From assembly GCA_001002325.1 (NCBI GenBank), contig LCNZ01000005.1, positions 18,274 through 82,273 on the forward strand: a stretch of DNA of 64,000 nucleotides. The letters are read 5' to 3'. The notes below the pieces were generated by a model. The model did not search any database and had not been told where the DNA came from. It saw only the letters and a program-made list of their open reading frames with translations. A program made the position numbers and the translations under genes. Origin of the DNA: Candidatus Amesbacteria bacterium GW2011_GWB1_47_19 (GTDB lineage Bacteria; Patescibacteriota; Microgenomatia; CAZETR01; Amesbacteraceae). This document shows, piece after piece, positions 1 through 64,000 of the stretch. The number at the start of each line of letters is the position of its first letter. Positions within the stretch are counted from its first letter, which is position 1.

Positions 1-76
1 GCAACCGAACCTGTTGGCTTTGAATTTGCTGGTTGGTGCGGTAGTAGGGTTGACTCACTTAATTACGGGAATTATA

Positions 77-1852
77 TCAACTTAAACTTCTGCTGGCAAT
101 TTCCTCTTTAATGTCAGCAATAAATTTATTAGTTTTTATTTCACCGTAATTTTTTCCGGAACGTCCCCGCTCCGAAACCGTAGAATTTTTTATTTCGTTA
201 TCACCAACTACCAACATGTAGGGTATTTTTTGCAGTTGGGCGTCGCGGATGCGGGCATTCAGGGGTTCGTTTCTGGAATCCAGCTCACTGCGAATCCCCT
301 TCCCCATGAGTTGTTCTTGAACTTTTTTGGCGTAACCGGAATGTTTATCGGAAATGGGAAGAACCACTACCTGTACGGGTGACAGCCAGACCGGAAATAC
401 CCCGGCAAAATGCTCGATAAGAATGCCGATGAATCTTTCCAATGAGCCGTAAACCACCCGGTGAATACAAATGGGAGTTTTACCCTGTCCGTCTTTGTCA
501 ATATATTCCAGCTTGAAACGCAGCGGTTGTTGGAAATCCAGTTGAACGGTGCCCATCTGCCACTCACGGCCTAAAACATCTTTCATCAAAATGTCCACTT
601 TGGGTCCGTAAAACGCGCCATCTCCCTCCAGAACGAAATATTCCACCCCGCTTTTTTCCAGAATTTCTTTGAGCGAAGCCTCAGCTTTGTCCCAGGTGGA
701 TATTTCACCCATAAAGTTGTCGGGATTTCTGGTACCCAAGCGGAAAGAATAAGGGATATTGAATATGGAATAAAAGCGTTTTATTATTTCGAAAACCTCA
801 AGATATTCAGAGACAATCTGGTCTTCGGTGACATAAATGTGGGCATCGTCCTGGCGGAATTCACGCACTCGCAGCAACCCGTTTAATGTTCCGGAAAGTT
901 CGTAGCGGTGGAGAGTGTCGGTATCTGATAATCTGAGCGGCAGATCCCGGTAACTTCTGGTTTTTGAACCGAAAACTACATGGGCATTGGGGCAATTCAT
1001 GGCTTTGATACCATATTCACCTTCATCGGCGGTTTTGGAAATAAACATATTTTCCCAATAATGTTCAAAATGCCCGGATGTCACATACAATTCCTTTTTA
1101 TTGATCAGAGGGGAGGCAATTTCCTTGTAGCCCCGTTTGACGTGATCTTCACGCCAAAATTTAACAAGTTCGTTGTAGATAATCAGTCCGTTCGGAAGCC
1201 AATAAGGCATCCCCGGCGAAGTCTGATGGAACATAAATAACTCCAGTGCCGGTCCGATTTTGCGGTGATCGCGCTTTTTTGCCTCTTCAAGCATATTCAG
1301 ATGATCTTCCAACTCTTTTTTAGTAGGAAATACGGTACCGTAGATGCGAGTCAGCATTTTGTTTTTTTCATTGCCGCGCCAATACGCTCCGGCCAGGGAG
1401 AGCAGTTTGAAATGCTTTAATTCCCTATCCGGATGTTCGACGTGTCCACCGCGGCATAAATCCCAATACTGACCTGATTTATAGAACGTCAATTTCTGAC
1501 CCTCTGCGGCAAACTCGTCTATAAGCTCATATTTGTAGACATTTCCCGGATATTTTTTTTTGGCAGCGTCGGTATCAAGCTCATGACGCTCGAAATTTTT
1601 CCACCCGGGCAGTATTTCGTGCATTTTGGCTTCGATATGTGGTAAATCGCCATCGGTGATTTTGGAGTCGCCGAAGTCAAAATCAAAATAGAAGCCATTT
1701 TCGATTGAAGGACCAATGGTACGGCGAGCATGAGGCCAAAGCTCCATAACCGCCGCGGCCATCAAATGGGCACAGGAATGACGGAGGTTGGTTAATCGTT
1801 CATCGTTCATAGTTGATAGTAGTTTACCCCAAAATGTAATAAAAAAATCCAC
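77..1852 (-). CDS. thrS: Threonyl-tRNA synthetase
   Basis: 591 aa ORF. The N-terminal editing-domain motif HSCAHLMAAAV and class II aaRS core motifs are recognisable along the full length. GTG start. Confidence 0.93.
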   Translation of the reverse strand: MDFFITFWGKLLSTMNDERLTNLRHSCAHLMAAAVMELWPHARRTIGPSIENGFYFDFDFGDSKITDGDLPHIEAKMHEILPGWKNFERHELDTDAAKKKYPGNVYKYELIDEFAAEGQKLTFYKSGQYWDLCRGGHVEHPDRELKHFKLLSLAGAYWRGNEKNKMLTRIYGTVFPTKKELEDHLNMLEEAKKRDHRKIGPALELFMFHQTSPGMPYWLPNGLIIYNELVKFWREDHVKRGYKEIASPLINKKELYVTSGHFEHYWENMFISKTADEGEYGIKAMNCPNAHVVFGSKTRSYRDLPLRLSDTDTLHRYELSGTLNGLLRVREFRQDDAHIYVTEDQIVSEYLEVFEIIKRFYSIFNIPYSFRLGTRNPDNFMGEISTWDKAEASLKEILEKSGVEYFVLEGDGAFYGPKVDILMKDVLGREWQMGTVQLDFQQPLRFKLEYIDKDGQGKTPICIHRVVYGSLERFIGILIEHFAGVFPVWLSPVQVVVLPISDKHSGYAKKVQEQLMGKGIRSELDSRNEPLNARIRDAQLQKIPYMLVVGDNEIKNSTVSERGRSGKNYGEIKTNKFIADIKEEIASRSLS

Positions 1853-1955
1853 TTCTTCGTCAGAACCGGGGTTCCATCTGACTACTATGGTGGCTTAATT
1901 TGTCCGATTTAGCCCGGACAGCTTCCGGCTTTAATGTCAAGAATTTGTATGCGAC

Positions 1956-2342
1956 TTACTTTTCAGACCTGTTGTTAATAAGATTTAATATGAATTCAGG
2001 AGTTTGAAGGATACCACTAAAAGTATAAATACTAATGGCCCATAGCATGGCGTTTGCCACCTCAGGTGACTTTTCACTAAAAACTAAAGAGAGTATCCCT
2101 ATACCCGCTGCCCTCCCGAAATCCCATCCAATTGAAGTAGCATCGCTTCTGGCACTAAATCCTAATTCGCTGTTTTTTTGATCTATATATTGACTTTTTT
2201 CCGGAAAATAATATTTGCCAACCTCCACGATTGTTCCTGAAAGAGGTCTGTGGAAAAAACCGGGTAAGATTGCGGCTAACGGTGCGAATACACAACAAGC
2301 GCAACCCGCAATCTTTAAAGACTTCTGTTCCGTGGAATTCAT
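1956..2342 (-). CDS. hypothetical small membrane protein
   Basis: 128 aa ORF with hydrophobic segments. No recognisable family. Confidence 0.35.
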   Translation of the reverse strand: MNSTEQKSLKIAGCACCVFAPLAAILPGFFHRPLSGTIVEVGKYYFPEKSQYIDQKNSELGFSARSDATSIGWDFGRAAGIGILSLVFSEKSPEVANAMLWAISIYTFSGILQTPEFILNLINNRSEK

Positions 2343-2391
2343 CTGGGCAGCATTGTACTATAGGTTTATTAATAAATCAATCTGATGAAAT

Positions 2392-3318
2392 TCAATTCGC
2401 CAGGGATTTCAGGATGTCTAGATCTGTTTTCCGTGGACCGGTGTGGTTGTCGCCCGGGACTTCCAAAATCAGAGGGGGGCAAATCTTGGTAGCCGATTTA
2501 CATTTATCTATGAAATCCCTGAGATTTTCCAGGCCGATTTTGCCTTCACCCAGATTTGCATGACGGTCCCGACGGGAGGCGAAGTCTGTAGCGGAATCAT
2601 TGAGATGGATGACTGATAGAAATTTAAGTCCGATCTGACGGTCGAATCTTTCCAGGGCGGTTCCCAATTGGTACCCGGAGGCAAAAGCGTGTTGGGTGTC
2701 AAGGCAAATGCCGATTTTTGACCTGTCACCTACCCTTTTTATAATTTCTGACAGTTCCTCGAATGTTACACCGACAGTTCCTCCTTGGCCTGCGGTATTT
2801 TCCAGTATGAGCTTGATGCCTTTGGGACTGCTGTCTAAAATGTAGTTTACCGAAGCGACTATCTGGTTAATGGTGGCGGTTAAACCTTGACCTTTATGAC
2901 TGCCGATGTGCAGAATTGTTCCTTGGGCATTTATTGTGCCAGCCAGCCGTTGATAATAGATTACCGAAGCGATGCTGGCTTTGACATATGCGGAACTTTC
3001 CGAAGCCAGGTTGATCAGATAAGAAGCATGGAAAAAATGAGGACCGAGTTTGTATTCCGCTTTTTTGCGAAGGTAGTCCGCAATTTCTGCAGCAGAGAAA
3101 TTTTTTGTTTTGAGAGTGCGCGGCGGTGAGGCAAATGTCATCAGACAATTACCTCCCAGGTTGACTATCCGGTCCAGACATTTGTCAAAACCACCGCTTA
3201 TTGAGACATGAGCACCGAGGTACACAGATGAGCGCAGTTTAGCAGAAGTCGGGCTCAAGAGATAGTATAATATTCGAAATCGGGCACTTAGCTCAGGAGT
3301 AGAGCGCTTCTTTGACAT
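2392..3318 (-). CDS. nfo: Endonuclease IV (AP endonuclease family 2)
   Basis: Xylose-isomerase-like TIM barrel with the Nfo metal-site motifs (HxSY, ENTAG, DTQHAFASG, HLNDS). The ORF-track ORF extends to 3555. I chose the Met at 3318 (MSKKRS), which gives about 308 aa, typical for Nfo. Confidence 0.85.
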   Translation of the reverse strand: MSKKRSTPELSARFRILYYLLSPTSAKLRSSVYLGAHVSISGGFDKCLDRIVNLGGNCLMTFASPPRTLKTKNFSAAEIADYLRKKAEYKLGPHFFHASYLINLASESSAYVKASIASVIYYQRLAGTINAQGTILHIGSHKGQGLTATINQIVASVNYILDSSPKGIKLILENTAGQGGTVGVTFEELSEIIKRVGDRSKIGICLDTQHAFASGYQLGTALERFDRQIGLKFLSVIHLNDSATDFASRRDRHANLGEGKIGLENLRDFIDKCKSATKICPPLILEVPGDNHTGPRKTDLDILKSLAN

Positions 3319-3402
3319 AGAAGAGGTCAGGGGTGCGAAGCCCTTAGTGCCCACCATAAGGTGGGGTTGCGTGATATGTTGCGGGATATTGGCGTGATAT
3401 AA

Positions 3403-4425
3403 TTGGGTGTGTTCAGTCCTAAATACACCATAAACGACAGGATTGTCAGTCGGCTGACGGCGATTGCGGAGATCCGGGCGATGACTGAAGCTTCGAAGTT
3501 GTTGCCGGCGAGGGAGGCGTTCCTGCGACGGGTAGCGGTAGTGAAAATGGCCCATACTTCTACCTCAATTGAAGGCAATCAACTGGCCGAATATCAGGTA
3601 AAAGAGCTAGCTGAAGGCAAACAGGTCCGGGCTCAGGCGGACCAGATCAGGGAGGTGGAAAATTATCTGGTAGCGCTGCGGAAAGTGGATGAATTGTCGG
3701 AAAAAGGGGCTTTCACTCAGAAAGATGTGTTGTCGTTACACCGGACAGTGACGTCGGGATTGGTAGAATACGAAAAGTCTGGAAATTACAGGACAGGCCT
3801 GGTATATCCGGCATATACTCTCCCGCCATCTGCACAAGTACAGAAATTGGTTGAATATCTGATTAACTGGCTGGACCGGCATGGTGAGATTCATCCGATA
3901 ATCAGAGCTGGACTGTTTCATTACCAGTTTGAGACGATTTACCCTTTTACCGACGGTAACGGCAGGACCGGCAGACTCCTAACTCTGCTGCATTTATATC
4001 AGTCGGGATGGGATTTCAGAAAAGTTCTGGTGCTGGAAGATTTTTATAACCGGAACAGGAAACGATATTATCAGGCGTTACAGACCGGGGATACTTTCGA
4101 GTCCAGATCGGGGGTTGACCTGACGGGGTGGTTGGAGTATTTTGTGGAAGGTTTTGCAGATGAGACGACCCGGGTAAAAGAACAGATCCTGGCATTGCAG
4201 GTTGTGGGAGAAACGGGATTGACCAGAAATGTGCTGGACCATGACGAGCTAAAAATAGTTGATTTTGTGGTGACAGTAGGACGGATAACATCCGCGGATG
4301 TGGTAGACATTCTCAGGGTCCCGAAACGCACTGCACAAGGGAAACTTAAGAGACTGGAAGATATCAGAGTTCTTACAAAACAGGGTGCGGGACCGAATAC
4401 TTATTACGTGATTCCCAAAGTTTGA
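3403..4425 (+). CDS. Fic family protein with intrinsic inhibitory motif and C-terminal wHTH
   Basis: Fic active-site motif HPFTDGNGRTGR. An N-terminal (S/T)xxxE(G/N) inhibitory motif TSTSIEGN lies upstream of it (class II arrangement). TTG/GTG start. Confidence 0.85.
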   Translation: MGVFSPKYTINDRIVSRLTAIAEIRAMTEASKLLPAREAFLRRVAVVKMAHTSTSIEGNQLAEYQVKELAEGKQVRAQADQIREVENYLVALRKVDELSEKGAFTQKDVLSLHRTVTSGLVEYEKSGNYRTGLVYPAYTLPPSAQVQKLVEYLINWLDRHGEIHPIIRAGLFHYQFETIYPFTDGNGRTGRLLTLLHLYQSGWDFRKVLVLEDFYNRNRKRYYQALQTGDTFESRSGVDLTGWLEYFVEGFADETTRVKEQILALQVVGETGLTRNVLDHDELKIVDFVVTVGRITSADVVDILRVPKRTAQGKLKRLEDIRVLTKQGAGPNTYYVIPKV

Positions 4426-4540
4426 TTAATCATTGGGTTGCGGGTTATATAGCGCGATTATGGCGTGGTGTTTGGCAGGAAGGAAGGCGGGAGTAAATCC
4501 GGGTCGGTACCGACCGACGGGATACGCAACAGCTCGAGAC

Positions 4541-5161
4541 TTAACCGGTGGAAGTTACCATGTAGCGCTCGGAAGAGAGCATGTATTTCGCACCGGATTT
4601 ACCTACCTGGCCCCAATAATAACCCCGCTTGGAAGCTCGGGTATTGGCAGCGGCCAGCCATTGACGGGACGATTCAACTTTCTGACGCAGTCCTGATATA
4701 ACGCTTTTAAGGTGAATGTAAAAGTTTTTATGATAAACACCCGGCGAAGAGGGCATTTGAGAGGTGGCTTTCTGGACCTCGGAGGCAAAATCTCCGGCGG
4801 TTTTGGCAAATGCCAAAATTTCCTGCTTCAGAAGCTGAATTTGCTGGCGGATTTCAGCCTGTTTTTGGCGGGAGTAAGTTTCCTGTTGCTGGCGGAGTCC
4901 TTCCAGCTGGCGGGTGAAAGCCGCTTCAGCCTGTTGTTTACCCCGGTTTTCAGCCTGTTCAATTTGTGACAGGGAAAGAGACTCATTGGGATTTAAAGTA
5001 CCTGATAAACCAAAAGACTGCGGGAGGTCGGCCGAAAAAGCCTGTTTTACCTGGGTGGTGGCGTCGGACGCGAAATCTTTGCCCAGATCGCGCAGAGCTT
5101 CCAGGAAGTTGTCGTGAACCGGACCCTGCCGGCGGGATTTATGGGGTGTATTTGAGGCCAT
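4541..5161 (-). CDS. hypothetical protein, Q-rich coiled coil
   Basis: 206 aa ORF with a long Q/E/R-rich heptad-like region. No family recognised. Confidence 0.4.
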   Translation of the reverse strand: MASNTPHKSRRQGPVHDNFLEALRDLGKDFASDATTQVKQAFSADLPQSFGLSGTLNPNESLSLSQIEQAENRGKQQAEAAFTRQLEGLRQQQETYSRQKQAEIRQQIQLLKQEILAFAKTAGDFASEVQKATSQMPSSPGVYHKNFYIHLKSVISGLRQKVESSRQWLAAANTRASKRGYYWGQVGKSGAKYMLSSERYMVTSTG

Positions 5162-5187
5162 ACTATAGGGTAGCTAACGAAGCTATA

Positions 5188-5883
5188 TTATAGCATTCCT
5201 GTCAAAAAGTCCAGTGTGGCTTTGCGATCGGCCAATTGTTGCTGTTTTTGAATGTGCTGAAGAATGAATTCCACTTCCAGATCCGCCCGGGATTGAGAGG
5301 CTAATTGGCTTTTGAGAGTTTCGGGAGATAATTTTTTTGTCTGGAGATACTGGTCGATAGTCAGTCCCAGCCGGGTGATGTTTTCCGCCAGATTACTGAG
5401 CCGGTGGTTGGCTTCCTCCTCTACCAGCATATCGGGAATTTTGACTGATGAGTTATGGCGGAGAAGTTCGAGTTTGGCGGAAACATCCTTAATATCAGGA
5501 GGAAATTTGAGCGGGAATGACAGAGTAACAGCAGGAGATTCGCAGGTGAGGGCGGTGAATTGCCAATCCTGATCCTGTACCCCCTTATCGATATGAATGT
5601 GGGGATAAAGAATGGGTTTGAGCTGATGTTCGGCGACAGTCCGGGCATATATTTGGGGTAATAATTCTCTGACAGCTTCATTTAAGAGGCGGGATTTGTC
5701 GATAAGGGGTTCGACTAATTTCTTGGGAGCCGTGCCTTTTCTGAAACCGGGGACTTGGGCTGAACCGGCTGCTTTCTTTTCCTGATCCGAGATTCCTTTG
5801 GAAATATCGACCCAGGGGAGGATAAGCGTGATCTCGATGTTGCCATTTTCTAGTCGCCGGAGCTGTGAATCCGAATCGGGCAT
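5188..5883 (-). CDS. tig: Trigger factor (short form lacking PPIase domain)
   Basis: N-terminal ribosome-binding signature GFRKGTAPKK (canonical GFRxGxxP) plus a C-terminal helical arm. Only 231 aa, so the central FKBP domain is absent. Confidence 0.7.
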   Translation of the reverse strand: MPDSDSQLRRLENGNIEITLILPWVDISKGISDQEKKAAGSAQVPGFRKGTAPKKLVEPLIDKSRLLNEAVRELLPQIYARTVAEHQLKPILYPHIHIDKGVQDQDWQFTALTCESPAVTLSFPLKFPPDIKDVSAKLELLRHNSSVKIPDMLVEEEANHRLSNLAENITRLGLTIDQYLQTKKLSPETLKSQLASQSRADLEVEFILQHIQKQQQLADRKATLDFLTGML

Positions 5884-5885
5884 GT

Positions 5886-6479
5886 TTATTTGGTGAGAAT
5901 CTGGGTGGAGGTGATAGTGTCCCCGATTGAAATAGCGTTCACCACATCCATACCTGACAGTATGCGTCCAAAGTAAGTATACTCTCCATCGAGAAATTGA
6001 GCGTCTTTTTTGAGTATAAAGAATTGGGAGTCATTGGAAAAATCCCGAGGGGTGTTTTTTCGGGCGACGCCCAAGCTACCCGCGGAAAACTGCTCGGCTG
6101 AGAATTCCGTCGGCAGGTTGGTTTGCCCACCGGTGCCGTCCCCCGCGGGGTCGCAACCCTGGACTACCCAATCTTCCACCCGGTGAAATGTTTTGCCATT
6201 GCAGTAGCCGTTGGCCCATTTGGTGAGGAAATTGAGGACAGTTTTTGGTGAGATATCGGGGCGTAACTCAAGAGTGAATATACCCCGGGAGGTAGTCACT
6301 TCAACTTGAGGTTTGCCGGTAATGGGAGTGCTGGGAGCCGGACTGGGAAATGCCAGCTGTTCTGAAGTAGATAATTTACCCGGAGGAAGTATTCGGGATC
6401 CGTTGCGGCCGATGACAAATATGATAACCAACAGAATCCCCAAACCGATAAGCAGGGGACGACGATCCAGTTTCATCAA
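5886..6479 (-). CDS. Peptidyl-prolyl cis-trans isomerase, cyclophilin type, N-terminal TM anchor
   Basis: Cyclophilin motifs (FHRV, GGxSIYG-like region, FFI, DGxHxVFG) with an N-terminal hydrophobic helix. Confidence 0.85.
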   Translation of the reverse strand: MMKLDRRPLLIGLGILLVIIFVIGRNGSRILPPGKLSTSEQLAFPSPAPSTPITGKPQVEVTTSRGIFTLELRPDISPKTVLNFLTKWANGYCNGKTFHRVEDWVVQGCDPAGDGTGGQTNLPTEFSAEQFSAGSLGVARKNTPRDFSNDSQFFILKKDAQFLDGEYTYFGRILSGMDVVNAISIGDTITSTQILTK

Positions 6480-6520
6480 CGCCGATAATACACGATATAA
6501 AGAGAAAATTCAAAGTGCTG

Positions 6521-6925
6521 TCATTTCAATTCCGCCGGGCGGAACTTGTAGCCGTATATTAACATTCCCCGTTCATCGCCGTCCTGTCTGAGGCGGCGGG
6601 TGACCATTTCCACCGGAGTACCTATTTCCACGGGTTCTTTGCCCAAATCAGTAAGTTGGGCCGTCACTAAAGGGCCTTCCGCAAGTTTAATTAGGGCCAC
6701 CACATAGGGGGCGTTCTCCTCAAATCCGACCGGAGCATCATATACAGTGGTAAAAGAATATACTTCTCCCATACCGGAAAACCGGTACGGGGTCTCGGCT
6801 GTGTTTTTACAATAGGGACATATATCCCGGGGAGGAAAAATTTTAGTCTCACAGTGAGGGCAAATTTCACCGATCAGTTTGTACCGCTGGTTTTTCAGGC
6901 GCCAATGGCGGGGGATCTCCATCAT
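6521..6925 (-). CDS. DUF35-like Zn-ribbon plus OB-fold protein
   Basis: CxxC...CxxC zinc ribbon (CPHC, CPYC) followed by an OB-fold segment. This is the pattern of DUF35_N/DUF35 proteins that normally partner thiolase/HMG-CoA synthase. No such partner is present in the window. Confidence 0.65.
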   Translation of the reverse strand: MMEIPRHWRLKNQRYKLIGEICPHCETKIFPPRDICPYCKNTAETPYRFSGMGEVYSFTTVYDAPVGFEENAPYVVALIKLAEGPLVTAQLTDLGKEPVEIGTPVEMVTRRLRQDGDERGMLIYGYKFRPAELK

Positions 6926-7049
6926 CTGTTAGACGAAAAACCGAATATAAACCCACGGCAGGGTTGACAGATAAGACAATCAGAGTTAAGATGTGACCAC
7001 ACTCTTGTAACAGAGAGTGGAGATGACCCGCAAGGGAAATCTCACGAAA

Positions 7050-7078
7050 AGCCCGACCGCAAGGCCGGGTTTTTCAAA
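7050..7078. terminator. GC hairpin with flanking T/A runs, probable terminator downstream of tRNA-Leu(TAG)
   Basis: The sequence aagcccgaccgcaaggccgggttttt forms a stem-loop followed by a U-run. Read on the minus strand it follows the tRNA. Confidence 0.35.
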
Positions 7079-7080
7079 TG

Positions 7081-7161
7081 TGTCGGAGAGAGGAGTCGAA
7101 CCTCCATGGGTTACCCCACAGGTTCCTAAAACCTGCGCGTCTGCCATTTCGCCACTCCGAC
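7081..7161 (-). tRNA. tRNA-Leu (anticodon TAG), type II long variable arm
   Basis: Cloverleaf folded by hand. Acceptor is gtcggag/ctccgac, anticodon stem caggt/acctg with loop tttagga, and T-loop ttcgact. Confidence 0.75.
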
Positions 7162-7244
7162 GCGGATACGCTCATATCGGAAACCTCTTTCCTTTCGCTT
7201 TCGCTCAAGGTTTCTCCGATATATCTCGCTATGCTCGCTATAAA

Positions 7245-7287
7245 GCGCGCGCCTGCCTGCCGGCAGGCAGGTCTGCCAGTTCCGCCA
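7245..7287 (-). repeat. orphan tRNA-Leu 5' fragment interrupted by a 20-bp palindrome
   Basis: gcgcgc + CCTGCCTGCCGGCAGGCAGG (7252-7271) + tctgccagttccgcca. The last segment matches nt 1-23 of tRNA-Leu(CAG) at 9617-9700, not the adjacent tRNA-Leu(TAG). Confidence 0.6.
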
Positions 7288-7316
7288 TCGCCGCCCGTAA
7301 TTTGAGTATATTTTAC

Positions 7317-7358
7317 CAAAAAAAAGCCCCGGCTCCTGCCCGATGCCGAGGCTTTTTG
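7317..7358. terminator. bidirectional rho-independent terminator candidate
   Basis: An A-run, then gccccggctcctgcccgatgccgaggc hairpin, then a T-run. It lies downstream of the minus-strand methyltransferase gene. Confidence 0.4.
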
Positions 7359-7411
7359 GAAATTCCACCGTCCCGATTTTCATCGGAACCGCGGAACCTG
7401 ACGGGATTGTA

Positions 7412-8173
7412 CTATGATAGCGGATTAATGTCAACTCTATGGGATAATATAAACAGACTGGGACCAAAATAAACATGGGAAAGAAGCGGTTGGGAAAAAT
7501 ACTCCAGGATTAACAGCAGATGTCGGGGAAGAAATTTTTTAAGCTTTTGATAACGAAAATTGGATACGGAAAGGACGGTATCGACAAAAAACCCTGACCT
7601 TCGAAGTGATTTGATGACTGCCAGGGGATGATGATTGACAAAAGGTATAGACATCTTTTTGATGTTTTGGAGACTGCGTTTTTCAAGCGGAGTAAGCGGT
7701 ATCCGGGGACCGAAAAACAAACTGCGGAAACGGGATTTGAAGTTTTGGGAGTTGGCAAATTCCAGGATGAACCGACCACCGGGCGTTAGGAGGCGGTGAA
7801 TTTCGGTAAAGGTGGGTACGAGATCGGGCAAATGATGGGCAACCCGGATTAAGAGAGCCAGGTTTACCGATTGGGGATAAAGACGGATTTTCTGGGCAGA
7901 ACCGGACATAATGAAAATATTTTTATTTTTTTTGAGTTTGATGCGTGCCTGACGGCGGTGGTTCGCCGACGGGTCGACCAGAATAATCCGGGTACAGAAT
8001 TTTGTGAGCAGAGGTTCCAAACGGCCAAATCCTCCGCCAATATCGGCACAAACAGGAAAATTGCTGCCGGACAGTAAACGGTTTAAAGCTACGATTTCAG
8101 CCTGATGTTCGTAATCACGATTTTTCCAGTAATCGAGGTAGGAAAAATCCGGATCGTCGTAATGGTGAGTCAT
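7412..8173 (-). CDS. Class I SAM-dependent methyltransferase
   Basis: Motif I VCADIGGGFGR and motif post-II PGGRFIL. Confidence 0.75.
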   Translation of the reverse strand: MTHHYDDPDFSYLDYWKNRDYEHQAEIVALNRLLSGSNFPVCADIGGGFGRLEPLLTKFCTRIILVDPSANHRRQARIKLKKNKNIFIMSGSAQKIRLYPQSVNLALLIRVAHHLPDLVPTFTEIHRLLTPGGRFILEFANSQNFKSRFRSLFFGPRIPLTPLEKRSLQNIKKMSIPFVNHHPLAVIKSLRRSGFFVDTVLSVSNFRYQKLKKFLPRHLLLILEYFSQPLLSHVYFGPSLFILSHRVDINPLS

Positions 8174-8184
8174 GGGGAAAGCGG

Positions 8185-8754
8185 CTATTCCAAATCAGTC
8201 AAAAATTGGTTGATAGCTTTGGCCCAGGCACCGTCTTTTTCCAGGGAGGGAGGGGTATATTTCGCCATTATTTCCTCGGGTGTATCCAGTCCCTGGTCGA
8301 TATATTTACGTTTCAGGGTTTTGGCGACTGTTTCCATGGCTTCGGGGTAATTTCTGAAGCGGATAACCTGGTCGCCGTAGATGCCATATCCCCAGCAATT
8401 GTGTGACTCTTTGGGAATAATTTTACAGAGGTTGGACTCCTGTCGGGCGATGGCCACCAACAACCGATAATCAAGACGATATTTATCCGAAATGGCAATT
8501 ATCTGATCGGAATACGGTTCCAGAGGTGATCCATATCGGTGAAGATACCTGCGGATTGACAAAGCCCGAGCGTCTGAATAAGTAAATGCTGCGGACAAAT
8601 AGGGGGTGAATTCGGGAGATGAAATTCCCAAGACTTCCGGGGAAAAGGGTGAAGCCGGAACAATTGGCAAAGACATAAAAAGCAGCCTGACCGTGCCAAG
8701 AAACAAAAGGGGTAGCCCCAGGAAAAAAGTGCCTAGCCAAAATATACGGCGCAT
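8185..8754 (-). CDS. hypothetical secreted protein, possible peptidoglycan hydrolase-like
   Basis: N-terminal TM/signal. The QESNLC...NCWGYGI segment loosely resembles the SLT-type catalytic-Glu region. Weak call. Confidence 0.3.
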   Translation of the reverse strand: MRRIFWLGTFFLGLPLLFLGTVRLLFMSLPIVPASPFSPEVLGISSPEFTPYLSAAFTYSDARALSIRRYLHRYGSPLEPYSDQIIAISDKYRLDYRLLVAIARQESNLCKIIPKESHNCWGYGIYGDQVIRFRNYPEAMETVAKTLKRKYIDQGLDTPEEIMAKYTPPSLEKDGAWAKAINQFLTDLE

Positions 8755-8760
8755 AATTTT

Positions 8761-8806
8761 GAGCGGCTAAGGGGAATCGAACCCCTGTCACCCCGCCATG
8801 GCGGGG
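8761..8806 (-). repeat. duplicated 3' 30 nt of tRNA-Gly(GCC) followed by 16-bp perfect palindrome
   Basis: 8761-8790 is identical to 9072-9101. It is immediately followed by CCCCGCCATGGCGGGG (8791-8806). Confidence 0.75.
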
Positions 8807-8816
8807 AGTTCAGCTA

Positions 8817-9065
8817 TTAACAAGTATTACCTAGTAACCGCTTCATGGCATTTCCGCCTTTGTAAGATTTTAGCACTTTTTCTCTTTGTTTAGCTTCGAT
8901 GGGGATGGAATATTCTTCTTTATAAATTAGGATCCACTCCCCTCTCCTGCGAGTTGAAATATTTTGACCACGATTGTGTTCGGATAGACGACGGGATATA
9001 TCGTTGGTACTACCTATGTAATGCCGACCTGAGTAAGTATTTCTGAGAATGTATGTATAGAACAT
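8817..9065 (-). CDS. GIY-YIG nuclease family mini-protein
   Basis: YTYIL...GRHYIGST...RRLSEHN, the GIY-YIG core and Arg/Glu-His motif. 82 aa. Confidence 0.8.
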   Translation of the reverse strand: MFYTYILRNTYSGRHYIGSTNDISRRLSEHNRGQNISTRRRGEWILIYKEEYSIPIEAKQREKVLKSYKGGNAMKRLLGNTC

Positions 9066-9072
9066 TCTAATG

Positions 9073-9143
9073 AGCGGCTAAGGGGAATCGAACCCCTGTC
9101 ATCTCCTTGGCAAGGAGAAGTTCTACCATTGAACCATAGCCGC
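9073..9143 (-). tRNA. tRNA-Gly (anticodon GCC)
   Basis: Acceptor gcggcta/tagccgc, anticodon loop ttGCCaa, T-loop ttcgatt. Confidence 0.85.
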
Positions 9144-9147
9144 AGTG

Positions 9148-9220
9148 TGCCGAGAGCTGGAGTCGAACCAGCATCTGACGCTCTTCAGGCGCCCGCCGTA
9201 ACCACCTTGGCTATCTCGGC
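9148..9220 (-). tRNA. tRNA-Phe (anticodon GAA)
   Basis: Acceptor gccgaga/tctcggc, anticodon loop ctGAAga, T-arm gctggttcgactccagc. Confidence 0.85.
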
Positions 9221-9295
9221 GAAGGAATGAAATGACTGAGCTGAGATACAGCGTAAGTCGTATCTCGGCAAGGAACGAGCTTCAGTTGGATTTTA

Positions 9296-9478
9296 CTACA
9301 TCCGGGGAGGGCTTAAACAGTATCCAGTGCGGTCTCTCCCTTTTTTTAAAAATCTAAAATCTGTATTAAATAGTTTATCAACTTGAGCCGCGGATGGTCT
9401 AATACCTGTATTTTTTTCCACCAAATCTTGAAAATTAGATATTATTTCTTCCCGAAGTTGTTCTTGGGAGGTAGCCAT
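9296..9478 (-). CDS. hypothetical small ORF (60 aa)
   Basis: ORF only. Sits between tRNA-Phe and tRNA-Val. No similarity recognised. Confidence 0.2.
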   Translation of the reverse strand: MATSQEQLREEIISNFQDLVEKNTGIRPSAAQVDKLFNTDFRFLKKGRDRTGYCLSPPRM

Positions 9479-9523
9479 TTATTGATTGTATACCTGGGGT
9501 CAATAGTTGCTGACGCTGTCTGG

Positions 9524-9597
9524 TGGACGATGAGGGACTCGAACCCCCGACCCCCGCTGTGTAAAAGCGATGCTCTAACCAGCTGAGCTAATCGTCC
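9524..9597 (-). tRNA. tRNA-Val (anticodon TAC), CCA encoded
   Basis: Acceptor ggacgat/atcgtcc, anticodon loop ttTACac, T-arm gggggttcgagtccctc, followed by cca. Confidence 0.85.
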
Positions 9598-9616
9598 TGA
9601 GATTATATTACAGCTG

Positions 9617-9700
9617 TGGGCAAGAGAGGACTTGAACCTCCACTCCCTTGCGGGAACAGGCTCCTGAAGCCTGCGCGTCTGCCAGTTCCGCCACTTGCCC
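9617..9700 (-). tRNA. tRNA-Leu (anticodon CAG), type II
   Basis: Acceptor gggcaag/cttgccc, anticodon stem caggc/gcctg with loop ttCAGga, long variable arm, T-loop ttcaagt. Confidence 0.85.
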
Positions 9701-9945
9701 TAGAACTGATTCATGAGCTCCGCAATTATCTCACGTCCGAAACCGGATTTGAAGAATTTCTCAAGATTCCTGGCCTGTATTCTGGTATCGCACTCTTCGA
9801 CGTGAATCAATCGCAACGGCAAATGACCTCTTGTGGAGGGCGATTTACCACTTTCGTGTTGATACAGGCGTCTTTGTAAGTTGTTGGTTATCCCTTTGTA
9901 AATGAATTTATCCCCGTAACTTTGAAGGATATAAACAAAATACAT
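9700..9945 (-). CDS. GIY-YIG nuclease family mini-protein
   Basis: MYFVYILQS...KFIYKGITNNLQRRLYQHE. The stop codon overlaps nt 1 of tRNA-Leu(CAG). Confidence 0.8.
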   Translation of the reverse strand: MYFVYILQSYGDKFIYKGITNNLQRRLYQHESGKSPSTRGHLPLRLIHVEECDTRIQARNLEKFFKSGFGREIIAELMNQF

Positions 9946-9948
9946 GTT

Positions 9949-10073
9949 TGAAGCCTGCGCGCCTGCCTGCCGGCAGGCAGGTCTGCCAGTTCCGCCACTT
10001 GCCCTAGAACTGATTCATGAGCTCCGCAATTATCTCACGTCCGAAACCGGATTTGAAGAATTTCTCAAGATTC
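9949..10073 (-). repeat. direct repeat of 9665-9769 (GIY-YIG 3' end plus tRNA-Leu nt 1-36) with inserted 20-bp palindrome
   Basis: 13 + 92 nt are identical to 9665-9677 and 9678-9769. Perfect palindrome CCTGCCTGCCGGCAGGCAGG at 9962-9981 sits between them. Confidence 0.8.
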
Positions 10074-10194
10074 TTATGAGAAAAATGAATCAATCAAACT
10101 GCTTATATTGATGTACCCAAACCAAAATGTCATATGTCTTACGCGAAAAAAATATAAAATTGTCAATTCATTGGGTATAATTAAGAAAGTAGGA

Positions 10195-10278
10195 GCCGGG
10201 ATGCTGAAACTGGTAGACAGGCATGCTTGAGGGGCATGTGTCAGCAATGGCGTGGAGGTTCGAGTCCTCTTCCCGGCA
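10195..10278 (+). tRNA. tRNA-Leu (anticodon GAG), type II
   Basis: Acceptor gccggga/tcccggc, anticodon stem catgc/gcatg with loop ttGAGgg, long variable arm. Confidence 0.8.
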
Positions 10279-10282
10279 CACT

Positions 10283-10366
10283 GCCGGGGTGGCGAAATGG
10301 TAGACGCAAGGGCCTTAAGAGCCCTCGGTCCAAAAGACCATGCGAGTTCGAGTCTCGCCCCCGGCA
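10283..10366 (+). tRNA. tRNA-Leu (anticodon TAA), type II
   Basis: Acceptor gccgggg/ccccggc, anticodon stem agggc/gccct with loop ctTAAga, T-arm gcgagttcgagtctcgc. Confidence 0.85.
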
Positions 10367-10368
10367 CA

Positions 10369-10764
10369 ATGAGTTTTGAGTGTGTTAATTGTCATTACCT
10401 GGTACGGGAAGGTAAAAGATATGCCGGGACGGAAAACAGAAACCATTGCACGAAATGTTTGTGGTCATTGCATGCGGATTTAAGACCTGGTGACAGAAAA
10501 GCATTGTGCGGAGGAAAAATGAATCCCGCGGGGCTTACTTTTAAGCGGGTGAAAAAAGATAAGTACGGGAAAGAAAAGGTTGGAGAATTGATGCTAGTAC
10601 ACCAATGCGTAAAATGCCTAGAAGTATCAATAAACAGGATTGCGGCGGATGACGACCCGGTGGAAATAATGAATCTCGTAAATTCCGGTTTTTCTGTTGA
10701 AGGAATCAGTGTGCTGGATGAGGCTGACAGGTCGGAAGTACGCAGGCAGCTATTCGGGGTGTAA
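10369..10764 (+). CDS. RNHCP-domain zinc-ribbon protein
   Basis: Literal RNHCTKC signature plus additional CxxC pairs. The ATG lies 2 nt after tRNA-Leu(TAA). The ORF-track upstream extension from 10252 covers two tRNAs and is rejected. Confidence 0.6.
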   Translation: MSFECVNCHYLVREGKRYAGTENRNHCTKCLWSLHADLRPGDRKALCGGKMNPAGLTFKRVKKDKYGKEKVGELMLVHQCVKCLEVSINRIAADDDPVEIMNLVNSGFSVEGISVLDEADRSEVRRQLFGV

Positions 10765-10775
10765 AATTATAAACA

Positions 10776-10848
10776 CGGAGAGTGGCGCAGCTGGTAGCGC
10801 GCATCGTTTGGGACGATGAGGCCCCGGGTTCGAGTCCCGGCTCTCCGA
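10776..10848 (+). tRNA. tRNA-Pro (anticodon TGG)
   Basis: Acceptor cggagag/ctctccg, anticodon stem catcg/cgatg with loop ttTGGga, T-arm ccgggttcgagtcccgg. Confidence 0.85.
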
Positions 10849-10904
10849 CAAAGTTGAGGCGAAGTTTATTTTTAGCGTGAAATGGTTTAGGATATTGTCA
10901 GAGT

Positions 10905-11345
10905 ATGTGGAAAAAATCGTGGGGAGTGTTTGTAGGTGCGGGACTGGTAGCCGGTTTGTTGCCGGTGATGGTCTGGGGGGTTAGTTCCGGAACCAGGACA
11001 CTGTTCTCCACCCGGGCTCAGACACATGAACTGAGATTATGGTGGGAGCCGGCGGAAGCGACCCTGCGGATAGATCAGGCGATGAAATTTAAGCTGATGG
11101 CAAATGTTGAAAGTAAAAACGGAATTCCGGCACTGGAAATGGAATTGGATATCCCCAAGGGGATACTTGTAGCCCCGAAGATTGTCAGATACGGTAAACT
11201 TATCGGTACCTCAGTGGTCGGTGAAGTGGATGTAGTGGCGGTAAACCAGGGAGATTTTTTGATTGGTATCATAGAAGACAAAGTAGTTACCGGCTATCCT
11301 GATATCACCATAATAGCCTCTCCGGTAAAAATCAAAGTCAGGTAA
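10905..11345 (+). CDS. hypothetical secreted protein (first gene of pilin-like operon)
   Basis: N-terminal signal/TM. Ends 4 nt before the next gene. Confidence 0.45.
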   Translation: MWKKSWGVFVGAGLVAGLLPVMVWGVSSGTRTLFSTRAQTHELRLWWEPAEATLRIDQAMKFKLMANVESKNGIPALEMELDIPKGILVAPKIVRYGKLIGTSVVGEVDVVAVNQGDFLIGIIEDKVVTGYPDITIIASPVKIKVR

Positions 11346-11348
11346 AGT

Positions 11349-11795
11349 ATGAAGTTCAAGCCTGCCCTGTCCCTGATCGAATTATTGCTGGTAGTATCGC
11401 TGATCGGCATTCTGTCGCTGCCGGGAGTATTGGGAATAATTAATATCAGAGCCCGCCAGTCACTGGATGTATCTACTAACAAGTTTGCCGAGATTATGCG
11501 ACAAGCCCACATTTTTTCGAGGGAAAACAGAGAAAGTTTGAGTTGGGGAGTAAAAGGAACCGATAAGAATAGTTACCAACTGGTGACCCGGGATGCGACC
11601 AAGACAGTGACAGTCAGGGAAAAGCACAGACTGGAATCGCCGACAGTTTTTATAATTTATCCGTTTGAAGTGTGGTTTGACCAGGGAACGGGAAATACCG
11701 AAATCAACCGGATTTTCATGACCTATGCGTCCAAGGGCGGTACCCGAGTGGTGGGTTTGTCCCCGACCGGTTTAGTAGTTATCGGTATCCTATGA
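11349..11795 (+). CDS. Type IV pilin-like protein (prepilin-type N-terminal domain)
   Basis: N-terminus MKFKPA|LSLIELLLVVSLIGIL is a class III signal. Ala, not Gly, sits at position -1. Confidence 0.7.
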   Translation: MKFKPALSLIELLLVVSLIGILSLPGVLGIINIRARQSLDVSTNKFAEIMRQAHIFSRENRESLSWGVKGTDKNSYQLVTRDATKTVTVREKHRLESPTVFIIYPFEVWFDQGTGNTEINRIFMTYASKGGTRVVGLSPTGLVVIGIL

Positions 11796-12283
11796 AACCC
11801 CGGGCGTTTACAATAATTGAAGTTGTACTGGCGATAACTCTTTTAATCATTTTGGTAACCAGCGTATATCCCCTGGTGGGATGGATGAGAACCAAATCGA
11901 TACGTCTGCAATACGACAGCCAGGCAGCGCTGGTACTTCAGGAAGGGATGGAGGCGGCATACAGCGTTATGATGTCCGACTGGAGCGGCTTTCCTCCCGG
12001 ACCGGGTTATTTTTATCCGATAATTGATGCGTCTTCGGGAACACCAGTCTGGAAGCTGACTGCCGGAATACAATCTAATTATCAGGCCAGGTTTGAAAGA
12101 AAAATACTGATATCCCAGGTATGCCGGAGGCTGGTAACCGGTCAGATGGAAAATACTCCGTGCCAGGCCGATTATCCTGCCGATCCATACAGCCGGAAAG
12201 TTACAACCACCGTAAGCTGGAGGGAATCAGGAAAAACCAAGAGTATTAACGCCCAATTATTAACGGTGAGTATAAACCGATGA
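11792..12283 (+). CDS. Type IV pilin-like protein (prepilin-type N-terminal domain)
   Basis: MKPRA|FTIIEVVLAITLLIIL. ATGA overlap with the upstream gene. Confidence 0.7.
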   Translation: MKPRAFTIIEVVLAITLLIILVTSVYPLVGWMRTKSIRLQYDSQAALVLQEGMEAAYSVMMSDWSGFPPGPGYFYPIIDASSGTPVWKLTAGIQSNYQARFERKILISQVCRRLVTGQMENTPCQADYPADPYSRKVTTTVSWRESGKTKSINAQLLTVSINR

Positions 12284-12726
12284 AGAAGGGAATATCTCTA
12301 ATAGAATTGTTAATTGCCATGGCGCTGGCGGTGTTTGTATTTTTGCTGGTGATATCGATGCTGATGACAATACTAACGGCAAATGCCAGAAGCAGCCGGC
12401 AGGAGACGTTTGAGCAGACAAAAAACGATTTGCAGAGCGAGCTGACAAACGCTGTTAAATGGGGTAAGGATATCAGCTGGTCTTCAGGACAGCTGATCGT
12501 AGACGGTGTAGCGTATTCGAGGATCAGCAATGTGATAATAAAAAACGGACAGTTGTTGACGCCACCGCAAGTCAAAATCACCAACTGGACAATAACCGAG
12601 TTGGGGCAGGGAGATCCGAACATCAGTTTGCGCATGGAAATAGCTATGGAAAACGCAGCTAACAGCAGTATTAAAGACAACATGATTTTGACAGTTACAA
12701 AAAGGCAGACGATCATTGTGAAATGA
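12280..12726 (+). CDS. Type IV pilin-like protein (prepilin-type N-terminal domain)
   Basis: MKKG|ISLIELLIAMALAVFVF. ATGA overlap with the upstream gene. Confidence 0.7.
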   Translation: MKKGISLIELLIAMALAVFVFLLVISMLMTILTANARSSRQETFEQTKNDLQSELTNAVKWGKDISWSSGQLIVDGVAYSRISNVIIKNGQLLTPPQVKITNWTITELGQGDPNISLRMEIAMENAANSSIKDNMILTVTKRQTIIVK

Positions 12727-14021
12727 AAACCATGCGAAATACCAACGGTGTTGCTGTGATGATGCTGGTGCTGGTAGTGTCCATGATAGCGGCTTTTATG
12801 GCCATTGCCTGGCAGTCACGGATTTTATTGGGGGTATACAGGAATAAAGCCCTGTCGGACATTATTGCCGTTTCTTACCATGGGGAGTCCAAGGCCAATG
12901 ACATCCTGGGCAAATTCCTGGGAGATTATCCGGGGGCATTTACTTATAATTTTGAAACTCCATGGGAAGATTTGGGAGACGGAACACAATTGAAAGTCGA
13001 GGGAAAACTGATTGATAATAAGGAAACACTAAATATTACAGCCAAGCGAACGTATGCCAGCACCCAATATCAGGTTACCAGGGAGACGGAAACTTTTTCG
13101 GCGGAAGCTTCGGATGCCGAGATAGTATTTTCGCTGGACTGCACGGGATCCATGGCAGCTGCCGCTTGTGCGGATACAAATATTTGCAATTACCAGCCTC
13201 CCGGGAGTCCGTTTTACGCGATTACCAGGATGGACAAACTGAAAGAGGCCTTGATTGTTTTTCTGGACAAGCTGGAAGCGCTTCCAGGGCATGAAAAAAT
13301 AAAGATCGGACTCTCAGTGTTTACATTAAAGAGCGACTGGATGTATACCAGCTACGCTGCGGACGGAACCCCGACCGGACAGGCAATAAAACCCGATAAT
13401 GCGATATCGTCAGATATTCCGGCTATTAAAAGCGCCGTCAATAACTTTCTGGGAAGAAGCGGTGAAGAGCACAGTATGGCTTGTAAAAAAATTCTGACCT
13501 TTACGAATGTAGGAGGGGGACTGATTTTCGCCCATGACTACCTGAAGACCAGAAAACCACTGGGAAAGAAACAGATAGAAATATTGGTTACCGACGGCTG
13601 GTCTAATCAGAGAACTCCACACGCGGGATGCAGCCAAAATATTTTTTGCCCCGGGGATGCGATTTATTGCAGCGGCTATGGTTATACCTGCCCGGTTCCA
13701 TTACCGAACTGTCAGATGCATGGTTGGGAGTTTACAGCCTGTGCGCTGGCAAGTACCCAGCAACAATGGCAACCTATATCTTTTGCGTCCGATCCCTGGC
13801 CTGTCGGAGTACGTGACCCTGAGGTTGATATGTATACGGTGGGTGTATATTCTGATCCGCCTAATTATATAAATTCGGCATTCACCAATTTTTCAAATAA
13901 GTATTTTCAGAATGATGAGGCTTTTCAATTACCGGTTATATTGTCGGATATTTTTGATGAAATATTAGAAAGTTTTACAGTAATTAATGTTCAGCGACTG
14001 GTACCTTCGCCGATAAGATAA
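12723..14021 (+). CDS. von Willebrand factor type A domain protein with N-terminal TM (pilus-associated adhesin-like)
   Basis: MIDAS motif DCTGSM (DxSxS) and downstream TDG. N-terminal hydrophobic helix. ATGA overlap with the last pilin-like gene. Confidence 0.7.
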   Translation: MKTMRNTNGVAVMMLVLVVSMIAAFMAIAWQSRILLGVYRNKALSDIIAVSYHGESKANDILGKFLGDYPGAFTYNFETPWEDLGDGTQLKVEGKLIDNKETLNITAKRTYASTQYQVTRETETFSAEASDAEIVFSLDCTGSMAAAACADTNICNYQPPGSPFYAITRMDKLKEALIVFLDKLEALPGHEKIKIGLSVFTLKSDWMYTSYAADGTPTGQAIKPDNAISSDIPAIKSAVNNFLGRSGEEHSMACKKILTFTNVGGGLIFAHDYLKTRKPLGKKQIEILVTDGWSNQRTPHAGCSQNIFCPGDAIYCSGYGYTCPVPLPNCQMHGWEFTACALASTQQQWQPISFASDPWPVGVRDPEVDMYTVGVYSDPPNYINSAFTNFSNKYFQNDEAFQLPVILSDIFDEILESFTVINVQRLVPSPIR

Positions 14022-14046
14022 AATGGGTTATAATTCTTCGGGAATT

Positions 14047-14088
14047 GCGGGTGTAGCTCAATGGCAGACCTGCCTGTCGGCAGGCAGG
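14047..14088 (+). repeat. 5' 22 nt of tRNA-Gly(TCC) followed by 20-bp near-palindrome
   Basis: 14047-14068 gcgggtgtagctcaatggcaga is identical to 14341-14362. Then CCTGCCTGTCGGCAGGCAGG at 14069-14088. Confidence 0.75.
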
Positions 14089-14108
14089 GAGCCAGAACTT
14101 TGATTTTA

Positions 14109-14327
14109 ATGAAAAGGTATTTTGTATATATCACCCGCAGTAAATCAACCGGCAGATTTTATACCGGTATGACAAACGACTTGCAAAGAAGGTTAAAACA
14201 GCATAACCGACTAACATCAAATACCCTTGCTACAAGGAAATTGACCGACTTTGAAATTGTTTACAAAGAAATGCAACAAAGCAGAGCAGAAGCAAGAAAA
14301 GTAGAGAGTTTCGTGACAAAATTGTAA
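14109..14327 (+). CDS. GIY-YIG nuclease family mini-protein
   Basis: MKRYFVYITRSKSTGRFYTGMTNDLQRRLKQHN. The ORF-track start at 14061 lies inside the tRNA fragment/palindrome. The ATG at 14109 is preferred. Confidence 0.75.
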   Translation: MKRYFVYITRSKSTGRFYTGMTNDLQRRLKQHNRLTSNTLATRKLTDFEIVYKEMQQSRAEARKVESFVTKL

Positions 14328-14340
14328 AATTCGGTAGCAT

Positions 14341-14411
14341 GCGGGTGTAGCTCAATGGCAGAGCGCCAGTTTTCCAAACTGGTGACGAGGGTCCGATTCC
14401 CTTCACCCGCT
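14341..14411 (+). tRNA. tRNA-Gly (anticodon TCC)
   Basis: Acceptor gcgggtg/cacccgc, anticodon stem ccagt/actgg with loop ttTCCaa, T-loop tccgatt. Confidence 0.85.
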
Positions 14412-14561
14412 CAATAGCGAAATGGTTTTGTGTTTTCTCCAATTTTCCTCAAGAAATCGATCTTTTCCCGAGTTCTAGCCACCATTTTTAGCGTTTTATC
14501 TTTGGCCTGGAAAAAATCATACCGGTAACCGGAGTCGGACCTAATTTGTAGAAAAAATGAG

Positions 14562-15377
14562 TCAGTTTATACTGGAAACTCGCATCCAAATCGGATAATG
14601 GTCAGATAGATTTCCGTATTTTTCGTCAGTTATAACCTTGAATTCTTCTAGTTTTATCAGGTTGTTTCCGAAAGCATAATCTAATCTGAGTATAGGCTCA
14701 TTTACGGGAAGCGGAAATAATTTTGCCGGAACTGTGTCACCTTTTCCTTTACCAAGATCAACAAAACCTGCATTTGTAAGTATTTTCGTTACTTCGCCTC
14801 GTTTCATCTCGTTAAGTGATCCCTTCATACTTTTCATAGGTCCGGGGAATTTACGACCTAATGTCTCTAATTGTTTGTCGGTTTCTGCTAAATCATCATT
14901 ATCAAAGGTGTTTAAATCCCCTGTAATTATCGTTGGAGTGTTTGGGTTGACTAATTTTAATACTGCCTCGATTTGTTTAATTCTAGTATCTTCACTGACA
15001 TCGTCTAAATAGACTGAAAATATATCTATTCCACCAACCTTAGTTCTAATCGCATTTCTGGTAGCAAGCCAAATAGTTTGAATTTCCGTTTCGGCGATTT
15101 GAGAGAAAACAGTAATACCATTGTCATGTCCTTTTGTTACTAATCTTTGATCTTCTAGCTTTACTGTGTGCACGTAGGGGTATCCAAATATTTGTTTTAA
15201 CTCATCTGGTGTAAAAACTTCTGTCCATCTATGGGTATCAACTAAACTGACAATATCTGGGTTCAAATCTTTGATGACACTAGCTAAACCATCAATTCGT
15301 TCAGGTCTTTTTTCTGGGCTGCCATAATCTTTAAAACCACCACTTAAAATATTCCAAGACAAAATTTCTGTTGACAT
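14562..15377 (-). CDS. Endonuclease/exonuclease/phosphatase (EEP) family protein
   Basis: N-terminal SWNIL..GG, a D/N-rich core and C-terminal SDHYPI, all typical of the EEP fold. Start chosen at MSTEIL. Confidence 0.7.
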   Translation of the reverse strand: MSTEILSWNILSGGFKDYGSPEKRPERIDGLASVIKDLNPDIVSLVDTHRWTEVFTPDELKQIFGYPYVHTVKLEDQRLVTKGHDNGITVFSQIAETEIQTIWLATRNAIRTKVGGIDIFSVYLDDVSEDTRIKQIEAVLKLVNPNTPTIITGDLNTFDNDDLAETDKQLETLGRKFPGPMKSMKGSLNEMKRGEVTKILTNAGFVDLGKGKGDTVPAKLFPLPVNEPILRLDYAFGNNLIKLEEFKVITDEKYGNLSDHYPIWMRVSSIN

Positions 15378-15476
15378 ATGTTTTATTTCGGTCCTGCGGC
15401 TAAGATGGATCACAATTTGTGCCATCAGCTCCCTTAAAAGGTACTTTCACCGCAGAGATTATTCGGTACCCAAATA

Positions 15477-16154
15477 TTAGCATATTTTTCGATCTTTGTG
15501 ACGTTTGCCAAATACTTCTAAAAACAGAAAAGGATTCATTTTCTCAAGATAGTCTTCGAATACGTTTAGTTGTAAAATAACATCAGCTGTTACGTAATAG
15601 CGAAGAATTATTTTTACCGCTGTTGCAAATGACATATCAGAATGTTCGAGTAGATACGCTCCCAGGAAAGGGGTATAGATTCTGCCGGGGTTAGTTTCGA
15701 TGACTGTTTTTAACTCGCTTACTTTTATCCAATGGCAACCTTTGGTCTCATTGGTTTCACTGGCAGGAGTTCCTGTCGCAGTGCATCTGAAAATGAATCC
15801 AACAAATGGACCTTCCGGCGATTGAGTTACACAAAAGGGATGGAAAATATCTGAAGACATGTCATGTGAGCTTGTGTGTAGCGTTTCATCTTCGCCACCC
15901 ACCAATGTGATCTCCAGCCCAGATTCTTCCAGCACCTCTCTTCTGACCGTCTGGTATATTGACTCACCTGCACGGAATTTACCACCAGGTATTTCAAGCG
16001 TTCCTGAAAATTTAGGGTCGGACTCCTTACTGCGAGTCTGAACGATTATTTCTTTTTCGCCTGAATCCCCGAGTCTTTCGATTATCGCCCCGACAAATGG
16101 AATTGTCAGCGCCTCTGTGCCTATGCGCGGTAATTTATCATAGGGAATGTACAT
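15477..16154 (-). CDS. NUDIX hydrolase
   Basis: Nudix box GGKFRAGESIYQTVRREVLEESGL. Confidence 0.8.
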   Translation of the reverse strand: MYIPYDKLPRIGTEALTIPFVGAIIERLGDSGEKEIIVQTRSKESDPKFSGTLEIPGGKFRAGESIYQTVRREVLEESGLEITLVGGEDETLHTSSHDMSSDIFHPFCVTQSPEGPFVGFIFRCTATGTPASETNETKGCHWIKVSELKTVIETNPGRIYTPFLGAYLLEHSDMSFATAVKIILRYYVTADVILQLNVFEDYLEKMNPFLFLEVFGKRHKDRKIC

Positions 16155-16332
16155 GGGTGTATTTTAGTTTAAAAGTCGCAAAAATAACAGGTCTTGAGAA
16201 AGTTGTTGAATTCCGTGAGTTGGTAATAAAGCGTAATTATTTCTTCCGGGGTGATATTATTGAAAAGGTTATTTAGTTCGATTCCAGTACGGTTACCGGC
16301 TCATTAAAGATATGAGAATTGAGAAATGAGAG

Positions 16333-16884
16333 ATGAGAAATAAAATTGTTTTATTAATAGCGTTGGTGATAATAGCGGGAGGGTTGGGGTGGGGATGGAA
16401 AATGATGAAAAAGGGAAATACCGGTAAGTGGAGAGAATACCGAAGCACTACCGGAGGATTCAGGCTGGATTATCCTGAAAAGTGGGAGGTGAAGGAATAT
16501 CAAACGAATGAAAATTTTGAGCTGAGGGTGGAGTTTGTTCCGACTACCGAGTCCGACCGGATCGGTCAGGTGGGATTGATTTCCGCGACGGTGGTGGCCA
16601 GTCCAGGTGCCGGGCAGATGATGGCAACGCCGGAAGAGTTTGCGGATTGGGAAAAACAGAAGACAGCGACAACTAATTCCGGGATAGCAAAATACGGTGC
16701 CGGGAAGATCGGAGGAGAGAAAGCAGTGATTCTGTCGGACCAGCTGCGGGATTTCTGGGTCCTTACCGCATGGTTCCGTCGGCAGGACAGGAATTACTAT
16801 TTGGGGGTAATGGGTAATGACAGCCGGGGAAAAGCCGATGAGGATATATATAAAAAAATTGCAAACTCCTGGAAATGGCTTTAG
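16333..16884 (+). CDS. hypothetical secreted/membrane-anchored protein
   Basis: N-terminal TM. No family recognised. Confidence 0.4.
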   Translation: MRNKIVLLIALVIIAGGLGWGWKMMKKGNTGKWREYRSTTGGFRLDYPEKWEVKEYQTNENFELRVEFVPTTESDRIGQVGLISATVVASPGAGQMMATPEEFADWEKQKTATTNSGIAKYGAGKIGGEKAVILSDQLRDFWVLTAWFRRQDRNYYLGVMGNDSRGKADEDIYKKIANSWKWL

Positions 16885-17873
16885 CGCAAACGGGATAATA
16901 TGGTGGGGATCATGGATCCGGTGGCGATTTGCGGTTGACCGGCGGTAGAAATATAAACAGGTATAAAACGGGCATCGACTAATTGACGATTAAAGAATTT
17001 ATATTCGCCGACTACACCCTGGCGGGTGGTTTGGGACCAATTCTGGTCGAATACAAAATTTCCGTGTGAATAAACGATAAGTTTGTCTTTGTAAATTTCC
17101 AAGGGTTGAATCCAATGGGGATGATTACCCAATACAAGATCGGCACCCGAATCAATACTTAAATGCGCCAACTCTCTTTGGCGGTCGGTAACTTTGTGAG
17201 TATATTCATTGCCCCAATGAAATTGAACGATCACCTGCCGGGCATTTTTCCGGGCAAGTAGGATTTGAGCTGTTACAGATCCGGCATCTGCAGCAGCAAT
17301 ACCGGTGTAAGGACCACCGATATCATTGAATCCCAAAAAGGCATAAGCCCCTCCCCTTCTCTGAGTATATACCGGTCCGGAAACGCCAGTGGTGAGAATT
17401 TTATTTCGGTTTAACAGGTCCATGGTGGTGGCTAATCCATCGGGACCGAAGTTGGTGGAATGATTATTGGCCAGGTTGGCGATATCAATACCGGATTCGG
17501 ATAAAGACTTTGCGAATTCGGGACGGCCACAAAAGATGGTTCCCTGGGGCAGTACAGGGCAGGCAGGAAGCAGCGGGGATTCAAGATTGATGTATGTTAT
17601 GTCTGCGGAGGCAAGCAGGTTTTTGAGGGCTCTGAAAGGATAACCGAAGTCCCCGGAGTTTACAGCTGAAATATTTACGGATCTGGCGGTCAGAATATCC
17701 CCGGTTGAGAGCAAAGTAACGGTTTGTTCCGGATCAAGAGAAGCAGACCATGAATGGTCAGAGCCCAGAATACTATCTATAGTCGGCGGGGATATGATTG
17801 TGGGAGTGGGAGACGGAATGACCGGCAAGATGACGGAGGCCGGTGGCGGGGTAGGACAAAGGATTCCCCACAA
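16881..17873 (-). CDS. CapA/PGA_cap family metallophosphatase-like protein
   Basis: YINLESP...HWGNEY...GADLVLGNHPHWIQP...YSHGNFVFDQ, the CapA family signature. Confidence 0.75.
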   Translation of the reverse strand: MWGILCPTPPPASVILPVIPSPTPTIISPPTIDSILGSDHSWSASLDPEQTVTLLSTGDILTARSVNISAVNSGDFGYPFRALKNLLASADITYINLESPLLPACPVLPQGTIFCGRPEFAKSLSESGIDIANLANNHSTNFGPDGLATTMDLLNRNKILTTGVSGPVYTQRRGGAYAFLGFNDIGGPYTGIAAADAGSVTAQILLARKNARQVIVQFHWGNEYTHKVTDRQRELAHLSIDSGADLVLGNHPHWIQPLEIYKDKLIVYSHGNFVFDQNWSQTTRQGVVGEYKFFNRQLVDARFIPVYISTAGQPQIATGSMIPTILSRLR

Positions 17874-17982
17874 AGAACAAATGAGCAGACTGACGGCAGA
17901 AATGAATGAGCTGATAGTTAGATTTTAACTTAAAGATGCCGGGGGGTGTAAAATTTGTGTTAGAGCGACAGTCTCAAGTTAA

Positions 17983-18054
17983 GCCCTTGTAGCTCAACGG
18001 ATAGAGTACTTGTCTTCGGAACAAGTGATGGAGGTTCGATTCCTCCCAAGGGCA
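17983..18054 (+). tRNA. tRNA-Arg (anticodon TCG)
   Basis: Acceptor gcccttg/caagggc, anticodon stem cttgt/acaag with loop ctTCGga, T-arm ggaggttcgattcctcc. Confidence 0.85.
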
Positions 18055-18068
18055 CCCTTCGACTTCGC

Positions 18069-19685
18069 TCAGAGCAAGTGCTTTTGCACTATTGGGGAAG
18101 AACGGAGGAAGAGAATTAGAAAAATAATGATAGTGAGAAGAGAAACTAAGTTGGCCAGACGGTGGATAGGGGGTTCAAGAAGGCGGAATTCCAGAAGATG
18201 CGAGCCGGAGGGAATATTTACGGCCAGCAACCCCTGATTTTGTGGTAGCCGGGGGTTCAGGAGAGGAATTTTTTGCCGGTCAAGATAAGCTGTCCAGCCG
18301 GGAAAATAGACAGTGCGGTCGATAAAAACTCCGCCTGAAGATGAAGATATAAGAAATGAGTGGTAATTGGTTTTCCAAGAGGTTTGTGTGACAACAGATG
18401 AATCAGGGGCGATAAATCGGGAAGTTACGGATGTGTCGGCAGACTGCCAGACGGGGGTATGTTCAGCATCTGGAGTGGTCGTGGAAGGAATGGAGGTTTC
18501 AGCTAGCCAGCTGCCTGGGATTTCCAGATATTGATTTACCCGCCAGTGATTGCGGTTGGCATACAACAACAGAAGCGTGAATAGAATGACAGAAAGACGG
18601 GGCAGGGGTATACGTGAGACTACCCAAGCCGCAAGAAATGAGACACTTAGGGATACCAAGCCCAAAAGCCTCCAGGGGAATTGGAGTAAGTGTAGAGGGG
18701 GAATCAGATGCCAAACCGGTAAGCTGATTTTGAGCATCAGAAATACTGACAGGCATGTCGATATCATGAAGAAAAGGGGAAGAAGAGGGATTTTTTGGCG
18801 GTGGATAATGCTGATTAGGATCAGGAACACCGTTGAAATAAATATCAGGATTTGGGGAAGGCCGATTTGAAAAGACATCTCTCCCCTACTGGCACCCACA
18901 TTGGAAAATCCAAATCCCCAGGGAGAATAAATCAGTTGTTTGAGAGTGGCGAAATGTTCGGGATAATATTGCGAAAATGTCTTGTATATGGAGACATAAT
19001 GCAAGTCAAAAAGGGCAGGAATCCAGAAAAATGCGGTCAGGAGAACGGCCATAATCAGGGGAAGGATTTGTTGTTTACGGATTGCCAAAATATAAATAAT
19101 GATTACCGGCAGGAAGACCATCGCTGTGAGATTGTGAGCGAGAATGAGCATGGACAGAAGCAGAGTCACGGGGAATTTCCGTCCGGCAGAGTAAAGGATT
19201 GCGGGAACAAGAGTTAAAGCCAGAGCTTCACCGATATTTCCCCTGACGTAGACATTCAGAAAATGATACGGAATGTATGTATAGAATAAGCCTCCGGCTA
19301 TGGCCGGTAAGCGGGAAAAATGGCGGGATAACCAGAGATAGGTAAAGTATCCGCTTAAAGGGAAAGTCAGCAAAAACAATAATTTGAAGGCGCTGCCATA
19401 ATTTAAACCCAGATAAATCAGGCTGACAGCCAGGTAATAGACCCCGGGGTAATTGAAATTGAAAAAAGGGTAACCTAATCCCCAATTTAGGCGCTTTGCC
19501 CACCGGACAGGGAACTGACCATCTTTAAGCGCCTGGTGGAAATCAACCAGACGGATGATATGGCCTTCCAGATCGTGGGAGGTATAGATTCCGGGATGCA
19601 GGAGAGCCCGGTAAGCCGGGAAGGTGATGAGGAGAAAGAACAGAATAATTCCTACTTCCCTACCCCGGTTTTTGATTGATGACAC
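18069..19685 (-). CDS. polytopic integral membrane protein, possible GT-C-type glycosyltransferase
   Basis: About 12 predicted TM helices with an extracytoplasmic C-terminal domain. The architecture resembles ArnT/PMT-like enzymes. Weak family call. Confidence 0.35.
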   Translation of the reverse strand: MSSIKNRGREVGIILFFLLITFPAYRALLHPGIYTSHDLEGHIIRLVDFHQALKDGQFPVRWAKRLNWGLGYPFFNFNYPGVYYLAVSLIYLGLNYGSAFKLLFLLTFPLSGYFTYLWLSRHFSRLPAIAGGLFYTYIPYHFLNVYVRGNIGEALALTLVPAILYSAGRKFPVTLLLSMLILAHNLTAMVFLPVIIIYILAIRKQQILPLIMAVLLTAFFWIPALFDLHYVSIYKTFSQYYPEHFATLKQLIYSPWGFGFSNVGASRGEMSFQIGLPQILIFISTVFLILISIIHRQKIPLLPLFFMISTCLSVFLMLKISLPVWHLIPPLHLLQFPWRLLGLVSLSVSFLAAWVVSRIPLPRLSVILFTLLLLYANRNHWRVNQYLEIPGSWLAETSIPSTTTPDAEHTPVWQSADTSVTSRFIAPDSSVVTQTSWKTNYHSFLISSSSGGVFIDRTVYFPGWTAYLDRQKIPLLNPRLPQNQGLLAVNIPSGSHLLEFRLLEPPIHRLANLVSLLTIIIFLILFLRSSPIVQKHLL

Positions 19686-19832
19686 CAGTAATAATCATAG
19701 CACGAGCCATACCCAACCTGTGGAATAACCATACACCTATTCCCTCAATCGGTTTCGACGCCAAAGGATTCTTTCTTCGGTATTTCTACCCTGTCAACAG
19801 TATGACTCAAATATTCTAAGAGAATATCGCTT

Positions 19833-20327
19833 ATGATAAATAAAATGACCATAAATTCAACCTTTACTCACAAAGGGCGGGTTCTCAAGGTGAAGTATTA
19901 TGATTTAGACTCTTTTTCTTCTTTGCCTTATGCCAAATGCCAGCAGGTATATGGTGTATGCTTCTACAAAGATAAAATGGTTATTGTTTCAGGGGAAGGG
20001 ACCAGCGGAGGTTGGGGACTGGTCGGCGGCCACATCGAAAAGGGTGAAACCTACGACCAAACCCTGAGAAGAGAAGTCCGGGAAGAAACAAATATGCGGG
20101 TCTTAAAATCGTATCCAATAGGTGTTCAGGAGGTAACAACCCCTGACGGCAAAGTCGTTTTCCAGCTTCGATACTGTGCCATAGTCGAACCTCTGGGAAA
20201 ATTTGAGAAAGATCCCGCTGGTAGTGTAACCGAGATTAAACTTATTAATTCCGAAGACTACAAAAAATATTTCGACTGGGGTGAAATCGGGGAAAGAATT
20301 ATCCAAAGAGCGATAGACCTTAAATGA
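19833..20327 (+). CDS. NUDIX hydrolase
   Basis: Nudix box GGHIEKGETYDQTLRREVREETNM. Confidence 0.8.
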   Translation: MINKMTINSTFTHKGRVLKVKYYDLDSFSSLPYAKCQQVYGVCFYKDKMVIVSGEGTSGGWGLVGGHIEKGETYDQTLRREVREETNMRVLKSYPIGVQEVTTPDGKVVFQLRYCAIVEPLGKFEKDPAGSVTEIKLINSEDYKKYFDWGEIGERIIQRAIDLK

Positions 20328-20466
20328 AAAAGAAAGACGGTGCATTTGTCACACTTTTTAAAGATGAAGGACGGGATTAGATCTTTTTAGTCTTCAGATC
20401 CGACTGGCCAATTTGGGTCCAGCCGGGAGGAGGAATTGAGCCGGGAGAAAATCATAGGTACAATTG
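20324..20466 (+). pseudogene. NUDIX hydrolase relic (in-frame stop and truncation)
   Basis: Reads MKKKDGAFVTLFKDEGRD*IFLVFRSDWPIWVQPGGGIEPGENHRYN*. The start of the Nudix box (PGGGIEPGE) is intact, then the frame ends. Confidence 0.5.
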
Positions 20467-20511
20467 ATTCAAACGGGGAAGCGTTTCACAAGAAGTCATT
20501 CCCAGCCAGGG

Positions 20512-21012
20512 CTAGTCTAGAGCAACTTGGCTAAAAAAAGTTACTTTATGGGACTTGAGCTGGCTGCCGATGGAATAGAATTTGGCAGAAAAGAATTTCT
20601 TGTTTTTGTACACCCAGGGGGTAAATATTTTGTCTTTGTCAAAAATGTCGAGTGAGGAGATTTTCGGGTCGTGAACCCATTTCAGATAACCTTCCGGGGA
20701 GTCGATCAGTCTACCGGTGAATGAAGGGCTTTCGAAAACAAAGGTGTGGCAGGTTTCGAGGTATTTTTCCGGAGTTTCGATTACGAAAGTTATAATCCCC
20801 CGAAAAATTGTCTTTTTAAGTACTAGACCGGTTTCTTCCCGAACTTCCCTTGAGGCACAGTCTATCGGAGACTCTCCGGGTTCAAATTTTCCTCCCGGCA
20901 CGATCCATTTACCATGCAGGGGATCGTTTGGTTTTTTGTCACGATGTAACATTAGGGTTTTTCCACTTCTCCGAATATAGCAAAGCGAGGTGTTGATGGT
21001 GATATTACTCAT
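20512..21012 (-). CDS. NUDIX hydrolase (MutT-like)
   Basis: Nudix box GGKFEPGESPIDCASREVREETGL. Confidence 0.8.
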   Translation of the reverse strand: MSNITINTSLCYIRRSGKTLMLHRDKKPNDPLHGKWIVPGGKFEPGESPIDCASREVREETGLVLKKTIFRGIITFVIETPEKYLETCHTFVFESPSFTGRLIDSPEGYLKWVHDPKISSLDIFDKDKIFTPWVYKNKKFFSAKFYSIGSQLKSHKVTFFSQVALD

Positions 21013-21407
21013 AGATTAATCGTTTGAGATGTTTAATCATTTCAGCGGTTCCATATACCTTTGTCAGTAGATATTGAGAAAACGGTTCGGGGTTTTTAAG
21101 GTATTTTATAACCATTTCAAAGGGATTTTGTGGAAAGGTTTGCGATTGATCCCAACCAAGTAATTATTATGACACAAGGAGTAACCAGCGAAGAGGTGAA
21201 AGAGAATGCTCAAAAAGTGGCTGAGTTGGTTAAACATAGAGGATACAGGCTACTTACCAGATTGCACGTAGACTTGTGGGGAGCTAAAAGACGGGTTTAA
21301 AGATATGAGGCTAACAGGTTCGAATCTCGTCTTGGGGTGCAATAGTTTGATATGGTTGTCTGAAGCTAAATATTTTAGGGTGGTGTACGGAATGGTTCGA
21401 CGGGAGG

Positions 21408-21698
21408 TTAGGACATCTTTAAAGTGTTTTTCAAAATTTGTTTTAGTTGATTGTGACCGTAGCCACTTTTTAGATATATTTCTCTAGCTTCGGCATCTTG
21501 ACGATTTTGAAAATATTCGTAATGAATTAATTTTAAAGGTCGGCGGGTTTTGGTGGAATCGACTTTGCCTAAATTGTGATCTTGTAGGCGACGCTTTAAA
21601 TCGTTGGTGAAGCCAATATAAAGTTTTAAATCTTTTTGAGATTGAAGGACATAGACGTAGTATTTGTTTGTAAAAACGTCGGACGTTTTTGTAGGCAT
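21408..21698 (-). CDS. GIY-YIG nuclease family mini-protein
   Basis: KYYVYVLQS...LKLYIGFTNDLKRRLQDHN. Confidence 0.8.
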   Translation of the reverse strand: MPTKTSDVFTNKYYVYVLQSQKDLKLYIGFTNDLKRRLQDHNLGKVDSTKTRRPLKLIHYEYFQNRQDAEAREIYLKSGYGHNQLKQILKNTLKMS

Positions 21699-21729
21699 AA
21701 GTTCGGATGTCCCGTCAAACGGGACTATG

Positions 21730-21802
21730 GGTGGATGACGGGTGATGCTCCCGCTACCTCCGCATCCACAGTGCGGCGCTCTACTGATGAGCTACATCCA
21801 CC
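21730..21802 (-). tRNA. tRNA-His (anticodon GTG) with encoded G-1
   Basis: Extra 5' G, acceptor gtggatg/catccac, discriminator C, anticodon loop ctGTGga. The T-loop reads agcatca, which is atypical, so moderate confidence. Confidence 0.65.
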
Positions 21803-21841
21803 GTATAATTGATATCAATATTTTACAATATAATATCCCGG

Positions 21842-22807
21842 TTAGCGGAGATAGAAGAAGGATCCGGTAGTGATGAATACCAGGGCTGCCAATCCCAGGA
21901 TAAGTGTGGTCTGCATAGCCCCGGTTTGCGGCAAATTGCCGTCAGGAGTGGTGACAGAGACAGGAGTACGGGTAGGCGTAGGTGTTAAATCATTGCCGGT
22001 GCAGACACAATCGATATTGTAGGGACATGCCGGTGCCCGGCAATAACCCTGGAAACAATAAAGACTTGATTCGCAATTGGTGTTGTTGCCGCAGGAACCG
22101 CCACAGGAGTTGGGGTCACCAGAACCGGGGGAATCTGTAGGAGTAGCTGAGGGAGACGTCGGTGAGGTGGGTTCCGGTGTGGACGAAGGGGCGGCGGAGG
22201 GTGCAGGGGAGATAGAAGAAGAAACAAAAGTATATTCACCGGTGGAGGACGGAGTCAGCAGAACATCCTGGCCGTCAGATTTTCTGGTAACGATACTTTG
22301 CAGAGGATCGAATGTCAGGATAACGGGATTTACGACAGGAATATCACTGGACGTCAGATTGAAAGTGGCCAATGCAACTGCGGTATTTGAACTATATCCT
22401 TCAGTGGCGGTATTTAAGCAGGCTATATCGATTGTTACTATACCATTGGACGAGTTGGGGGATTTGACAGGACATACCCAGTCGTCGGAATTGCGAATGA
22501 CTGAACTGGTCTGGATATTGGATACAACTACTTCAGGCGTTTCACCACTGTATTCGAATTTAATCCGGGCGGAAACACCGGAGATCGGCAGACCGGCCGG
22601 ATCCAGATAGATGGTGACAACCTGGGACAAATTAACAGGAATACTGGCGGTGGCCGGAGAAAGTGAGATAGTGGCCTGACCGGCGGGAGTAGAGGCTTTT
22701 TTGGAGAACAACTGACGCTCACGGATAAGATAAACACCGGCAAAAGTTGCTAGCAGAACCACTAAAACCACGACAAGCGAAATGATGATTTTTACCGAGG
22801 CGCGCAT
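21842..22807 (-). CDS. Cell-surface protein: N-terminal TM, cohesin-like domain, S/T/P linker, Cys-rich module, LPQTG sortase signal
   Basis: C-terminal LPQTG plus a hydrophobic stretch ending ...YLR. N-terminal domain carries ARIKFEYSG...TIDIACLN motifs shared with 22822 and 23418. Confidence 0.55.
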   Translation of the reverse strand: MRASVKIIISLVVVLVVLLATFAGVYLIRERQLFSKKASTPAGQATISLSPATASIPVNLSQVVTIYLDPAGLPISGVSARIKFEYSGETPEVVVSNIQTSSVIRNSDDWVCPVKSPNSSNGIVTIDIACLNTATEGYSSNTAVALATFNLTSSDIPVVNPVILTFDPLQSIVTRKSDGQDVLLTPSSTGEYTFVSSSISPAPSAAPSSTPEPTSPTSPSATPTDSPGSGDPNSCGGSCGNNTNCESSLYCFQGYCRAPACPYNIDCVCTGNDLTPTPTRTPVSVTTPDGNLPQTGAMQTTLILGLAALVFITTGSFFYLR

Positions 22808-22821
22808 AAAGACAGAATAAC

Positions 22822-23421
22822 TTATTTAAGAATCAAAATCTCGGGAAAAGTTGTCAGAGAGATCTCTTCCCCGCGCTTACTGACCACTTTTGTGAGGGCG
22901 GAATCGAGGCTAAGAGAGAGGTTGGGAATGGCGGTAAGAGCAGTAATTTCAAATGTGGCCATATCGACCGGACCTTCGGGGATATAGCCTTCGGGAGTGA
23001 CATTAGCTGCTGCAAAATCAATGTTCACCTGTTTGTTGACTTTATCTATCTCGACCTTGTTGATCGGAAACAACCACCCGGCATCCAAAAGAGACTTATT
23101 GGATTTGGTCTGGACACCAGTTTTTAAGGTATCGGAGTCTGCAATTTTTATGTCCGGTTCATCGCCAGTGTAGTTATATTTAATCCGTGCTGCAAGTGCG
23201 GCCAGTTTAATTCCCTTGGCGTTAAGTGTCAGACTGACAGTGAGCTTATCACCCTTTGAGTTTAGAGATCTGATGAAGGGGGTGGGTGTAGGTTTGGGAA
23301 TTGAGGTAGCCTGAACAACAGCCTGACCTGAAGGGCTAGATGTAGATGGTTTGTAGGTTGATTTAAGAGCATACAAACCAACCAGCGCAGCGACAGCAAA
23401 AACAAGTACAACTATTTTCAT
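22822..23421 (-). CDS. Secreted cohesin-like domain protein
   Basis: Signal/TM plus a single domain with ARIKYNYTG...NIDFAAANV...GY...ATFEI motifs. Confidence 0.5.
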   Translation of the reverse strand: MKIVVLVFAVAALVGLYALKSTYKPSTSSPSGQAVVQATSIPKPTPTPFIRSLNSKGDKLTVSLTLNAKGIKLAALAARIKYNYTGDEPDIKIADSDTLKTGVQTKSNKSLLDAGWLFPINKVEIDKVNKQVNIDFAAANVTPEGYIPEGPVDMATFEITALTAIPNLSLSLDSALTKVVSKRGEEISLTTFPEILILK

Positions 23422-25721
23422 GGATTGTCTCCGAATACTTCTAATTGAGTGTAATTGCTTAATACTATAGCAATATCCGTGATAGTAATAAAGTTGTCGG
23501 CATCTATGTCGTATATCATATTTTCGGAAAAGACTGGAACGGCTAACTCTGTGTAGTTGCTGATCATCAGACCCAGGTCAATAATGTTGAGAATGTTGTT
23601 GTCATCAAAATCACCAGCCATCATTTCCAGTGATGCCCAAGCGGCGGGGCCGACATTGAGGCCGAAGACGAATCTTAGAGTACCCAGCCTTTTTTGCAGG
23701 TATCCGGGACCTTTGGAGTAGACATCATAGTTGGTACCGAGGGAAGAAATAGGAGACTGGGCGATGTCTATGGGAGCATCGGAGTTGAAGACTCCGTTGA
23801 TGGTACTGGTCATGGTGTGGGTATAGGTATAGCCGTCAAAAGCGTTTACCAGGGACGGGTTTACGCTACGGTTTACGAGAGATCTGGTAACCCCTTGCAT
23901 CCTGACCGAGTAGCGGAAAGTGGAAGGAGGAGGTTCGGTGGGGTAAGGAGTGTCTGTAGGATACGGAGTTTCGGTGGGGTAAGGAGTGTCTGTAGGATAC
24001 GGAGTTTCGGTGGGGTAAGGAGTCTCAGTCGGGGCCGTGACAAACGTATAGACAGGATTGGACGGAGGAATGAGAATATTACGTGTAGGACTGGCTTTGG
24101 TCATAACTTTAGTCTGAATCAGATCGTAAGTCAGGCGTACGGGGTTGGTAGGAGGTACGGTGAGCGCGTAAATATAGAACCTGACAATGGGCTGGCTGAC
24201 GTTGCTGGTATAGCCCACCGTGGAGGTATTAGTGGCAGCGAAGTCGATGGTTACCCGGCCATTTGCGCGTGAAACTGAATTGACGGGGAAAGTCCAATAG
24301 GGAGAACTATCAAACGGATCAACGGTGGTAATCTGGTAAACTGGGTTACCGAATTGGTCTGTAATATCCACTTCAACATCACCCGTGGCACTATACGGGT
24401 ATGAAAGCCGGAAACTAAGGGAGGAGATGGCCTGTCCTCCGGTATTGAGGCTGATGGTGATAGGAAACGCTTGGGTGGTTGGTTTGGTAGCGGTGAGCGG
24501 GTTTGTAGTTAGAGTGGCGGATCCAACGACACCAGTCGGAGTAGCTGAGGGAATGGGTGCGACGGTGGCGGTACCTCCAGGTAATGTCGGCACGACGGTG
24601 CCGGTACCCCCTGAGGGTTGTACTATAACGGAATACATACCCACAATGGTCGTGGGGTCATTGGGGCCGAGAGTGACAGTCTGACCAGCCGAAAAATCGC
24701 GTGAAAGCAGACTATATGTGGTAGGTTCACTATTAACCATATTCAGTCCGGTATCGGTATAAGCTGTGGTCCAGGACGGCCGGCCGGTAATACGATCATC
24801 GAACGCCAGATAGACAATTGCATGACTGGCAACGGTAAAAGTAGCCAGAGGGCTAGTGTTGTAGGAGCGGGAAACTTGAGCGGTGCGGATCCATTGCGAG
24901 CCTAAGACCAGAGAAGGAATAGTAGACCAAATATAGGTCCGATCTCCATATTGAGTGGAACCCACTTGAAGATTATTCTGGATGGACCAATTGACAGCAT
25001 TGGCTGAATCGTAAACTACCAGATTGGAAATCAGGGATCCGGGACCCGGGGTGGGTGTGTTGGTGCCCTGAATAGTAACATCAGCGGGAGAGGTAGAAAA
25101 AACGAGGTTAGTGCTAAGGTCGTTAACCAATTGGGAGTTGGGGGCATTGATGACAATTTGGGTAGGAACCGATTGGCCTTGTTGGAGTTTAAATGCCACC
25201 GGGAAACTGGCGGCTTCGATCAGGCCGGATTGGGCAGGGGGTTTGGGATCGCATTGACCCTGAATAGGATCACATAACGCCAGGGCAAAGATAACCCTGC
25301 CTGTGGAGTTGGCATTAGCCATGGTTGTTTTGGAAATAATAGCCGGGAACAAGGAAGTGGTGGTAACATCACCGGTTAACTGGATCAGGCTCTGGTTAAA
25401 GTTTAATTCGACCAGGATAAAACCAATCATGTGGGCTTTGGCATCGACCATCACTTTTACTGTTTGATTCGGAGGAAGAGTAAAAGATGAAGCGCCGGAA
25501 GAGCTGGTAACGTAAATATGCGGATCGGTGGCGGCGGCGCGGGAAGGCAGTTTGATGCCACCGGTCTTGAGGATATAAACGGCAACAGGAAGACTGAGGG
25601 CAAGAATTACCAGGGCGGCGATTTGGAGAAACAGCGGGAGCCGGACAAACTTTCCACGTAAGCGGTCAAAAAAACTTTCTTTAGGCAAAGACGGAGTCTC
25701 TTCCGACAAGTCTTTTTTCAT
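23418..25721 (-). CDS. Large surface protein with cohesin-like domain, (TPYPT[DE]) repeats and C-terminal dockerin-like double Ca-binding repeat
   Basis: C-terminus has DFDDNNILNIIDLGLMISNY followed by DIDADNFITITDIAIVLSNY, two DxDxDN-type repeats. Internal segment carries FRLSYPYSATG...VTIDFAATN. N-terminal TM. Confidence 0.55.
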   Translation of the reverse strand: MKKDLSEETPSLPKESFFDRLRGKFVRLPLFLQIAALVILALSLPVAVYILKTGGIKLPSRAAATDPHIYVTSSSGASSFTLPPNQTVKVMVDAKAHMIGFILVELNFNQSLIQLTGDVTTTSLFPAIISKTTMANANSTGRVIFALALCDPIQGQCDPKPPAQSGLIEAASFPVAFKLQQGQSVPTQIVINAPNSQLVNDLSTNLVFSTSPADVTIQGTNTPTPGPGSLISNLVVYDSANAVNWSIQNNLQVGSTQYGDRTYIWSTIPSLVLGSQWIRTAQVSRSYNTSPLATFTVASHAIVYLAFDDRITGRPSWTTAYTDTGLNMVNSEPTTYSLLSRDFSAGQTVTLGPNDPTTIVGMYSVIVQPSGGTGTVVPTLPGGTATVAPIPSATPTGVVGSATLTTNPLTATKPTTQAFPITISLNTGGQAISSLSFRLSYPYSATGDVEVDITDQFGNPVYQITTVDPFDSSPYWTFPVNSVSRANGRVTIDFAATNTSTVGYTSNVSQPIVRFYIYALTVPPTNPVRLTYDLIQTKVMTKASPTRNILIPPSNPVYTFVTAPTETPYPTETPYPTDTPYPTETPYPTDTPYPTEPPPSTFRYSVRMQGVTRSLVNRSVNPSLVNAFDGYTYTHTMTSTINGVFNSDAPIDIAQSPISSLGTNYDVYSKGPGYLQKRLGTLRFVFGLNVGPAAWASLEMMAGDFDDNNILNIIDLGLMISNYTELAVPVFSENMIYDIDADNFITITDIAIVLSNYTQLEVFGDNP
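23931..24040. repeat. three tandem 36-bp repeats encoding TPYPTETPYPTD
   Basis: ttcggtggggtaaggagtgtctgtaggatacggagt appears three times in tandem, inside CDS 23418-25721. Confidence 0.8.
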
Positions 25722-25783
25722 TGTACGTTTTCATAGTAGAACGATTTGGGAGGAGAAGTCAAGCGGTAATTATTTGATGTACA

Positions 25784-27322
25784 ATGCTTGAAGGTATGCA
25801 AAGTTCAGTGGTGAAACTTCTGGAAAGCTTAAATAAGGACAATCCGGTTCGGACGGACCAGAGGGAAGACGATGAAGGTCCGGTGGAAAAAATAGCCCAG
25901 GCGTATGAATTGGCACGCAACGCCATGGAATACAGGGCGGAGCATCTGGTACGGAGAGCGGCAATTGAAAGAATATTGAAAAGACAATTATTGTTCGGGA
26001 AGGATGCCTCGTCCCTGGCAGGTTTGCTGCTGCGGGAATTGAAATGGGCAAAATATATAGGTCTGGAAGGTGAAAGAGCGGCGAAGAAAGAGGAAGTCAG
26101 GAAAATACTGGAGACTTATACACCCTGGCTGGACGGAAGGCAATGGGAGAGGGAATGGCTGGTGGGGCTGATTTCGGCGGCGATTGAAGAGAGGTTGAGT
26201 CAAAACCGGGATTACCACGCATTTACGGGTTTCGTATTCGGACATTTAAAATCCGTGATAGTACCAGAGTCGGTGGCAGAATTCGACCTGATACTATATG
26301 TGGCTGTAGATAAAGTTTTTTCCCAGTCCGACAATCAACAGATCTCTTACCATTTGTACAATCTGGTGGCCGAACAAGCCGGCCGGGAGGGAGTATGCGA
26401 TACGGGGAAATTGTTGGAAATCACCCGGAAACAATTTCTGACCGGCGTTAACCATCCGTTGTTCAACAGGCTGTCGGTAGTGGTCAGAAAAATAACGGGG
26501 CCGCTGGTATTGGTCAGAGATATATATTTTTCCGACCCAACGGGTTTTGAGTATGTGCTGGCTGACGCGGATATTTTTAAAGACAAAGCGATGAGGGTGC
26601 TGTCGGAACAGTTGAGGTTGCTTCGGGGCAGGATGAGTACGGCCGGTTGGCGAAGCCTGATTTACGTATTTTTGACAAAAATGCTGTTTGCATTAATACT
26701 GGAAATTCCAATAGACAGGTGGTTGAGAGGTAATGTCGCCTGGATGACATTGACGGTAAATACCGTGTTTCCCGTTGGCTTGATGTGGGTATTGACGGCC
26801 AATATTCGGTTACCAGGAGGGCGGGATCAGGAGAAATTGGTGAAAAAAGCCTGGCTGGCGGTATCCGGGGAACCGGGTAAATGGCTGGAAGGAGAAGAAG
26901 TTATATTCCGCAAAGAAACAAAGGGGGTAAGGTTTAACACATTTCTTGTAGTCTATGCGATATTTTCCGCAGTAGTTTTCGGATTGATTTTAGGAGTTTT
27001 GTTTAAAGCGGGGTTCAGCGTAATCAGCGGTCTGATATTCATATTCTTCGTCACGGTAGTGAGCTTTTTTGCATACCGGATCCGGCAGACAGCCCAGATT
27101 TACTCTCAACGGACAGGCCGGGGTTTGGGTTCGTCGGTGGGAGATATGCTGATGCTGCCGATTGTGGCTGTAGGGAGCTGGCTGAGCCTGGGGGTATCGA
27201 AGCTGAATTTTCTGGTATTTGTTTTTGATTTTATTTTGGAGGCACCGTTTAAAATGATACTCCGGGTGCTGGATAACTGGTTTGATTTCCTATCCGGAAA
27301 AAGGGATGAAGTGGTAGGGTGA
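25784..27322 (+). CDS. hypothetical membrane protein (cytosolic helical N-domain plus 6-7 TM)
   Basis: 512 aa ORF with hydrophobic helices in the C-terminal half. No family recognised. Confidence 0.4.
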   Translation: MLEGMQSSVVKLLESLNKDNPVRTDQREDDEGPVEKIAQAYELARNAMEYRAEHLVRRAAIERILKRQLLFGKDASSLAGLLLRELKWAKYIGLEGERAAKKEEVRKILETYTPWLDGRQWEREWLVGLISAAIEERLSQNRDYHAFTGFVFGHLKSVIVPESVAEFDLILYVAVDKVFSQSDNQQISYHLYNLVAEQAGREGVCDTGKLLEITRKQFLTGVNHPLFNRLSVVVRKITGPLVLVRDIYFSDPTGFEYVLADADIFKDKAMRVLSEQLRLLRGRMSTAGWRSLIYVFLTKMLFALILEIPIDRWLRGNVAWMTLTVNTVFPVGLMWVLTANIRLPGGRDQEKLVKKAWLAVSGEPGKWLEGEEVIFRKETKGVRFNTFLVVYAIFSAVVFGLILGVLFKAGFSVISGLIFIFFVTVVSFFAYRIRQTAQIYSQRTGRGLGSSVGDMLMLPIVAVGSWLSLGVSKLNFLVFVFDFILEAPFKMILRVLDNWFDFLSGKRDEVVG

Positions 27323-28017
27323 GTGAAACTGAAACGGTTGTGAATAAAAACCGATAACATTTCAGACGCCTGCTGTAAGAACTGGCGACGTCTGACCTGA
27401 AACTTTTTGCGGCTCCATTCAAAATACATACGGGATCCGGTTTTTTTCATCATCCAGTGATCAAAGTAAAATTTGGCTACAAAGAAGAGACTGGGATTGA
27501 TTTTTTCGATTCCCCCGAGCTTTTCTACGGCCTGCAAAATACGGGGAAACGACCAGAGTTCCAGGGAATCCAGATCGTAAAGGATCCGGGCTTCGAGAGT
27601 GCGTTTGGGAAGGATCTGAAAAGAGGAGTGTTTGCGGATGGCGTATTTAATTTTTGAGGTTTGGGTCAGAGTCAGAGGAAAGCGGGCAGCATATCGGGAA
27701 AAAAGACGCATGGAACCGATACCTTCGGCGACGTTGTGGAAAATGACGGCCCTTTTCTTTGCGGGATTTTTGGTGGATTTCCAGATATCGTGCCAGCAAA
27801 TTGCCGGAAGTAGGGCGTCGAAGTCGATGCGGGAAAGTTTGACTTCAGCATTTTGGTCCAAGAATTCAGAAAGCGAGTCCAGAATGGAGTAAACATGATT
27901 TTGATTGTGGAGCGGATCGAGAGTACCCCGCATCCGCCGGATGGCATGGTCACAGACTGCAACGGTGGCGGGTGAGACCAGAATGCGGTGGCGGAGCAGG
28001 AAATGATGGAGAGTCAT
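27106..28017 (-). CDS. HD-domain-like phosphohydrolase (tentative)
   Basis: His residues followed by ICWHDIWK (HD). The C-terminal 70 aa are low-complexity and overlap the convergent gene 25784-27322. Confidence 0.35.
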   Translation of the reverse strand: MTLHHFLLRHRILVSPATVAVCDHAIRRMRGTLDPLHNQNHVYSILDSLSEFLDQNAEVKLSRIDFDALLPAICWHDIWKSTKNPAKKRAVIFHNVAEGIGSMRLFSRYAARFPLTLTQTSKIKYAIRKHSSFQILPKRTLEARILYDLDSLELWSFPRILQAVEKLGGIEKINPSLFFVAKFYFDHWMMKKTGSRMYFEWSRKKFQVRRRQFLQQASEMLSVFIHNRFSFTHPTTSSLFPDRKSNQLSSTRSIILNGASKIKSKTNTRKFSFDTPRLSQLPTATIGSISISPTDEPKPRPVR

Positions 28018-28484
28018 AGTGTTTGGGGCGCCGGCGTGACAAACCGGCGGTCTACGGCGGGTAAGGTAATGGTATCCCCCGTTCCCAGATGGATATCTAT
28101 TCCGGCCGGGTCCGGTTCCACAATTGCATTTACAACTTCGAATACGGAATCGGTAGGCATAACATCACCAGTGAAGTCCAGATCTTTGGTCCGGCCGAGA
28201 TATTTAACAATTGAACCGCGTTGTATATATATGTAGTGCATAGTTTTCCAATAAGGTTTGACCTCGGGCAGCTTATGAATAACACCCACGTAAACTTTAG
28301 CCAGTGTGCAGCAGACCTGTCCCCGGTACAGATAACCGGGAATTAGCCTGGCTTTGATTTTATCGGCTAAATCGGGATGCAACATAAAAAAAATTACTGC
28401 TGGACAGATTGGTTGGCATAATGATAGCATTGCCGATATGGCGATAAAAAGAGTCAGTAGAGTGACAAAGAGACAAAGTGACAT
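28014..28484 (-). CDS. hypothetical membrane-anchored protein
   Basis: Start trimmed to MSLCLFV... to avoid overlap with the opposite-strand gene. One TM segment. No family recognised. Confidence 0.3.
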   Translation of the reverse strand: MSLCLFVTLLTLFIAISAMLSLCQPICPAVIFFMLHPDLADKIKARLIPGYLYRGQVCCTLAKVYVGVIHKLPEVKPYWKTMHYIYIQRGSIVKYLGRTKDLDFTGDVMPTDSVFEVVNAIVEPDPAGIDIHLGTGDTITLPAVDRRFVTPAPQTL

Positions 28485-28497
28485 AGATAGAGAAGTG

Positions 28498-29118
28498 ATG
28501 CCGGAATCGCCGGTATTTGAGGTAACGTCTCCGGCCAAGCGCAAAAACAAAAAGTACCTATGGATTGCCGGGGTAATTCTGCTTTTGGGATTGTGGTGGT
28601 ATAAAACGAACACCTGGCCGGTGGTAGCGATGGTGGGTTTTACGCCCGTATTCAGGCATCAGGTAAACCAGGCCCTTTTTAAACAGGGAGGAAAGAATGT
28701 AGTAGAAGGAATTGTGACTGAGAGATTGGTAAAGGGGGAGTTGGCCAAGAAAGGAATTTCCGTATCTGATTCTCAGGCAGATGCAAAAATAGAGGAAGTC
28801 AAGAAAAGTCTGGGTGAGGGAGTGGACTTTGATGCTCTGCTGGCTGAAAAAGGGCTGACAGTGGATGAAGTTCGAAGCCAGGTTAAAATCCAGCTGGGGC
28901 TGGAGCAGATTATTGCCAGCCAGGCTACAGTCTCGGCTGAAGAAGTGGACAAATATGTCAAGGACAACGGAGCGTTTTTAAACGGAACAACCGATGCGGA
29001 AAAAAGGGCTAGCGCCGAGAAAATGCTGGCTGACCAGAAGGTGCAAACCGGCATCTCAACCTGGATCGAGGAACTGAAAACCAGGTCAAAAGTGTGGTAT
29101 ATAGGGATAAATCAGTAG
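28498..29118 (+). CDS. SurA N-terminal-domain-like chaperone (no PPIase domain), TM-anchored
   Basis: TM then the helical pattern LVKGELAKKGISVSDSQADAKIEEVKKSLG...FDALLAEKGLTVDEVRSQVKIQLGLEQII...VSAEEVDKY, typical of SurA_N/PpiD/PrsA N-domains. Start chosen at MPESPV. Confidence 0.45.
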   Translation: MPESPVFEVTSPAKRKNKKYLWIAGVILLLGLWWYKTNTWPVVAMVGFTPVFRHQVNQALFKQGGKNVVEGIVTERLVKGELAKKGISVSDSQADAKIEEVKKSLGEGVDFDALLAEKGLTVDEVRSQVKIQLGLEQIIASQATVSAEEVDKYVKDNGAFLNGTTDAEKRASAEKMLADQKVQTGISTWIEELKTRSKVWYIGINQ

Positions 29119-29183
29119 ATGTATAGTAAATAGGTTGTGATTTAGGGGTTGACATAACAGTAGGCCTGTAGTAGTATAAACGA

Positions 29184-30290
29184 ATGCCAAATAGTGAATT
29201 TCAGCCAAGGTTGCGAGAACGCCTGATGCCGAAGAATAACGGCCCGAGGCTCCCGAAACGTCCGGGTAAAGATTTAAATATTCCTGACTACAGAGAAAGA
29301 GCAGGGGTTGAGACGATGGCCATTGGAGGCATTGTAACGGTTGAAGCCATGAGACGACTGATGGATCAGTATTTTGATGCTCAAGATGGAGTAGCAACCC
29401 AAGCACCCGTTACCACTGAGGCGCCGGTTGTAACCCAGGAACCAACCCAGGAAGCAACTGCGACTCAAGTAGCATCTTCACCCACACCGGAAGCTACTAA
29501 CACGCAGGTTCCTGAACCCACTGCTACCCAACAGGGTTGTGGTAAGCAATATGATATTGACGGAATGAAGAGATACAAATTTGGAGGATTGGAGCATACT
29601 GAACAGACAATCAAAGTCGAACAGGAAAGTGATGTAACCGCAAAAATAAGATATGTACAGGATGTAGATAAATCAGGACGCGAATTTTGTGCTGAAAATG
29701 AATTGCAGACACACGAAACTGCTGTAGTTTATATCGATGGTTGTGGAAAAATTGAAATAACAGACGGCGTTAAAGGTGCAAATGAAGGTACTGATAAATT
29801 CAGTTGCGTTCTTCCGAAAGGTGAATATAAACTCCATGTACAATCGACAGCAAGTGATTACAATGACGTCGGAAGTATTAACATTGGAATAGATATAAAT
29901 ATGGAAGCTGTTCCGACCAAAACGCCGGCATCCCCCACTCCTATTCCTACGACCATGACACCGACTCTTGTTGCCCCGACGATTACACCTACACCTTATC
30001 CCACGGGTTTAGTAACACCTGAGAACTCACCTACACCCCCGTATTATACTGGGACTCCTACTCCTACGGGCGAGTTTCCAACTGCTACTCCTACTCGTAC
30101 AAACGATAATCCCCCCGGCCGTAAGCCGACACCTACTGAAACTTATGTACCAGGTGTTCCTGCACAGCAAAGAGCGATGGTGCCAGTAACCGGAGCTGAA
30201 GTAAACGGTGAGGTGACTGGAGCGGCAATTATGGCTCTGGCCTTTATTTTAGGTAGCATAGCGTATTCAAGAAATCACAGGAGAAGATAA
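29184..30290 (+). CDS. Thr/Pro-rich surface protein with small 4-Cys domain and C-terminal TM plus basic tail
   Basis: TP-rich linkers and C-terminus ...MVPVTGAEVNGEVTGAAIMALAFILGSIAYSRNHRRR. Confidence 0.45.
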   Translation: MPNSEFQPRLRERLMPKNNGPRLPKRPGKDLNIPDYRERAGVETMAIGGIVTVEAMRRLMDQYFDAQDGVATQAPVTTEAPVVTQEPTQEATATQVASSPTPEATNTQVPEPTATQQGCGKQYDIDGMKRYKFGGLEHTEQTIKVEQESDVTAKIRYVQDVDKSGREFCAENELQTHETAVVYIDGCGKIEITDGVKGANEGTDKFSCVLPKGEYKLHVQSTASDYNDVGSINIGIDINMEAVPTKTPASPTPIPTTMTPTLVAPTITPTPYPTGLVTPENSPTPPYYTGTPTPTGEFPTATPTRTNDNPPGRKPTPTETYVPGVPAQQRAMVPVTGAEVNGEVTGAAIMALAFILGSIAYSRNHRRR

Positions 30291-30430
30291 CGAAACAGAA
30301 TAAGAAATAATTTATTAGAAAAAAAGCTAGCACATTGATTAAAACCGCATACGGAATATGCGACGGGTTGAGGGCAGACAGGTGATGACTTACGAACGGA
30401 TTTTTGTGCTAGAAAGTCGGTTCGCTCAAA

Positions 30431-31858
30431 ATGTCTGCCTTCGACCGGCCGCATATGATAGAAACAGATAAGAATCAAATTATTGAACCAGGGAGCCAGT
30501 CTGACCTGGGATTTTTGAGGTCCATAAGAAAAACGGATCATCCCTGGCATGCAGTGTGGAAACAATTTACAGGAGAGAGAAAAGCTCTTGGACAAGGGAA
30601 TTGGTGTGAGTTAAATGTGGCCAGGGAAATAAACGGCCTGAGAAGGGAAGTGCAATTTGCCACATTATCAGAATGGGATTTTGATTTTTCAAAAATGCCC
30701 CAGGTGAAGGAACAATCCGACCAGGTGGCGGGGAGAGTAGCCAGGGAACTGATTAAACTGTCCCGGATGGAGAATCTCAAAACGATAAACGTCAGGCAGC
30801 TGGCCAAATCGGAAATAATCGGTGATGAAGAGGATGCCTGGGAAAAATATGTGAGAGAGACAATCAATAACGGGGAAGAGAGCCGGCCCGATCAAAACGG
30901 GAAAAATGTAAAATTGGCATTCGGGCTGGCAGCCATAGCCCTGGTGGTTGCCGGCAGCTGGTGGGGCTGGAATGTAGTGCATCGGCCGGACATCAAAACG
31001 GGAAATGAGCGGCAAAACAACGAATCCACACCGGTTGCCCGTAAGATGATTTTTGTAACCTGGCCGGAGAACCCCGACCTGCCAGTGGTGCAAAAACGGG
31101 TAAATACCGGTCAACCGGCAGTGCAGAAGACCGGGGACGCTGAAGTGTTCCGTCCGCCTGTGCCATGGTACACAATAAATTGGGAAGGAAATACTATTGA
31201 TTGGTCTATAGATGAACATGTAAGCATACAGGTGGCGGATGAAGATAGCAGGCAGATGAGTCTGGAATTGTCGAATTGGAGATCGCAACACGGAAAAGTA
31301 TCTGAGAGATCCGGAAAAGATAAAGGAAGGGGCGGTTTGGTGGATAAATTGATGAAAAAAGTAGGGATGAAGCCGCTGGAAAGAGGCGTGTCGGGAAAAT
31401 TTAAAAAGGTGGTGGATGATGTGAACGCCTGGTGGAAAAAAGAGGACAAAGCGATGCTTTTCAGGACATCTTCACCTGTCCGGATCGGGATGTTAATGCA
31501 TTCAGGTAGAGTGTTTTTACTGGAACAGGATTTATTGGCGGAGTATTTCCGGAAAAGCGGACAAAATGCGCTTGGGGATATCTTGAGATTAAAAAAAGGC
31601 GATAAAGTACTGGTTCTGAAGGTGGTTTGGGTATCGGAAAGTTTTTCGCAGGATGATTTTTTCAAATCCAAACTGGGAACACCCGCGGAGCCTTGGGAAC
31701 CTACCAGTCTGGATGAAAACGCCTTGGGTATACCTGACGAATACAGATCAAAACCGGGAGTAGATATTGTCTATTGTGCCGGGAAGAGCAAGATTAGCGA
31801 ATCCAGACAGGCAGTAGCTACAGAATTGATCGGAATTGAAGATGCCCCGCACAGATAA
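30431..31858 (+). CDS. hypothetical protein with one central TM
   Basis: 475 aa ORF. No family recognised. Confidence 0.4.
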   Translation: MSAFDRPHMIETDKNQIIEPGSQSDLGFLRSIRKTDHPWHAVWKQFTGERKALGQGNWCELNVAREINGLRREVQFATLSEWDFDFSKMPQVKEQSDQVAGRVARELIKLSRMENLKTINVRQLAKSEIIGDEEDAWEKYVRETINNGEESRPDQNGKNVKLAFGLAAIALVVAGSWWGWNVVHRPDIKTGNERQNNESTPVARKMIFVTWPENPDLPVVQKRVNTGQPAVQKTGDAEVFRPPVPWYTINWEGNTIDWSIDEHVSIQVADEDSRQMSLELSNWRSQHGKVSERSGKDKGRGGLVDKLMKKVGMKPLERGVSGKFKKVVDDVNAWWKKEDKAMLFRTSSPVRIGMLMHSGRVFLLEQDLLAEYFRKSGQNALGDILRLKKGDKVLVLKVVWVSESFSQDDFFKSKLGTPAEPWEPTSLDENALGIPDEYRSKPGVDIVYCAGKSKISESRQAVATELIGIEDAPHR

Positions 31859-31901
31859 CGGACGAGCAGATTTGGTGTAAAATTCGATTGGGCATTTAAA
31901 A

Positions 31902-31973
31902 GCCCCCGTAGCTCAACGGACAGAGTAAGTCCCTTCTAAGGACGAGATGGAGGTTCGATTCCTCCCGGGGGCA
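31902..31973 (+). tRNA. tRNA-Arg (anticodon TCT)
   Basis: Acceptor gcccccg/cgggggc, anticodon loop ctTCTaa, T-arm ggaggttcgattcctcc. Confidence 0.8.
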
Positions 31974-31978
31974 CTTGT

Positions 31979-32050
31979 GGGCCCGTAGCTCAGGGGTAGA
32001 GCAGTCGCCTCTTAAGCGAACGGTCGAAGGTTCGAATCCTTCCGGGCTCA
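31979..32050 (+). tRNA. tRNA-Lys (anticodon CTT)
   Basis: Acceptor gggcccg/cgggctc, anticodon loop ctCTTaa, T-arm gaaggttcgaatccttc. Confidence 0.8.
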
Positions 32051-32055
32051 CTTAA

Positions 32056-32126
32056 TGCGAGGTCGTCTAATGGTAGGACAGCAGACTTTGGATCTGCTTA
32101 TCTTGGTCCGAATCCAAGCCTCGCAG
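32056..32126 (+). tRNA. tRNA-Gln (anticodon TTG)
   Basis: U1:A72 acceptor tgcgagg/cctcgca, anticodon stem gcaga/tctgc with loop ctTTGga, T-arm cttggtccgaatccaag, discriminator G, followed by a T-run. Confidence 0.85.
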
Positions 32127-32180
32127 CTTTTTTATGATAGTGTTAGTGGACGATGTAAGAACCACCTATTGAGGTGTTAT

Positions 32181-32501
32181 CTACGAATTTATAGCCTTAA
32201 TTGCTTGTAATGTAAAAAACATTCCAAATATATAACTTAAGAGATGCGGAGCTATTAATAGACCAAAACTCATAATAAGATGTTTTCGTTGAATCAAGTT
32301 TGTTTTATCAAGTTTTTGCAAGTAGATTAAGTAGTATATGTTTACAGCGATAAATGTAAACCACAAAAGACTCGGCCATAAAAATCCAAAACTATACGCT
32401 CGATTACTTATTTGCGAATAACTGTATAACCTTTCAATAGAACCCCAAAGAAAAACTACGTTTATGAGTGTACTTACAGCTATCATTATTTTTGCTACCA
32501 T
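32181..32501 (-). CDS. hypothetical small membrane protein
   Basis: 106 aa with 3 predicted TM. Confidence 0.35.
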   Translation of the reverse strand: MVAKIMIAVSTLINVVFLWGSIERLYSYSQISNRAYSFGFLWPSLLWFTFIAVNIYYLIYLQKLDKTNLIQRKHLIMSFGLLIAPHLLSYIFGMFFTLQAIKAINS

Positions 32502-32541
32502 AATTGAAGTGTAGCATAATAAGTTCCAACATAGTCAACCA

Positions 32542-32898
32542 GTGCCAGCAGAAAAAATGAAAATAATTAATAAGAAAATATCTTTGAAAGAATTGGAGAA
32601 GCTGGCGGCAGGGAAATTCGGAATGCTGGTAAAGGCGGTTGTGGATATTGAACATAAAATCATGGCTGTTGATGGCGAATTGCATTCCGACGAAGAAGGA
32701 TTTCTGATATCGCAAGGATCCAAACAATCAAATTTATGGGGTATAATTCTTTACCCTGAACTTAACGGCGAAGAGTTTGTGGAATTCGATTCCATGATAA
32801 ATATCAGACCTTCGGCGGGGAATAACTCGAGATCAGTTGAAGATCCGAAAGTTAGAAAAATAATTATCGATATAGTGAATGATTTGGTAGAAAAATGA
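32542..32898 (+). CDS. hypothetical protein
   Basis: 118 aa ORF. ATGA overlap with the next gene. Confidence 0.4.
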   Translation: MPAEKMKIINKKISLKELEKLAAGKFGMLVKAVVDIEHKIMAVDGELHSDEEGFLISQGSKQSNLWGIILYPELNGEEFVEFDSMINIRPSAGNNSRSVEDPKVRKIIIDIVNDLVEK

Positions 32899-33236
32899 AT
32901 ACCTGGCACAAGGGATTGACTTCGGAAAGATGGGGGGAAATGTCATTAGCCGAACAGATGGCTAACGTAGCCAGCGAGGTGGGCAGGACAATCAGCTGGA
33001 GGAATAAAGGAAATACGGAGTACAGCAGACTGGCGTTTGAGAGAGCTCTTGAACTATTAACATTGACGAAAACATCTTTTAAAAAGGAGGAATCTATATT
33101 AAAGGAAATAAGCCGGGTTTATGAAGCGTTGGCGGATTATTTCCTGGGAGAAAACAAATTTGGGTCAAGCGATGAATTGTGGGAGAAGTATTTTGCGCCT
33201 TTTGAATACCTGGCAGCCCGGGAACGATTAGAGTAA
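32895..33236 (+). CDS. hypothetical all-alpha protein (MazG/NTP-pyrophosphatase-like pattern, weak)
   Basis: 113 aa ORF. Helical LAEQMANVASEVGRTI segment. Weak call. Confidence 0.35.
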   Translation: MNTWHKGLTSERWGEMSLAEQMANVASEVGRTISWRNKGNTEYSRLAFERALELLTLTKTSFKKEESILKEISRVYEALADYFLGENKFGSSDELWEKYFAPFEYLAARERLE

Positions 33237-33251
33237 TATAAATATTGACTT

Positions 33252-34796
33252 ATGATATCGGCGGAATTAGAGAATTATCTGAAGAATTGCCGGGACAGCG
33301 GAGCCAAGTTTGACGAGGTGGAAAAAGCACTTTCTATACAAGGTTATTCTTCAAACCAGATATCTGAGGCAGGACAGTGGTACAACCCGGTCGTCCCCAA
33401 AACAAAAATCCGGAAACCGCTGGCGGTGGTACTGCTGATGCTGGCGATATTTTTGTTGGCGGGAACGGGGGCGGCTGCATATCTGGTAGCCGCGGAAAAA
33501 ATTAAAATAAACAACCCCGGACTGGTAGTGGGAATCCAGAAGGTGGTATACAGTATCCCCTTTGTCCCCAAAACGCCCAAGATGGTGATTTTGAAGGCAG
33601 TGGAAGCACATAAAAAGATTTCCCGGAATACCTGGGAACTATCAATCTCCGGAAGAGGAATGGGATCGGAATTGGGGGAAATTTTCGGATCCGACACCAC
33701 GGACCTGCTTATTTCCGGTTATTCGGACTTTTCCGATTCGGAAAACGTCAGGTTTAAAATATCAGCAAATCTGGGGAAAGAGGTGCAGGTCGAACTGCGG
33801 AAGAAAGACAAAATACTGTATGCAAATGTATCCAAGATGCCGTTGGCTATATATGCATTTATCGGATTGGAACCGGATAAAGTAAAGCTGATATTGGCCA
33901 ACTGGATAGCGATAGACGTTTCGGGACTGAATACGGAGGCCAGGAATTTATTGTCGGAAATTCCGGAAAGCAGCAGACAGTCACAGACGCAGGAAACGAC
34001 ACAGGAAATATTGGAGAAGTTGCTGAATGAAGAAGTCATTCCCCTGTCAAGCATGACAACCGATAAAAGCCAGGGATATGCGGTCTATAAAATTGTATTT
34101 AGGGCTTCACCGGAACAATTGGACAGAATTGAAGAGGCGGCGGGAACAGATCCGGGCAGGCTGAAATTTTCAGAATGGCTGAAGAACCCGGTGATTACTC
34201 TATTCATAGATAAGGAGAAGAATCTGGTAAGAAGGGCGGAAGCGACCTTCACTATAGATTACGACCAGCCGGAAACGTCGATTCCCCTAATAGGCAGCGG
34301 GGAGGAAAAGGCGGATGTGGCAGTGGTATTAAAATTGGACAATTTCGGGGAAGAGATGATCATTGATGTTCCGGATAAATCACTGACTCCCGATGAATTT
34401 TACCAGATGGTGATGGATGCGGAACCCGGGGGATTATTGACGATTAACCCCGATAGACAGTTAGCCCGGGTACGGGATGCCAAAAGAAGGGCGGATATTT
34501 CCGCCATACTATCCGCAACTTACCAGTTTACGGCCGATAACAGAGGGATATTACCGGTGACGATAGGGACGGAGGCGAAAAAGATATCCGAGTCCGGGGC
34601 GAATCTGTGTAAATACCTGGTACCGGAATACCTGGCTGCATTTCCCATTGATCCGAGACAGGGAGACGGTAAGAATTTTGTGAATTGCCCGAAAGGGTAT
34701 GATACCGGATACACGATTTTTAAGGATAAAAACGACAGGATTACAATTTTGGCACCCATGTCCGAAGGGAATGAAATAGTTACGGTTACCCGGTGA
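33252..34796 (+). CDS. membrane protein with cytosolic N-domain, one TM, large extracytoplasmic region ending in a pilin-like (GspG-like) globular domain
   Basis: C-terminal RVRDAKRRADISAILSATYQFTADNRGILP...DPRQGDG...GYDTGYTIF follows the pseudopilin head-domain pattern. Confidence 0.4.
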   Translation: MISAELENYLKNCRDSGAKFDEVEKALSIQGYSSNQISEAGQWYNPVVPKTKIRKPLAVVLLMLAIFLLAGTGAAAYLVAAEKIKINNPGLVVGIQKVVYSIPFVPKTPKMVILKAVEAHKKISRNTWELSISGRGMGSELGEIFGSDTTDLLISGYSDFSDSENVRFKISANLGKEVQVELRKKDKILYANVSKMPLAIYAFIGLEPDKVKLILANWIAIDVSGLNTEARNLLSEIPESSRQSQTQETTQEILEKLLNEEVIPLSSMTTDKSQGYAVYKIVFRASPEQLDRIEEAAGTDPGRLKFSEWLKNPVITLFIDKEKNLVRRAEATFTIDYDQPETSIPLIGSGEEKADVAVVLKLDNFGEEMIIDVPDKSLTPDEFYQMVMDAEPGGLLTINPDRQLARVRDAKRRADISAILSATYQFTADNRGILPVTIGTEAKKISESGANLCKYLVPEYLAAFPIDPRQGDGKNFVNCPKGYDTGYTIFKDKNDRITILAPMSEGNEIVTVTR

Positions 34797-34797
34797 T

Positions 34798-36498
34798 CTA
34801 CTTCCAAGCTTTTTGGAGATAGTCGCGGACGCAGCGGTGGGTATTGAAGTAAGACCCTAAAGAGATGGACTGCTTCATTTTGGCAATCCAGTCCTGACGG
34901 TGGTCATAGTACATGGGAATTATTTCGTGCTCCAATTTGCTATAGAGATCTTCGGCATCAGCGGCATCAGAGTCTGTCGGGTCAAGAGATCCTTCATCGG
35001 CACCAATGGACCAGCCGGAAGAAGGATTTTGACGCTTGGCCTCTATCCACCAGCCATCCAAAACGGAAAAATTTATGGTACCATTAAGCGCGGCTTTCAT
35101 ACCGGAAGTGCCGGAAGCTTCCAGGGGGCGGCGGGGGGTGTTGAGCCAGACGCTGGAGCCGGAAATGAGAATGCGGGCGATTTTAGGGGAGTAGTTTTCC
35201 AGATACGCAATCTTGATGACATCCCTGAAATTTTTTGAATGGTTGACGATTTCCCGGACTATCCCCTGGGAGATATCGTCATCGGCATGCGATTTGCCGC
35301 ACTGGATGATCTGCAGTTTACCGGAACCGATACGTACAAAACGTTCCAGATCACGGTACAAAAGGAGAGGGCGTTTGTAGGCAACCGGCCGACGGGCCAG
35401 GGAGACAGTCAGGGTGTCGGTGTCGAACAACTCACTTTTTAGGGGATGTTCTTTTTCGTTAAGAGAGGAGATGGAGGTGAGATGGCGATTGACGATGCGC
35501 ACCAGCTTGGTTTTAGCGTCAATGTGATGGTTCCAGAGATCGGCATCCGGTATTTTTTGGGGAGCCTGACTTAGAAGACCGGGGTCTTCCAGCCAACCGG
35601 GGAGATATTTGTCGAACAGATTTTGCATCGTGGGGGCGGTCCAATTGCGGTGATATACCCCATTGGTAACGAAATCGAATTTAAATCCAGGGAAAAGATG
35701 TTCGGATACCAGGCGATGCTTTTCGGAAACGGCAAAAGCCTTGCGTGAGAGGTTTAAAGCCAGGTGAGACATGGAGAGGCAGTCCTGCCCGGCAATTTTT
35801 TTGATGTGCCAGGGAAGATGGGGACCAGCGAAACGGTAAGCCAAACCGTAGTCGAATTTGTCGTGGCCCTCCGGGACGGGAGTGTGGGTGGTAAAAACAC
35901 AAAGTTTCCTGACCGCTTCGTCCTGCCAGTTATTTTCGGCCAGAAGTCCCAGGGTGAGAAATGAACTATGACCTTCATTGAGGTGAAATGTATTGACTTT
36001 GTCGTAACCCAGCGCCCGAAGCATTTTTAAGCCACCTAAACCTAGAACCAGTTCCTGACAAATCCGGGTTTCCGGTTTGGAGCTGTAGAGATTGACAGTA
36101 ATTTCCTTGGCCCAATCGGGGTTGCCCAGAAAATTGGTGTCCAGCATAAAAATCGGCACGATGAAACCGGAAGCACCGATAATGTCATAACGCCAACAGC
36201 CGATTTCAATTCGGGTGCTATCGAGTTCCAGGCTGACCCGAGTCGGCAATTTGACCAACTGATCCAGTTTCTGCCAATCGGAACGGTAGAACGATTGAGA
36301 ACCATCCAGGTTAATGATCTGGCTGAAAGTGTCTCCGGAATAGACCAGGGTAATTCCTACGGCGGGAATTTTGAGATCGGCACAGGAACGAAGCAGATCA
36401 CCGGCCAAGACCCCTAATCCGCCGGCGTAGGTAGGGATATCCGATTCCAACATCATTTCCAGGGAGAAATACGCAACTTTGAGGGCAGGCAAAGCCAT
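34798..36498 (-). CDS. glgP: Alpha-glucan (glycogen/maltodextrin) phosphorylase, GT35
   Basis: PLP-lysine site EASGTSGMKAALNG and overall GT35 core. 566 aa. Confidence 0.85.
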   Translation of the reverse strand: MALPALKVAYFSLEMMLESDIPTYAGGLGVLAGDLLRSCADLKIPAVGITLVYSGDTFSQIINLDGSQSFYRSDWQKLDQLVKLPTRVSLELDSTRIEIGCWRYDIIGASGFIVPIFMLDTNFLGNPDWAKEITVNLYSSKPETRICQELVLGLGGLKMLRALGYDKVNTFHLNEGHSSFLTLGLLAENNWQDEAVRKLCVFTTHTPVPEGHDKFDYGLAYRFAGPHLPWHIKKIAGQDCLSMSHLALNLSRKAFAVSEKHRLVSEHLFPGFKFDFVTNGVYHRNWTAPTMQNLFDKYLPGWLEDPGLLSQAPQKIPDADLWNHHIDAKTKLVRIVNRHLTSISSLNEKEHPLKSELFDTDTLTVSLARRPVAYKRPLLLYRDLERFVRIGSGKLQIIQCGKSHADDDISQGIVREIVNHSKNFRDVIKIAYLENYSPKIARILISGSSVWLNTPRRPLEASGTSGMKAALNGTINFSVLDGWWIEAKRQNPSSGWSIGADEGSLDPTDSDAADAEDLYSKLEHEIIPMYYDHRQDWIAKMKQSISLGSYFNTHRCVRDYLQKAWK

Positions 36499-36521
36499 AA
36501 ATTAATTGTATACTAAAGTCA

Positions 36522-36758
36522 ATGAAATTTTACGAACATTATAAAAGATCGCTGGTAAAGACGGTCACTTACAGGATACTGATTATCATCTCGACTTTGT
36601 TTGTGGTTTATGCGGTAACTCAAAAGACGTGGCCGACCTTGGAAATTACCGGAATTGCTAGTATATCCAGTACCCTGATATATTTTTTACATGAAAGAGT
36701 GTGGAGTGCAGTAAGGTGGGGGAAACAGAACCATGTCAAGGAAGGCCGCAGCCGGTAG
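36522..36758 (+). CDS. DUF2061-like small membrane protein
   Basis: KTVTYRILIIISTLFVVYAVT pattern. 78 aa. Confidence 0.45.
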   Translation: MKFYEHYKRSLVKTVTYRILIIISTLFVVYAVTQKTWPTLEITGIASISSTLIYFLHERVWSAVRWGKQNHVKEGRSR

Positions 36759-37101
36759 CTTCGGAAAGTTTTTTTATCCCCTGCTCCCCCACCAGTTTAG
36801 TGCCGTCATCTAAAATCCAGGTGGGATAACTTTCCACCCCTTTGTCCAGACATTTTTGCGGATCAGCCGGACATTCGAAGTAGGAAACATATTTGAAGGA
36901 ATCACCGAAAGCTTTTTTCTCCCGTTGGCAATGGGAACACCAGGCGGCACCGTACATAACGACATTTTTTGAAGTGAGGCATTTAGCAAAATCATCCAGG
37001 CCGGTGATAACCGGGGCAGTTGACCGGGTAGCAAGGACGATGCCTCCGCCCAGTAGAAGCAAGGAGGCGATTATGAATACAATTATTACCGATTTATTCA
37101 T
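36736..37101 (-). CDS. Secreted thioredoxin-fold thiol:disulfide oxidoreductase (CxxC)
   Basis: Signal/TM plus the WCSHCQ active site. Confidence 0.7.
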   Translation of the reverse strand: MNKSVIIVFIIASLLLLGGGIVLATRSTAPVITGLDDFAKCLTSKNVVMYGAAWCSHCQREKKAFGDSFKYVSYFECPADPQKCLDKGVESYPTWILDDGTKLVGEQGIKKLSEATGCGLP

Positions 37102-37598
37102 TCTTTACAGCAGTCGACCAACTTGTTAACGATTTCCTCATAAGACCAGGCGGAAGACTGAGGAATGGGTTTTTTTTGAACATTATTAAGATCTATCAAT
37201 TTAAGCCGGACTGCCCAGAAAAGGGAGAAGACTTTGTAGGCTTCATGAAACATTTCCTCAGACTCCTTTTTCCGGCCGTCGGTCTGGAGCTTTGTGGCTA
37301 CTTCCATAATGCGCATTGTGGAAGCCAGGAGATGCTTGGAGATACACCACGTCTCTCCTTGGTGTTTGTCAATCATTCGGGCCAGAAGAGATTTCCTGAT
37401 TTCACGGGTTTGGGCCAGTAGTTCGAGGTATGAATTATCATGGGTTTTCTGGGAAGTGAAGAAGAAATGCTCTTCAAGGCTGATCAGGTTCATGACTGCT
37501 AAACTTAAATCCTCTTCAAGAGACAGGTCAAAATCCTTACCGGCTTTGAGCAGGTTTACTTTGTCAATAAGTTTTTGGAAATCGGAATCGGCGGACAT
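37098..37598 (-). CDS. hypothetical cytosolic protein
   Basis: 166 aa ORF between ccdA and the thioredoxin gene. ATGA overlap. Confidence 0.4.
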   Translation of the reverse strand: MSADSDFQKLIDKVNLLKAGKDFDLSLEEDLSLAVMNLISLEEHFFFTSQKTHDNSYLELLAQTREIRKSLLARMIDKHQGETWCISKHLLASTMRIMEVATKLQTDGRKKESEEMFHEAYKVFSLFWAVRLKLIDLNNVQKKPIPQSSAWSYEEIVNKLVDCCKE

Positions 37599-37610
37599 GG
37601 TTTTTGTATA

Positions 37611-38279
37611 TTAAAGCAAAAAAATAATTAATGCCAGAATGATCATGGCCAGTGAGCTGAAAATATCCAGGCTACGGCTGCGGCTTTTGCGCCAGTTTTG
37701 GAACCTGGTCATGACCGGCTGACTGCCGGAAATAAGCAATATCAGGACCAAAGGTGAAATAAAAATGAGGTTGTAATAAATGAGATATAAGGCGCCTGTT
37801 ACAAACGTAGCGGAATCGTGGAGCAGAGTGAGAACGAACAAATATGGCCCTCCGGTGCAGGGGAACTCAAACAGACCGACCAAAACTCCCATAAAAAAAA
37901 CGGCAGGAATAGTTCCCCGCTGAAGAAGCCCAGCCAGACCCGGCTTGGCCGATTGAGGAATCTGCAGTTTGACGGGAAAGTCGGGAATTAACCGGTCCAG
38001 AAGACCCAGAACTCCGGTGCATATCAGGATTAGCGCGCCGAATTTGGTGATTGCCCGGGGAATGCCGAAAAATGACAATGCCTGCAATACCCCCAAACCG
38101 ATGAGGATATATGTGATAAATATACCCAGAATATAGGATCCGGCAATAACTAATACTTCACGGTGGGACTTTTCCAGGCTGATGAGAAAACCCAGGGTTA
38201 AAAGAAGAACGGAGATGGCGCAAGGGTTGATACTATCCAGGAGAGCTCCAGCGGTAATAACGGGCAACTGGTTAAGCAT
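37611..38279 (-). CDS. ccdA: Cytochrome c biogenesis / DsbD-family thiol:disulfide transporter CcdA
   Basis: Two conserved Cys in TM helices (DSINPCAIS and EFPCTGGPY). 6 TM. Confidence 0.8.
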   Translation of the reverse strand: MLNQLPVITAGALLDSINPCAISVLLLTLGFLISLEKSHREVLVIAGSYILGIFITYILIGLGVLQALSFFGIPRAITKFGALILICTGVLGLLDRLIPDFPVKLQIPQSAKPGLAGLLQRGTIPAVFFMGVLVGLFEFPCTGGPYLFVLTLLHDSATFVTGALYLIYYNLIFISPLVLILLISGSQPVMTRFQNWRKSRSRSLDIFSSLAMIILALIIFLL

Positions 38280-38308
38280 CGGAAAATTATATCATCCTCC
38301 CCGGCGAA

Positions 38309-39676
38309 TTATTTACGGGAGATGTTAAAAGAGTTTGGATAGAAAAGAAACACGGCAGGGGCTTCTTCAAGGAGAAACTTCTGGAAATCGGAATAAATAC
38401 CGAATCGGACTGCGTAATCCGAAGTTTTCCGGCCATCTTCCAAAAGTTTGTCTATCCGGGGATTTTTGAGGCGGGAGAGATTTGTAGTGTCCTGGGTTGA
38501 ATGCCAGAGATTGTACTGGTCCGGGTCTGAGGGGATGGCTTGAGCAATCAGTATAATCTGGTACTCCGAGGGTAGTTCGGTGGACACAATTATTTTGGTA
38601 TCCACGCCTATGGCAGACCAGTCTTTTTTGATGTCTTCGGCAATTTCCGAATATGCAGGAACCGTAGATAAGATAACTGATTCCGGAATCTTTTCAACCT
38701 TTTTGAGCAATTCTTTAGCCTTGGCGGGATCCAAATCGTATTTTTTTACCTCCGAATTAAAAGCCCAGGATTCGGGTGAAATCGGTCCCAGAGCCCGGTC
38801 CGACCAACGGGATTTGTCTATAGCATATGTCAGAGCCAGACGCAGGTTTTTACCGGAGGGACCGGATAGCTGGGGGTCCTGAGTGTTGAAAAAGATACCG
38901 ATATATCGATCTTTCTGAGTATGAGAATTGATTTCCAGGTTTGACCAGGATGAAAGATCATTAGGTTCTGTAAGGCCGACAATTTCATGAAGAATACCCA
39001 GCTTCAGAGCGAGCCGAGCCTGATCTCCCGAGGAATAGAAATGATAGATCAGCCCAGGCAGAGCGGAGTTACTGGGGACAGGGACGAGAGTTAGAATTGA
39101 GAGCAGACTGCCGTTTTTGCGATAAGATTTTATGCGGTATGTACCCAGGCCGGAAATCTGCGGGCGGTTAAAACGTGTCAAGAGGCCAGATGTTTTTAGC
39201 ACCGGCCGGGATACCACAGAAGGCAAAGGCGAAAACGGATCGGTAAGTTTTATGAGCAGATGATCTGAATCGGGATACTCGATTGAGGCATCGCGAAAGT
39301 TGTAGCGGATGTCTTGGCTCTTGACAGAGGAACCGTCATGCCAGACCAGGGAGCGGTCAATGGTAAAAATATATGTTTTTCCGCTGTCCGTTGCCTGCCA
39401 GGAGGAAGCAATTCCGGGTGAAGCGACACCGGTAGGATCTAAATTGGTGAGTCCGATGCTGACTTTTTGCATCAAAGATAGCGGCAGGTCGTTGAGAGTG
39501 TACCGGCCTATTATTCCGATGCGGCGGACATTCCCGATACGGTTACCCAAAATAAACAACCTCGGAGCGACAATTGCTGAAATAACCGCCAGTGTTAAAC
39601 CCAAAAGTATCGGTAACCAATGCTTGGCAGTCAGGGCGCGAATAAAGCGGAGGTAAAATCTCAGCTTTTTATACAT
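38309..39676 (-). CDS. ABC transporter substrate-binding protein, family 5 (peptide/nickel type)
   Basis: ASSWQATDSGKTYIFTIDRSLVWHDGSSVKSQDIRYNF matches the SBP_bac_5 N-lobe signature. N-terminal anchor. Confidence 0.65.
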   Translation of the reverse strand: MYKKLRFYLRFIRALTAKHWLPILLGLTLAVISAIVAPRLFILGNRIGNVRRIGIIGRYTLNDLPLSLMQKVSIGLTNLDPTGVASPGIASSWQATDSGKTYIFTIDRSLVWHDGSSVKSQDIRYNFRDASIEYPDSDHLLIKLTDPFSPLPSVVSRPVLKTSGLLTRFNRPQISGLGTYRIKSYRKNGSLLSILTLVPVPSNSALPGLIYHFYSSGDQARLALKLGILHEIVGLTEPNDLSSWSNLEINSHTQKDRYIGIFFNTQDPQLSGPSGKNLRLALTYAIDKSRWSDRALGPISPESWAFNSEVKKYDLDPAKAKELLKKVEKIPESVILSTVPAYSEIAEDIKKDWSAIGVDTKIIVSTELPSEYQIILIAQAIPSDPDQYNLWHSTQDTTNLSRLKNPRIDKLLEDGRKTSDYAVRFGIYSDFQKFLLEEAPAVFLFYPNSFNISRK

Positions 39677-39682
39677 GAAGTG

Positions 39683-39895
39683 TCAGATAAACAACTGACT
39701 GACAACCGAGACAATTACAAAAAGAACAGAAAGAACGATGGTGGAACGGAAAACCAGATTTTCCACTCCCCGTTTGGAATGATATGCCTGGCTGCCGAAA
39801 GCCCGGCCCAGTCCGGTACCTTTGGCTTGAATCAGAATCAAGCCCACTACGGCCAGGGAAAGAATTATCTGAAACAGAAGCAGGACATTTTTCAT
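39683..39895 (-). CDS. secG: Preprotein translocase subunit SecG
   Basis: 70 aa with LILIQAKGTGLGRAFGS motif between two TM helices. Confidence 0.7.
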   Translation of the reverse strand: MKNVLLLFQIILSLAVVGLILIQAKGTGLGRAFGSQAYHSKRGVENLVFRSTIVLSVLFVIVSVVSQLFI

Positions 39896-39922
39896 AGACG
39901 CTGATATTATACCCCAAACAGG

Positions 39923-40333
39923 TCAATCCTGGAGAAGCCAATAGAGAAAGTGAAAGGTCAGAGTCAGCACGAGAGTGGCCACGAGAAAGGCAGCAAACGG
40001 GGAAAAGCTAAGGGGAGGAATGATAACATACTGCAGGTTTAGTCCCGGGAATACGAAGGGCTGGATGCGGAGGTTGGGAACCAACCAGGTGACCAGATAC
40101 AAAGTTATAATGTTTGATATCCAGCGAAAAAGACCGAGGGTTACCAAATGGATAGGCAGCAGAAGCAGATTAACGACAGGGCGGACAAAAAGATTGACGG
40201 CGGCTATGGCCAGTGCGGCCAGCAACAGCGTCTGATAGCCTCCGACATACGTAATAACCGGAGATAAAATTTGGGCTGCCAGGAAAATACCGGCGAGGTT
40301 AATGGCAATTGATCTAAGTAAAAGTCTTAACAA
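39923..40333 (-). CDS. hypothetical 4-TM membrane protein (holin-like/DUF)
   Basis: Hydrophobic profile only. Confidence 0.35.
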   Translation of the reverse strand: MLRLLLRSIAINLAGIFLAAQILSPVITYVGGYQTLLLAALAIAAVNLFVRPVVNLLLLPIHLVTLGLFRWISNIITLYLVTWLVPNLRIQPFVFPGLNLQYVIIPPLSFSPFAAFLVATLVLTLTFHFLYWLLQD

Positions 40334-40365
40334 TAATTTTATTATTTACTTTTAGGAGAAAATTA

Positions 40366-41673
40366 TCAAATTTCAGACAGGAATTCCCGTTTGCGGTGGA
40401 GATGGTGGAGGCGGCGGGAAAAGCGATGGGCTTCGTCCCGCAGGCGAATTAAAAGCTGTAGACCCGGATGATAACGAGGCAGGTTAATTTCGGTAAAGCC
40501 GACGGGTGAAGGAATAATCAGGGTTTCGATGCGTTTAGCGAGGGCGAGGATAGGGATTAGGTTATAGGGGTTAGGGTCCAGATTTTTCAAAATACTTAAC
40601 TGGGGTTTGCCCCCATCCAGGACTATCAGGTCCGGGGCAGGCCAATCGGTCCGTTTGAGACGACGGTTAAGAATACCCAGAAGAGATGCCACATCATCGG
40701 CTGAATCGGGGGTACGAACAGTAAAATGGCGGTAATCCCGGTGAGAAATACGACCGTCTACAGCTACAGCCATGGCGGCAGTAGCTGACCCGCCTCTCAG
40801 ATGCGATACATCGTACATTTCAATCCGTTTCAAGGATTTGAGATAGGGTAAGCAGGGATTCAGAATTTGAATTAGGGAGGCCAGGGCTTCAGATCGCAGG
40901 TCATGAAGTAAATTGGGGTTTTGCAGATAAAGATCCGGTGAAGACGGAGGGTGCTGTAAATAGTTAAGGGCAGTCAGACGGTCACGCAACAGGGCAGCCG
41001 ATTCATAATTCTGATTTTTAGACGCTGTCGACATGGCTGTCTCCAGTTGCCGGTTAACAGAAATGAAATCACCTTTGAGCAGACGGCGCAAACGGGCTAT
41101 GTTTTTTCGGTAATCGAGAATTTGTGGCGGTGACAGGACATCTCCGGGACAAGGACGACAGAGACCTAAATGGGAGTACAGACAGGGACGTTTGACCGGC
41201 CGGGGTAAGCTGCAGAAAGGCGTAACGGTACGGAACCAGCGCAGGATCCGGGAAGGTAAACGGCGGTTGAGGAAGGGACCGGCAACGGCCAGGCGGGATT
41301 GGTGATTGATCAGGGGGCGGGGAAATTTTTCGCGGGTAAGATGTATATGGTACGGTGTTTTGTCATCTTTGGACACCGAGTTGAATCCGGGTTTGAGTTT
41401 TCGGATTAAACTGGATTCCAGGAGCAAAGCTTCGACTTCGGAAATGACCTCAATATATTCCAGGGAAATGATACGGCTAACAAGAAGCGAAGTTTTAGGA
41501 CCCAGGCGTACAGGAGATTGAAAATAGGATTTAACCCGGTTTTTAAGGTTTTTGGCTTTGCCGACGTAGAGGATTTTGCCTGCGGCGTCTTTGAAGAAAT
41601 AGACTCCAGGTGCGGTAGGCAATGAGCGCCACAAAGATGAGCGAGACGGCCGTAAAGATGATAAACGCGACAT
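40366..41673 (-). CDS. uvrC: Excinuclease ABC subunit C (short form)
   Basis: N-terminal GIY-YIG domain PGVYFFKDAAGKILYVGKAKNLKNRVKSYF and the UvrC endonuclease region. The 5' 131 nt overlap the upstream transglutaminase-like ORF, so the true start may be an internal TTG. Confidence 0.85.
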   Translation of the reverse strand: MSRLSSLRPSRSSLWRSLPTAPGVYFFKDAAGKILYVGKAKNLKNRVKSYFQSPVRLGPKTSLLVSRIISLEYIEVISEVEALLLESSLIRKLKPGFNSVSKDDKTPYHIHLTREKFPRPLINHQSRLAVAGPFLNRRLPSRILRWFRTVTPFCSLPRPVKRPCLYSHLGLCRPCPGDVLSPPQILDYRKNIARLRRLLKGDFISVNRQLETAMSTASKNQNYESAALLRDRLTALNYLQHPPSSPDLYLQNPNLLHDLRSEALASLIQILNPCLPYLKSLKRIEMYDVSHLRGGSATAAMAVAVDGRISHRDYRHFTVRTPDSADDVASLLGILNRRLKRTDWPAPDLIVLDGGKPQLSILKNLDPNPYNLIPILALAKRIETLIIPSPVGFTEINLPRYHPGLQLLIRLRDEAHRFSRRLHHLHRKREFLSEI

Positions 41674-43384
41674 ACCAACCCAGGAGCAGCCGGGCAGGGA
41701 TATTATATGTCACACCAGCGCTACCGGCGGAAACTAGAAGAGATTTTGGAGAAATATCAGGAATATATGATGAGAATAATGACAGGGGATAGGTTTGGCT
41801 GGAAAAAGGCGGCATTACACCCAGGTCAGAAGGAGGAACGGGGGAAATATTCAGATTTTCGGGTTTGAGCAACAGCCGGGGATGATTTACTGACTGACCG
41901 GAGGGGTTGGAGATCCTGAGGTCCGAAAAAAATATCGGCAGGGGAAGAATCTGGAAAGGCGGAGTCCAGGAAATTGAAAGGGAGGGAGGTAGATATTCAC
42001 GGAATTTGGACAAAGTAATTTCTACATCCCGGGAACTGGAACCGGTATCGTAGAGACCGGCCGCGACAGGATAGGAAGCGTCGACACCATGAATGGTAAA
42101 TGCGAAGTGATTGAAGTCAAATTTAGAAAAATAATCCAAACCCCCGGTGGTGTTTTCCCAAGTGGGATCAACACTAATCCAAGCCCCAGACTGGCTGTCC
42201 CAGTATTCAGGCCAAGCGTGAAGAATGTCTTGCTGGAGACTGAGGGGACGGAGGCGGCTGTCCGTGGTATATGCGTAACCGTTCAGCTCCCTGGCAGGGA
42301 TACCGGCCGCATGGGCAAGGGTGATGAAAAGATCAGTAAAGTCCTGGCAGCGGCTTTTTGATGGGTCATCGAGGATTGCGGACGATGTACGCCGGGAGGC
42401 TGCGGGCCCGATTTCGGAATAATCGTAATCCAATAGTTTGACTACGTAATCATAAATATCGCGGGGCGTACGATGTTTTTTGACCAGATCTGCAATCCGG
42501 TCATCTGAAACAATCCAGTAATCCGAAGGCTGTGTGTAAACTGACAAATCAGTAGGCGGGTCCGAAACCGCACCGGGTTCAGCCAGCAGATGAACCTGCC
42601 CGGAAGCAGTAACTTTCAGTTCCTGACCGGCGGTCAGTAAATACTGGGCCAACCAGTTACCATCGGCATCAGCCAGGACATTTTGGGGGGCGGGATTTAA
42701 CGAATCGTAAAATACTTTTTGATATGCGGTATCCGGAGGTAAAGCTATCTCGGTAAGAATCGGCTCGGAACGGGTATTGGTAAGCGGGTAAGACAGGCGG
42801 AAATCAAAAACCTGAAAATTGCCAAACGCTGCGGAAATACCTACGGAATCCGCAACTGAGGGGGAGAAGAGATAAACATTGTCAACACTTTCGCGGATTG
42901 ATGACGAAGGCGGAGGGGATATATAAGCCGGATCTCCGAATGATGAAGGAACAATCAGGCGGAAATCATGAGAGATTCGGGGAAGGTTAATTTCCCAAAT
43001 CTGGCCCTTTTTAACTGCGGGCTGGCCTTCGTAACGGATAGTAAAAACGCGGGTCTGGTCTTTACCCACCAGGGGTGTGGGAAATTCGATGGTAATAAGA
43101 TATGTGTCCGATCCCTCGGAAACTGTAGTGGTTTTGAGCGGCCCACCGGTATCGGAGGCGGAAAAGTTTTTTGGCAGCTCGCCGGAAAACTTCAGCTGAT
43201 AAGAAGGAGCGTAAATTTTGGACTGCAGGTTGGTGAGTGTTACCTGCTGGGTAACTGCAGAGATACCGGAGGAGGCGAAACGATAATCCATGGAGACGGT
43301 AGATTCGAAATTCGCTGCATGAGCGGAGGAGAGGGTGAGGGTAAGGAATTGAAAGACAAACAGAGAGAATAATCGATACCGCAT
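41543..43384 (-). CDS. Transglutaminase-like domain protein, secreted with C-terminal TM
   Basis: Cys-His-Asp core CQDFTDLFITLAHAAGIPAR...HAWPEYW...D. Signal peptide and C-terminal TM with basic tail. Confidence 0.7.
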   Translation of the reverse strand: MRYRLFSLFVFQFLTLTLSSAHAANFESTVSMDYRFASSGISAVTQQVTLTNLQSKIYAPSYQLKFSGELPKNFSASDTGGPLKTTTVSEGSDTYLITIEFPTPLVGKDQTRVFTIRYEGQPAVKKGQIWEINLPRISHDFRLIVPSSFGDPAYISPPPSSSIRESVDNVYLFSPSVADSVGISAAFGNFQVFDFRLSYPLTNTRSEPILTEIALPPDTAYQKVFYDSLNPAPQNVLADADGNWLAQYLLTAGQELKVTASGQVHLLAEPGAVSDPPTDLSVYTQPSDYWIVSDDRIADLVKKHRTPRDIYDYVVKLLDYDYSEIGPAASRRTSSAILDDPSKSRCQDFTDLFITLAHAAGIPARELNGYAYTTDSRLRPLSLQQDILHAWPEYWDSQSGAWISVDPTWENTTGGLDYFSKFDFNHFAFTIHGVDASYPVAAGLYDTGSSSRDVEITLSKFREYLPPSLSISWTPPFQILPLPIFFSDLRISNPSGQSVNHPRLLLKPENLNISPVPPSDLGVMPPFSSQTYPLSLFSSYIPDISPKSLLVSAGSAGVTYNIPARLLLGWYVAFIIFTAVSLIFVALIAYRTWSLFLQRRRRQNPLRRQSQKP

Positions 43385-43396
43385 ACGGTAATTTTA

Positions 43397-46237
43397 CTAT
43401 TTCAGGAACCGCCCCGTAGGGGAACCGGAGACGGATGCCAGTTTATGAGGCGGTCCGGCAGCAATCAAACGCCCGCCGTCATCGCCACCTTCGGGACCGA
43501 GCTCTATAATCCAGTCGGCATTTTTTATAACATCCAAATTATGCTCGATGACCACCACGGTGTTACCCGCGGCAACCAAACGGTGAAGGACCAAAAGAAG
43601 TTTTTCCAAATCGGCAAAATGCAGTCCGGTGGTGGGTTCGTCGAGTATATAAAAAGCCCTTTTGCCCGTAGAACGCTTGGATAATTCGGTGGCTAGCTTT
43701 ACCCGCTGGGCTTCACCTCCCGAAAGCGTTGGTGCAGGTTGTCCGAGGCGAATATAATCCAGGCCAACATCCTTTAAAGTCCGCAGTTTTTCCTGAGCCT
43801 GGGGAATGTTGGCAAAAAAATCCAGAGCCTCCTCGACTGTCATTTCTAACACGTCGGCGATGTTTTTATTTTTGAATGAGACTTCCAGAGTTTCGGAATT
43901 GTAGCGTGAACCCCCACAGAGTTCACATTTGACGTAAACATCGGGCAAAAACTGCATTTCTATTTTGATCTGTCCTTCCCCCTGGCAATTTTCGCAGCGG
44001 CCGCCCCTGACGTTAAATGAAAACCTACCGGGCAGATAACCGCGGATACGGGCTTGGGAGGTGAGGGCGAAAATATCGCGGACCGGCGTAAAAAGTCCGG
44101 TGTATGTAGCGGGATTTGAGCGGGGGGTGCGGCCGATGGGAGACTGATCGACCATGATGACCCGGCTAATACTGTCCATTCCTTCCAAACGATCAAACGT
44201 ACCTGGTTTTTCGCGGTGTTCCCGGCTCAAGTGAGATGCCAGGGCATGATATAAAATATCTATCAAAAGAGTAGATTTACCTGAACCGGAAACACCGGCA
44301 ACAACTATGAATTTTCCCAAAGGGAAACTGACGTCAATATGCTGCAAATTGTGTTCGGAAGCACCGTATACAGTCAGTTGATCAGTGGTCAGATGACTGG
44401 TGAGGGGGAGCGGCCGGAGAGTGATCTGTTTTTTACCGGACAGATATTGACCGGTAAGGGAAGCGGGATCGGAAGCGATATGGCGGGGAGTACCTCGGGA
44501 AACAATTTTGCCCCCGTGATCTCCGGCTCCTGGCCCGAAATCGATAATCCAGTCACTCTGATTCATCATATCCCGGTCGTGTTCGACTACAATTACAGAG
44601 TTTCCCAGGTCACGCAGGCGTTTGAGAGTGTCGATCAAGCGTTGATTGTCCCGCTGATGCAGACCAATCGACGGTTCATCCAGAACGTATAAAACCCCTG
44701 ACAGACCGCTGCCAATCTGCGAAGCCAGGCGAATACGCTGGGCTTCTCCGCCGGCCAGGGAGTTAGCCGGGCGGTCCAGTGTCAGATAATCCAAGCCCAC
44801 GGACACAAGAAAATTAAGCCGTTCGGATATTTCCTTGAGTATGGGACGGGAGACAGTCTGATCACGCGAATTCAATGAAGGAAGAGAGCCAAGAACCGAC
44901 AAAGTTCCGGTTATGGACATACGGGTAATTTCAACAATGGATTTTGCGTCAATAGTTACGGAAAGGGCTTCCGGTTTGAGACGAGCTCCACGGCAGGAAG
45001 GGCAAATTTCCTTGCGCATATATTTTTCTATCTCGTTTCTTATGAAGTCGGATTGGGTTTGACGGTGGCGGCGGGAGAGATTGGGAATAATGCCTTCAAA
45101 AGAAATGATTTCATCGGTACCGAATAAAAGGATTTTCTTCTGAGACGGGGTTAATTCCTTAATCGGGATACGCAGGGGGACGATGGCGCCGATTTTTTGG
45201 GAAAACCAGGAATCGTAACTGAAAATATTGGCATAAGGAAGTATTCCCCCCTCACTGATAGTCAGATTGGGATTGAGGATGAGATTTTCGTCAATTTTGA
45301 GAAGTGTTCCCAACCCTGTGCAGGTAGTACAAGCACCATGGGGAGAATTGAAGGAAAACATCCGGGGTTCGATGGGGGGAAGAGATATATTGTCGACGGG
45401 ACAGGAAAATTTTTCAGAAAATAAGTGGTCATCCAGATGTGAAGGACGATCTGGCAGATCGAAAGATTTGTCAAGAATTTCCGTGACTATGCACAGACCC
45501 TCAGACAGTTTTAGTGCCTGTTCGACCGAGTCAAACAGGCGGCTGCGCAACGAGGAAATATCGACCAACTGCGGTTTGGTGACCGAAAGACGATCTATCA
45601 CCACGTCGATGGCGTGCTTGTTGTTTTTCAGAAGAAAAACGTCTTCGTCCAGTCCTACAATCTTGCCGTCGATACGAATCTGAGAATAACCTTTTTGGCG
45701 AAGACTGCCAAAAAGGTCTTTAAATTCTCCTTTTCTATCTCTGATTACGGGAGACAGCAGCAGAAAACGGAATTGCCTGTGAGCAGAAAGTTTTTCGCGG
45801 GTAAGGACAAATATTTGTTCCACGATTTGCTGGGCGGACATTTGAGATATCTCTCGGCCGCATTTCGGACAGTGGGGGTGACCGATCCGGGCGAATAAAA
45901 GACGGAGATAGTCGTAAATTTCGGTGACCGTACCGACCGTGGAACGGGGATTATGGGAAGCACTTTTCTGATCTATGGAAATGGCCGGGGAAAGACCGGT
46001 AATATTGTCTACATCGGGTTTGTCCATGACTCCCAGGAATTGACGGGCATAAGAGGATAATGATTCCACGTAACGCCGCTGGCCTTCGGCATAGATGGTA
46101 TCAAATGCCATTGAGCTTTTGCCGGAACCTGATAGACCGGTAAAGACCACCAACTTATTTTTGGGAATGTCCAAATCGACATTTTTCAGGTTATGTTCAC
46201 GGGCACCCCTGACTTTGATGAAATCGTTCATTTTCAA
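43397..46237 (-). CDS. uvrA: Excinuclease ABC subunit A
   Basis: Two ABC ATPase modules with Walker A (GLSGSGKSS, GVSGSGKST) and zinc-finger CxxC pairs. The better start is probably the ATG at 46231 (MNDFIKVRGAREHNL). Confidence 0.95.
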   Translation of the reverse strand: MKMNDFIKVRGAREHNLKNVDLDIPKNKLVVFTGLSGSGKSSMAFDTIYAEGQRRYVESLSSYARQFLGVMDKPDVDNITGLSPAISIDQKSASHNPRSTVGTVTEIYDYLRLLFARIGHPHCPKCGREISQMSAQQIVEQIFVLTREKLSAHRQFRFLLLSPVIRDRKGEFKDLFGSLRQKGYSQIRIDGKIVGLDEDVFLLKNNKHAIDVVIDRLSVTKPQLVDISSLRSRLFDSVEQALKLSEGLCIVTEILDKSFDLPDRPSHLDDHLFSEKFSCPVDNISLPPIEPRMFSFNSPHGACTTCTGLGTLLKIDENLILNPNLTISEGGILPYANIFSYDSWFSQKIGAIVPLRIPIKELTPSQKKILLFGTDEIISFEGIIPNLSRRHRQTQSDFIRNEIEKYMRKEICPSCRGARLKPEALSVTIDAKSIVEITRMSITGTLSVLGSLPSLNSRDQTVSRPILKEISERLNFLVSVGLDYLTLDRPANSLAGGEAQRIRLASQIGSGLSGVLYVLDEPSIGLHQRDNQRLIDTLKRLRDLGNSVIVVEHDRDMMNQSDWIIDFGPGAGDHGGKIVSRGTPRHIASDPASLTGQYLSGKKQITLRPLPLTSHLTTDQLTVYGASEHNLQHIDVSFPLGKFIVVAGVSGSGKSTLLIDILYHALASHLSREHREKPGTFDRLEGMDSISRVIMVDQSPIGRTPRSNPATYTGLFTPVRDIFALTSQARIRGYLPGRFSFNVRGGRCENCQGEGQIKIEMQFLPDVYVKCELCGGSRYNSETLEVSFKNKNIADVLEMTVEEALDFFANIPQAQEKLRTLKDVGLDYIRLGQPAPTLSGGEAQRVKLATELSKRSTGKRAFYILDEPTTGLHFADLEKLLLVLHRLVAAGNTVVVIEHNLDVIKNADWIIELGPEGGDDGGRLIAAGPPHKLASVSGSPTGRFLK

Positions 46238-46243
46238 ACAATT

Positions 46244-46273
46244 ATTGTACTACGGGTTTCGGGTTTTGTTCAA
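46244..46273 (-). promoter_or_regulatory. candidate sigma70-type promoter of uvrA (TTGAAC-N18-TACAAT), near-leaderless
   Basis: Read on the minus strand, TTGAAC (46273-46268) and TACAAT (46249-46244). The -10 ends 12 nt before the ATG at 46231. Confidence 0.35.
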
Positions 46274-46532
46274 GTATCAGAAGAGGTTATTTGGAAAGAT
46301 GCTTACCATCCTGGGTCACATGTTTTTTTAAGCATTCCGGTTTCCTGGTTTGAGGAGCTTTTTGGGGATTTCCGGGATGATGAAGTTTTTCGGTCCGGGG
46401 CTTGGGTTTCCAACCTTTCATGAATTCCGCCGATACCATGGTATTTTTATAATTAAATGAAGCTGACTATTTGTCAATAAGAGATTTTAGAGAATCCTTT
46501 ATAATATGCTATAGGTTATGATATAATAACGA

Positions 46533-46781
46533 ATGGGAAAAAATGAAACAGAAAGCGATATTCATTGTGAGGTGATAGGCGATGTATGTAAGCATATAGG
46601 TGAAGGAAGGGGGAAATGTATGTTTTGTACGGATGCAACGAGACACTTTATTGATTTGGTAAAAAAACTGGGTATTAAAAAAGGTGAAATTAAAACCGAC
46701 GGGTCTGAGGACGGTAACAGATTTACGGTGTATACAGATAATGGCTGGAGACGGAGTATAAGGAGCGGTAGGATCAGCTAA
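46533..46781 (+). CDS. hypothetical small Cys-rich protein
   Basis: 82 aa with HCEVIGDVCKH and GKCMFC (possible zinc knuckle). Lies between uvrA and uvrB on the opposite strand. Confidence 0.3.
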   Translation: MGKNETESDIHCEVIGDVCKHIGEGRGKCMFCTDATRHFIDLVKKLGIKKGEIKTDGSEDGNRFTVYTDNGWRRSIRSGRIS

Positions 46782-46787
46782 GTTCAG

Positions 46788-48818
46788 TTACTTATCTTTT
46801 AAACCTCGAATCTCGGCTATACGGTCGCGGATTTTGGCGGCAAGTTCGAAATCCAGGTTTTTGGCGGCCCTGATCATGTCACGGTTCATTATTTTTACCA
46901 GTTTGGTGAGGTCCGAAGGGGTAAGCTGGAAAACACGAGACATGTCCACATCGGAAGCGTCAAGTGAACGGCCTTTGAGAATCTGTGCGGGATCGAGTTT
47001 GACCGGAGAGTCTTCGGTTGCTGCCTCGACAATCCTTTCCCGGATGGGCTTGGTAATACTGGCAGGAATAATATGGTGTTTGAGGTTATATTCCAGCTGG
47101 ATCTCTCTCCGGCGTTCGACCTCGGAGATAGCATGGCGCATGGAGTCAGTAATGTGATCAGCATACATAATCACCTGACCGTCTACATGACGGGCAGCTC
47201 TGCCCATGGTCTGAATCAGGGACGTTCGGGATCGCAAAAATCCTTCCTTGTCCGCATCCAAAATTGCCACCAGCGAAACTTCGGGTAAATCCAAACCTTC
47301 GCGCAATAAATTGATGCCTACTACCACATCGTAAGTTCCGGAGCGCAAATCGCTGAGCACATCCAGGCGGGTTAAGGTCTCGATATCCGCATGCAGATAA
47401 TGGACTTTTATGCCGTGTTCCTGAAGGTAGGCGGACAGATCTTCAGCCATCCTTTTGGTAAGGGTGGTAACCAGAACCCGCTGACCGCGGGAGGTGCGAT
47501 CTGAGATATGAGAAACGAGAGATGAAATTTGATTTTTGGTCGGTAGAACCAGGATCTGTGGGTCAACCAGGCCGGTGGGACGGATGAGCTGTTCGACTAT
47601 TTGACCCGATGACAGGGATATTTCCCAGTCGTTGGGAGTAGCAGAGGTGTACATTGTCAACCCCATACGCCTCTGGAATTCGTCAAACTTGAGCGGCCGG
47701 TTGTCCAGAGCAGAAGGCAAGCGGAAACCAAAATCTATAAGTGTCTGCTTGCGGGATCTGTCTCCGTTGTACATTCCGCGGACCTGAGGGACCGTAATGT
47801 GAGACTCGTCGATAATCAATAAGTAATCCTTGGGAAAATAATCAAGAAGACTGTATGGCGGGTCACCGGGATTACGACCGTCAAAATAACGGGAGTAATT
47901 TTCGATGCCGTTGACGTATCCCAATTCGCGGATCATTTCCAAATCGTAGGTGACACGCTGATGTAGCCGATGCGCCTCCAGAATTTTTCCTGATCCGCGC
48001 AGCAACTTTTCCTGTGAGGTCAAGTCGGAAGTGATCTGAGAAAATATTTCATTCTGATTATCGCGTGAAGCGATGTAATGCTTGGCGGGATAGATCACAT
48101 GATTGATGATTGGAGATTCAGGATTGATGATTTCTCCCGTAAAGGAATTAATTTTTTCAATTTTTGTGATTTTTATTCCGTCGTGACGGATGCGGACGGC
48201 CGTATCCTCATAAGCCGGATAGATATCGATTACTTCACCCCTGAGACGGTAAGTTCCCCGGCGGAAGTCAAAATCAGAGCGGGAATATTGAAGATGGTTG
48301 AGGCGCAGCGTGATCTGTTCCCGGGTAACTTTCAAACCGGGAACAAGTTCAAGTACAGATTTGCCATATTCAGCCGGTGAGCCGAGGTTGTAGATACATG
48401 AGACCGAAGCTACAACCAGAGTATCTTTGCGGGTAAGCAGGTTCGTGGTAGCTGCTAAACGAAGCTTGTCGATCTCGGCGTTGATGTCTGTTTCTTTTTC
48501 GATGTAAGTGTCGGTTGAGGGAATATATGCTTCGGGCTGGTAATAATCGTAATAGGACACAAAATATGAGACAGCGTTGTCAGGGAAATATTCTTTGAAT
48601 TCCTGATAAAGCTGGGCAGCTAGAGTCTTGTTATGGGAAATTATCAGAGTGGGTTTCTGATATGCAGCAATAACGTTGGCCATGGTAAAAGTTTTGCCGC
48701 TGCCGGTAACTCCCAGAAGCACCTGATGGGACTGGCCGGACTTCAGACCAGCGATCAATTTTTCAATCGCCTGTGGCTGATCACCGGTGGCATGATATGG
48801 AGAGACTAATTTAAACAT
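46788..48818 (-). CDS. uvrB: Excinuclease ABC subunit B
   Basis: Helicase motifs (GVTGSGKT, DESH) and the C-terminal UvrB/UvrC interaction domain. Confidence 0.95.
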   Translation of the reverse strand: MFKLVSPYHATGDQPQAIEKLIAGLKSGQSHQVLLGVTGSGKTFTMANVIAAYQKPTLIISHNKTLAAQLYQEFKEYFPDNAVSYFVSYYDYYQPEAYIPSTDTYIEKETDINAEIDKLRLAATTNLLTRKDTLVVASVSCIYNLGSPAEYGKSVLELVPGLKVTREQITLRLNHLQYSRSDFDFRRGTYRLRGEVIDIYPAYEDTAVRIRHDGIKITKIEKINSFTGEIINPESPIINHVIYPAKHYIASRDNQNEIFSQITSDLTSQEKLLRGSGKILEAHRLHQRVTYDLEMIRELGYVNGIENYSRYFDGRNPGDPPYSLLDYFPKDYLLIIDESHITVPQVRGMYNGDRSRKQTLIDFGFRLPSALDNRPLKFDEFQRRMGLTMYTSATPNDWEISLSSGQIVEQLIRPTGLVDPQILVLPTKNQISSLVSHISDRTSRGQRVLVTTLTKRMAEDLSAYLQEHGIKVHYLHADIETLTRLDVLSDLRSGTYDVVVGINLLREGLDLPEVSLVAILDADKEGFLRSRTSLIQTMGRAARHVDGQVIMYADHITDSMRHAISEVERRREIQLEYNLKHHIIPASITKPIRERIVEAATEDSPVKLDPAQILKGRSLDASDVDMSRVFQLTPSDLTKLVKIMNRDMIRAAKNLDFELAAKIRDRIAEIRGLKDK

Positions 48819-48830
48819 TTATTATGAGTA

Positions 48831-48860
48831 TTGACATTTGGGTAATGTTCGGTTTATATT
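48831..48860 (+). promoter_or_regulatory. candidate lexA promoter TTGACA-N17-TTATAT with embedded imperfect palindrome (possible SOS operator)
   Basis: TTGACA at 48831-48836 and TTATAT at 48854-48859, 7 nt before the lexA ATG. The spacer contains GACATttgggtaATGTTC. Confidence 0.4.
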
Positions 48861-48866
48861 ATAGAT

Positions 48867-49511
48867 ATGCCGGTGACACTTTACAACAGACAGAGACAAA
48901 TTTTAGATTTTATCGCCCAATTTATCCAGAGGAACGGTTACTCCCCTACTCTTCAGGAAATTGCTGGAGCTTTGGGAGTATCTTCCCTGGCAACGGTTCA
49001 TGAACACTTGGAAGCAATGTCTAAAAAAGGCATCATCAAAAGGTTTGAGGGCACGGTCCGGGGGATAGAAATCCTGGATAAGGAGGTGGCGGCCCGCCAG
49101 GCGGCGGGCCCAGCGGCCGTGGAACTGCCTATCTTAGGATTTATTGCCGCCGGGCAGCCGATTGAGCCGTTTACCGATCCCAACGCCACGTTCGGAGTAC
49201 CGCCACTGATGGTGTCACCGAAAAAGAGATGTTTCGTCCTGCAGGTAAAAGGTGAATCCATGATTGAAGCGGGGATTTTTGACAGGGACTACGTGGTGAT
49301 TGAACAAACAGAAACTGCAAAAGACGGGGAAGTGGTGGTAGCTTTGTTGGATAACGGGTTTGCTACCCTGAAGAGATTCTTTAAGGAGGCTACCAGAATC
49401 CGCCTGGAACCGGCCAATTCCAGCATGTCCCCTATTTTCGTGGCAGGTGATAAGGTCAGGATACAGGGGAAAGTAGTGGGAGTTATCAGAAGGTATAATC
49501 AGGTAAATTAG
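48867..49511 (+). CDS. lexA: LexA repressor
   Basis: N-terminal wHTH (LTxRQxxIL, TLQEIA) and C-terminal S24 peptidase with the Ser...Lys dyad region (VKGESMIEAGI...VVALLDNGFATLKRF). Confidence 0.85.
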   Translation: MPVTLYNRQRQILDFIAQFIQRNGYSPTLQEIAGALGVSSLATVHEHLEAMSKKGIIKRFEGTVRGIEILDKEVAARQAAGPAAVELPILGFIAAGQPIEPFTDPNATFGVPPLMVSPKKRCFVLQVKGESMIEAGIFDRDYVVIEQTETAKDGEVVVALLDNGFATLKRFFKEATRIRLEPANSSMSPIFVAGDKVRIQGKVVGVIRRYNQVN

Positions 49512-49832
49512 ATCCATATGAACGATATTCAGTATGATCAGTTGGTTCGTATATACGGACTTGAAAGAACCGACAAGTACGTAAGTGCAGTAGATGTTGA
49601 AAAATGTAATTATTATAGAATATTGGGATTATTAGCCTAAGCAGTAGAAGAGGTTGCTGCCCCCCCTGAGAATCCAGCCGTAAAAGTCATTATCAGAGAT
49701 GGTTTACGGCCTAATCATAGTCAATTACTAGGAGCGAGGAGGTTCAACCGTCGCGGAGGCAAGATTTTTATAAAGATAGGAAGAGAAGAAGATAATCCGA
49801 CATAGAAATAAGTTAAGAATTAAATCGCAAGA

Positions 49833-50453
49833 CTAACCACGGCGGAGACGGTTGGAAATGAAGTGGTAAATTATGGGAGCGACGGAGAGGAAGATGATGG
49901 CGAGGATGACCAGGGTGAAGTTGTGTTTGACGGTGGGGATATTGCCGAAGAAGTAACCGGTCAGGGTGAAAGCAAATACCCAAACCAGCCCTCCGAAGAT
50001 GTTATAAGAGATAAATTTGGAATATTCCATTTTGCCTATTCCGGCCACAAAGGGGGCAAAAGTTCGCACGATAGGTACAAAACGGGCCAGAAATATGGTT
50101 TTCCCCCCATGTTTGGCAAAAAAAGCATTGGTCTGGTCGATGTGGTGCTTGTTGATCGGGATTTTCGGGTTAGCGATAATTTTTTCACCGAAAAAATGGC
50201 CTATCCAATAATTGGCGGTGTCTCCCAGAACGGCAGCAAAAAAGAGCAGGCCCAATAAAAGATAAAGGTTAAGTGAACCCATGGCGGCAAAAGCACCGGA
50301 TGCGAACAAAAGACTGTCACCGGGAAGAAATGGGGTGATGACAAAGCCGGTTTCCAGAAAAATTATGAAAAACAAGATGGCATATACAAAAACACCGTAA
50401 TTGGCTATCAGCTCTCCCAGATGCACGTCGATATGCAGTATAAAATCGATCAC
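49833..50453 (-). CDS. DedA family membrane protein
   Basis: GFVITPFLPGDSLLFASGAFAA DedA signature. Confidence 0.8.
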   Translation of the reverse strand: MIDFILHIDVHLGELIANYGVFVYAILFFIIFLETGFVITPFLPGDSLLFASGAFAAMGSLNLYLLLGLLFFAAVLGDTANYWIGHFFGEKIIANPKIPINKHHIDQTNAFFAKHGGKTIFLARFVPIVRTFAPFVAGIGKMEYSKFISYNIFGGLVWVFAFTLTGYFFGNIPTVKHNFTLVILAIIFLSVAPIIYHFISNRLRRG

Positions 50454-50478
50454 AGGTTATAATAATAATGGATATATG

Positions 50479-51162
50479 GGTAAGTTGTACATAGTCGCCA
50501 CACCGATTGGTAATCTGGAAGACATTACCATCAGAGCGGTCAGGATTTTGCTGGAGACTGAAGTAATAGTGTGCGAGGATACAAGACGTACCGGGATCTT
50601 GATAAAACTTATTTTTGAAAAGTTCGGTACTTCAATTTTCAATTTTCAATATAAAAATTCCAAAAAAAAGAAATTTATTTCCGTCAGGGATTGGAATGAA
50701 GCGGAAATGTTACCAAAGGTGCTGGAAGAATTGGAGAAGGGGGATGTGGCTGTAGTAAGCGATGCCGGGACTCCCCTGTTATCAGACCCGGGTTTTAAGC
50801 TGGTGAGAGCCGCCAGAAAGGGTGGATTTAACGTCTCCCCTATCCCCGGTCCGTTCGCGGGAGCGGCGGCCCTGAGCGCCGCAGGATTGCCTACCAATAA
50901 ATTTATGTTTTGGGGATTTTTACCCAAAAAATGGGAGCTGTTACCCGGAATGACGCATGTGATTTATGAGTCACCGATAAGACTTAGTAAGACTTTGGAG
51001 ATTATTTCCGGGAGATATCCAAATGCGGAAGTTGTAGTAGCCAGGGAGATGACTAAGATACACGAGAAAATTTACAATTTTAAATTTGAAATTTTAAATC
51101 AAGAACAAAATTCAAAAACAAAGGGAGAGGCGACGATTCTGGTATATTTTCCGGAGATTTAA
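50479..51162 (+). CDS. rsmI: 16S rRNA (cytidine1402-2'-O)-methyltransferase
   Basis: LYIVATPIGNLEDIT...VCEDTRRT...VSDAGTPLLSDPG, the tetrapyrrole-methylase-fold RsmI pattern. Start chosen at MGKLYIV. Confidence 0.85.
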   Translation, partial: GKLYIVATPIGNLEDITIRAVRILLETEVIVCEDTRRTGILIKLIFEKFGTSIFNFQYKNSKKKKFISVRDWNEAEMLPKVLEELEKGDVAVVSDAGTPLLSDPGFKLVRAARKGGFNVSPIPGPFAGAAALSAAGLPTNKFMFWGFLPKKWELLPGMTHVIYESPIRLSKTLEIISGRYPNAEVVVAREMTKIHEKIYNFKFEILNQEQNSKTKGEATILVYFPEI

Positions 51163-51392
51163 AGTTTTGACTTGGTAACACTATTCGGAAAGAATCTTTT
51201 CATAGTTGACCTGGACGTTCGGATTTTAACTATACTAGGTTTGACAGCTGTTGATGCCAATATTTCAAGATCCTCGGCGGTAGGATTTCTTGCTAAAAAA
51301 GCTAGTAAATATCCCCATGCTGTTACCGGACTGGGTATGGTTTGAGGTTCAACTTCTTTGAGGCGGATTGATTCATGTATTGCTTTTGCCAT
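51159..51392 (-). CDS. hypothetical small protein
   Basis: 77 aa ORF only. Confidence 0.25.
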   Translation of the reverse strand: MAKAIHESIRLKEVEPQTIPSPVTAWGYLLAFLARNPTAEDLEILASTAVKPSIVKIRTSRSTMKRFFPNSVTKSKL

Positions 51393-51427
51393 GACTGAAT
51401 TATACTACAAGCCGAAGCATTGTCAAT

Positions 51428-53080
51428 TTAAGTTTGGGGGAGGGTGGAGAGGAGGTTGCGGCCGGTCATATTGATGGGGATGGGAATTTTCATAAGCGAC
51501 AACAGAGTGGGTGCGACATCGGCAAGTATACCCTGGGAAACCTGGGCAGAAAAACGCATGGAATTGCCGGCTACAATAAACGGCACGGGATTGGCATTGT
51601 GCTCGGTATCCACGCCTCCCGTGGCCATATTTATCATTTCTTCAGCATTACCGTGATCTGCGGTTAATACCAGCACACCGTCGCTGCCGATTACCGTGGC
51701 GGCCAAATCGGTGAGACAGCTGTCAACGGTCTGACAAGCTTTGACCGTGGCTTCAATGTTTCCGGTATGTCCGACCATATCGGGGTTGGCATAATTTATG
51801 ACAATCAGGTCATGGTTGGCAGAGCGGATCATGGCAATCACCCTGTCGGTAATTTCCCTGGCTGACATTTCCGGTTTTTTGTCATATGTGGGGACATTGG
51901 GGGATGGAATAATCAGGCGGTCTTCACCAATAAACGCCTCTTCACGAAGTCCGTTAAAATAGTAAGTGACAAACCGCTCTTTTTCGGATTCACAGATACG
52001 CAGCTGACGCAGGCCATGATCAGCAACGACGCGACCCAAAGGGTTTTCCACCACTTGTGGAGGAAAAGCGACATTAACAGGAAGATTTTTTTCATATTCG
52101 GTCATGGTGACAAAAAACAGATTTTTGAGCATTTTGGGACGGGAAAAAGGCTGCTGTTTTGATACCATGGAAGCGTCTATCTCATGCTTTTTGAGGTATT
52201 TGATAGCATAAGGGTCGAACCCGACAATGTTGGCGGTTTTTTCGAAATCGGGCAGGACAAAGGATTTTGCCAGCTGCCGGGGACGGTCAATGCGAAAATT
52301 GACGAAAATTACAGCATCGTTATCTTTTATGAGAGCTGTGGGACGGTTGTCGGAATCGGTAATGATCGTAGGTTCGACAAATTCATCAGTCTGGTTGGCG
52401 GCATAGGACTGAGTGATGACCTGTTCCACGGAAGAAGCGGTTTTACCCCGACCTTCGGTGAGACAAAAATAAGCTTTCGCTGTTCGGTCCCAGCGAAAAT
52501 CTCGGTCCATGGCATAATACCTGCCCATGACAGAGGCGATTTTGCCGATACCCTCGCGAGCAATAACGGTCTGTAATTGTTTGATATAAGTCATAGCGGC
52601 GGAAGGGGGTGAATCCCGCCCGTCAGTAAAAATATGCAAAAATATGTCAGGCAAAAGCTGTTCATGACAAAATCGGAGAAGGGCAAAGAAATGCGACAAA
52701 TCGGAATGGACTCCTCCACCCCCCACCAAACCCAGGAGATGCAGACGGGATTTGTGGGCGGTGAGGTGCTTGGCGGCAGAGATCAGAGCGGTATTCTGAA
52801 AGAAACTGCCGTCGGCGATGGACATGTTAATCCGGGGTAAATCCTGGTAAATAATACGGCCGGCTCCCAGATTTAAGTGGCCGGTTTCGGTATTGCCGGG
52901 TTCACGTTTGGGCAGACCCACGGATTCACCGTGAGCTATCAGCTGGGTGTGGACATAAGCCGAAGACAGAGAAGAAAAAGTTGGGGTATTTGCCTGGGAA
53001 ATGGCGTTTCCCTTTCCGGGAGGGGCAATGCCCCAACCATCCAGTATTGCTAAAACGACTTGTCGGATATTTTTGGCCAT
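51428..53080 (-). CDS. gpmI: 2,3-bisphosphoglycerate-independent phosphoglycerate mutase
   Basis: VLAILDGWG start motif and the iPGM metalloenzyme core. Start chosen at MAKNIRQ (the ORF extends further upstream). Confidence 0.9.
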   Translation of the reverse strand: MAKNIRQVVLAILDGWGIAPPGKGNAISQANTPTFSSLSSAYVHTQLIAHGESVGLPKREPGNTETGHLNLGAGRIIYQDLPRINMSIADGSFFQNTALISAAKHLTAHKSRLHLLGLVGGGGVHSDLSHFFALLRFCHEQLLPDIFLHIFTDGRDSPPSAAMTYIKQLQTVIAREGIGKIASVMGRYYAMDRDFRWDRTAKAYFCLTEGRGKTASSVEQVITQSYAANQTDEFVEPTIITDSDNRPTALIKDNDAVIFVNFRIDRPRQLAKSFVLPDFEKTANIVGFDPYAIKYLKKHEIDASMVSKQQPFSRPKMLKNLFFVTMTEYEKNLPVNVAFPPQVVENPLGRVVADHGLRQLRICESEKERFVTYYFNGLREEAFIGEDRLIIPSPNVPTYDKKPEMSAREITDRVIAMIRSANHDLIVINYANPDMVGHTGNIEATVKACQTVDSCLTDLAATVIGSDGVLVLTADHGNAEEMINMATGGVDTEHNANPVPFIVAGNSMRFSAQVSQGILADVAPTLLSLMKIPIPINMTGRNLLSTLPQT

Positions 53081-53106
53081 ATCGCTATTAATTAAATATA
53101 ACACTT

Positions 53107-54171
53107 GTGATAGCATTAACTCAAAAGCGGATGATAATTGAATTAATTGAACCCAGGAAAATAATTTCGTCGATGGGAAGCGATACGGTGGAGGTGAGGA
53201 TGGTGACTGCGGCCGGGGAATATACGGCATCCGTTCCGGCAGGAATCTCCGCCGGAAAATATGAGGTATCAAAAGTGTCTCCTGAGGAAGCGATAGTCCA
53301 AATAGATGAATTTAAGAAAGAATTAACAGGGAAGGAATTTAATCAGCTGGGGTTGGACGAAATATTAAATAAATCCAATTTGGGGGGAAATGCCAAACTG
53401 GCGGTGTCGGCGGCTTTCTGGAAATCGGAAGTCAGATCAAAACTCAGAAAATATCAAAAATTTCCTAAGCTGTTCACACTAATGTTTGAAGGAGGCAAAC
53501 ACGGAAATCCGGAAATTACCATACAGGAAATTGCAGTGGTGGAAGATACAGTAAATACAGCTGTGATTGATTTTCAGGTGCTGAAAAAATATCTTGAAAA
53601 TCAAGGGACGGAGACGACCGTGGGGGCTGAAGGGGCATTTTCTCCGAAAGACTGGGATAACGAACGAGTTTTACAAACCATAAGCGATGTGTTTGGAGAG
53701 AAAAAAATGGCTTTGGATATGGCCGGAAGTTTTATTCCCGATTCATTGAATATAAAGGAAATTATCGCAAAGTATCCGGTGTTTTCCGTGGAGGATCCGT
53801 TTGACGATGAAAGCTGGAATGAATGGAAAACATTTTATGAAGATTATAAAGACAAAATATTGATAGTAGGTGACGATTTGACAGCGACGAACCCAATCCG
53901 ATTGCAGATGGCAACCAATCCCAGAGTTATTAATGCAATGGTAATTAAGCCAAACCAGAACGGGACGATCAGCGGAACCATAGAAACTGCCAAAATAGCC
54001 AGAGAAAACGGTATAGCAACTGTGGTTTCCCACCGGGGTGAAGAGACGGATGATGACTGGCTGGTAGACCTGGCTTTAGAAATAGAAGCTGATTATGTGA
54101 AGTTCGGCGGATTGGAAAGAGGAGAACGGGTGGCAAAGTATAACAGACTCAGAGAATTGGGAATGACATAA
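53107..54171 (+). CDS. Enolase-like paralog (short, 354 aa) with conserved catalytic and metal residues
   Basis: DTVEVRMVTAAGEYTASVPAGIS...; ALDMAGSF; SVEDPFDDESW; IVGDDLTATN; VIKPNQNGTISGT; SHRGEETDD; VKFGG. Confidence 0.6.
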   Translation: MIALTQKRMIIELIEPRKIISSMGSDTVEVRMVTAAGEYTASVPAGISAGKYEVSKVSPEEAIVQIDEFKKELTGKEFNQLGLDEILNKSNLGGNAKLAVSAAFWKSEVRSKLRKYQKFPKLFTLMFEGGKHGNPEITIQEIAVVEDTVNTAVIDFQVLKKYLENQGTETTVGAEGAFSPKDWDNERVLQTISDVFGEKKMALDMAGSFIPDSLNIKEIIAKYPVFSVEDPFDDESWNEWKTFYEDYKDKILIVGDDLTATNPIRLQMATNPRVINAMVIKPNQNGTISGTIETAKIARENGIATVVSHRGEETDDDWLVDLALEIEADYVKFGGLERGERVAKYNRLRELGMT

Positions 54172-55431
54172 TCAACGAGTGGAAGAAATTTCGGTATCGA
54201 TGGAAAGGAAATGGTTGTACTTGGCTACTCTTTCTCCGCGAGCAGGCGCACCGAATTTGGCATAATCCGCTCCTACCCCGACGGCAAAGTCGGCAATAAA
54301 GGTGTCGTTGGTCTCTCCTGAACGGTGGGTAATGTTAATTTTCCATCCGGCGTCCCTGGCTTTTTTAACCGCTGCGATGGCCTCGGAAACGGTGCCGATT
54401 TGATTTGGTTTGATGATAGCCCCATTGCAGGCTTTTTCGGCGATAGCTTTGGAAATTTTGGTCAGGTTGGTAGCCAGCAAATCGTCGCCGACGATAGTGG
54501 TATTCTGGCCAAGCTCCGAAGTAATCTGAGTCCAACCTTTCCAGTCATTTTCGTGCAGAGGGTCTTCTAAAAGACGTAAATGGTATTGCTTGTTGAGATC
54601 CCGAAGATACTCTATGAATTCGGAAGTATCCATGGGAGAGCTGCGATCCTTGATGGTATATCGGCCATCCTTGTAAAAACTATCGGAAGCTACGTCCAAG
54701 CCAAGTTCCACGTCGATCTGGGGTTGTTTCTTGCACTCAATAATCGCCTCGCTTAATATTTCCAGTGCATCCAGATTGGTAAAAAGATTTGGAGCAAAAC
54801 CGCCTTCGTCACCGACGCTGTGAATCGCACCCCGACGGACAAGCAGATTTTTTATCGAATGGTAAATTTCAGCGCCGGTTTGGAGCATTACTGAGAATGT
54901 GGATTTACGGCTGGGGATGATATGGAACTCCTGAAAATCCAGATTACCGGCGCCATGCTTGCCGCCGTTGATCATATTGAAAACAGGAGTGGGGATAAAC
55001 AGCTGGGAGCTGTTTTCAGCCAGTGTGGCAATATAGCGATAAAGCGGAAGAGAAGCCGCCTGGGCCAGAACTTTTGTGACAGACATAGAGACTCCCAACA
55101 GGGAGTTAGCCCCGAAACGGCTCTTGCTGGGGGTACCGTCCAATTGATTTAATATGTTATCCACCTCTTTGACTGTGGAAAAATCCATGCCCACAAGCTT
55201 GGCAGCAATCTCCCGGTTTACGTGGCCCACTGCCTGCAGAACACCTTTTCCGAAATAACGATTGGGGTCGTTGTCGCGCAGTTCAGACGAGTCCGGTATA
55301 CCGATTGAGGATCCCGAAGGGACTGAAGAAACACCGTATTGGCCGGTGTCAAGTATGGCTATGACTTCAACCGTAGGAGTAGCCCGTGAATCCAGGATTT
55401 CTCTGGCGTAAAGCTGTTTAAGTTTGGCCAT
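54172..55431 (-). CDS. eno: Enolase
   Basis: ILDSRATPTVEV, IKPNQIGTVSEAI, SHRSGETNDTFIADFAV, full-length 419 aa. Confidence 0.92.
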   Translation of the reverse strand: MAKLKQLYAREILDSRATPTVEVIAILDTGQYGVSSVPSGSSIGIPDSSELRDNDPNRYFGKGVLQAVGHVNREIAAKLVGMDFSTVKEVDNILNQLDGTPSKSRFGANSLLGVSMSVTKVLAQAASLPLYRYIATLAENSSQLFIPTPVFNMINGGKHGAGNLDFQEFHIIPSRKSTFSVMLQTGAEIYHSIKNLLVRRGAIHSVGDEGGFAPNLFTNLDALEILSEAIIECKKQPQIDVELGLDVASDSFYKDGRYTIKDRSSPMDTSEFIEYLRDLNKQYHLRLLEDPLHENDWKGWTQITSELGQNTTIVGDDLLATNLTKISKAIAEKACNGAIIKPNQIGTVSEAIAAVKKARDAGWKINITHRSGETNDTFIADFAVGVGADYAKFGAPARGERVAKYNHFLSIDTEISSTR

Positions 55432-57745
55432 AAGGATGATTAGTTTTTAATGAAATAAGCTTTTCCTCACAATGGTATACGATTTCCCGGGTGCGGGCAA
55501 TAGCGTCAGGATTAACAGAGATGCTGGTAATACCCCAGGAAACGAGTTTTTCCACCAGATCCGGATACTGGGAGGGTGCCTGACCGCAAATACTGCAAAG
55601 AATTCCTCTTTTGACACAGGTTTTGATGGTTTTTTCTAATGCCCAGAGCACTGCAGGGTTCAGTTCACTGAACTGGGATGCGACTTCTGAGTTGTCACGG
55701 TCTATTCCCAGAATCAGCATGGTGAGGTCGTTACTGCCGATAGATACGCCGTCGATACCGACATCAATGAAGTCGTCCAGAAGGATGACGTTGGCCGGAA
55801 TTTCCACCATCATGTAAAGCTTGAAAGATGAAGATCGATAGAGACCGGCGGCAGCTACCAATTTTTTTACTTCGGTCAGTTCAAATACGGTAGATACGAA
55901 AGGTATCATCAAATGCAGATTTTTCAGGTCCATTTTGTGACGGACGAGTTTAATGGCTTCCAATTCCAAATTGAATACCTCCGGGGTTTTGATATAACGG
56001 AATGCTCCCCTGAAACCGAGCATAGGATTGGATTCTTCTGGTTCGAACTTCTCCCCTCCCTTAAGAGCCCGGTATTCGTTGGTTTTGAAATCTGTTGCCC
56101 GGTAAATCACAGGGCGGGGGTGGAAGGCTTTGCAAAAGATGCCGATGTCTTGAGCCAACTTATTTATAAATTGAAGGCTTTTACCCTCGGCGATGAGTTT
56201 TTTGGGATGAATGCCGATACCGGCTATCATGAATTCAGCCCGCAGGAGACCAACACCGTCGACGTGGATGGTGGAGATTTTTTCCGCCAGATCAGGCTCG
56301 GCCAAATTGACATAAATTTTGGTTGCGGTTTTTAATAAAGAATCCGGAGGCGGTTTTTTGGGATCGGACTGAGCTACCTGTATGGAAGATCGGGGTAATG
56401 AACCTTTGAAAACTTCCCCCGTGACTCCATTTACGGTGATAATCATACCTTCTTTAAGGAATTTGGTGGCCGTGGTGGTGCCGACTACACAGGGTACACC
56501 TAATTCCCGGGAAACGATGGCAGCATGGGAGGTTAGCCCACCCCGGTTGGTAACTATTGCCGAGGCCCGTTTCATGGCCGGGACAAAGTCTGGTGTGGTC
56601 ATATCGGTTACCAAAATGTCGCCTGTTTTGACTTTGTCCAAATGTTTGGTATCCGGAACCAGGCGGACTGGCCCCGAAGCTATTCCGGGGGATGCGGGGG
56701 CTCCGGTAAGTATTGATTTACCGAGATTTTTTGTCAGATCTGCGGGTACGGCGGACTGTTTTTCACCCAAAGTAGTAATGGGCCGGCTCTGGGTGATAAA
56801 CAAGCGATCCTTATATAAAGCCCATTCTATGTCCTGGGGAAAAAAATAATGATGATGGACCTTTTTTCCGATTTTGGCCAGTTCAATAATATATTTATCC
56901 GATAATTTCTGGTGTTTGCGACGGGAACGGGGAACCGGCAGTTGTTTGACACCCAAGGTTTTCCTGACTTCCATCACTTCCTGATTGCTGATTTGGCGCG
57001 AACGGATTTCCAGATCTGACTTTGAGACTTCATAATGATCGGGAGTAACCACACCCTGAACAATATAATCACCCAGGCCATAAATGGCTTCTATCACCAG
57101 AAGGTTTTTGTCCTGGGTTATGGGGTCGATTGTGAACATGACTCCCGAGACTTCTGATTGAACCATCTGCTGAACAGGAACGGCAATACCGACTTTGAAA
57201 TGGTCGAATTTTTTTTGGACCCGATAGAAAATGCTTCTTTCACCGAAAAGCGACAGCCAACACTCCTTAACTTTTAAAAGGACGTTGGAGTCTCCTGAAA
57301 TGTTGAGATAAGATTCCTGCTGACCGGCAAACGAAGCGTCCGGCAAATCCTCGGCGGTGGCAGATGAACGGACAGCCACGGGAATATTTGACCCCAGATT
57401 CCAGTGATCAATATTGAGTTGATGGTAAGCGGAAAATATTTCTGCGGAAACTGCCGGCGGCATTTCGGCGTGATCCAACAAATGCCTGACTTTTTGTGAA
57501 GCCTGTCTGAGCTGTGCCGGGTCCAGGACGTCGACGGAAGACAACAATTGATGGATTTGAGAGCGAAGGCGGTTGTGTTCCAGAAAATTGAAGTAGGCGT
57601 CGGCAATAACCACAAATCCCGGAGGCACGGGAATTCCGGCCGAGGTTAATTCTCCGAGATTGGCTCCTTTACCACCGGCTATATCGATGTCCTCTTTTCC
57701 CAACTGGTCAAACCAGCGGATATATTTATATTTTTTTAATTTCAT
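55418..57745 (-). CDS. ppsA: Phosphoenolpyruvate synthase (pyruvate, water dikinase)
   Basis: N-terminal ATP-grasp GGKGANLGEL, phospho-His domain TNRGGLTSHAAIVSRELGVPCVVG, C-terminal PEP-utilising TIM barrel. 775 aa. Confidence 0.8.
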   Translation of the reverse strand: MKLKKYKYIRWFDQLGKEDIDIAGGKGANLGELTSAGIPVPPGFVVIADAYFNFLEHNRLRSQIHQLLSSVDVLDPAQLRQASQKVRHLLDHAEMPPAVSAEIFSAYHQLNIDHWNLGSNIPVAVRSSATAEDLPDASFAGQQESYLNISGDSNVLLKVKECWLSLFGERSIFYRVQKKFDHFKVGIAVPVQQMVQSEVSGVMFTIDPITQDKNLLVIEAIYGLGDYIVQGVVTPDHYEVSKSDLEIRSRQISNQEVMEVRKTLGVKQLPVPRSRRKHQKLSDKYIIELAKIGKKVHHHYFFPQDIEWALYKDRLFITQSRPITTLGEKQSAVPADLTKNLGKSILTGAPASPGIASGPVRLVPDTKHLDKVKTGDILVTDMTTPDFVPAMKRASAIVTNRGGLTSHAAIVSRELGVPCVVGTTTATKFLKEGMIITVNGVTGEVFKGSLPRSSIQVAQSDPKKPPPDSLLKTATKIYVNLAEPDLAEKISTIHVDGVGLLRAEFMIAGIGIHPKKLIAEGKSLQFINKLAQDIGIFCKAFHPRPVIYRATDFKTNEYRALKGGEKFEPEESNPMLGFRGAFRYIKTPEVFNLELEAIKLVRHKMDLKNLHLMIPFVSTVFELTEVKKLVAAAGLYRSSSFKLYMMVEIPANVILLDDFIDVGIDGVSIGSNDLTMLILGIDRDNSEVASQFSELNPAVLWALEKTIKTCVKRGILCSICGQAPSQYPDLVEKLVSWGITSISVNPDAIARTREIVYHCEEKLISLKTNHPYGQT

Positions 57746-60122
57746 CCTTGTACCAGTCTACCCAAGGAATAGGTCCGGGGTCAATGTGATTTAACAGAGA
57801 TAAATAATAAGCTATAAAACTACCGGTCTGTACCAAATCCATCGACTCAAAGAAACGGGACGGCCCGACAGGTTTGAGGCTTATGACGGGTAAGTGATGG
57901 CGAGTTACGGCAGAAACTGTGACAGGCAGAGTGCGGTTAATTTCCGGGTTATAAAGATCGGAGCCGATAATAACAAAAACCAGGTTTTGGGGAAGAGTTG
58001 AAGGAAAAGTCAATCCTTCCAACAAGTGGTGGTTGGCTTCGGGAACGTCAAACAGAACCGCAAATGTCTTGGCGTTTTCATTTATCTGATTTTTAAATCC
58101 ATGCGCCGGCCCTTTGAGATGTTCTGAGGCAATGAGGACAGGGATGCGGCCGACCAGCTGTTTGGCCAGATTGAAATATGAGTCGGCTAATTCCTGACGT
58201 TTTTTCAGGAAATCGGGCAAATGGTTTAGGTCCTTTATGGGATGAATCAGGCGGCATCGGGAAAGCAATGTGATCAATGCCAGTATGCTGTAACCTAAAC
58301 CCATACGAGGCTGGGTGGAGGGGTTTGCATCAGTTGAAAAAACATAGTGAGGCAGATTTTGGTCGAGGGCAACTTCGGCCAACTTTCCTCCACTGGTAAG
58401 AATATAAATTTGGGCTCCTCGGCTACGGGCTTCGGCCAGTGAGGTGAGAGTCTCTTCGGTATTACCGGAGTAACTGGATATGACTACCAAAGAATTATTG
58501 TCGACAAAATTCGGTAAATGGTATTCAGTCGAAACTACGATAGGGATTTTCAGCTGCTGGCGCTCCAAACCGGCGATAATCCGCCCACCCAGGGCGGATC
58601 CACCCATTCCGGAAATAACGATGTTTTTGGACAGGAAACATGATTCGGGAATATACTGCTGTACCAGATCTCTGATAACCTGGGAACATTGGTCCGGAAA
58701 GGAGGTAATCGAATCACCTACCCTGAGAGAATCCTGGGACTCAAGTTCGGACAGAGATTGATAACCTGAAGTGGTTGTATTAACGGAGGGATTGATAAGA
58801 CCTTTCAGCCAGGCAAGATTTTCCTGGCCGAGTTTTTCACAGCGGGATTTATCGTTACTTTGAACGTACACTCTGAATTCGGGCGCATTACCGGATCCGC
58901 GGAATAACAGCCAATCATGATTGTTCAGTATTACTTTCAGACCGTCCGTGGCGTCAATATCATGAGAGGAATATTTTTCGCGAACCCGGTCGAGAATGTA
59001 GGCATATTTGGAAAAAGGACAGTCTGATTTTTCGCGGAAAAGATAGAATTTTGGGAGTGTGGCGACAGATCGGGAAAGACTGCCTCCCCGGTGTTTGAGG
59101 TAGTTGAGCATTTTTATAAGAGTAGAGCCTCCGTCCCGGCCGTAAAATATTTCACTGCTGATACCGCCGCCATTGGCTTCGAACCCGAATTTTGAACCAT
59201 AACGTTTCATGGCTTCTATAACAAATGTGGAGCCGACTTTGGTACGGTAAACCTTTTTACCCAGGGCATCCACTACGGAGCTGGTACTGACGGGGGTAAC
59301 AAAAGAAGCAGAGTCACTAACAGATGCCAATAAAGAGCAGGAGTAGTCACCGGGAATATAATTTCCCTGCTCGTCGATAAAAACAATGCGATCACCGTCA
59401 ACATCAAATCCCAACCCCAGATCCGCACCTTTGGCCAATATGAGACGTGAGGCCTCTAAAAAAGAGGTGGAAATTTCCGTGTCACGGGGAACAAAATGAG
59501 GCGCCTGGATATCACATTCTTCGGTAGTGATGAAATCAAGACCCAGATCCGAAAGCAGAGCAGGCATGATTTGCGATTGGGTACCATTGGCAGTGTCCAG
59601 GACAATTTTCCAGGAGGGATAAGGCGTGTCTGCCAAATTCTTTAACATATCCAGATACAAATCCCTGGCTGCGTCGGATCTTGTCACCACCGGAATGACC
59701 TGGTTATCAGATGCAGGTGCGTCGTGTTGTGTAAATAAATTCTCGATTTCAATTTCCTGTTTTTTGTTGACTTCCTCACCGTCAAATAAAAATTTAACCC
59801 CGTTTAAATTCGCGGTAATATGGCTGCCGGTAATCATAACCGCTCCACCCAGGTAACCGGTTTGCTTTAAAAAGTAGGTGAGGCAGGGTGTGGGAATCAC
59901 ACCCTGGTCGGATATTTCCCAACCACATGCTGATAAACCTCTGATAACGTCAGTTTTAATGCGGGGGCTGCTGTCGCGGGGATCCATAGCAACAGCGATT
60001 TGGCCGGTTTTCCCTTTGGAAATGAGCCATGAACCGTAGGTATATCCCAGGCGAAAACAGAATTGGGGAGTGAAAAGCTGATCTGCTGGGCCACGAACAC
60101 CGCTGGTACCGAAAAGTTTCAT
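57726..60122 (-). CDS. Fusion protein: alpha-D-phosphohexomutase (PMM/PGM) N-terminal half plus bifunctional phosphoglucose/phosphomannose isomerase (SIS) C-terminal half
   Basis: N-terminal GTSGVRG and the TGSHITANLNG phosphoserine loop. C-terminal GMGGSALGGR plus the PGI/PMI C-domain. Confidence 0.7.
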   Translation of the reverse strand: MKLFGTSGVRGPADQLFTPQFCFRLGYTYGSWLISKGKTGQIAVAMDPRDSSPRIKTDVIRGLSACGWEISDQGVIPTPCLTYFLKQTGYLGGAVMITGSHITANLNGVKFLFDGEEVNKKQEIEIENLFTQHDAPASDNQVIPVVTRSDAARDLYLDMLKNLADTPYPSWKIVLDTANGTQSQIMPALLSDLGLDFITTEECDIQAPHFVPRDTEISTSFLEASRLILAKGADLGLGFDVDGDRIVFIDEQGNYIPGDYSCSLLASVSDSASFVTPVSTSSVVDALGKKVYRTKVGSTFVIEAMKRYGSKFGFEANGGGISSEIFYGRDGGSTLIKMLNYLKHRGGSLSRSVATLPKFYLFREKSDCPFSKYAYILDRVREKYSSHDIDATDGLKVILNNHDWLLFRGSGNAPEFRVYVQSNDKSRCEKLGQENLAWLKGLINPSVNTTTSGYQSLSELESQDSLRVGDSITSFPDQCSQVIRDLVQQYIPESCFLSKNIVISGMGGSALGGRIIAGLERQQLKIPIVVSTEYHLPNFVDNNSLVVISSYSGNTEETLTSLAEARSRGAQIYILTSGGKLAEVALDQNLPHYVFSTDANPSTQPRMGLGYSILALITLLSRCRLIHPIKDLNHLPDFLKKRQELADSYFNLAKQLVGRIPVLIASEHLKGPAHGFKNQINENAKTFAVLFDVPEANHHLLEGLTFPSTLPQNLVFVIIGSDLYNPEINRTLPVTVSAVTRHHLPVISLKPVGPSRFFESMDLVQTGSFIAYYLSLLNHIDPGPIPWVDWYKDEIKKI

Positions 60123-60135
60123 AGGCAGGACAAAA

Positions 60136-60852
60136 TTATCCTACATTTTTTAGGACCCAAAGTTCAAGAGCAGAAGCCAAATCGAAAGGGGAAGAAGATG
60201 TTTTTTGGGCATAATCCAGAGACAACAAACGGTCATTGGCCATAATCAATCCTTCAAGAGTAAAGCGGTCAGACAGAGATTTTAGTGATGACAATTGCCA
60301 GGCCGGGAAATTTCCTGTACCGTCTTTGACCATAATGAGTTTGTGTAACTGACCGGCCAACAGGGAAAAAACCAATTCGGGAGGTGAAACCTCCAATGCT
60401 CTGTGCAATGCCGGAAGGTTTAATGTATCCAGAAAACGGAAAACATATTTGGGATACTCAAATTTTCGGATATGAGATGAAGGAAAATCCCTGATCTGGG
60501 AGGATACATCCTTCGGTTCCCAAATTGAAACGGGAGAGGAGAGATGTGAAAGGAAATATTTAATTAGTTCACTCTTTTCAGAAGAAGGGCGGCGGGAAAA
60601 GATTTCTTCGACAAATATAGCTTTTGAATCGTTAAAAAGCGAATCCGATTCAAAGGAAAATGTCAGGTCGGGAAGTGTCAGGGTATGACCTGACAGAGTA
60701 ATAAGATGTTTATCTTCGGCGACAGCTGTAGATTTAAGCTTGAGGAAAAGTTCCCTGGAAGACAATTGGTTGTCGCCGTGGATGATGATTAATCCGGGAG
60801 ACGGGTTACTCATATGATTTGACGGAAAGTGAGTAATAAAGCTGATCGACAA
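60136..60852 (-). CDS. DNA polymerase III delta subunit-like (tentative)
   Basis: LIIIHGDN N-terminal motif and helical C-terminal part. Short. Weak call. Confidence 0.3.
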   Translation of the reverse strand: MSISFITHFPSNHMSNPSPGLIIIHGDNQLSSRELFLKLKSTAVAEDKHLITLSGHTLTLPDLTFSFESDSLFNDSKAIFVEEIFSRRPSSEKSELIKYFLSHLSSPVSIWEPKDVSSQIRDFPSSHIRKFEYPKYVFRFLDTLNLPALHRALEVSPPELVFSLLAGQLHKLIMVKDGTGNFPAWQLSSLKSLSDRFTLEGLIMANDRLLSLDYAQKTSSSPFDLASALELWVLKNVG

Positions 60853-61204
60853 GATCGTGATAGTGGCGGAAAGTCCTGCGTCCAGCGAGCCGCGAACGGT
60901 GCGGGACTAGAGCGCCGGAAAAAGTTTTTGGTACGTGTATTAATTCGTGTATAAGAACTTTTTCCTGGTCGGAAAGAGAAAGACGGTCAAATTTTTCGGC
61001 GATCACCTCCAGGCAATAATGAGGAGGGGTGTCCAGGGCAATCTGCCAAATTCGGGGAAGACTCCAAATTCTGGCAGTCGACCGTCCCTGAGAACCTTGG
61101 CTTCTGAAGCATATAATTCTTTCAGCGCGGATATGAGTCAATCGCAGTTGACTCACCAGAAAACTTATACGACTGGCAATGTCCGGAGCCGGTTTCCACT
61201 GCAT
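60806..61204 (-). CDS. putative HExxH metal-dependent hydrolase (DUF45/YgjP-like)
   Basis: LIHELIHVP motif. Confidence 0.4.
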   Translation of the reverse strand: MQWKPAPDIASRISFLVSQLRLTHIRAERIICFRSQGSQGRSTARIWSLPRIWQIALDTPPHYCLEVIAEKFDRLSLSDQEKVLIHELIHVPKTFSGALVPHRSRLAGRRTFRHYHDLVDQLYYSLSVKSYE

Positions 61205-61234
61205 AGGATGTAATGATACAGCAGAGGTGATAAT

Positions 61235-61492
61235 TTATCCGATTTTGACGATTTCATCCCCCGGTTTAACTGCCTGAGCGACTTTGAGTCCGATAGTGTC
61301 ACCCTTTTTGGCTGAAGTGACCTGCTGGTGTTCTACCTGCATAGAGTCAACTTTTTGAGAAAATTCGGCAGAACCGGAGACTCGGATATTTTCGCCCAGA
61401 GTCAGCCCGGCCGTGAGATCTACAACGGCTACTCCGATGTGATCGTAGTAGTGGGTGACATTACCTGCTTTGATGTCTGACGTGGAAATCAC
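61235..61492 (-). CDS. hypothetical small beta-barrel protein (EF-Tu domain-2-like)
   Basis: 85 aa ORF. Pattern only. Confidence 0.3.
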   Translation of the reverse strand: MISTSDIKAGNVTHYYDHIGVAVVDLTAGLTLGENIRVSGSAEFSQKVDSMQVEHQQVTSAKKGDTIGLKVAQAVKPGDEIVKIG

Positions 61493-61527
61493 CCCCTTTC
61501 TTTCAGGTGAGTATAGGATGAAGATCC

Positions 61528-62991
61528 TCAGAGGGCAAGAGAAACATTGTCATTGACCTTGATCCCATGGGTAGCAATGAAACCGGCGTTGACTTCCAGA
61601 ACCTGGCTTACCGGGACATCAGGTAAAATAATCAGTGGCTGGCCAGAAGTAGCAGACGGCGGTAAAACGTCCGGAGTGAGTCCGACTACCCGGTCTCCGT
61701 TGATCCAGATAAAGTCCAGGGGGAAGATCATATCCTTCATCCAAAACTGATGCAGGCCGGGTTGGGGAAAATTAAAAAGCATACCGTGATCAGGCGAAAG
61801 ATTTTCCCGGTTTGACAAACCGACAGATCTTTCAATTTGAGAATCCGCAATCTCGACCTTTATCAGGGTGTTACCAATAGTTAACAGAGATGCGGTACCA
61901 GTTAACTGGCGGAAAAATCGGCGCAACCGGCCGAGGATATCTTTTCCTGATATTAAGGGAACCGGGGAAACACTGACGACTGGAGCAACAGAAGGAACCG
62001 GCTGGATTGACAGGAGAGGACTTCCCGGTGTTTTGGGGAAAGAGAATATGTCACGGTAAGATGCAGTAGGCTGACCCTGTTTATCCATCAAAGAAAATCC
62101 GGCAAAATCCCCGGCAGCGGCATTTAATAGAAAGGGAGTTATAGCTACAATATTCTTTTCGGTCCATACGGAGGTAAGAGCAGTTGAAAAAAATGACGGA
62201 TCGCCGGGTTTGCCGGTTTCGGTTATAAATACCGGTTTATCCGGGAAACCCAGAGATTTCAAGAAGGACAGCTCATAACGGTAGCTGGTGATGCCGTAGC
62301 GGGAAGTAGAAAATACTGAAGCGGTGTAACCGGGATTGGGATATGCATGAACCGAAAGGCCGTCTAGACTTCCGTACCAGTCAGGTTGAAAAGATGTAAG
62401 CAACCGGTAATATTTTAAGGCGTCAAGGGAAGTATGGTTTGACGGAGCGGACATATCAAGGCCGGAACTGAGAAGAAAATAATCCTCGGAACGGCTTTTG
62501 AAGATTGTATGAGCATCCAGGATAATATTTGAGTATTCCGGAGGAGATACATAACCCCCCCATTCAGCCGCATGATTAGGCTCGTTGAAGAGGATAATAT
62601 AGCGGTTTTTAACCGGCCAGGAAAGGTTATTCAGAAAGTTGGCAAAATCCAACAGATCAGAAGCGGCAGGTGTAACCCACCGGCCAGAACCGGCATAAGT
62701 AGCCAGACGAATAACCGGGATTACGTGCAAAGTCCGGCACTGATTAAAGAAGAGAGACCATTTTTCCAAATCCCGGTCGTCAATACGAATGGGAATTGTG
62801 ACATAGCCCCAATCTCCACCGGAACTGTTTACCAGCTTAGATGCTTCAACTATTTCAGAAGGCTCGAGAATATGAACCCCGATACGATTGTTGGGTACGG
62901 ATAACGGATTATATATTGCTGCCGAAGTGACCGGCCACAAAATTAACACAGAGATATAAACCACGAGAGATAAAAAAATTAATCGCAGCAT
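61528..62991 (-). CDS. Secreted glycoside hydrolase (clan GH-A TIM barrel) fused to C-terminal DUF192 domain
   Basis: ILFNEPNH (acid/base Glu) and FITETG (nucleophile Glu) motifs. C-terminal DHGMLFNF...FWMKDMIFPLDFIWI...VLEVNAGF matches DUF192. Confidence 0.6.
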   Translation of the reverse strand: MLRLIFLSLVVYISVLILWPVTSAAIYNPLSVPNNRIGVHILEPSEIVEASKLVNSSGGDWGYVTIPIRIDDRDLEKWSLFFNQCRTLHVIPVIRLATYAGSGRWVTPAASDLLDFANFLNNLSWPVKNRYIILFNEPNHAAEWGGYVSPPEYSNIILDAHTIFKSRSEDYFLLSSGLDMSAPSNHTSLDALKYYRLLTSFQPDWYGSLDGLSVHAYPNPGYTASVFSTSRYGITSYRYELSFLKSLGFPDKPVFITETGKPGDPSFFSTALTSVWTEKNIVAITPFLLNAAAGDFAGFSLMDKQGQPTASYRDIFSFPKTPGSPLLSIQPVPSVAPVVSVSPVPLISGKDILGRLRRFFRQLTGTASLLTIGNTLIKVEIADSQIERSVGLSNRENLSPDHGMLFNFPQPGLHQFWMKDMIFPLDFIWINGDRVVGLTPDVLPPSATSGQPLIILPDVPVSQVLEVNAGFIATHGIKVNDNVSLAL

Positions 62992-62999
62992 GAGGTTAA

Positions 63000-63500
63000 T
63001 TATACCCGGCAGGGAAGATCGGTTTTGCGGATGTGACAGATGGCCAGTGCCAAGGCGTCGGCCATATCATCGAAGTGGGACTTGGTGCCCTTTTTTTCGC
63101 GGAATTTAAGCAGTTGTTTAACTTTTTTTTTCATCACTTTTTTATCAGCTTTGCCTGATCCCCCAACATAGAGTTTTACCTGCATCGGAGTGTAGTCAAA
63201 TACCGGTAAGCCGTGGTGGTGAATTGCCAGCTTGATAACACCTATTGCCTGGCCGACTGAAATGGCAGTCAGGGCGTTGGTGGCAAAAAATAGCCGTTCG
63301 ATGGAAACCACATCGGGAGAATGTTTGTCAATGATTTCCGAAATACCCCGGTAGATTATATCCAGTCTCTGACCGTGCGGCAATTCCTTGGAGGTGGAGA
63401 CCAGACCGAAATCAAGCAGTGTATAATTTTCACCGCCCAGGTGATCTATGACTCCGAAACCAGTAGTTGCAGTGCCCGGATCAATTCCTAAAATACGCAT
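63000..63500 (-). CDS. ruvC: Holliday junction resolvase RuvC
   Basis: MRILGIDPGTATTGFGVI... with catalytic Asp/Glu positions. 166 aa. Confidence 0.9.
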   Translation of the reverse strand: MRILGIDPGTATTGFGVIDHLGGENYTLLDFGLVSTSKELPHGQRLDIIYRGISEIIDKHSPDVVSIERLFFATNALTAISVGQAIGVIKLAIHHHGLPVFDYTPMQVKLYVGGSGKADKKVMKKKVKQLLKFREKKGTKSHFDDMADALALAICHIRKTDLPCRV

Positions 63501-63540
63501 ATATCAGGTTTATATACCCATTTAGATTAATATAGTAATT

Positions 63541-64000
63541 ATGAGAAAGCTAGTGATACTTCTGGTAATTGCGTTGGGAGTAGTGATGATTTTATGGAAA
63601 AGTGATATGTCACGGGAAACGGAATTTGTTGCAATATCCCCTACCCCTAATAAAGAGACTGAAGTAAAAGTCACTATAGATATATATGAAGCAGGTGACA
63701 AGGCAATAACTCTGGTTCCCAATTTTCAGGAAAAATTAAAAATCAGCGAACTAGTAGCAAAGCACGGTTGTGTAGCCGGCATAAATGGCGGTTTTTATGA
63801 CACAGACAACCAACCGTTGGGTTGGATGGCGGCCGGAGGAAAAATAATTTCCGGGGAAAAATCCAGCAATTTATTTAACGGATTTTTATGGCAAGAAAAA
63901 CAACCGGAAGTGCACATTTCGCGTGATTTACCCCTGAGGGATGTATTGTGGGGTCTCCAATCGGGTCCGCTAATAATGGAATCAGGCAGAGCGTTGACAT
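63541..64000 (+). CDS. partial CDS (runs off window end): TM-anchored phosphodiester-glycosidase-like protein
   Basis: MRKLVILLVIALGVVMIL...AGINGGFYDTDNQPLGWMAAGG. No stop before 64000. Confidence 0.4.
   Translation, partial: MRKLVILLVIALGVVMILWKSDMSRETEFVAISPTPNKETEVKVTIDIYEAGDKAITLVPNFQEKLKISELVAKHGCVAGINGGFYDTDNQPLGWMAAGGKIISGEKSSNLFNGFLWQEKQPEVHISRDLPLRDVLWGLQSGPLIMESGRALT

Follow-up and report, generated by a model that had tools for sequence, protein, structure and literature searches.

The stretch of DNA analysed here (the window, 64 kb) carries a single open reading frame on the reverse strand (57726–60122) that begins with ATG, has zero internal stops and encodes 798 amino acids followed by a stop codon (57726–57728). 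It comes from Candidatus Amesbacteria, a 'candidate phylum' bacterium of groundwater. All features described below lie on the same, reverse strand. Upstream, a gene identified as DNA polymerase III delta-like by its synteny with the related locus L006 (60136–60852) ends 13 nt before the ATG. Downstream, a PEP synthase/PPDK-like (ppsA-like) gene of 775 amino acids (55418–57745) overlaps the 3′ end of the open reading frame by 20 nt at its start, and overlaps by 14 nt with an enolase gene of 419 amino acids (54172–55431), so that the genes form a tightly packed operon. No paralogue of either half of the 798-residue protein was found within the window.

Pfam matches, all of which exceed the gathering scores, divide the protein into two modules. 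The N-terminal module (amino acids 1–443; 58794–60122) has the four-domain alpha-D-phosphohexomutase fold, on the basis of matches to PGM_PMM_I (amino acids 2–134, E 4e-26), PGM_PMM_II (156–253) and PGM_PMM_III (273–357), together with Foldseek comparison and alignment to the solved enzyme 1wqa; domain IV has no Pfam match, yet the 1wqa alignment runs up to residue 430. The C-terminal module (464–798; 57729–58733) belongs to the double-SIS PGI/PMI family, with matches to SIS (498–578; score 27.8 against a cut-off of 25) and bact-PGI_C (PF10432; 651–794, E 8e-28; score 97.7 against 24.5) and a profile match to 1tzb. Between the modules lies a linker (444–463, NPSVNTTTSGYQSLSELESQ; 58734–58793) of low identity and low pLDDT. 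The earlier note had read this gene as one frame in which a phosphohexomutase is joined to a PGI/PMI-type isomerase, and the open frame and Pfam domains bear it out, as do the motifs that it quoted: GTSGVRG at residues 5–11, TGSHITANLNG at 98–108 and GMGGSALGGR at 505–514. We conclude that the locus encodes one real, conserved protein.

Related phyla carry the two as distinct genes that share a few bases, and a one-base sequencing or assembly error that erased a stop or frameshift could mimic a fusion. The suspected junction (about 58750–58800) falls in the linker, and no missed stop or frameshift was found there: the linker reading frame is open in the window, in the identical protein elsewhere and in 31 aligned orthologues. 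At least 23 contigs of independent samples or projects and assemblers (including ENA ERZ27254746 and NCBI GCA_001773795.1) yield the identical 798-residue product, about 47 diverged clusters of 775–800 amino acids share the continuous architecture, and the frame is open in four GTDB representatives (L010, L011, L012 and L015). These observations rule out a frameshift or assembly artefact, and that reading is effectively refuted.

A search for the same fusion in relatives showed that it is present in many related genomes. These full-length orthologues, which form the roughly 47 clusters, occur in Amesbacteria/Microgenomates at 47–63% identity. Mean pairwise identity is 58% in the mutase half, 54% in the isomerase half and 17% in the linker; 16.6% of columns in the mutase half and 17.0% in the isomerase half are invariant, and none in the linker. 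The two halves are equally conserved, and the catalytic residues of each are invariant across 31 aligned orthologues of about 55% identity. The linker, about 20 residues long and variable, has a pLDDT below 50 at residues 446–455 of the AlphaFold model, which shows two well-folded modules joined by a disordered tether (pTM 0.59) and no confident inter-module interface or channel. The model thus lends no support to the substrate channelling that had been suggested for the fusion. Given the flexible linker, the benefit would most likely come from co-expression at a fixed stoichiometry and from proximity, and not from a sealed channel.

The linker also sits at the point where, in the unfused gene pair, the stop codon of one gene overlaps the start of the next. 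Shapirobacteria and other Microgenomates have distinct mutase and PGI genes that lie end to end or overlapping within this same holA-[X]-ppsA-eno-iPGM operon; in one such pair (L021), stop and start overlap as TGATGA. The protein therefore arose by fusion of translationally coupled neighbours. Among 1.84 billion representatives, one 50%-identity cluster only (P0019) covers both halves, the other top matches are single-module and no independent occurrence of the fusion was found. Our literature searches returned no report of a PGM/PMM–PGI/PMI fusion in CPR. As a gene fusion it is of an ordinary kind, with an unreported architecture and known component enzymes.

The mutase half aligns to 1wqa over residues 2–430 (E 6e-63, 216 bits) and to 9du5 (E 6e-61, 210 bits), and its whole fold matches these two structures with a Foldseek TM(target) of 0.81–0.85 (0.85 for 9du5). 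In the phosphoserine loop TGSHITANLNG (59799–59831; Ser100, His101, Ile102), residues T98, G99, S100, H101, I102, L106, N107 and G108 are invariant across the 31 orthologues, as are D240, D242, G243, D244 and R245 of the metal-binding loop DVDGDR (240–245; 59388–59405), which fits D-x-D-x-D-R, and G313, F314, E315, N317, G318 and G319 of the sugar-binding loop GFEANGG (313–319; 59166–59186), which aligns with GGEENGG of 1wqa. In the phosphate-binding loop RGSGNAP (58881–58901), R408, S410, N412 and P414 are invariant; this loop retains the Arg, Ser, Gly and Pro of canonical RxSGTEP, with Asn in place of Thr and Ala in place of Glu. The phosphoserine loop likewise departs from the canonical T/S-x-S-H-N-P by Asn to Ile and Pro to Thr while keeping Ser100–His101; the aligned residues of 1wqa, a solved homologue from Pyrococcus, read ITASHNP.

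The earlier note had singled out the Asn-to-Ile change as worth checking. The substitution is real, but it is not a notable lesion: TGSHI occurs in all fused proteins, in all stand-alone Patescibacteria relatives (one of which has Asn), in 62 proteobacterial loci and in the Brucella structure 4hjh, which excludes it as an inactivating or unique change. Similarly, RxSGNAP is found in the 62 proteobacterial loci and 4hjh, and GFEANGG is identical in 4hjh and present in proteobacterial relatives. Together, TGSHI...LNG, GFEANGG and RxSGNAP mark a known mutase subfamily, with proteobacterial enzymes among its members, and are not damage. The structure 4hjh, which carries the SHI-type loop, serves as a model for ManBcore (BMEII0899), a phosphomannomutase validated genetically, and shows that loops of this type occur in functional hexose-phosphate mutases (PMC7762576).

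The isomerase half gives a profile match spanning the full length of 1tzb (E 2e-24), and Foldseek fold matches to solved enzymes have a TM(target) of 0.81–0.88. The GMGGS phosphate-binding motif of the first SIS domain (58596–58610; invariant from G505 to S509) aligns with SGMGGS of 1tzb, and the phosphate-binding PGI/PMI signature SSYSGNTEET (58449–58478), in which S549, S550, Y551, S552, G553, T555 and E557 are invariant in the 31 orthologues, aligns with SYSGNTIETL. Four further invariant residues align with those of the Pyrobaculum aerophilum PGI/PMI: Arg606 (58305–58307) with Arg135, Glu682 (58077–58079) in the NENAK motif with the catalytic base Glu203, His699 (58026–58028) with His219 and Lys792 (57747–57749) with Lys298. 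Functional roles have reportedly been assigned to these four residues of the P. aerophilum enzyme and to its GMGGS and SYSGNTxET motifs, and its small residue Thr291 is said to have been proposed to permit PMI activity, that is, use of mannose-6-phosphate (Man-6-P). The equivalent position in the fusion family is an invariant Ile785.

The PGI/PMI equivalog models of NCBIfam score below their cut-offs (NF006425, NF006426 and TIGR02128; 203.5 against 471, 200.6 against 295 and 180.5 against 213.9), as does the best model for the mutase half, the archaeal GlmM model TIGR03990 (313–316 bits against 439). With both halves below the equivalog cut-offs, exact substrate assignments do not transfer, and these scores together with the Ile at the Thr291 position leave the sequence compatible with either the glucose or the mannose series without deciding between them. 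The label 'archaeal-type' for the isomerase is apt in that the characterized members are archaeal, but both halves have their nearest relatives among bacterial proteins, in Patescibacteria, at 45–65% identity. The bifunctional PGI/PMI family is represented by the enzymes of P. aerophilum (1tzb/1x9i), Aeropyrum pernix and Thermoplasma acidophilum (Hansen et al. 2004 and Swan et al. 2004, cited in PMC4720418). The only tested bacterial relative, Dehalococcoides DmPMI, has PMI activity and no PGI activity (PMC4720418).

On this basis we propose, with a probability of roughly 0.75, that the gene encodes a two-module enzyme, derived from translationally coupled neighbours, whose predicted isomerase and phosphohexomutase link fructose-6-phosphate (Fru-6-P) with hexose-1-phosphates. 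The C-terminal double-SIS module would interconvert Fru-6-P with glucose-6-phosphate (Glc-6-P) and/or Man-6-P, with Glu682 as the putative base, acting with His699, Lys792 and Arg606. The N-terminal module would be a phosphoserine (Ser100), Mg2+-dependent (Asp240/242/244) phosphohexomutase interconverting hexose-6-phosphate and hexose-1-phosphate via a bisphosphate intermediate. Two consecutive reversible steps, Fru-6-P to Glc-6-P and/or Man-6-P and from there to hexose-1-phosphate, are the most likely course; the earlier note had the protein channel Fru-6-P or Man-6-P to hexose-1-phosphate for nucleotide-sugar synthesis, and consecutive action between Fru-6-P and hexose-1-phosphate is the most parsimonious function. 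Whichever direction flux would take, the modules would jointly connect the Fru-6-P pool of glycolysis/gluconeogenesis (the operon, a conserved one for sugar phosphates, carries ppsA-like, enolase and iPGM genes) to hexose-1-phosphates, which may be nucleotide-sugar precursors or products of glucan phosphorolysis.

Substrate specificity in the alpha-D-phosphohexomutase superfamily is not readable from sequence, and the mutase might instead act on glucosamine-6-phosphate, as a GlmM-type enzyme, or on pentose phosphates, as a phosphopentomutase, in which case the modules would not be consecutive. GlmM-type enzymes serve cell-wall UDP-GlcNAc, and phosphopentomutase serves the archaeal/CPR nucleoside-salvage route to RuBisCO. 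Consistent with this alternative, archaeal GlmM is the best NCBIfam model, and 9ix8, a phosphopentomutase from Thermococcus, is clearly related in both sequence (E 3e-38) and structure (TM(target) 0.87). However, the GlmM score is well under its cut-off, the PMM/PGM enzymes 1wqa and 9du5 outscore the phosphopentomutase (216 and 210 bits against 135), and the subfamily-defining loops match 4hjh, which was crystallized with Glc-6-P bound. Moreover, enzymes acting in succession would be expected to show just this pattern, in which a mutase gene is a conserved neighbour of a hexose-6-phosphate isomerase gene, is translationally coupled to it and finally fuses with it. We consider a different mutase substrate unlikely.

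Not all relatives retain the intact fusion. In some, a break in the reading frame cuts the mutase part after domain I (split orthologues L001, L004, L013 and L014); in other close relatives the locus contains PGI only, with the mutase absent and no mutase remnant within ±6 kb, and the mutase step must therefore be dispensable there or supplied from elsewhere. At L006, a 136-residue open reading frame after a stand-alone mutase was considered as a PGI remnant and rejected, as it has no similarity to PGI. A quick neighbour-joining tree of the isomerase domain, built from distances and lacking support values, interleaves PGI-only and split forms with fused forms and gives a hint that the mutase part was repeatedly lost or split. 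These patterns would fit a protein in which only the isomerase functions and the mutase is on its way to being lost, either decaying or kept without catalysis in a structural or regulatory role. Against this, Ser100, His101, Lys110, Asp240/242/244, Arg245, Glu315, Arg408 and Ser410 are invariant in the 31 orthologues, conservation of the mutase half equals or exceeds that of the isomerase half, and domain I of the split lineages still shows a dN/dS of 0.06–0.08 (at dS 0.64–1.2), which points to purifying selection on it. A decaying mutase is thus very unlikely, and we retain the two-step enzyme as the preferred reading of the intact fusion.

More tentatively, the Amesbacteria history may have been unusually plastic, running from neighbours to fusion and then to re-fission at another point that left a working two-piece phosphohexomutase, while in the intact fusion the tether would couple isomerase and mutase kinetically. 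The catalytic-serine domain I (about 135 amino acids) might then be a separate polypeptide or be rejoined by +1 ribosomal frameshifting at the conserved break, which falls in the loop that connects domain I to domain II. We regard this scenario as possible but doubtful.

The biochemical consequence of the fusion is small. Its bearing on annotation is practical: database names ('Bifunctional phosphomannomutase/phosphoglucomutase', 'SIS domain-containing protein', 'hypothetical protein') cover one half or none, and pathway reconstructions for CPR/Patescibacteria can therefore miss the PGI/PMI or the PGM step. The fusion also offers evidence of the Rosetta-stone type that the SHI-loop mutases and PGI/PMI-like isomerases of Patescibacteria share one hexose phosphate, and it settles the SHI/FEANGG/SGNAP motif set as a subfamily signature. 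Separate, fused, re-split and deleted forms make the family a natural series for the tolerance of multidomain enzymes to fusion and fission.

Among known systems, the closest solved sequence relatives of the N-terminal half are 1wqa (Pyrococcus horikoshii PH0923) and 9du5 (Thermococcus kodakarensis PGM), which share about 30% identity with it (Foldseek alignment), the four-domain fold and the Ser-His, DxDxDR and ExNGG elements. Unlike the fusion, with its TGSHIT and RGSGNAP loops and C-terminal isomerase, they are stand-alone proteins of about 455 amino acids with TASHNP and RASGTEP. The Brucella melitensis PGM/PMM 4hjh shares the variant loops (TGSHIPDDRNG, GFEANGG and RASGNAPE), but it is a proteobacterial, stand-alone enzyme of about 26% identity (Foldseek alignment) that lacks an isomerase and has Pro after Ile (SHIP) and DRNG where the fusion has LNG. 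The C-terminal half resembles the archaeal PGI/PMI enzymes in its double-SIS architecture, GMGGS, SYSGNTxET and NENAK with the catalytic Glu, and in keeping the equivalents of Arg135, His219 and Lys298; those enzymes, by contrast, are stand-alone and about 300 amino acids long, whereas the fusion has Ile at the Thr291 position and scores below the NCBIfam equivalog cut-offs. Consecutive sugar-phosphate enzymes are also fused in type II PMI–GDP-mannose pyrophosphorylase (AlgA/XanB) and in transaldolase–PGI, which likewise place two enzymes acting on a common hexose phosphate in one polypeptide, with different partner domains.

The fusion gene (57726..60122, minus strand) starts with ATG and encodes 798 uninterrupted amino acids, along which Pfam domains above the gathering threshold run as PGM_PMM_I (aa 2–134), PGM_PMM_II (aa 156–253), PGM_PMM_III (aa 273–357), SIS (aa 498–578) and bact-PGI_C (aa 651–794). 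Among solved structures, the N-terminal half is closest to the PMM/PGM enzymes of Pyrococcus horikoshii (1wqa, E = 6e-63) and Thermococcus kodakarensis (9du5, E = 6e-61), and the C-terminal half matches the PGI/PMI of Pyrobaculum aerophilum (1tzb). Domains and structural relatives thus bear out the mutase–isomerase architecture in a single ORF that the earlier note had proposed, and the motifs it quoted (GTSGVRG, TGSHITANLNG at aa 98–108 and GMGGSALGGR at aa 505–514) are all in the protein. A missed stop or frameshift at about 58750–58800, hiding two genes, had been a concern. It is excluded, because the identical protein occurs on at least 23 contigs of independent projects (including ENA ERZ27254746 and the Candidatus Amesbacteria bin NCBI GCA_001773795.1), full-length orthologues of the same architecture form about 47 clusters at 90% identity (775–800 aa, 47–63% identity) and the ORF is open in four GTDB species representatives (L010, L011, L012 and L015). 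The single ORF is real and not an artefact. The suspected junction is a linker (aa 444–463) that differs between orthologues both in length and in sequence, with 17% pairwise identity and not one invariant column; AlphaFold predicts disorder there (pLDDT under 50 at aa 446–455).

On either side of this linker, conservation is equal: mean pairwise identity is 58% in the mutase half and 54% in the isomerase half, with 16.6% and 17.0% invariant columns, respectively. Against these figures stands the idea that the mutase module is decaying, to which we assign a low but non-zero probability. Across 31 aligned fused orthologues, the mutase positions that never vary include T98, G99, S100, H101, I102, K110, D240, D242, G243, D244, R245, G313, F314, E315, N317, G318, G319, R408, S410, N412 and P414, and those of the isomerase include G505–S509, S549–G553, T555, E557, P605, R606, N678, E682, N683, K685, P694, E695, H698, H699 and K792. 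The isomerase-half profile aligns with 1tzb end to end, placing R606, E682, H699 and K792 opposite Arg135, Glu203, His219 and Lys298. Swan et al. (2004) reportedly gave catalytic roles to these four P. aerophilum residues and proposed that Thr291 permits PMI activity; the counterpart of Thr291 in the fusion is Ile785, invariant in the fused orthologues. In an AlphaFold model built from the orthologue alignment, each module is predicted with confidence (mean pLDDT 90.3), whereas their relative placement is not (pTM 0.59); superposition of the modelled mutase half on archaeal PGM/PMM structures gives TM(target) of 0.81–0.85.

The earlier note had also singled out an Asn-to-Ile change in the phosphoserine loop, where 1wqa and 9du5 have ITASHNP at the position of TGSHI. 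This oddity dissolves on comparison: [ST]GSH[IV]xxxLNG is found in all fused proteins and in nearly all stand-alone Patescibacteria mutases retrieved, the exceptions being SHN in the database protein P0083 and SHL in another. The peptide pattern [GA][VIL]M[IV]TGSHI, run against GTDB genomes, also hit 62 loci in proteobacteria, among them Methylobacter, Devosia, Rhodobacter capsulatus, Shewanella and Marinobacter, whose mutases carry TGSHIP.DRNG, DGDxDR, GFEANGG and RxSGNAP. One of them matches PDB 4hjh (E = 4e-109), the Brucella melitensis phosphoglucomutase crystallized with glucose-6-phosphate, which shares the variant loops (TGSHIPDDRNG, GFEANGG and RASGNAPE). Taken together, SHI, FEANGG and SGNAP serve as the signature by which a subfamily of functional hexose-phosphate mutases can be recognised; the same loop in all fused proteins and in 4hjh rules out a lesion of the window gene. 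The proteobacterial family is large (L026–L088) and includes R. capsulatus (L080), Shewanella decolorationis (L056) and Methylophilus flavus (L031). The S. decolorationis mutase, the one member scanned, reached no NCBIfam equivalog cut-off, and the subfamily, with 4hjh as its structural representative, seems to be without a curated name.

The fusion occupies one slot in a conserved block ordered RuvC, DUF192 protein, metallopeptidase-like, holA-like, slot, ppsA-like, enolase and iPGM; in the window it shares 20 nt at its 3′ end with the start of the ppsA-like gene, which in turn shares 14 nt with enolase. A few kb upstream are genes for a GH15 glucoamylase-like protein and a GT2 glycosyltransferase. 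In Shapirobacteria and other Microgenomates (L016, L020, L021, L023 and L025), the slot holds a mutase gene (443–450 aa) followed directly by a PGI/PMI gene (357–375 aa), and in some of these loci the mutase stop overlaps the PGI start (TGATGA in L021; 8 nt in L025). A small indel within such an overlap could have merged the two frames; at their N termini, the isomerase module (DSLRVGDSI...) and free PGI align. The fusion is narrowly distributed: among 1.84 billion representatives of clusters at 50% identity, one only (P0019) covers both halves, and the remaining matches, down to about 205 bits, are all single-module proteins. Elsewhere in the block, the 487-aa DUF192-type protein (61528–62991, minus strand; N-terminal hydrophobic segment) is flanked by RuvC and the metallopeptidase-like gene in most related loci examined; its DUF192 domain is presumably C-terminal, judging from L001, where the protein has just 137 aa. 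A second, shorter enolase-like gene (53107–54171, plus strand; a 354-aa ORF called as 346 aa) lies beside the canonical enolase (54172–55431, minus strand), directly abutting its 3′ end, with 30% identity to it (E = 2e-41) and C-terminal motifs such as IKPNQxGT and SHRxxETxD retained; L008 has a similar paralogue. The first half of the window carries 15 tRNA genes (3282–32127), several tightly clustered (9072–9700, 10195–10849 and 31902–32127).

In several Amesbacteria lineages (L001–L005, L013 and L014; at least four independent samples), the orthologue is interrupted after domain I. ORF1 (134–137 aa) carries the TGSHI loop and stops within the variable loop that connects domains I and II; ORF2 (642–697 aa; domains II–IV plus the isomerase) lies in the +1 frame, and its ATG precedes the ORF1 stop by a few codons (4634–5041 and 5001–6974 in L001; 4610–5014 and 5001–6929 in L004). 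Domain I has dN/dS of 0.06–0.08 at dS of 0.64–1.2, and domains II–IV and the isomerase part of the same pairs have 0.03–0.14, so all three parts are under purifying selection, which excludes a pseudogene. These low ratios point instead to either a functional two-piece phosphohexomutase or a +1-frameshifted enzyme. In other close relatives (L007–L009, L017 and L019, including other Amesbacteria bins), the slot directly after the holA-like gene holds a PGI/PMI gene alone (6001–7026 in L007, 6001–7068 in L008 and 6001–7050 in L009), and no mutase remnant was found within ±6 kb; a more distant genome (L006) has the mutase alone. Fused, split and PGI-only forms interleave in a quick neighbour-joining tree of the isomerase domain, computed without support values, which suggests repeated fission- or loss-type events. 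Several GTDB representative MAGs (L011–L014, L016–L018, L020, L023 and L025) have typical Patescibacteria operons under records titled 'uncultured Gammaproteobacteria' or 'Pseudomonadales', and look like mislabelled TPA assemblies.

Two consecutive reversible reactions are the parsimonious reading of function: the isomerase would interconvert Fru-6-P with Glc-6-P and/or Man-6-P, and the mutase would then interconvert hexose-6-P and hexose-1-P. The ppsA-like, enolase and iPGM partners tie the fusion to the glycolysis/gluconeogenesis trunk. All NCBIfam equivalogs fall below cut-off, so sequence assigns no sugar series (Glc versus Man). A mutase acting on another substrate, GlmM-like or phosphopentomutase-like, has a probability that is small but above zero. 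For the two predicted steps, the flexible tether in the model makes a tunnel less likely than proximity and co-expression.

Both enzyme families are familiar, and there is precedent for the fusion of consecutive sugar-phosphate enzymes. We found no description of this mutase–PGI/PMI architecture in the searchable literature, and database names of the protein and its orthologues cover one half or neither; the fusion is real and conserved, and modest in interest. Among characterized relatives, the Dehalococcoides enzyme DmPMI, a tested bacterial relative of the archaeal PGI/PMI family, has PMI activity only (PMC4720418). On the mutase side, 4hjh binds Glc-6-P yet models a PMM: it serves as structural proxy for the phosphomannomutase ManBcore (BMEII0899), mutants of which have a rough phenotype (PMC7762576).

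Follow-up and report, generated by a model that had tools for sequence, protein, structure and literature searches.

An open reading frame in the window, by which we mean the whole 64,000 nt stretch of Candidatus Amesbacteria DNA analysed here, appeared to join a secreted glycoside hydrolase to a DUF192 domain. This raises the questions of whether the fusion is real, what kind of enzyme its first part would be, and whether the pairing says anything about DUF192. The coordinates given by an earlier sequence-only reading coincide exactly with a complete reading frame on the minus strand (61528..62991), which starts with ATG, encodes 487 aa plus stop and is uninterrupted in the window. We confirm that the fusion of a predicted, probably exported GH-A glycosidase to DUF192 is a real architecture. 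Neither the GH-A barrel nor DUF192 has a second copy elsewhere in the window.

Layout of the Protein

The structure prediction that the sequence-only reading had proposed was carried out with AlphaFold2, using 40 homologues. The barrel, the linker and the DUF192 beta domain were all modelled, with a mean pLDDT of 86.4 and values above 90 over most of aa 35-320. The protein begins with a predicted signal peptide, or else a signal-anchor, at aa 1-24 (MLRLIFLSLVVYISVLILWPVTSA, with A as the following residue; 62920..62991, minus strand), which is the sole TM-like hydrophobic window and ends in an AxA-type site. It is followed by the predicted catalytic domain, a (beta/alpha)8 barrel of clan GH-A (aa 25-326; 62014..62919, minus strand), which no Pfam model covers. 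A disordered Pro/Ser/Val-rich linker with pLDDT below 50 (aa 327-350, LSIQPVPSVAPVVSVSPVPLISG; 61942..62013, minus strand) and a predicted cationic amphipathic helix, recognised by its hydrophobic moment (aa 351-365, DILGRLRRFFRQLTG; 61897..61941, minus strand), lead to the DUF192 (PF02643) beta-barrel (aa 366-487; 61531..61896, minus strand), identified by both Pfam match and fold. In the model, the N-terminal part consists of a helix at aa 2-18 and then eight alternating strands and helices. The C-terminal part shows disorder at aa 327-350, a helix at aa 352-364 and a beta domain at aa 368-486. We hold this molecular identity, a two-module protein, with high confidence.

Fold and Catalytic Residues of the N-Terminal Domain

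As database models leave the first ∼340 residues unannotated, the glycosidase claim was tested by other routes. Clan GH-A, the "4/7 superfamily", is characterized by a (beta/alpha)8 TIM barrel, and the model predicts such a barrel for the N-terminal domain. In CAZy, an Asn-Glu pair after strand 4 together with a Glu after strand 7 is the defining "4/7 superfamily" arrangement, and enzymes of the clan hydrolyze by a retaining double displacement with the two carboxylates about 5.5 Å apart. In the AlphaFold2 model N136-E137 directly follows strand 4 (aa 130-133), strand 6 (aa 211-215) ends at H215-x-Y217, and strand 7 (aa 254-259) contains E258. The first of these sites lies in the NEP motif (aa 136-138) and holds the predicted acid/base Glu (N136-E137; 62581..62586, minus strand). 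The His-x-Tyr of GH-A type is H215-A-Y217 (62341..62349, minus strand) within HAYPNP (aa 215-220), and the predicted nucleophile E258 (62218..62220, minus strand) lies at the end of strand 7 in the ITETG motif (aa 256-260). None of the five residues (N136/E137, H215/Y217 and E258) varies among 40 close homologues, nor among 25 distant stand-alone members, in which the mean column identity is 32%. W61, W78, W125, W144, W276 and F287, which are invariant as well, would line the cleft.

A profile built from these 25 members was compared with all PDB sequences. PslG was the sole significant match, with an E-value of 1.3e-3 for a local alignment of 46 residues. The "vfNEpN" of the family aligned with "VWNEPN" of PslG, whose Glu is E165, and "ITETGW" aligned with "STEWGW", whose Glu is E276. 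The two matched Glu are 111 residues apart in the PslG chain, which equals the spacing of E165 and E276. The family profile also aligned with the "ITENG" nucleophile motif of GH1 at sub-threshold E-values. PslG loses its catalytic activity when both Glu are replaced (E165Q/E276Q; PMC4928890).

The NEP and ITE(T)G motifs, which the sequence-only reading had pointed out, are both where a GH-A enzyme would carry them. Its proposal of a clan GH-A TIM barrel is borne out by the predicted fold, the invariant catalytic residues and the alignment to PslG. Judged from the alignments and the model, the N-terminal domain is predicted to be a glycosidase fold of clan GH-A whose catalytic signature is complete. 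A retaining mechanism we infer from clan membership only.

Relation to Known Glycoside Hydrolase Families

The N-terminal domain of the query gave no match to Pfam, and NCBIfam added nothing useful. In a phmmer search against PDB sequences the full query found the DUF192 structures 3pjy and 3m7a only. Among the 25 family members, the Pfam models Cellulase (GH5) and Glyco_hydro_cc (the GH128 core) gave weak matches in eight and five, respectively. For Glyco_hydro_cc, one distant member (P0223) scored 27.3 bits, above the gathering threshold of 21, and a close relative (P0049) reached 16.6 bits, under that threshold. The query itself did not match the GH128 model (PF11790), and neither it nor any of the 25 relatives matched the GH39 model (Glyco_hydro_39). 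Present models thus do not place the domain in GH39, GH128 or GH5.

The best structural and sequence relative of the domain is PslG of Pseudomonas aeruginosa, a member of GH39. By structural comparison, the identity to PslG and other GH39 enzymes (XynB1; BACCELL_00856, 5jvk) is only 13-14%, and the PslG gene lies in an exopolysaccharide operon whereas the fusion gene does not. In GH39 a C-terminal beta-sandwich packs on the barrel. In the model of the fusion protein this sandwich is absent, and the barrel is instead followed by the disordered linker and the DUF192 barrel; the DUF192 model shows no resemblance to the accessory domains or the sandwich of GH39. Compared with the GH128 (PF11790) beta-1,3-glucanases, the barrel of the family is about 50 residues longer. 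The profile matches suggest that the family is related to GH128 and yet a non-member on current models. It appears to form a separate divergent family between GH39 and GH128, and we consider it a candidate new GH-A family.

The DUF192 Domain

The sole Pfam domain in the query is DUF192. PF02643 matched aa 377-484 at 93.5 bits, above its cutoff of 27 (E-value 8.8e-27), and the match covers positions 1-95 of the 96 in the model. The DUF192 match that the sequence-only reading had placed at the C-terminus is therefore not spurious. The fused domain has the fold of the solved DUF192 structures. Its signature comprises G391-L392, R395, GMLF 403-406, FWMK 416-419, D426, W429, E466, G470 and D481. 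The corresponding residues (GL.xR, GMLF, FWMK, LD..W, LE..G) are 85–100% conserved in both the fused and the stand-alone sets, suggesting that fused DUF192 is under the same constraints as the stand-alone domain.

Stand-alone DUF192 proteins (R01717, 3pjy; Saro_0823, 3m7a; COG1430/UPF0127) belong to the same Pfam family as the fused copy and share its fold and conserved residues. They are single-domain proteins of 120-185 aa with a signal peptide of their own, whereas the fused copy has the GH module, the linker and the amphipathic helix in place of the signal peptide. Saro_0823 has been found experimentally to be periplasmic, with its AXA signal peptide cleaved (PMC3608174); the extracytoplasmic location, experimental for that protein, is a prediction for the fused copy. 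The nearest 120 relatives of one stand-alone DUF192 were all single-domain, in accordance with the earlier description of DUF192 as usually a small, stand-alone, secreted protein.

Stand-alone DUF192 genes were found in heterogeneous contexts. One lies beside SNase and a PEP-utilizer gene, another 30 bp downstream of a Glycos_transf_4 gene of the MraY/WecA family, a synteny repeated in a second locus, and a further one upstream of genes for GAPDH, RpiB, RPE and transketolase. A literature search, which included the names UPF0127 and COG1430, found no functional study of DUF192, and it found no literature on glycoside hydrolases of Amesbacteria. Slr0280 (5h3k), BPSS2145 (6ozd) and mt-LAF8 are structurally similar to DUF192. 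We do not regard these three as true DUF192 proteins by sequence, as the DUF192 profile misses them and the similarity is structural only. We likewise rejected DUF192 as a carbohydrate-binding module in the established sense, since its fold resembles no known CBM family.

Putative Export Signal, Linker and Amphipathic Helix

Residues 1-24 have a mean Kyte-Doolittle value of about 2.4, with an Arg in the n-region and TSA before the following A, and contain no lipobox Cys. The homologues show an equivalent h-region and then small-x-Ala at their signal-like N-terminus. These features argue for Sec export with probable cleavage of the signal peptide. In the family members that are fused to Acyl_transf_3, Bac_transf or Lgt (see below) the same segment is kept as a connecting TM helix.

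The linker differs in both length and sequence among the homologues. Just beyond it, at residues 351-361 (DILGRLRRFFR), the helical hydrophobic moment reaches its maximum for the whole protein, 0.87 as compared to a 95th percentile of 0.50. Four unfused members (P0121, P0122, L050, L086) end in a helix of this kind, which indicates that the amphipathic helix belongs to the GH module. The helix may serve as an in-plane membrane anchor or lie on an anionic wall surface.

Distribution of the Family and of the Fusion

The best 120 database matches of the whole protein are roughly 440-760 aa long and share 48-57% identity with the query over 93-100% of its length; where named, they come from Candidatus Amesbacteria or Patescibacteria. 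In public records these proteins are named "DUF192 domain-containing" or "hypothetical" only. With the N-terminal domain alone, an exhaustive HMMER search of 1.84 billion representatives returned 476 clusters at 50% identity, and with only this many clusters we regard the family as small. A scan of GTDB species representatives, carried out with an alignment (A3) tighter than the diverse one (A2), found relatives in at least 428 genomes. The informative titles were all Microgenomates-type Patescibacteria (Amesbacteria, Levybacteria, Beckwithbacteria, Microgenomates), to which the N-domain family is apparently restricted. The title "uncultured Gammaproteobacteria", borne by many TPA assemblies, seems to be a placeholder.

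Most family members lack DUF192. In the commonest architecture the GH domain is extended at its C-terminus by about 230 unannotated residues. Others are the stand-alone GH of 330-400 aa, the GH with an extension of about 130-150 aa, the GH with an Ig-like domain and DUF5667, and Lgt with the GH. The combination of GH and DUF192 was seen in about 10 of 150 listed family representatives. Some members carry envelope-type enzymes at the N-terminal side: Lgt is one of these (205 bits), P0100 is a fusion of Acyl_transf_3, GH and DUF192 (79.6 and 90.1 bits), and P0049 one of Bac_transf, GH and DUF192 (172 and 97 bits). The AT3-SGNH O-acetyltransferases of the OafA, OafB and OatA type have an SGNH esterase/transferase as their extracytoplasmic module. 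The relatives that consist of an N-terminal Acyl_transf_3, a TM helix and an extracytoplasmic glycan-acting module are similar in outline, with GH-A and DUF192 in place of SGNH; the window protein itself lacks AT3.

DUF192 was fused to the GH in 21 of the 80 GTDB loci that we fetched (L006-L025 and L035). This fusion characterizes a clade centred on Amesbacteria. One relative (P0121) occupies the same syntenic position, but its protein stops behind the amphipathic helix and lacks DUF192. In locus L050 a GH of 378 aa and a DUF192 protein of 145 aa are encoded by separate genes, the second of which follows 12 bp after the first. The same split is seen in L086, a related locus from Gottesmanbacteria whose GH matches the family HMM with an E-value of about 1e-130. 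In these two loci the genes of the pair are 12-16 bp apart and each has its own signal sequence. The HExxH protein encoded downstream of DUF192 in both loci is a weak M50B-like membrane peptidase that shares only HExxH with the PhageMetallopep protein of the window (see below); being unrelated, it led us to reject a conserved trio of GH, DUF192 and metallopeptidase. Both genes also share a strand in a complete Woesebacteria chromosome, where a stand-alone DUF192 is located about 4 kb downstream of a family member. DUF192 was absent within 6 kb in 58 of the 59 unfused GH loci, and the link between GH and DUF192 is not general.

A neighbour-joining tree of the N-domains contained one large fused clade of 42 sequences, including the query, and four small fused lineages whose nearest neighbours were often unfused. 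As fused and unfused lineages interleave, the tree suggests repeated gain or loss of the fusion; it is crude, with identities of 45-55% and no support values, and cannot separate multiple gains from multiple losses.

Genomic Neighbourhood

The gene for RuvC (63000..63500, minus strand) is located immediately upstream, and the fusion gene starts 8 nt after its stop codon. The two genes are probably co-transcribed. A promoter-like site lies upstream of RuvC at 63701-63673. Terminator-like sites were at chance level (4 found against 2.9 expected), and the promoter/terminator scan decides nothing. RuvC directly upstream of the GH gene is seen in the Amesbacteria clade only.

Downstream of the fusion gene lies a conserved block on the minus strand (57726..61204) consisting of the genes for PhageMetallopep (60806-61204), a HolA-like protein (60136-60852) and a PGM/PMM-PGI fusion (57726-60122). 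The order GH, PhageMetallopep, HolA-like, PGM/PGI is kept across Microgenomates in the 80 loci, often with PPDK and enolase next after PGM/PGI, and the block is common even to relatives at 43-47% identity. A polysaccharide synthesis or export cluster of the PslG, BcsZ or PelA type was found neither at the window locus nor at the loci of the relatives. The sole tie to polysaccharide synthesis is the Bac_transf or Acyl_transf_3 fusion of some relatives.

Proposed Role and Alternatives

In the explanation that we favour, the gene would encode a Sec-exported protein of two modules. Module 1 (aa 25-326) would be a retaining clan GH-A glycoside hydrolase or possibly a transglycosylase, in which E137 after strand 4 acts as the general acid/base and E258 after strand 7 as the nucleophile. 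Module 2 (aa 366-487) would be a canonical DUF192 beta-barrel, tethered by the ∼24-residue disordered linker and the cationic amphipathic helix. Much as PslG acts on Psl, the enzyme would cleave or trim a polysaccharide that lies outside the cytoplasm and belongs to the cell's own envelope or matrix, and DUF192 would be an accessory module working on that polymer or within its compartment. A glycan of the own envelope is favoured because the barrel is repeatedly fused to Acyl_transf_3, Bac_transf and Lgt, which belong to envelope glycoconjugate biogenesis, because the protein carries a cationic amphipathic helix, and because its best relative is PslG. We consider this explanation as a whole rather probable; for the envelope-glycan role taken by itself, the chances seem about even.

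The main competing explanation is a nutrient-scavenging glycanase that acts on an environmental or host polysaccharide (e.g., a beta-glucan, as for GH128) and feeds hexoses to a reduced metabolism. The conserved linkage to glycolytic genes would then reflect a catabolic role, and the affinity of the family to GH128 is in line with it. However, the intervening conserved genes for the metallopeptidase and the HolA-like protein are unrelated to catabolism, no sugar transporter was seen adjoining the GH gene, housekeeping synteny is weak functional evidence in very small genomes, and the Acyl_transf_3, Bac_transf and Lgt fusions fit envelope biogenesis better. We regard scavenging as possible, though on the unlikely side. 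That the barrel is a lectin-like or structural GH-A pseudoenzyme with no catalytic activity seems very improbable: although no curated GH model matches the query, the full GH-A signature is invariant family-wide, which is the pattern expected of active enzymes. Even smaller is the chance that assembly or gene calling has artificially joined two genes. Split versions do exist in other lineages and nothing specific speaks for such an error, whereas the reading frame is uninterrupted in the window, over 100 independent clusters, derived from various samples and assemblers, show this architecture in full length at 94-100% coverage, and 21 GTDB species representatives share the fusion.

For the second module, the sequence-only reading had taken the fusion as a hint of a carbohydrate- or envelope-related role. 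DUF192 could instead be an unrelated passenger, the result of two exported proteins with adjacent genes merging by accident in a compact genome once a stop codon and a signal peptide had been lost. Such an origin would account for the 58 of 59 unfused loci with no DUF192 nearby, for the relative at the identical syntenic locus that lacks it (P0121) and for the heterogeneous contexts of stand-alone DUF192; the length and disorder of the linker suggest that the two domains are not in fixed contact, and DUF192 is unlike any CBM. Yet the fusion has been kept with an intact DUF192 signature across a large and diverse clade, down to about 45% identity, the two domains occur fused, adjacent or nearby in different lineages, and the interleaving of fused and unfused lineages suggests recurrence. 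A mere passenger therefore strikes us as a minority possibility, one to be taken seriously. The carbohydrate role of DUF192 would, in its strongest form, make the domain a binding or catalytic carbohydrate-active module that cooperates with the Microgenomates-specific GH-A family on a cell-surface glycan. We put this forward quite tentatively, and as stated it is unlikely. In such a module the invariant R395, K419, D426, E466, W417 and W429 could form the site, and the repeated fusion, adjacency and proximity would be a Rosetta-stone signal pointing to a first function for DUF192.

Implications

The GH-A fold, the GH-A mechanism and DUF192 itself are known already. What is new is an unannotated GH-A family, its fusion to DUF192 and the split-gene evidence that joins the two; it is no new kind of system. 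Current Pfam and NCBIfam models miss an N-domain family that is carried by at least 428 GTDB species. DUF192 occurs across bacteria and archaea, and an assembly factor of the trypanosome mitoribosome is structurally related to it; crystal structures of this domain of unknown function date back to 2010. The fusion, the split pairs and the envelope-enzyme fusions together give a modest, testable clue that DUF192 may act on cell-surface carbohydrates. The finding is of value for improved annotation and for the testable hypothesis that DUF192 binds or modifies glycans. The surface biology and the episymbiotic lifestyle of Microgenomates-type Patescibacteria are poorly understood, and an exported, conserved and syntenic glycanase is a plausible player in their wall remodelling or host interaction.

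The GH/DUF192 junction and family architectures

The region linking the glycosidase barrel to DUF192 carries an Arg-rich, strongly amphipathic helix (residues 351–365; window 61897–61941, reverse strand), which has the highest hydrophobic moment of the protein. The unfused GH proteins end in the same Arg-rich amphipathic helix, and it may serve as an in-plane anchor to the membrane or wall. A terminator-like hairpin followed by a T-run (61918–61934, reverse strand) lies within the GH-DUF192 ORF, at the GH/DUF192 junction where the unfused GH genes stop. Its stem has only 5 pairs, terminator-like matches in the region occur at chance level (4 found versus 2.9 expected), and the hairpin is probably coincidental at this position.

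In the GH family, the most frequent domain arrangement is the GH domain with an unannotated C-terminal extension of ∼230 aa, giving a total length of ∼570 aa (P0132, P0135, and about 60 other representatives). A smaller class has an Ig-like domain together with DUF5667. Many of the GTDB representatives with a clearly Patescibacteria gene and synteny bear the title “uncultured Gammaproteobacteria/Pseudomonadales bacterium” (TPA_asm; L007, L008, L010, L014–L017, and many more); a few others carry Eisenbacteria or Methylomirabilota titles. Such titles look like placeholder or mislabelled taxonomy.

Conserved genes downstream of the GH gene

Two reverse-strand genes, which overlap by 47 nt, are kept as a pair immediately 3′ of the GH gene across Microgenomates, down to 43–47% identity. 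One is a “PhageMetallopep” gene (60806–61204; PF18894, 73.9 bits) with an HExxH motif, and the other is a HolA-like gene (60136–60852) with no match in Pfam. An 85-aa ORF (61235–61492, reverse strand) separates the GH-DUF192 gene from the PhageMetallopep gene; its match to EF-Tu domain 2 is weak and sub-threshold (18.7 bits), and it was found in just 7 of the 80 related loci carrying the GH gene.

Further downstream, a 798-aa protein (57726–60122, reverse strand) is by its domain composition a PGM/PMM-PGI fusion, comprising phosphoglucomutase/phosphomannomutase domains I–III and a bacterial phosphoglucose isomerase (SIS and bact-PGI_C). In relatives the same locus encodes PGI by itself or a split PGM|PGM-PGI pair, and the bifunctional fusion is therefore lineage-variable.

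Neighborhoods of separate DUF192 genes

In L050 and L086, where GH and DUF192 are adjacent separate genes, a gene for a ∼240-aa HExxH-containing membrane protein with weak Peptidase_M50B similarity (L050 2850–3566; L086 5057–5791) follows the stand-alone DUF192 gene, overlapping its stop codon by 4 nt. This protein and the PhageMetallopep of the window are unrelated.

Other stand-alone DUF192 genes have different neighbors. In the Daviesbacteria-type loci L089 and L091 the gene has an SNase gene on one side and a PEP-utilizer gene on the other. On a Parcubacteria contig (L094 7001–9717) it is followed by genes for GAPDH, RpiB, RPE, and transketolase, a context that echoes the correlation of DUF192 with isomerase reported from marine metagenomes. 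In L092 (5880–7504) a Glycos_transf_4 gene of the MraY/WecA family is followed 30 bp downstream by DUF192, and in the syntenic L093 (3260–7441) the two are ∼2.6 kb apart. This proximity to Glycos_transf_4 hints further at an envelope-glycan context for DUF192.
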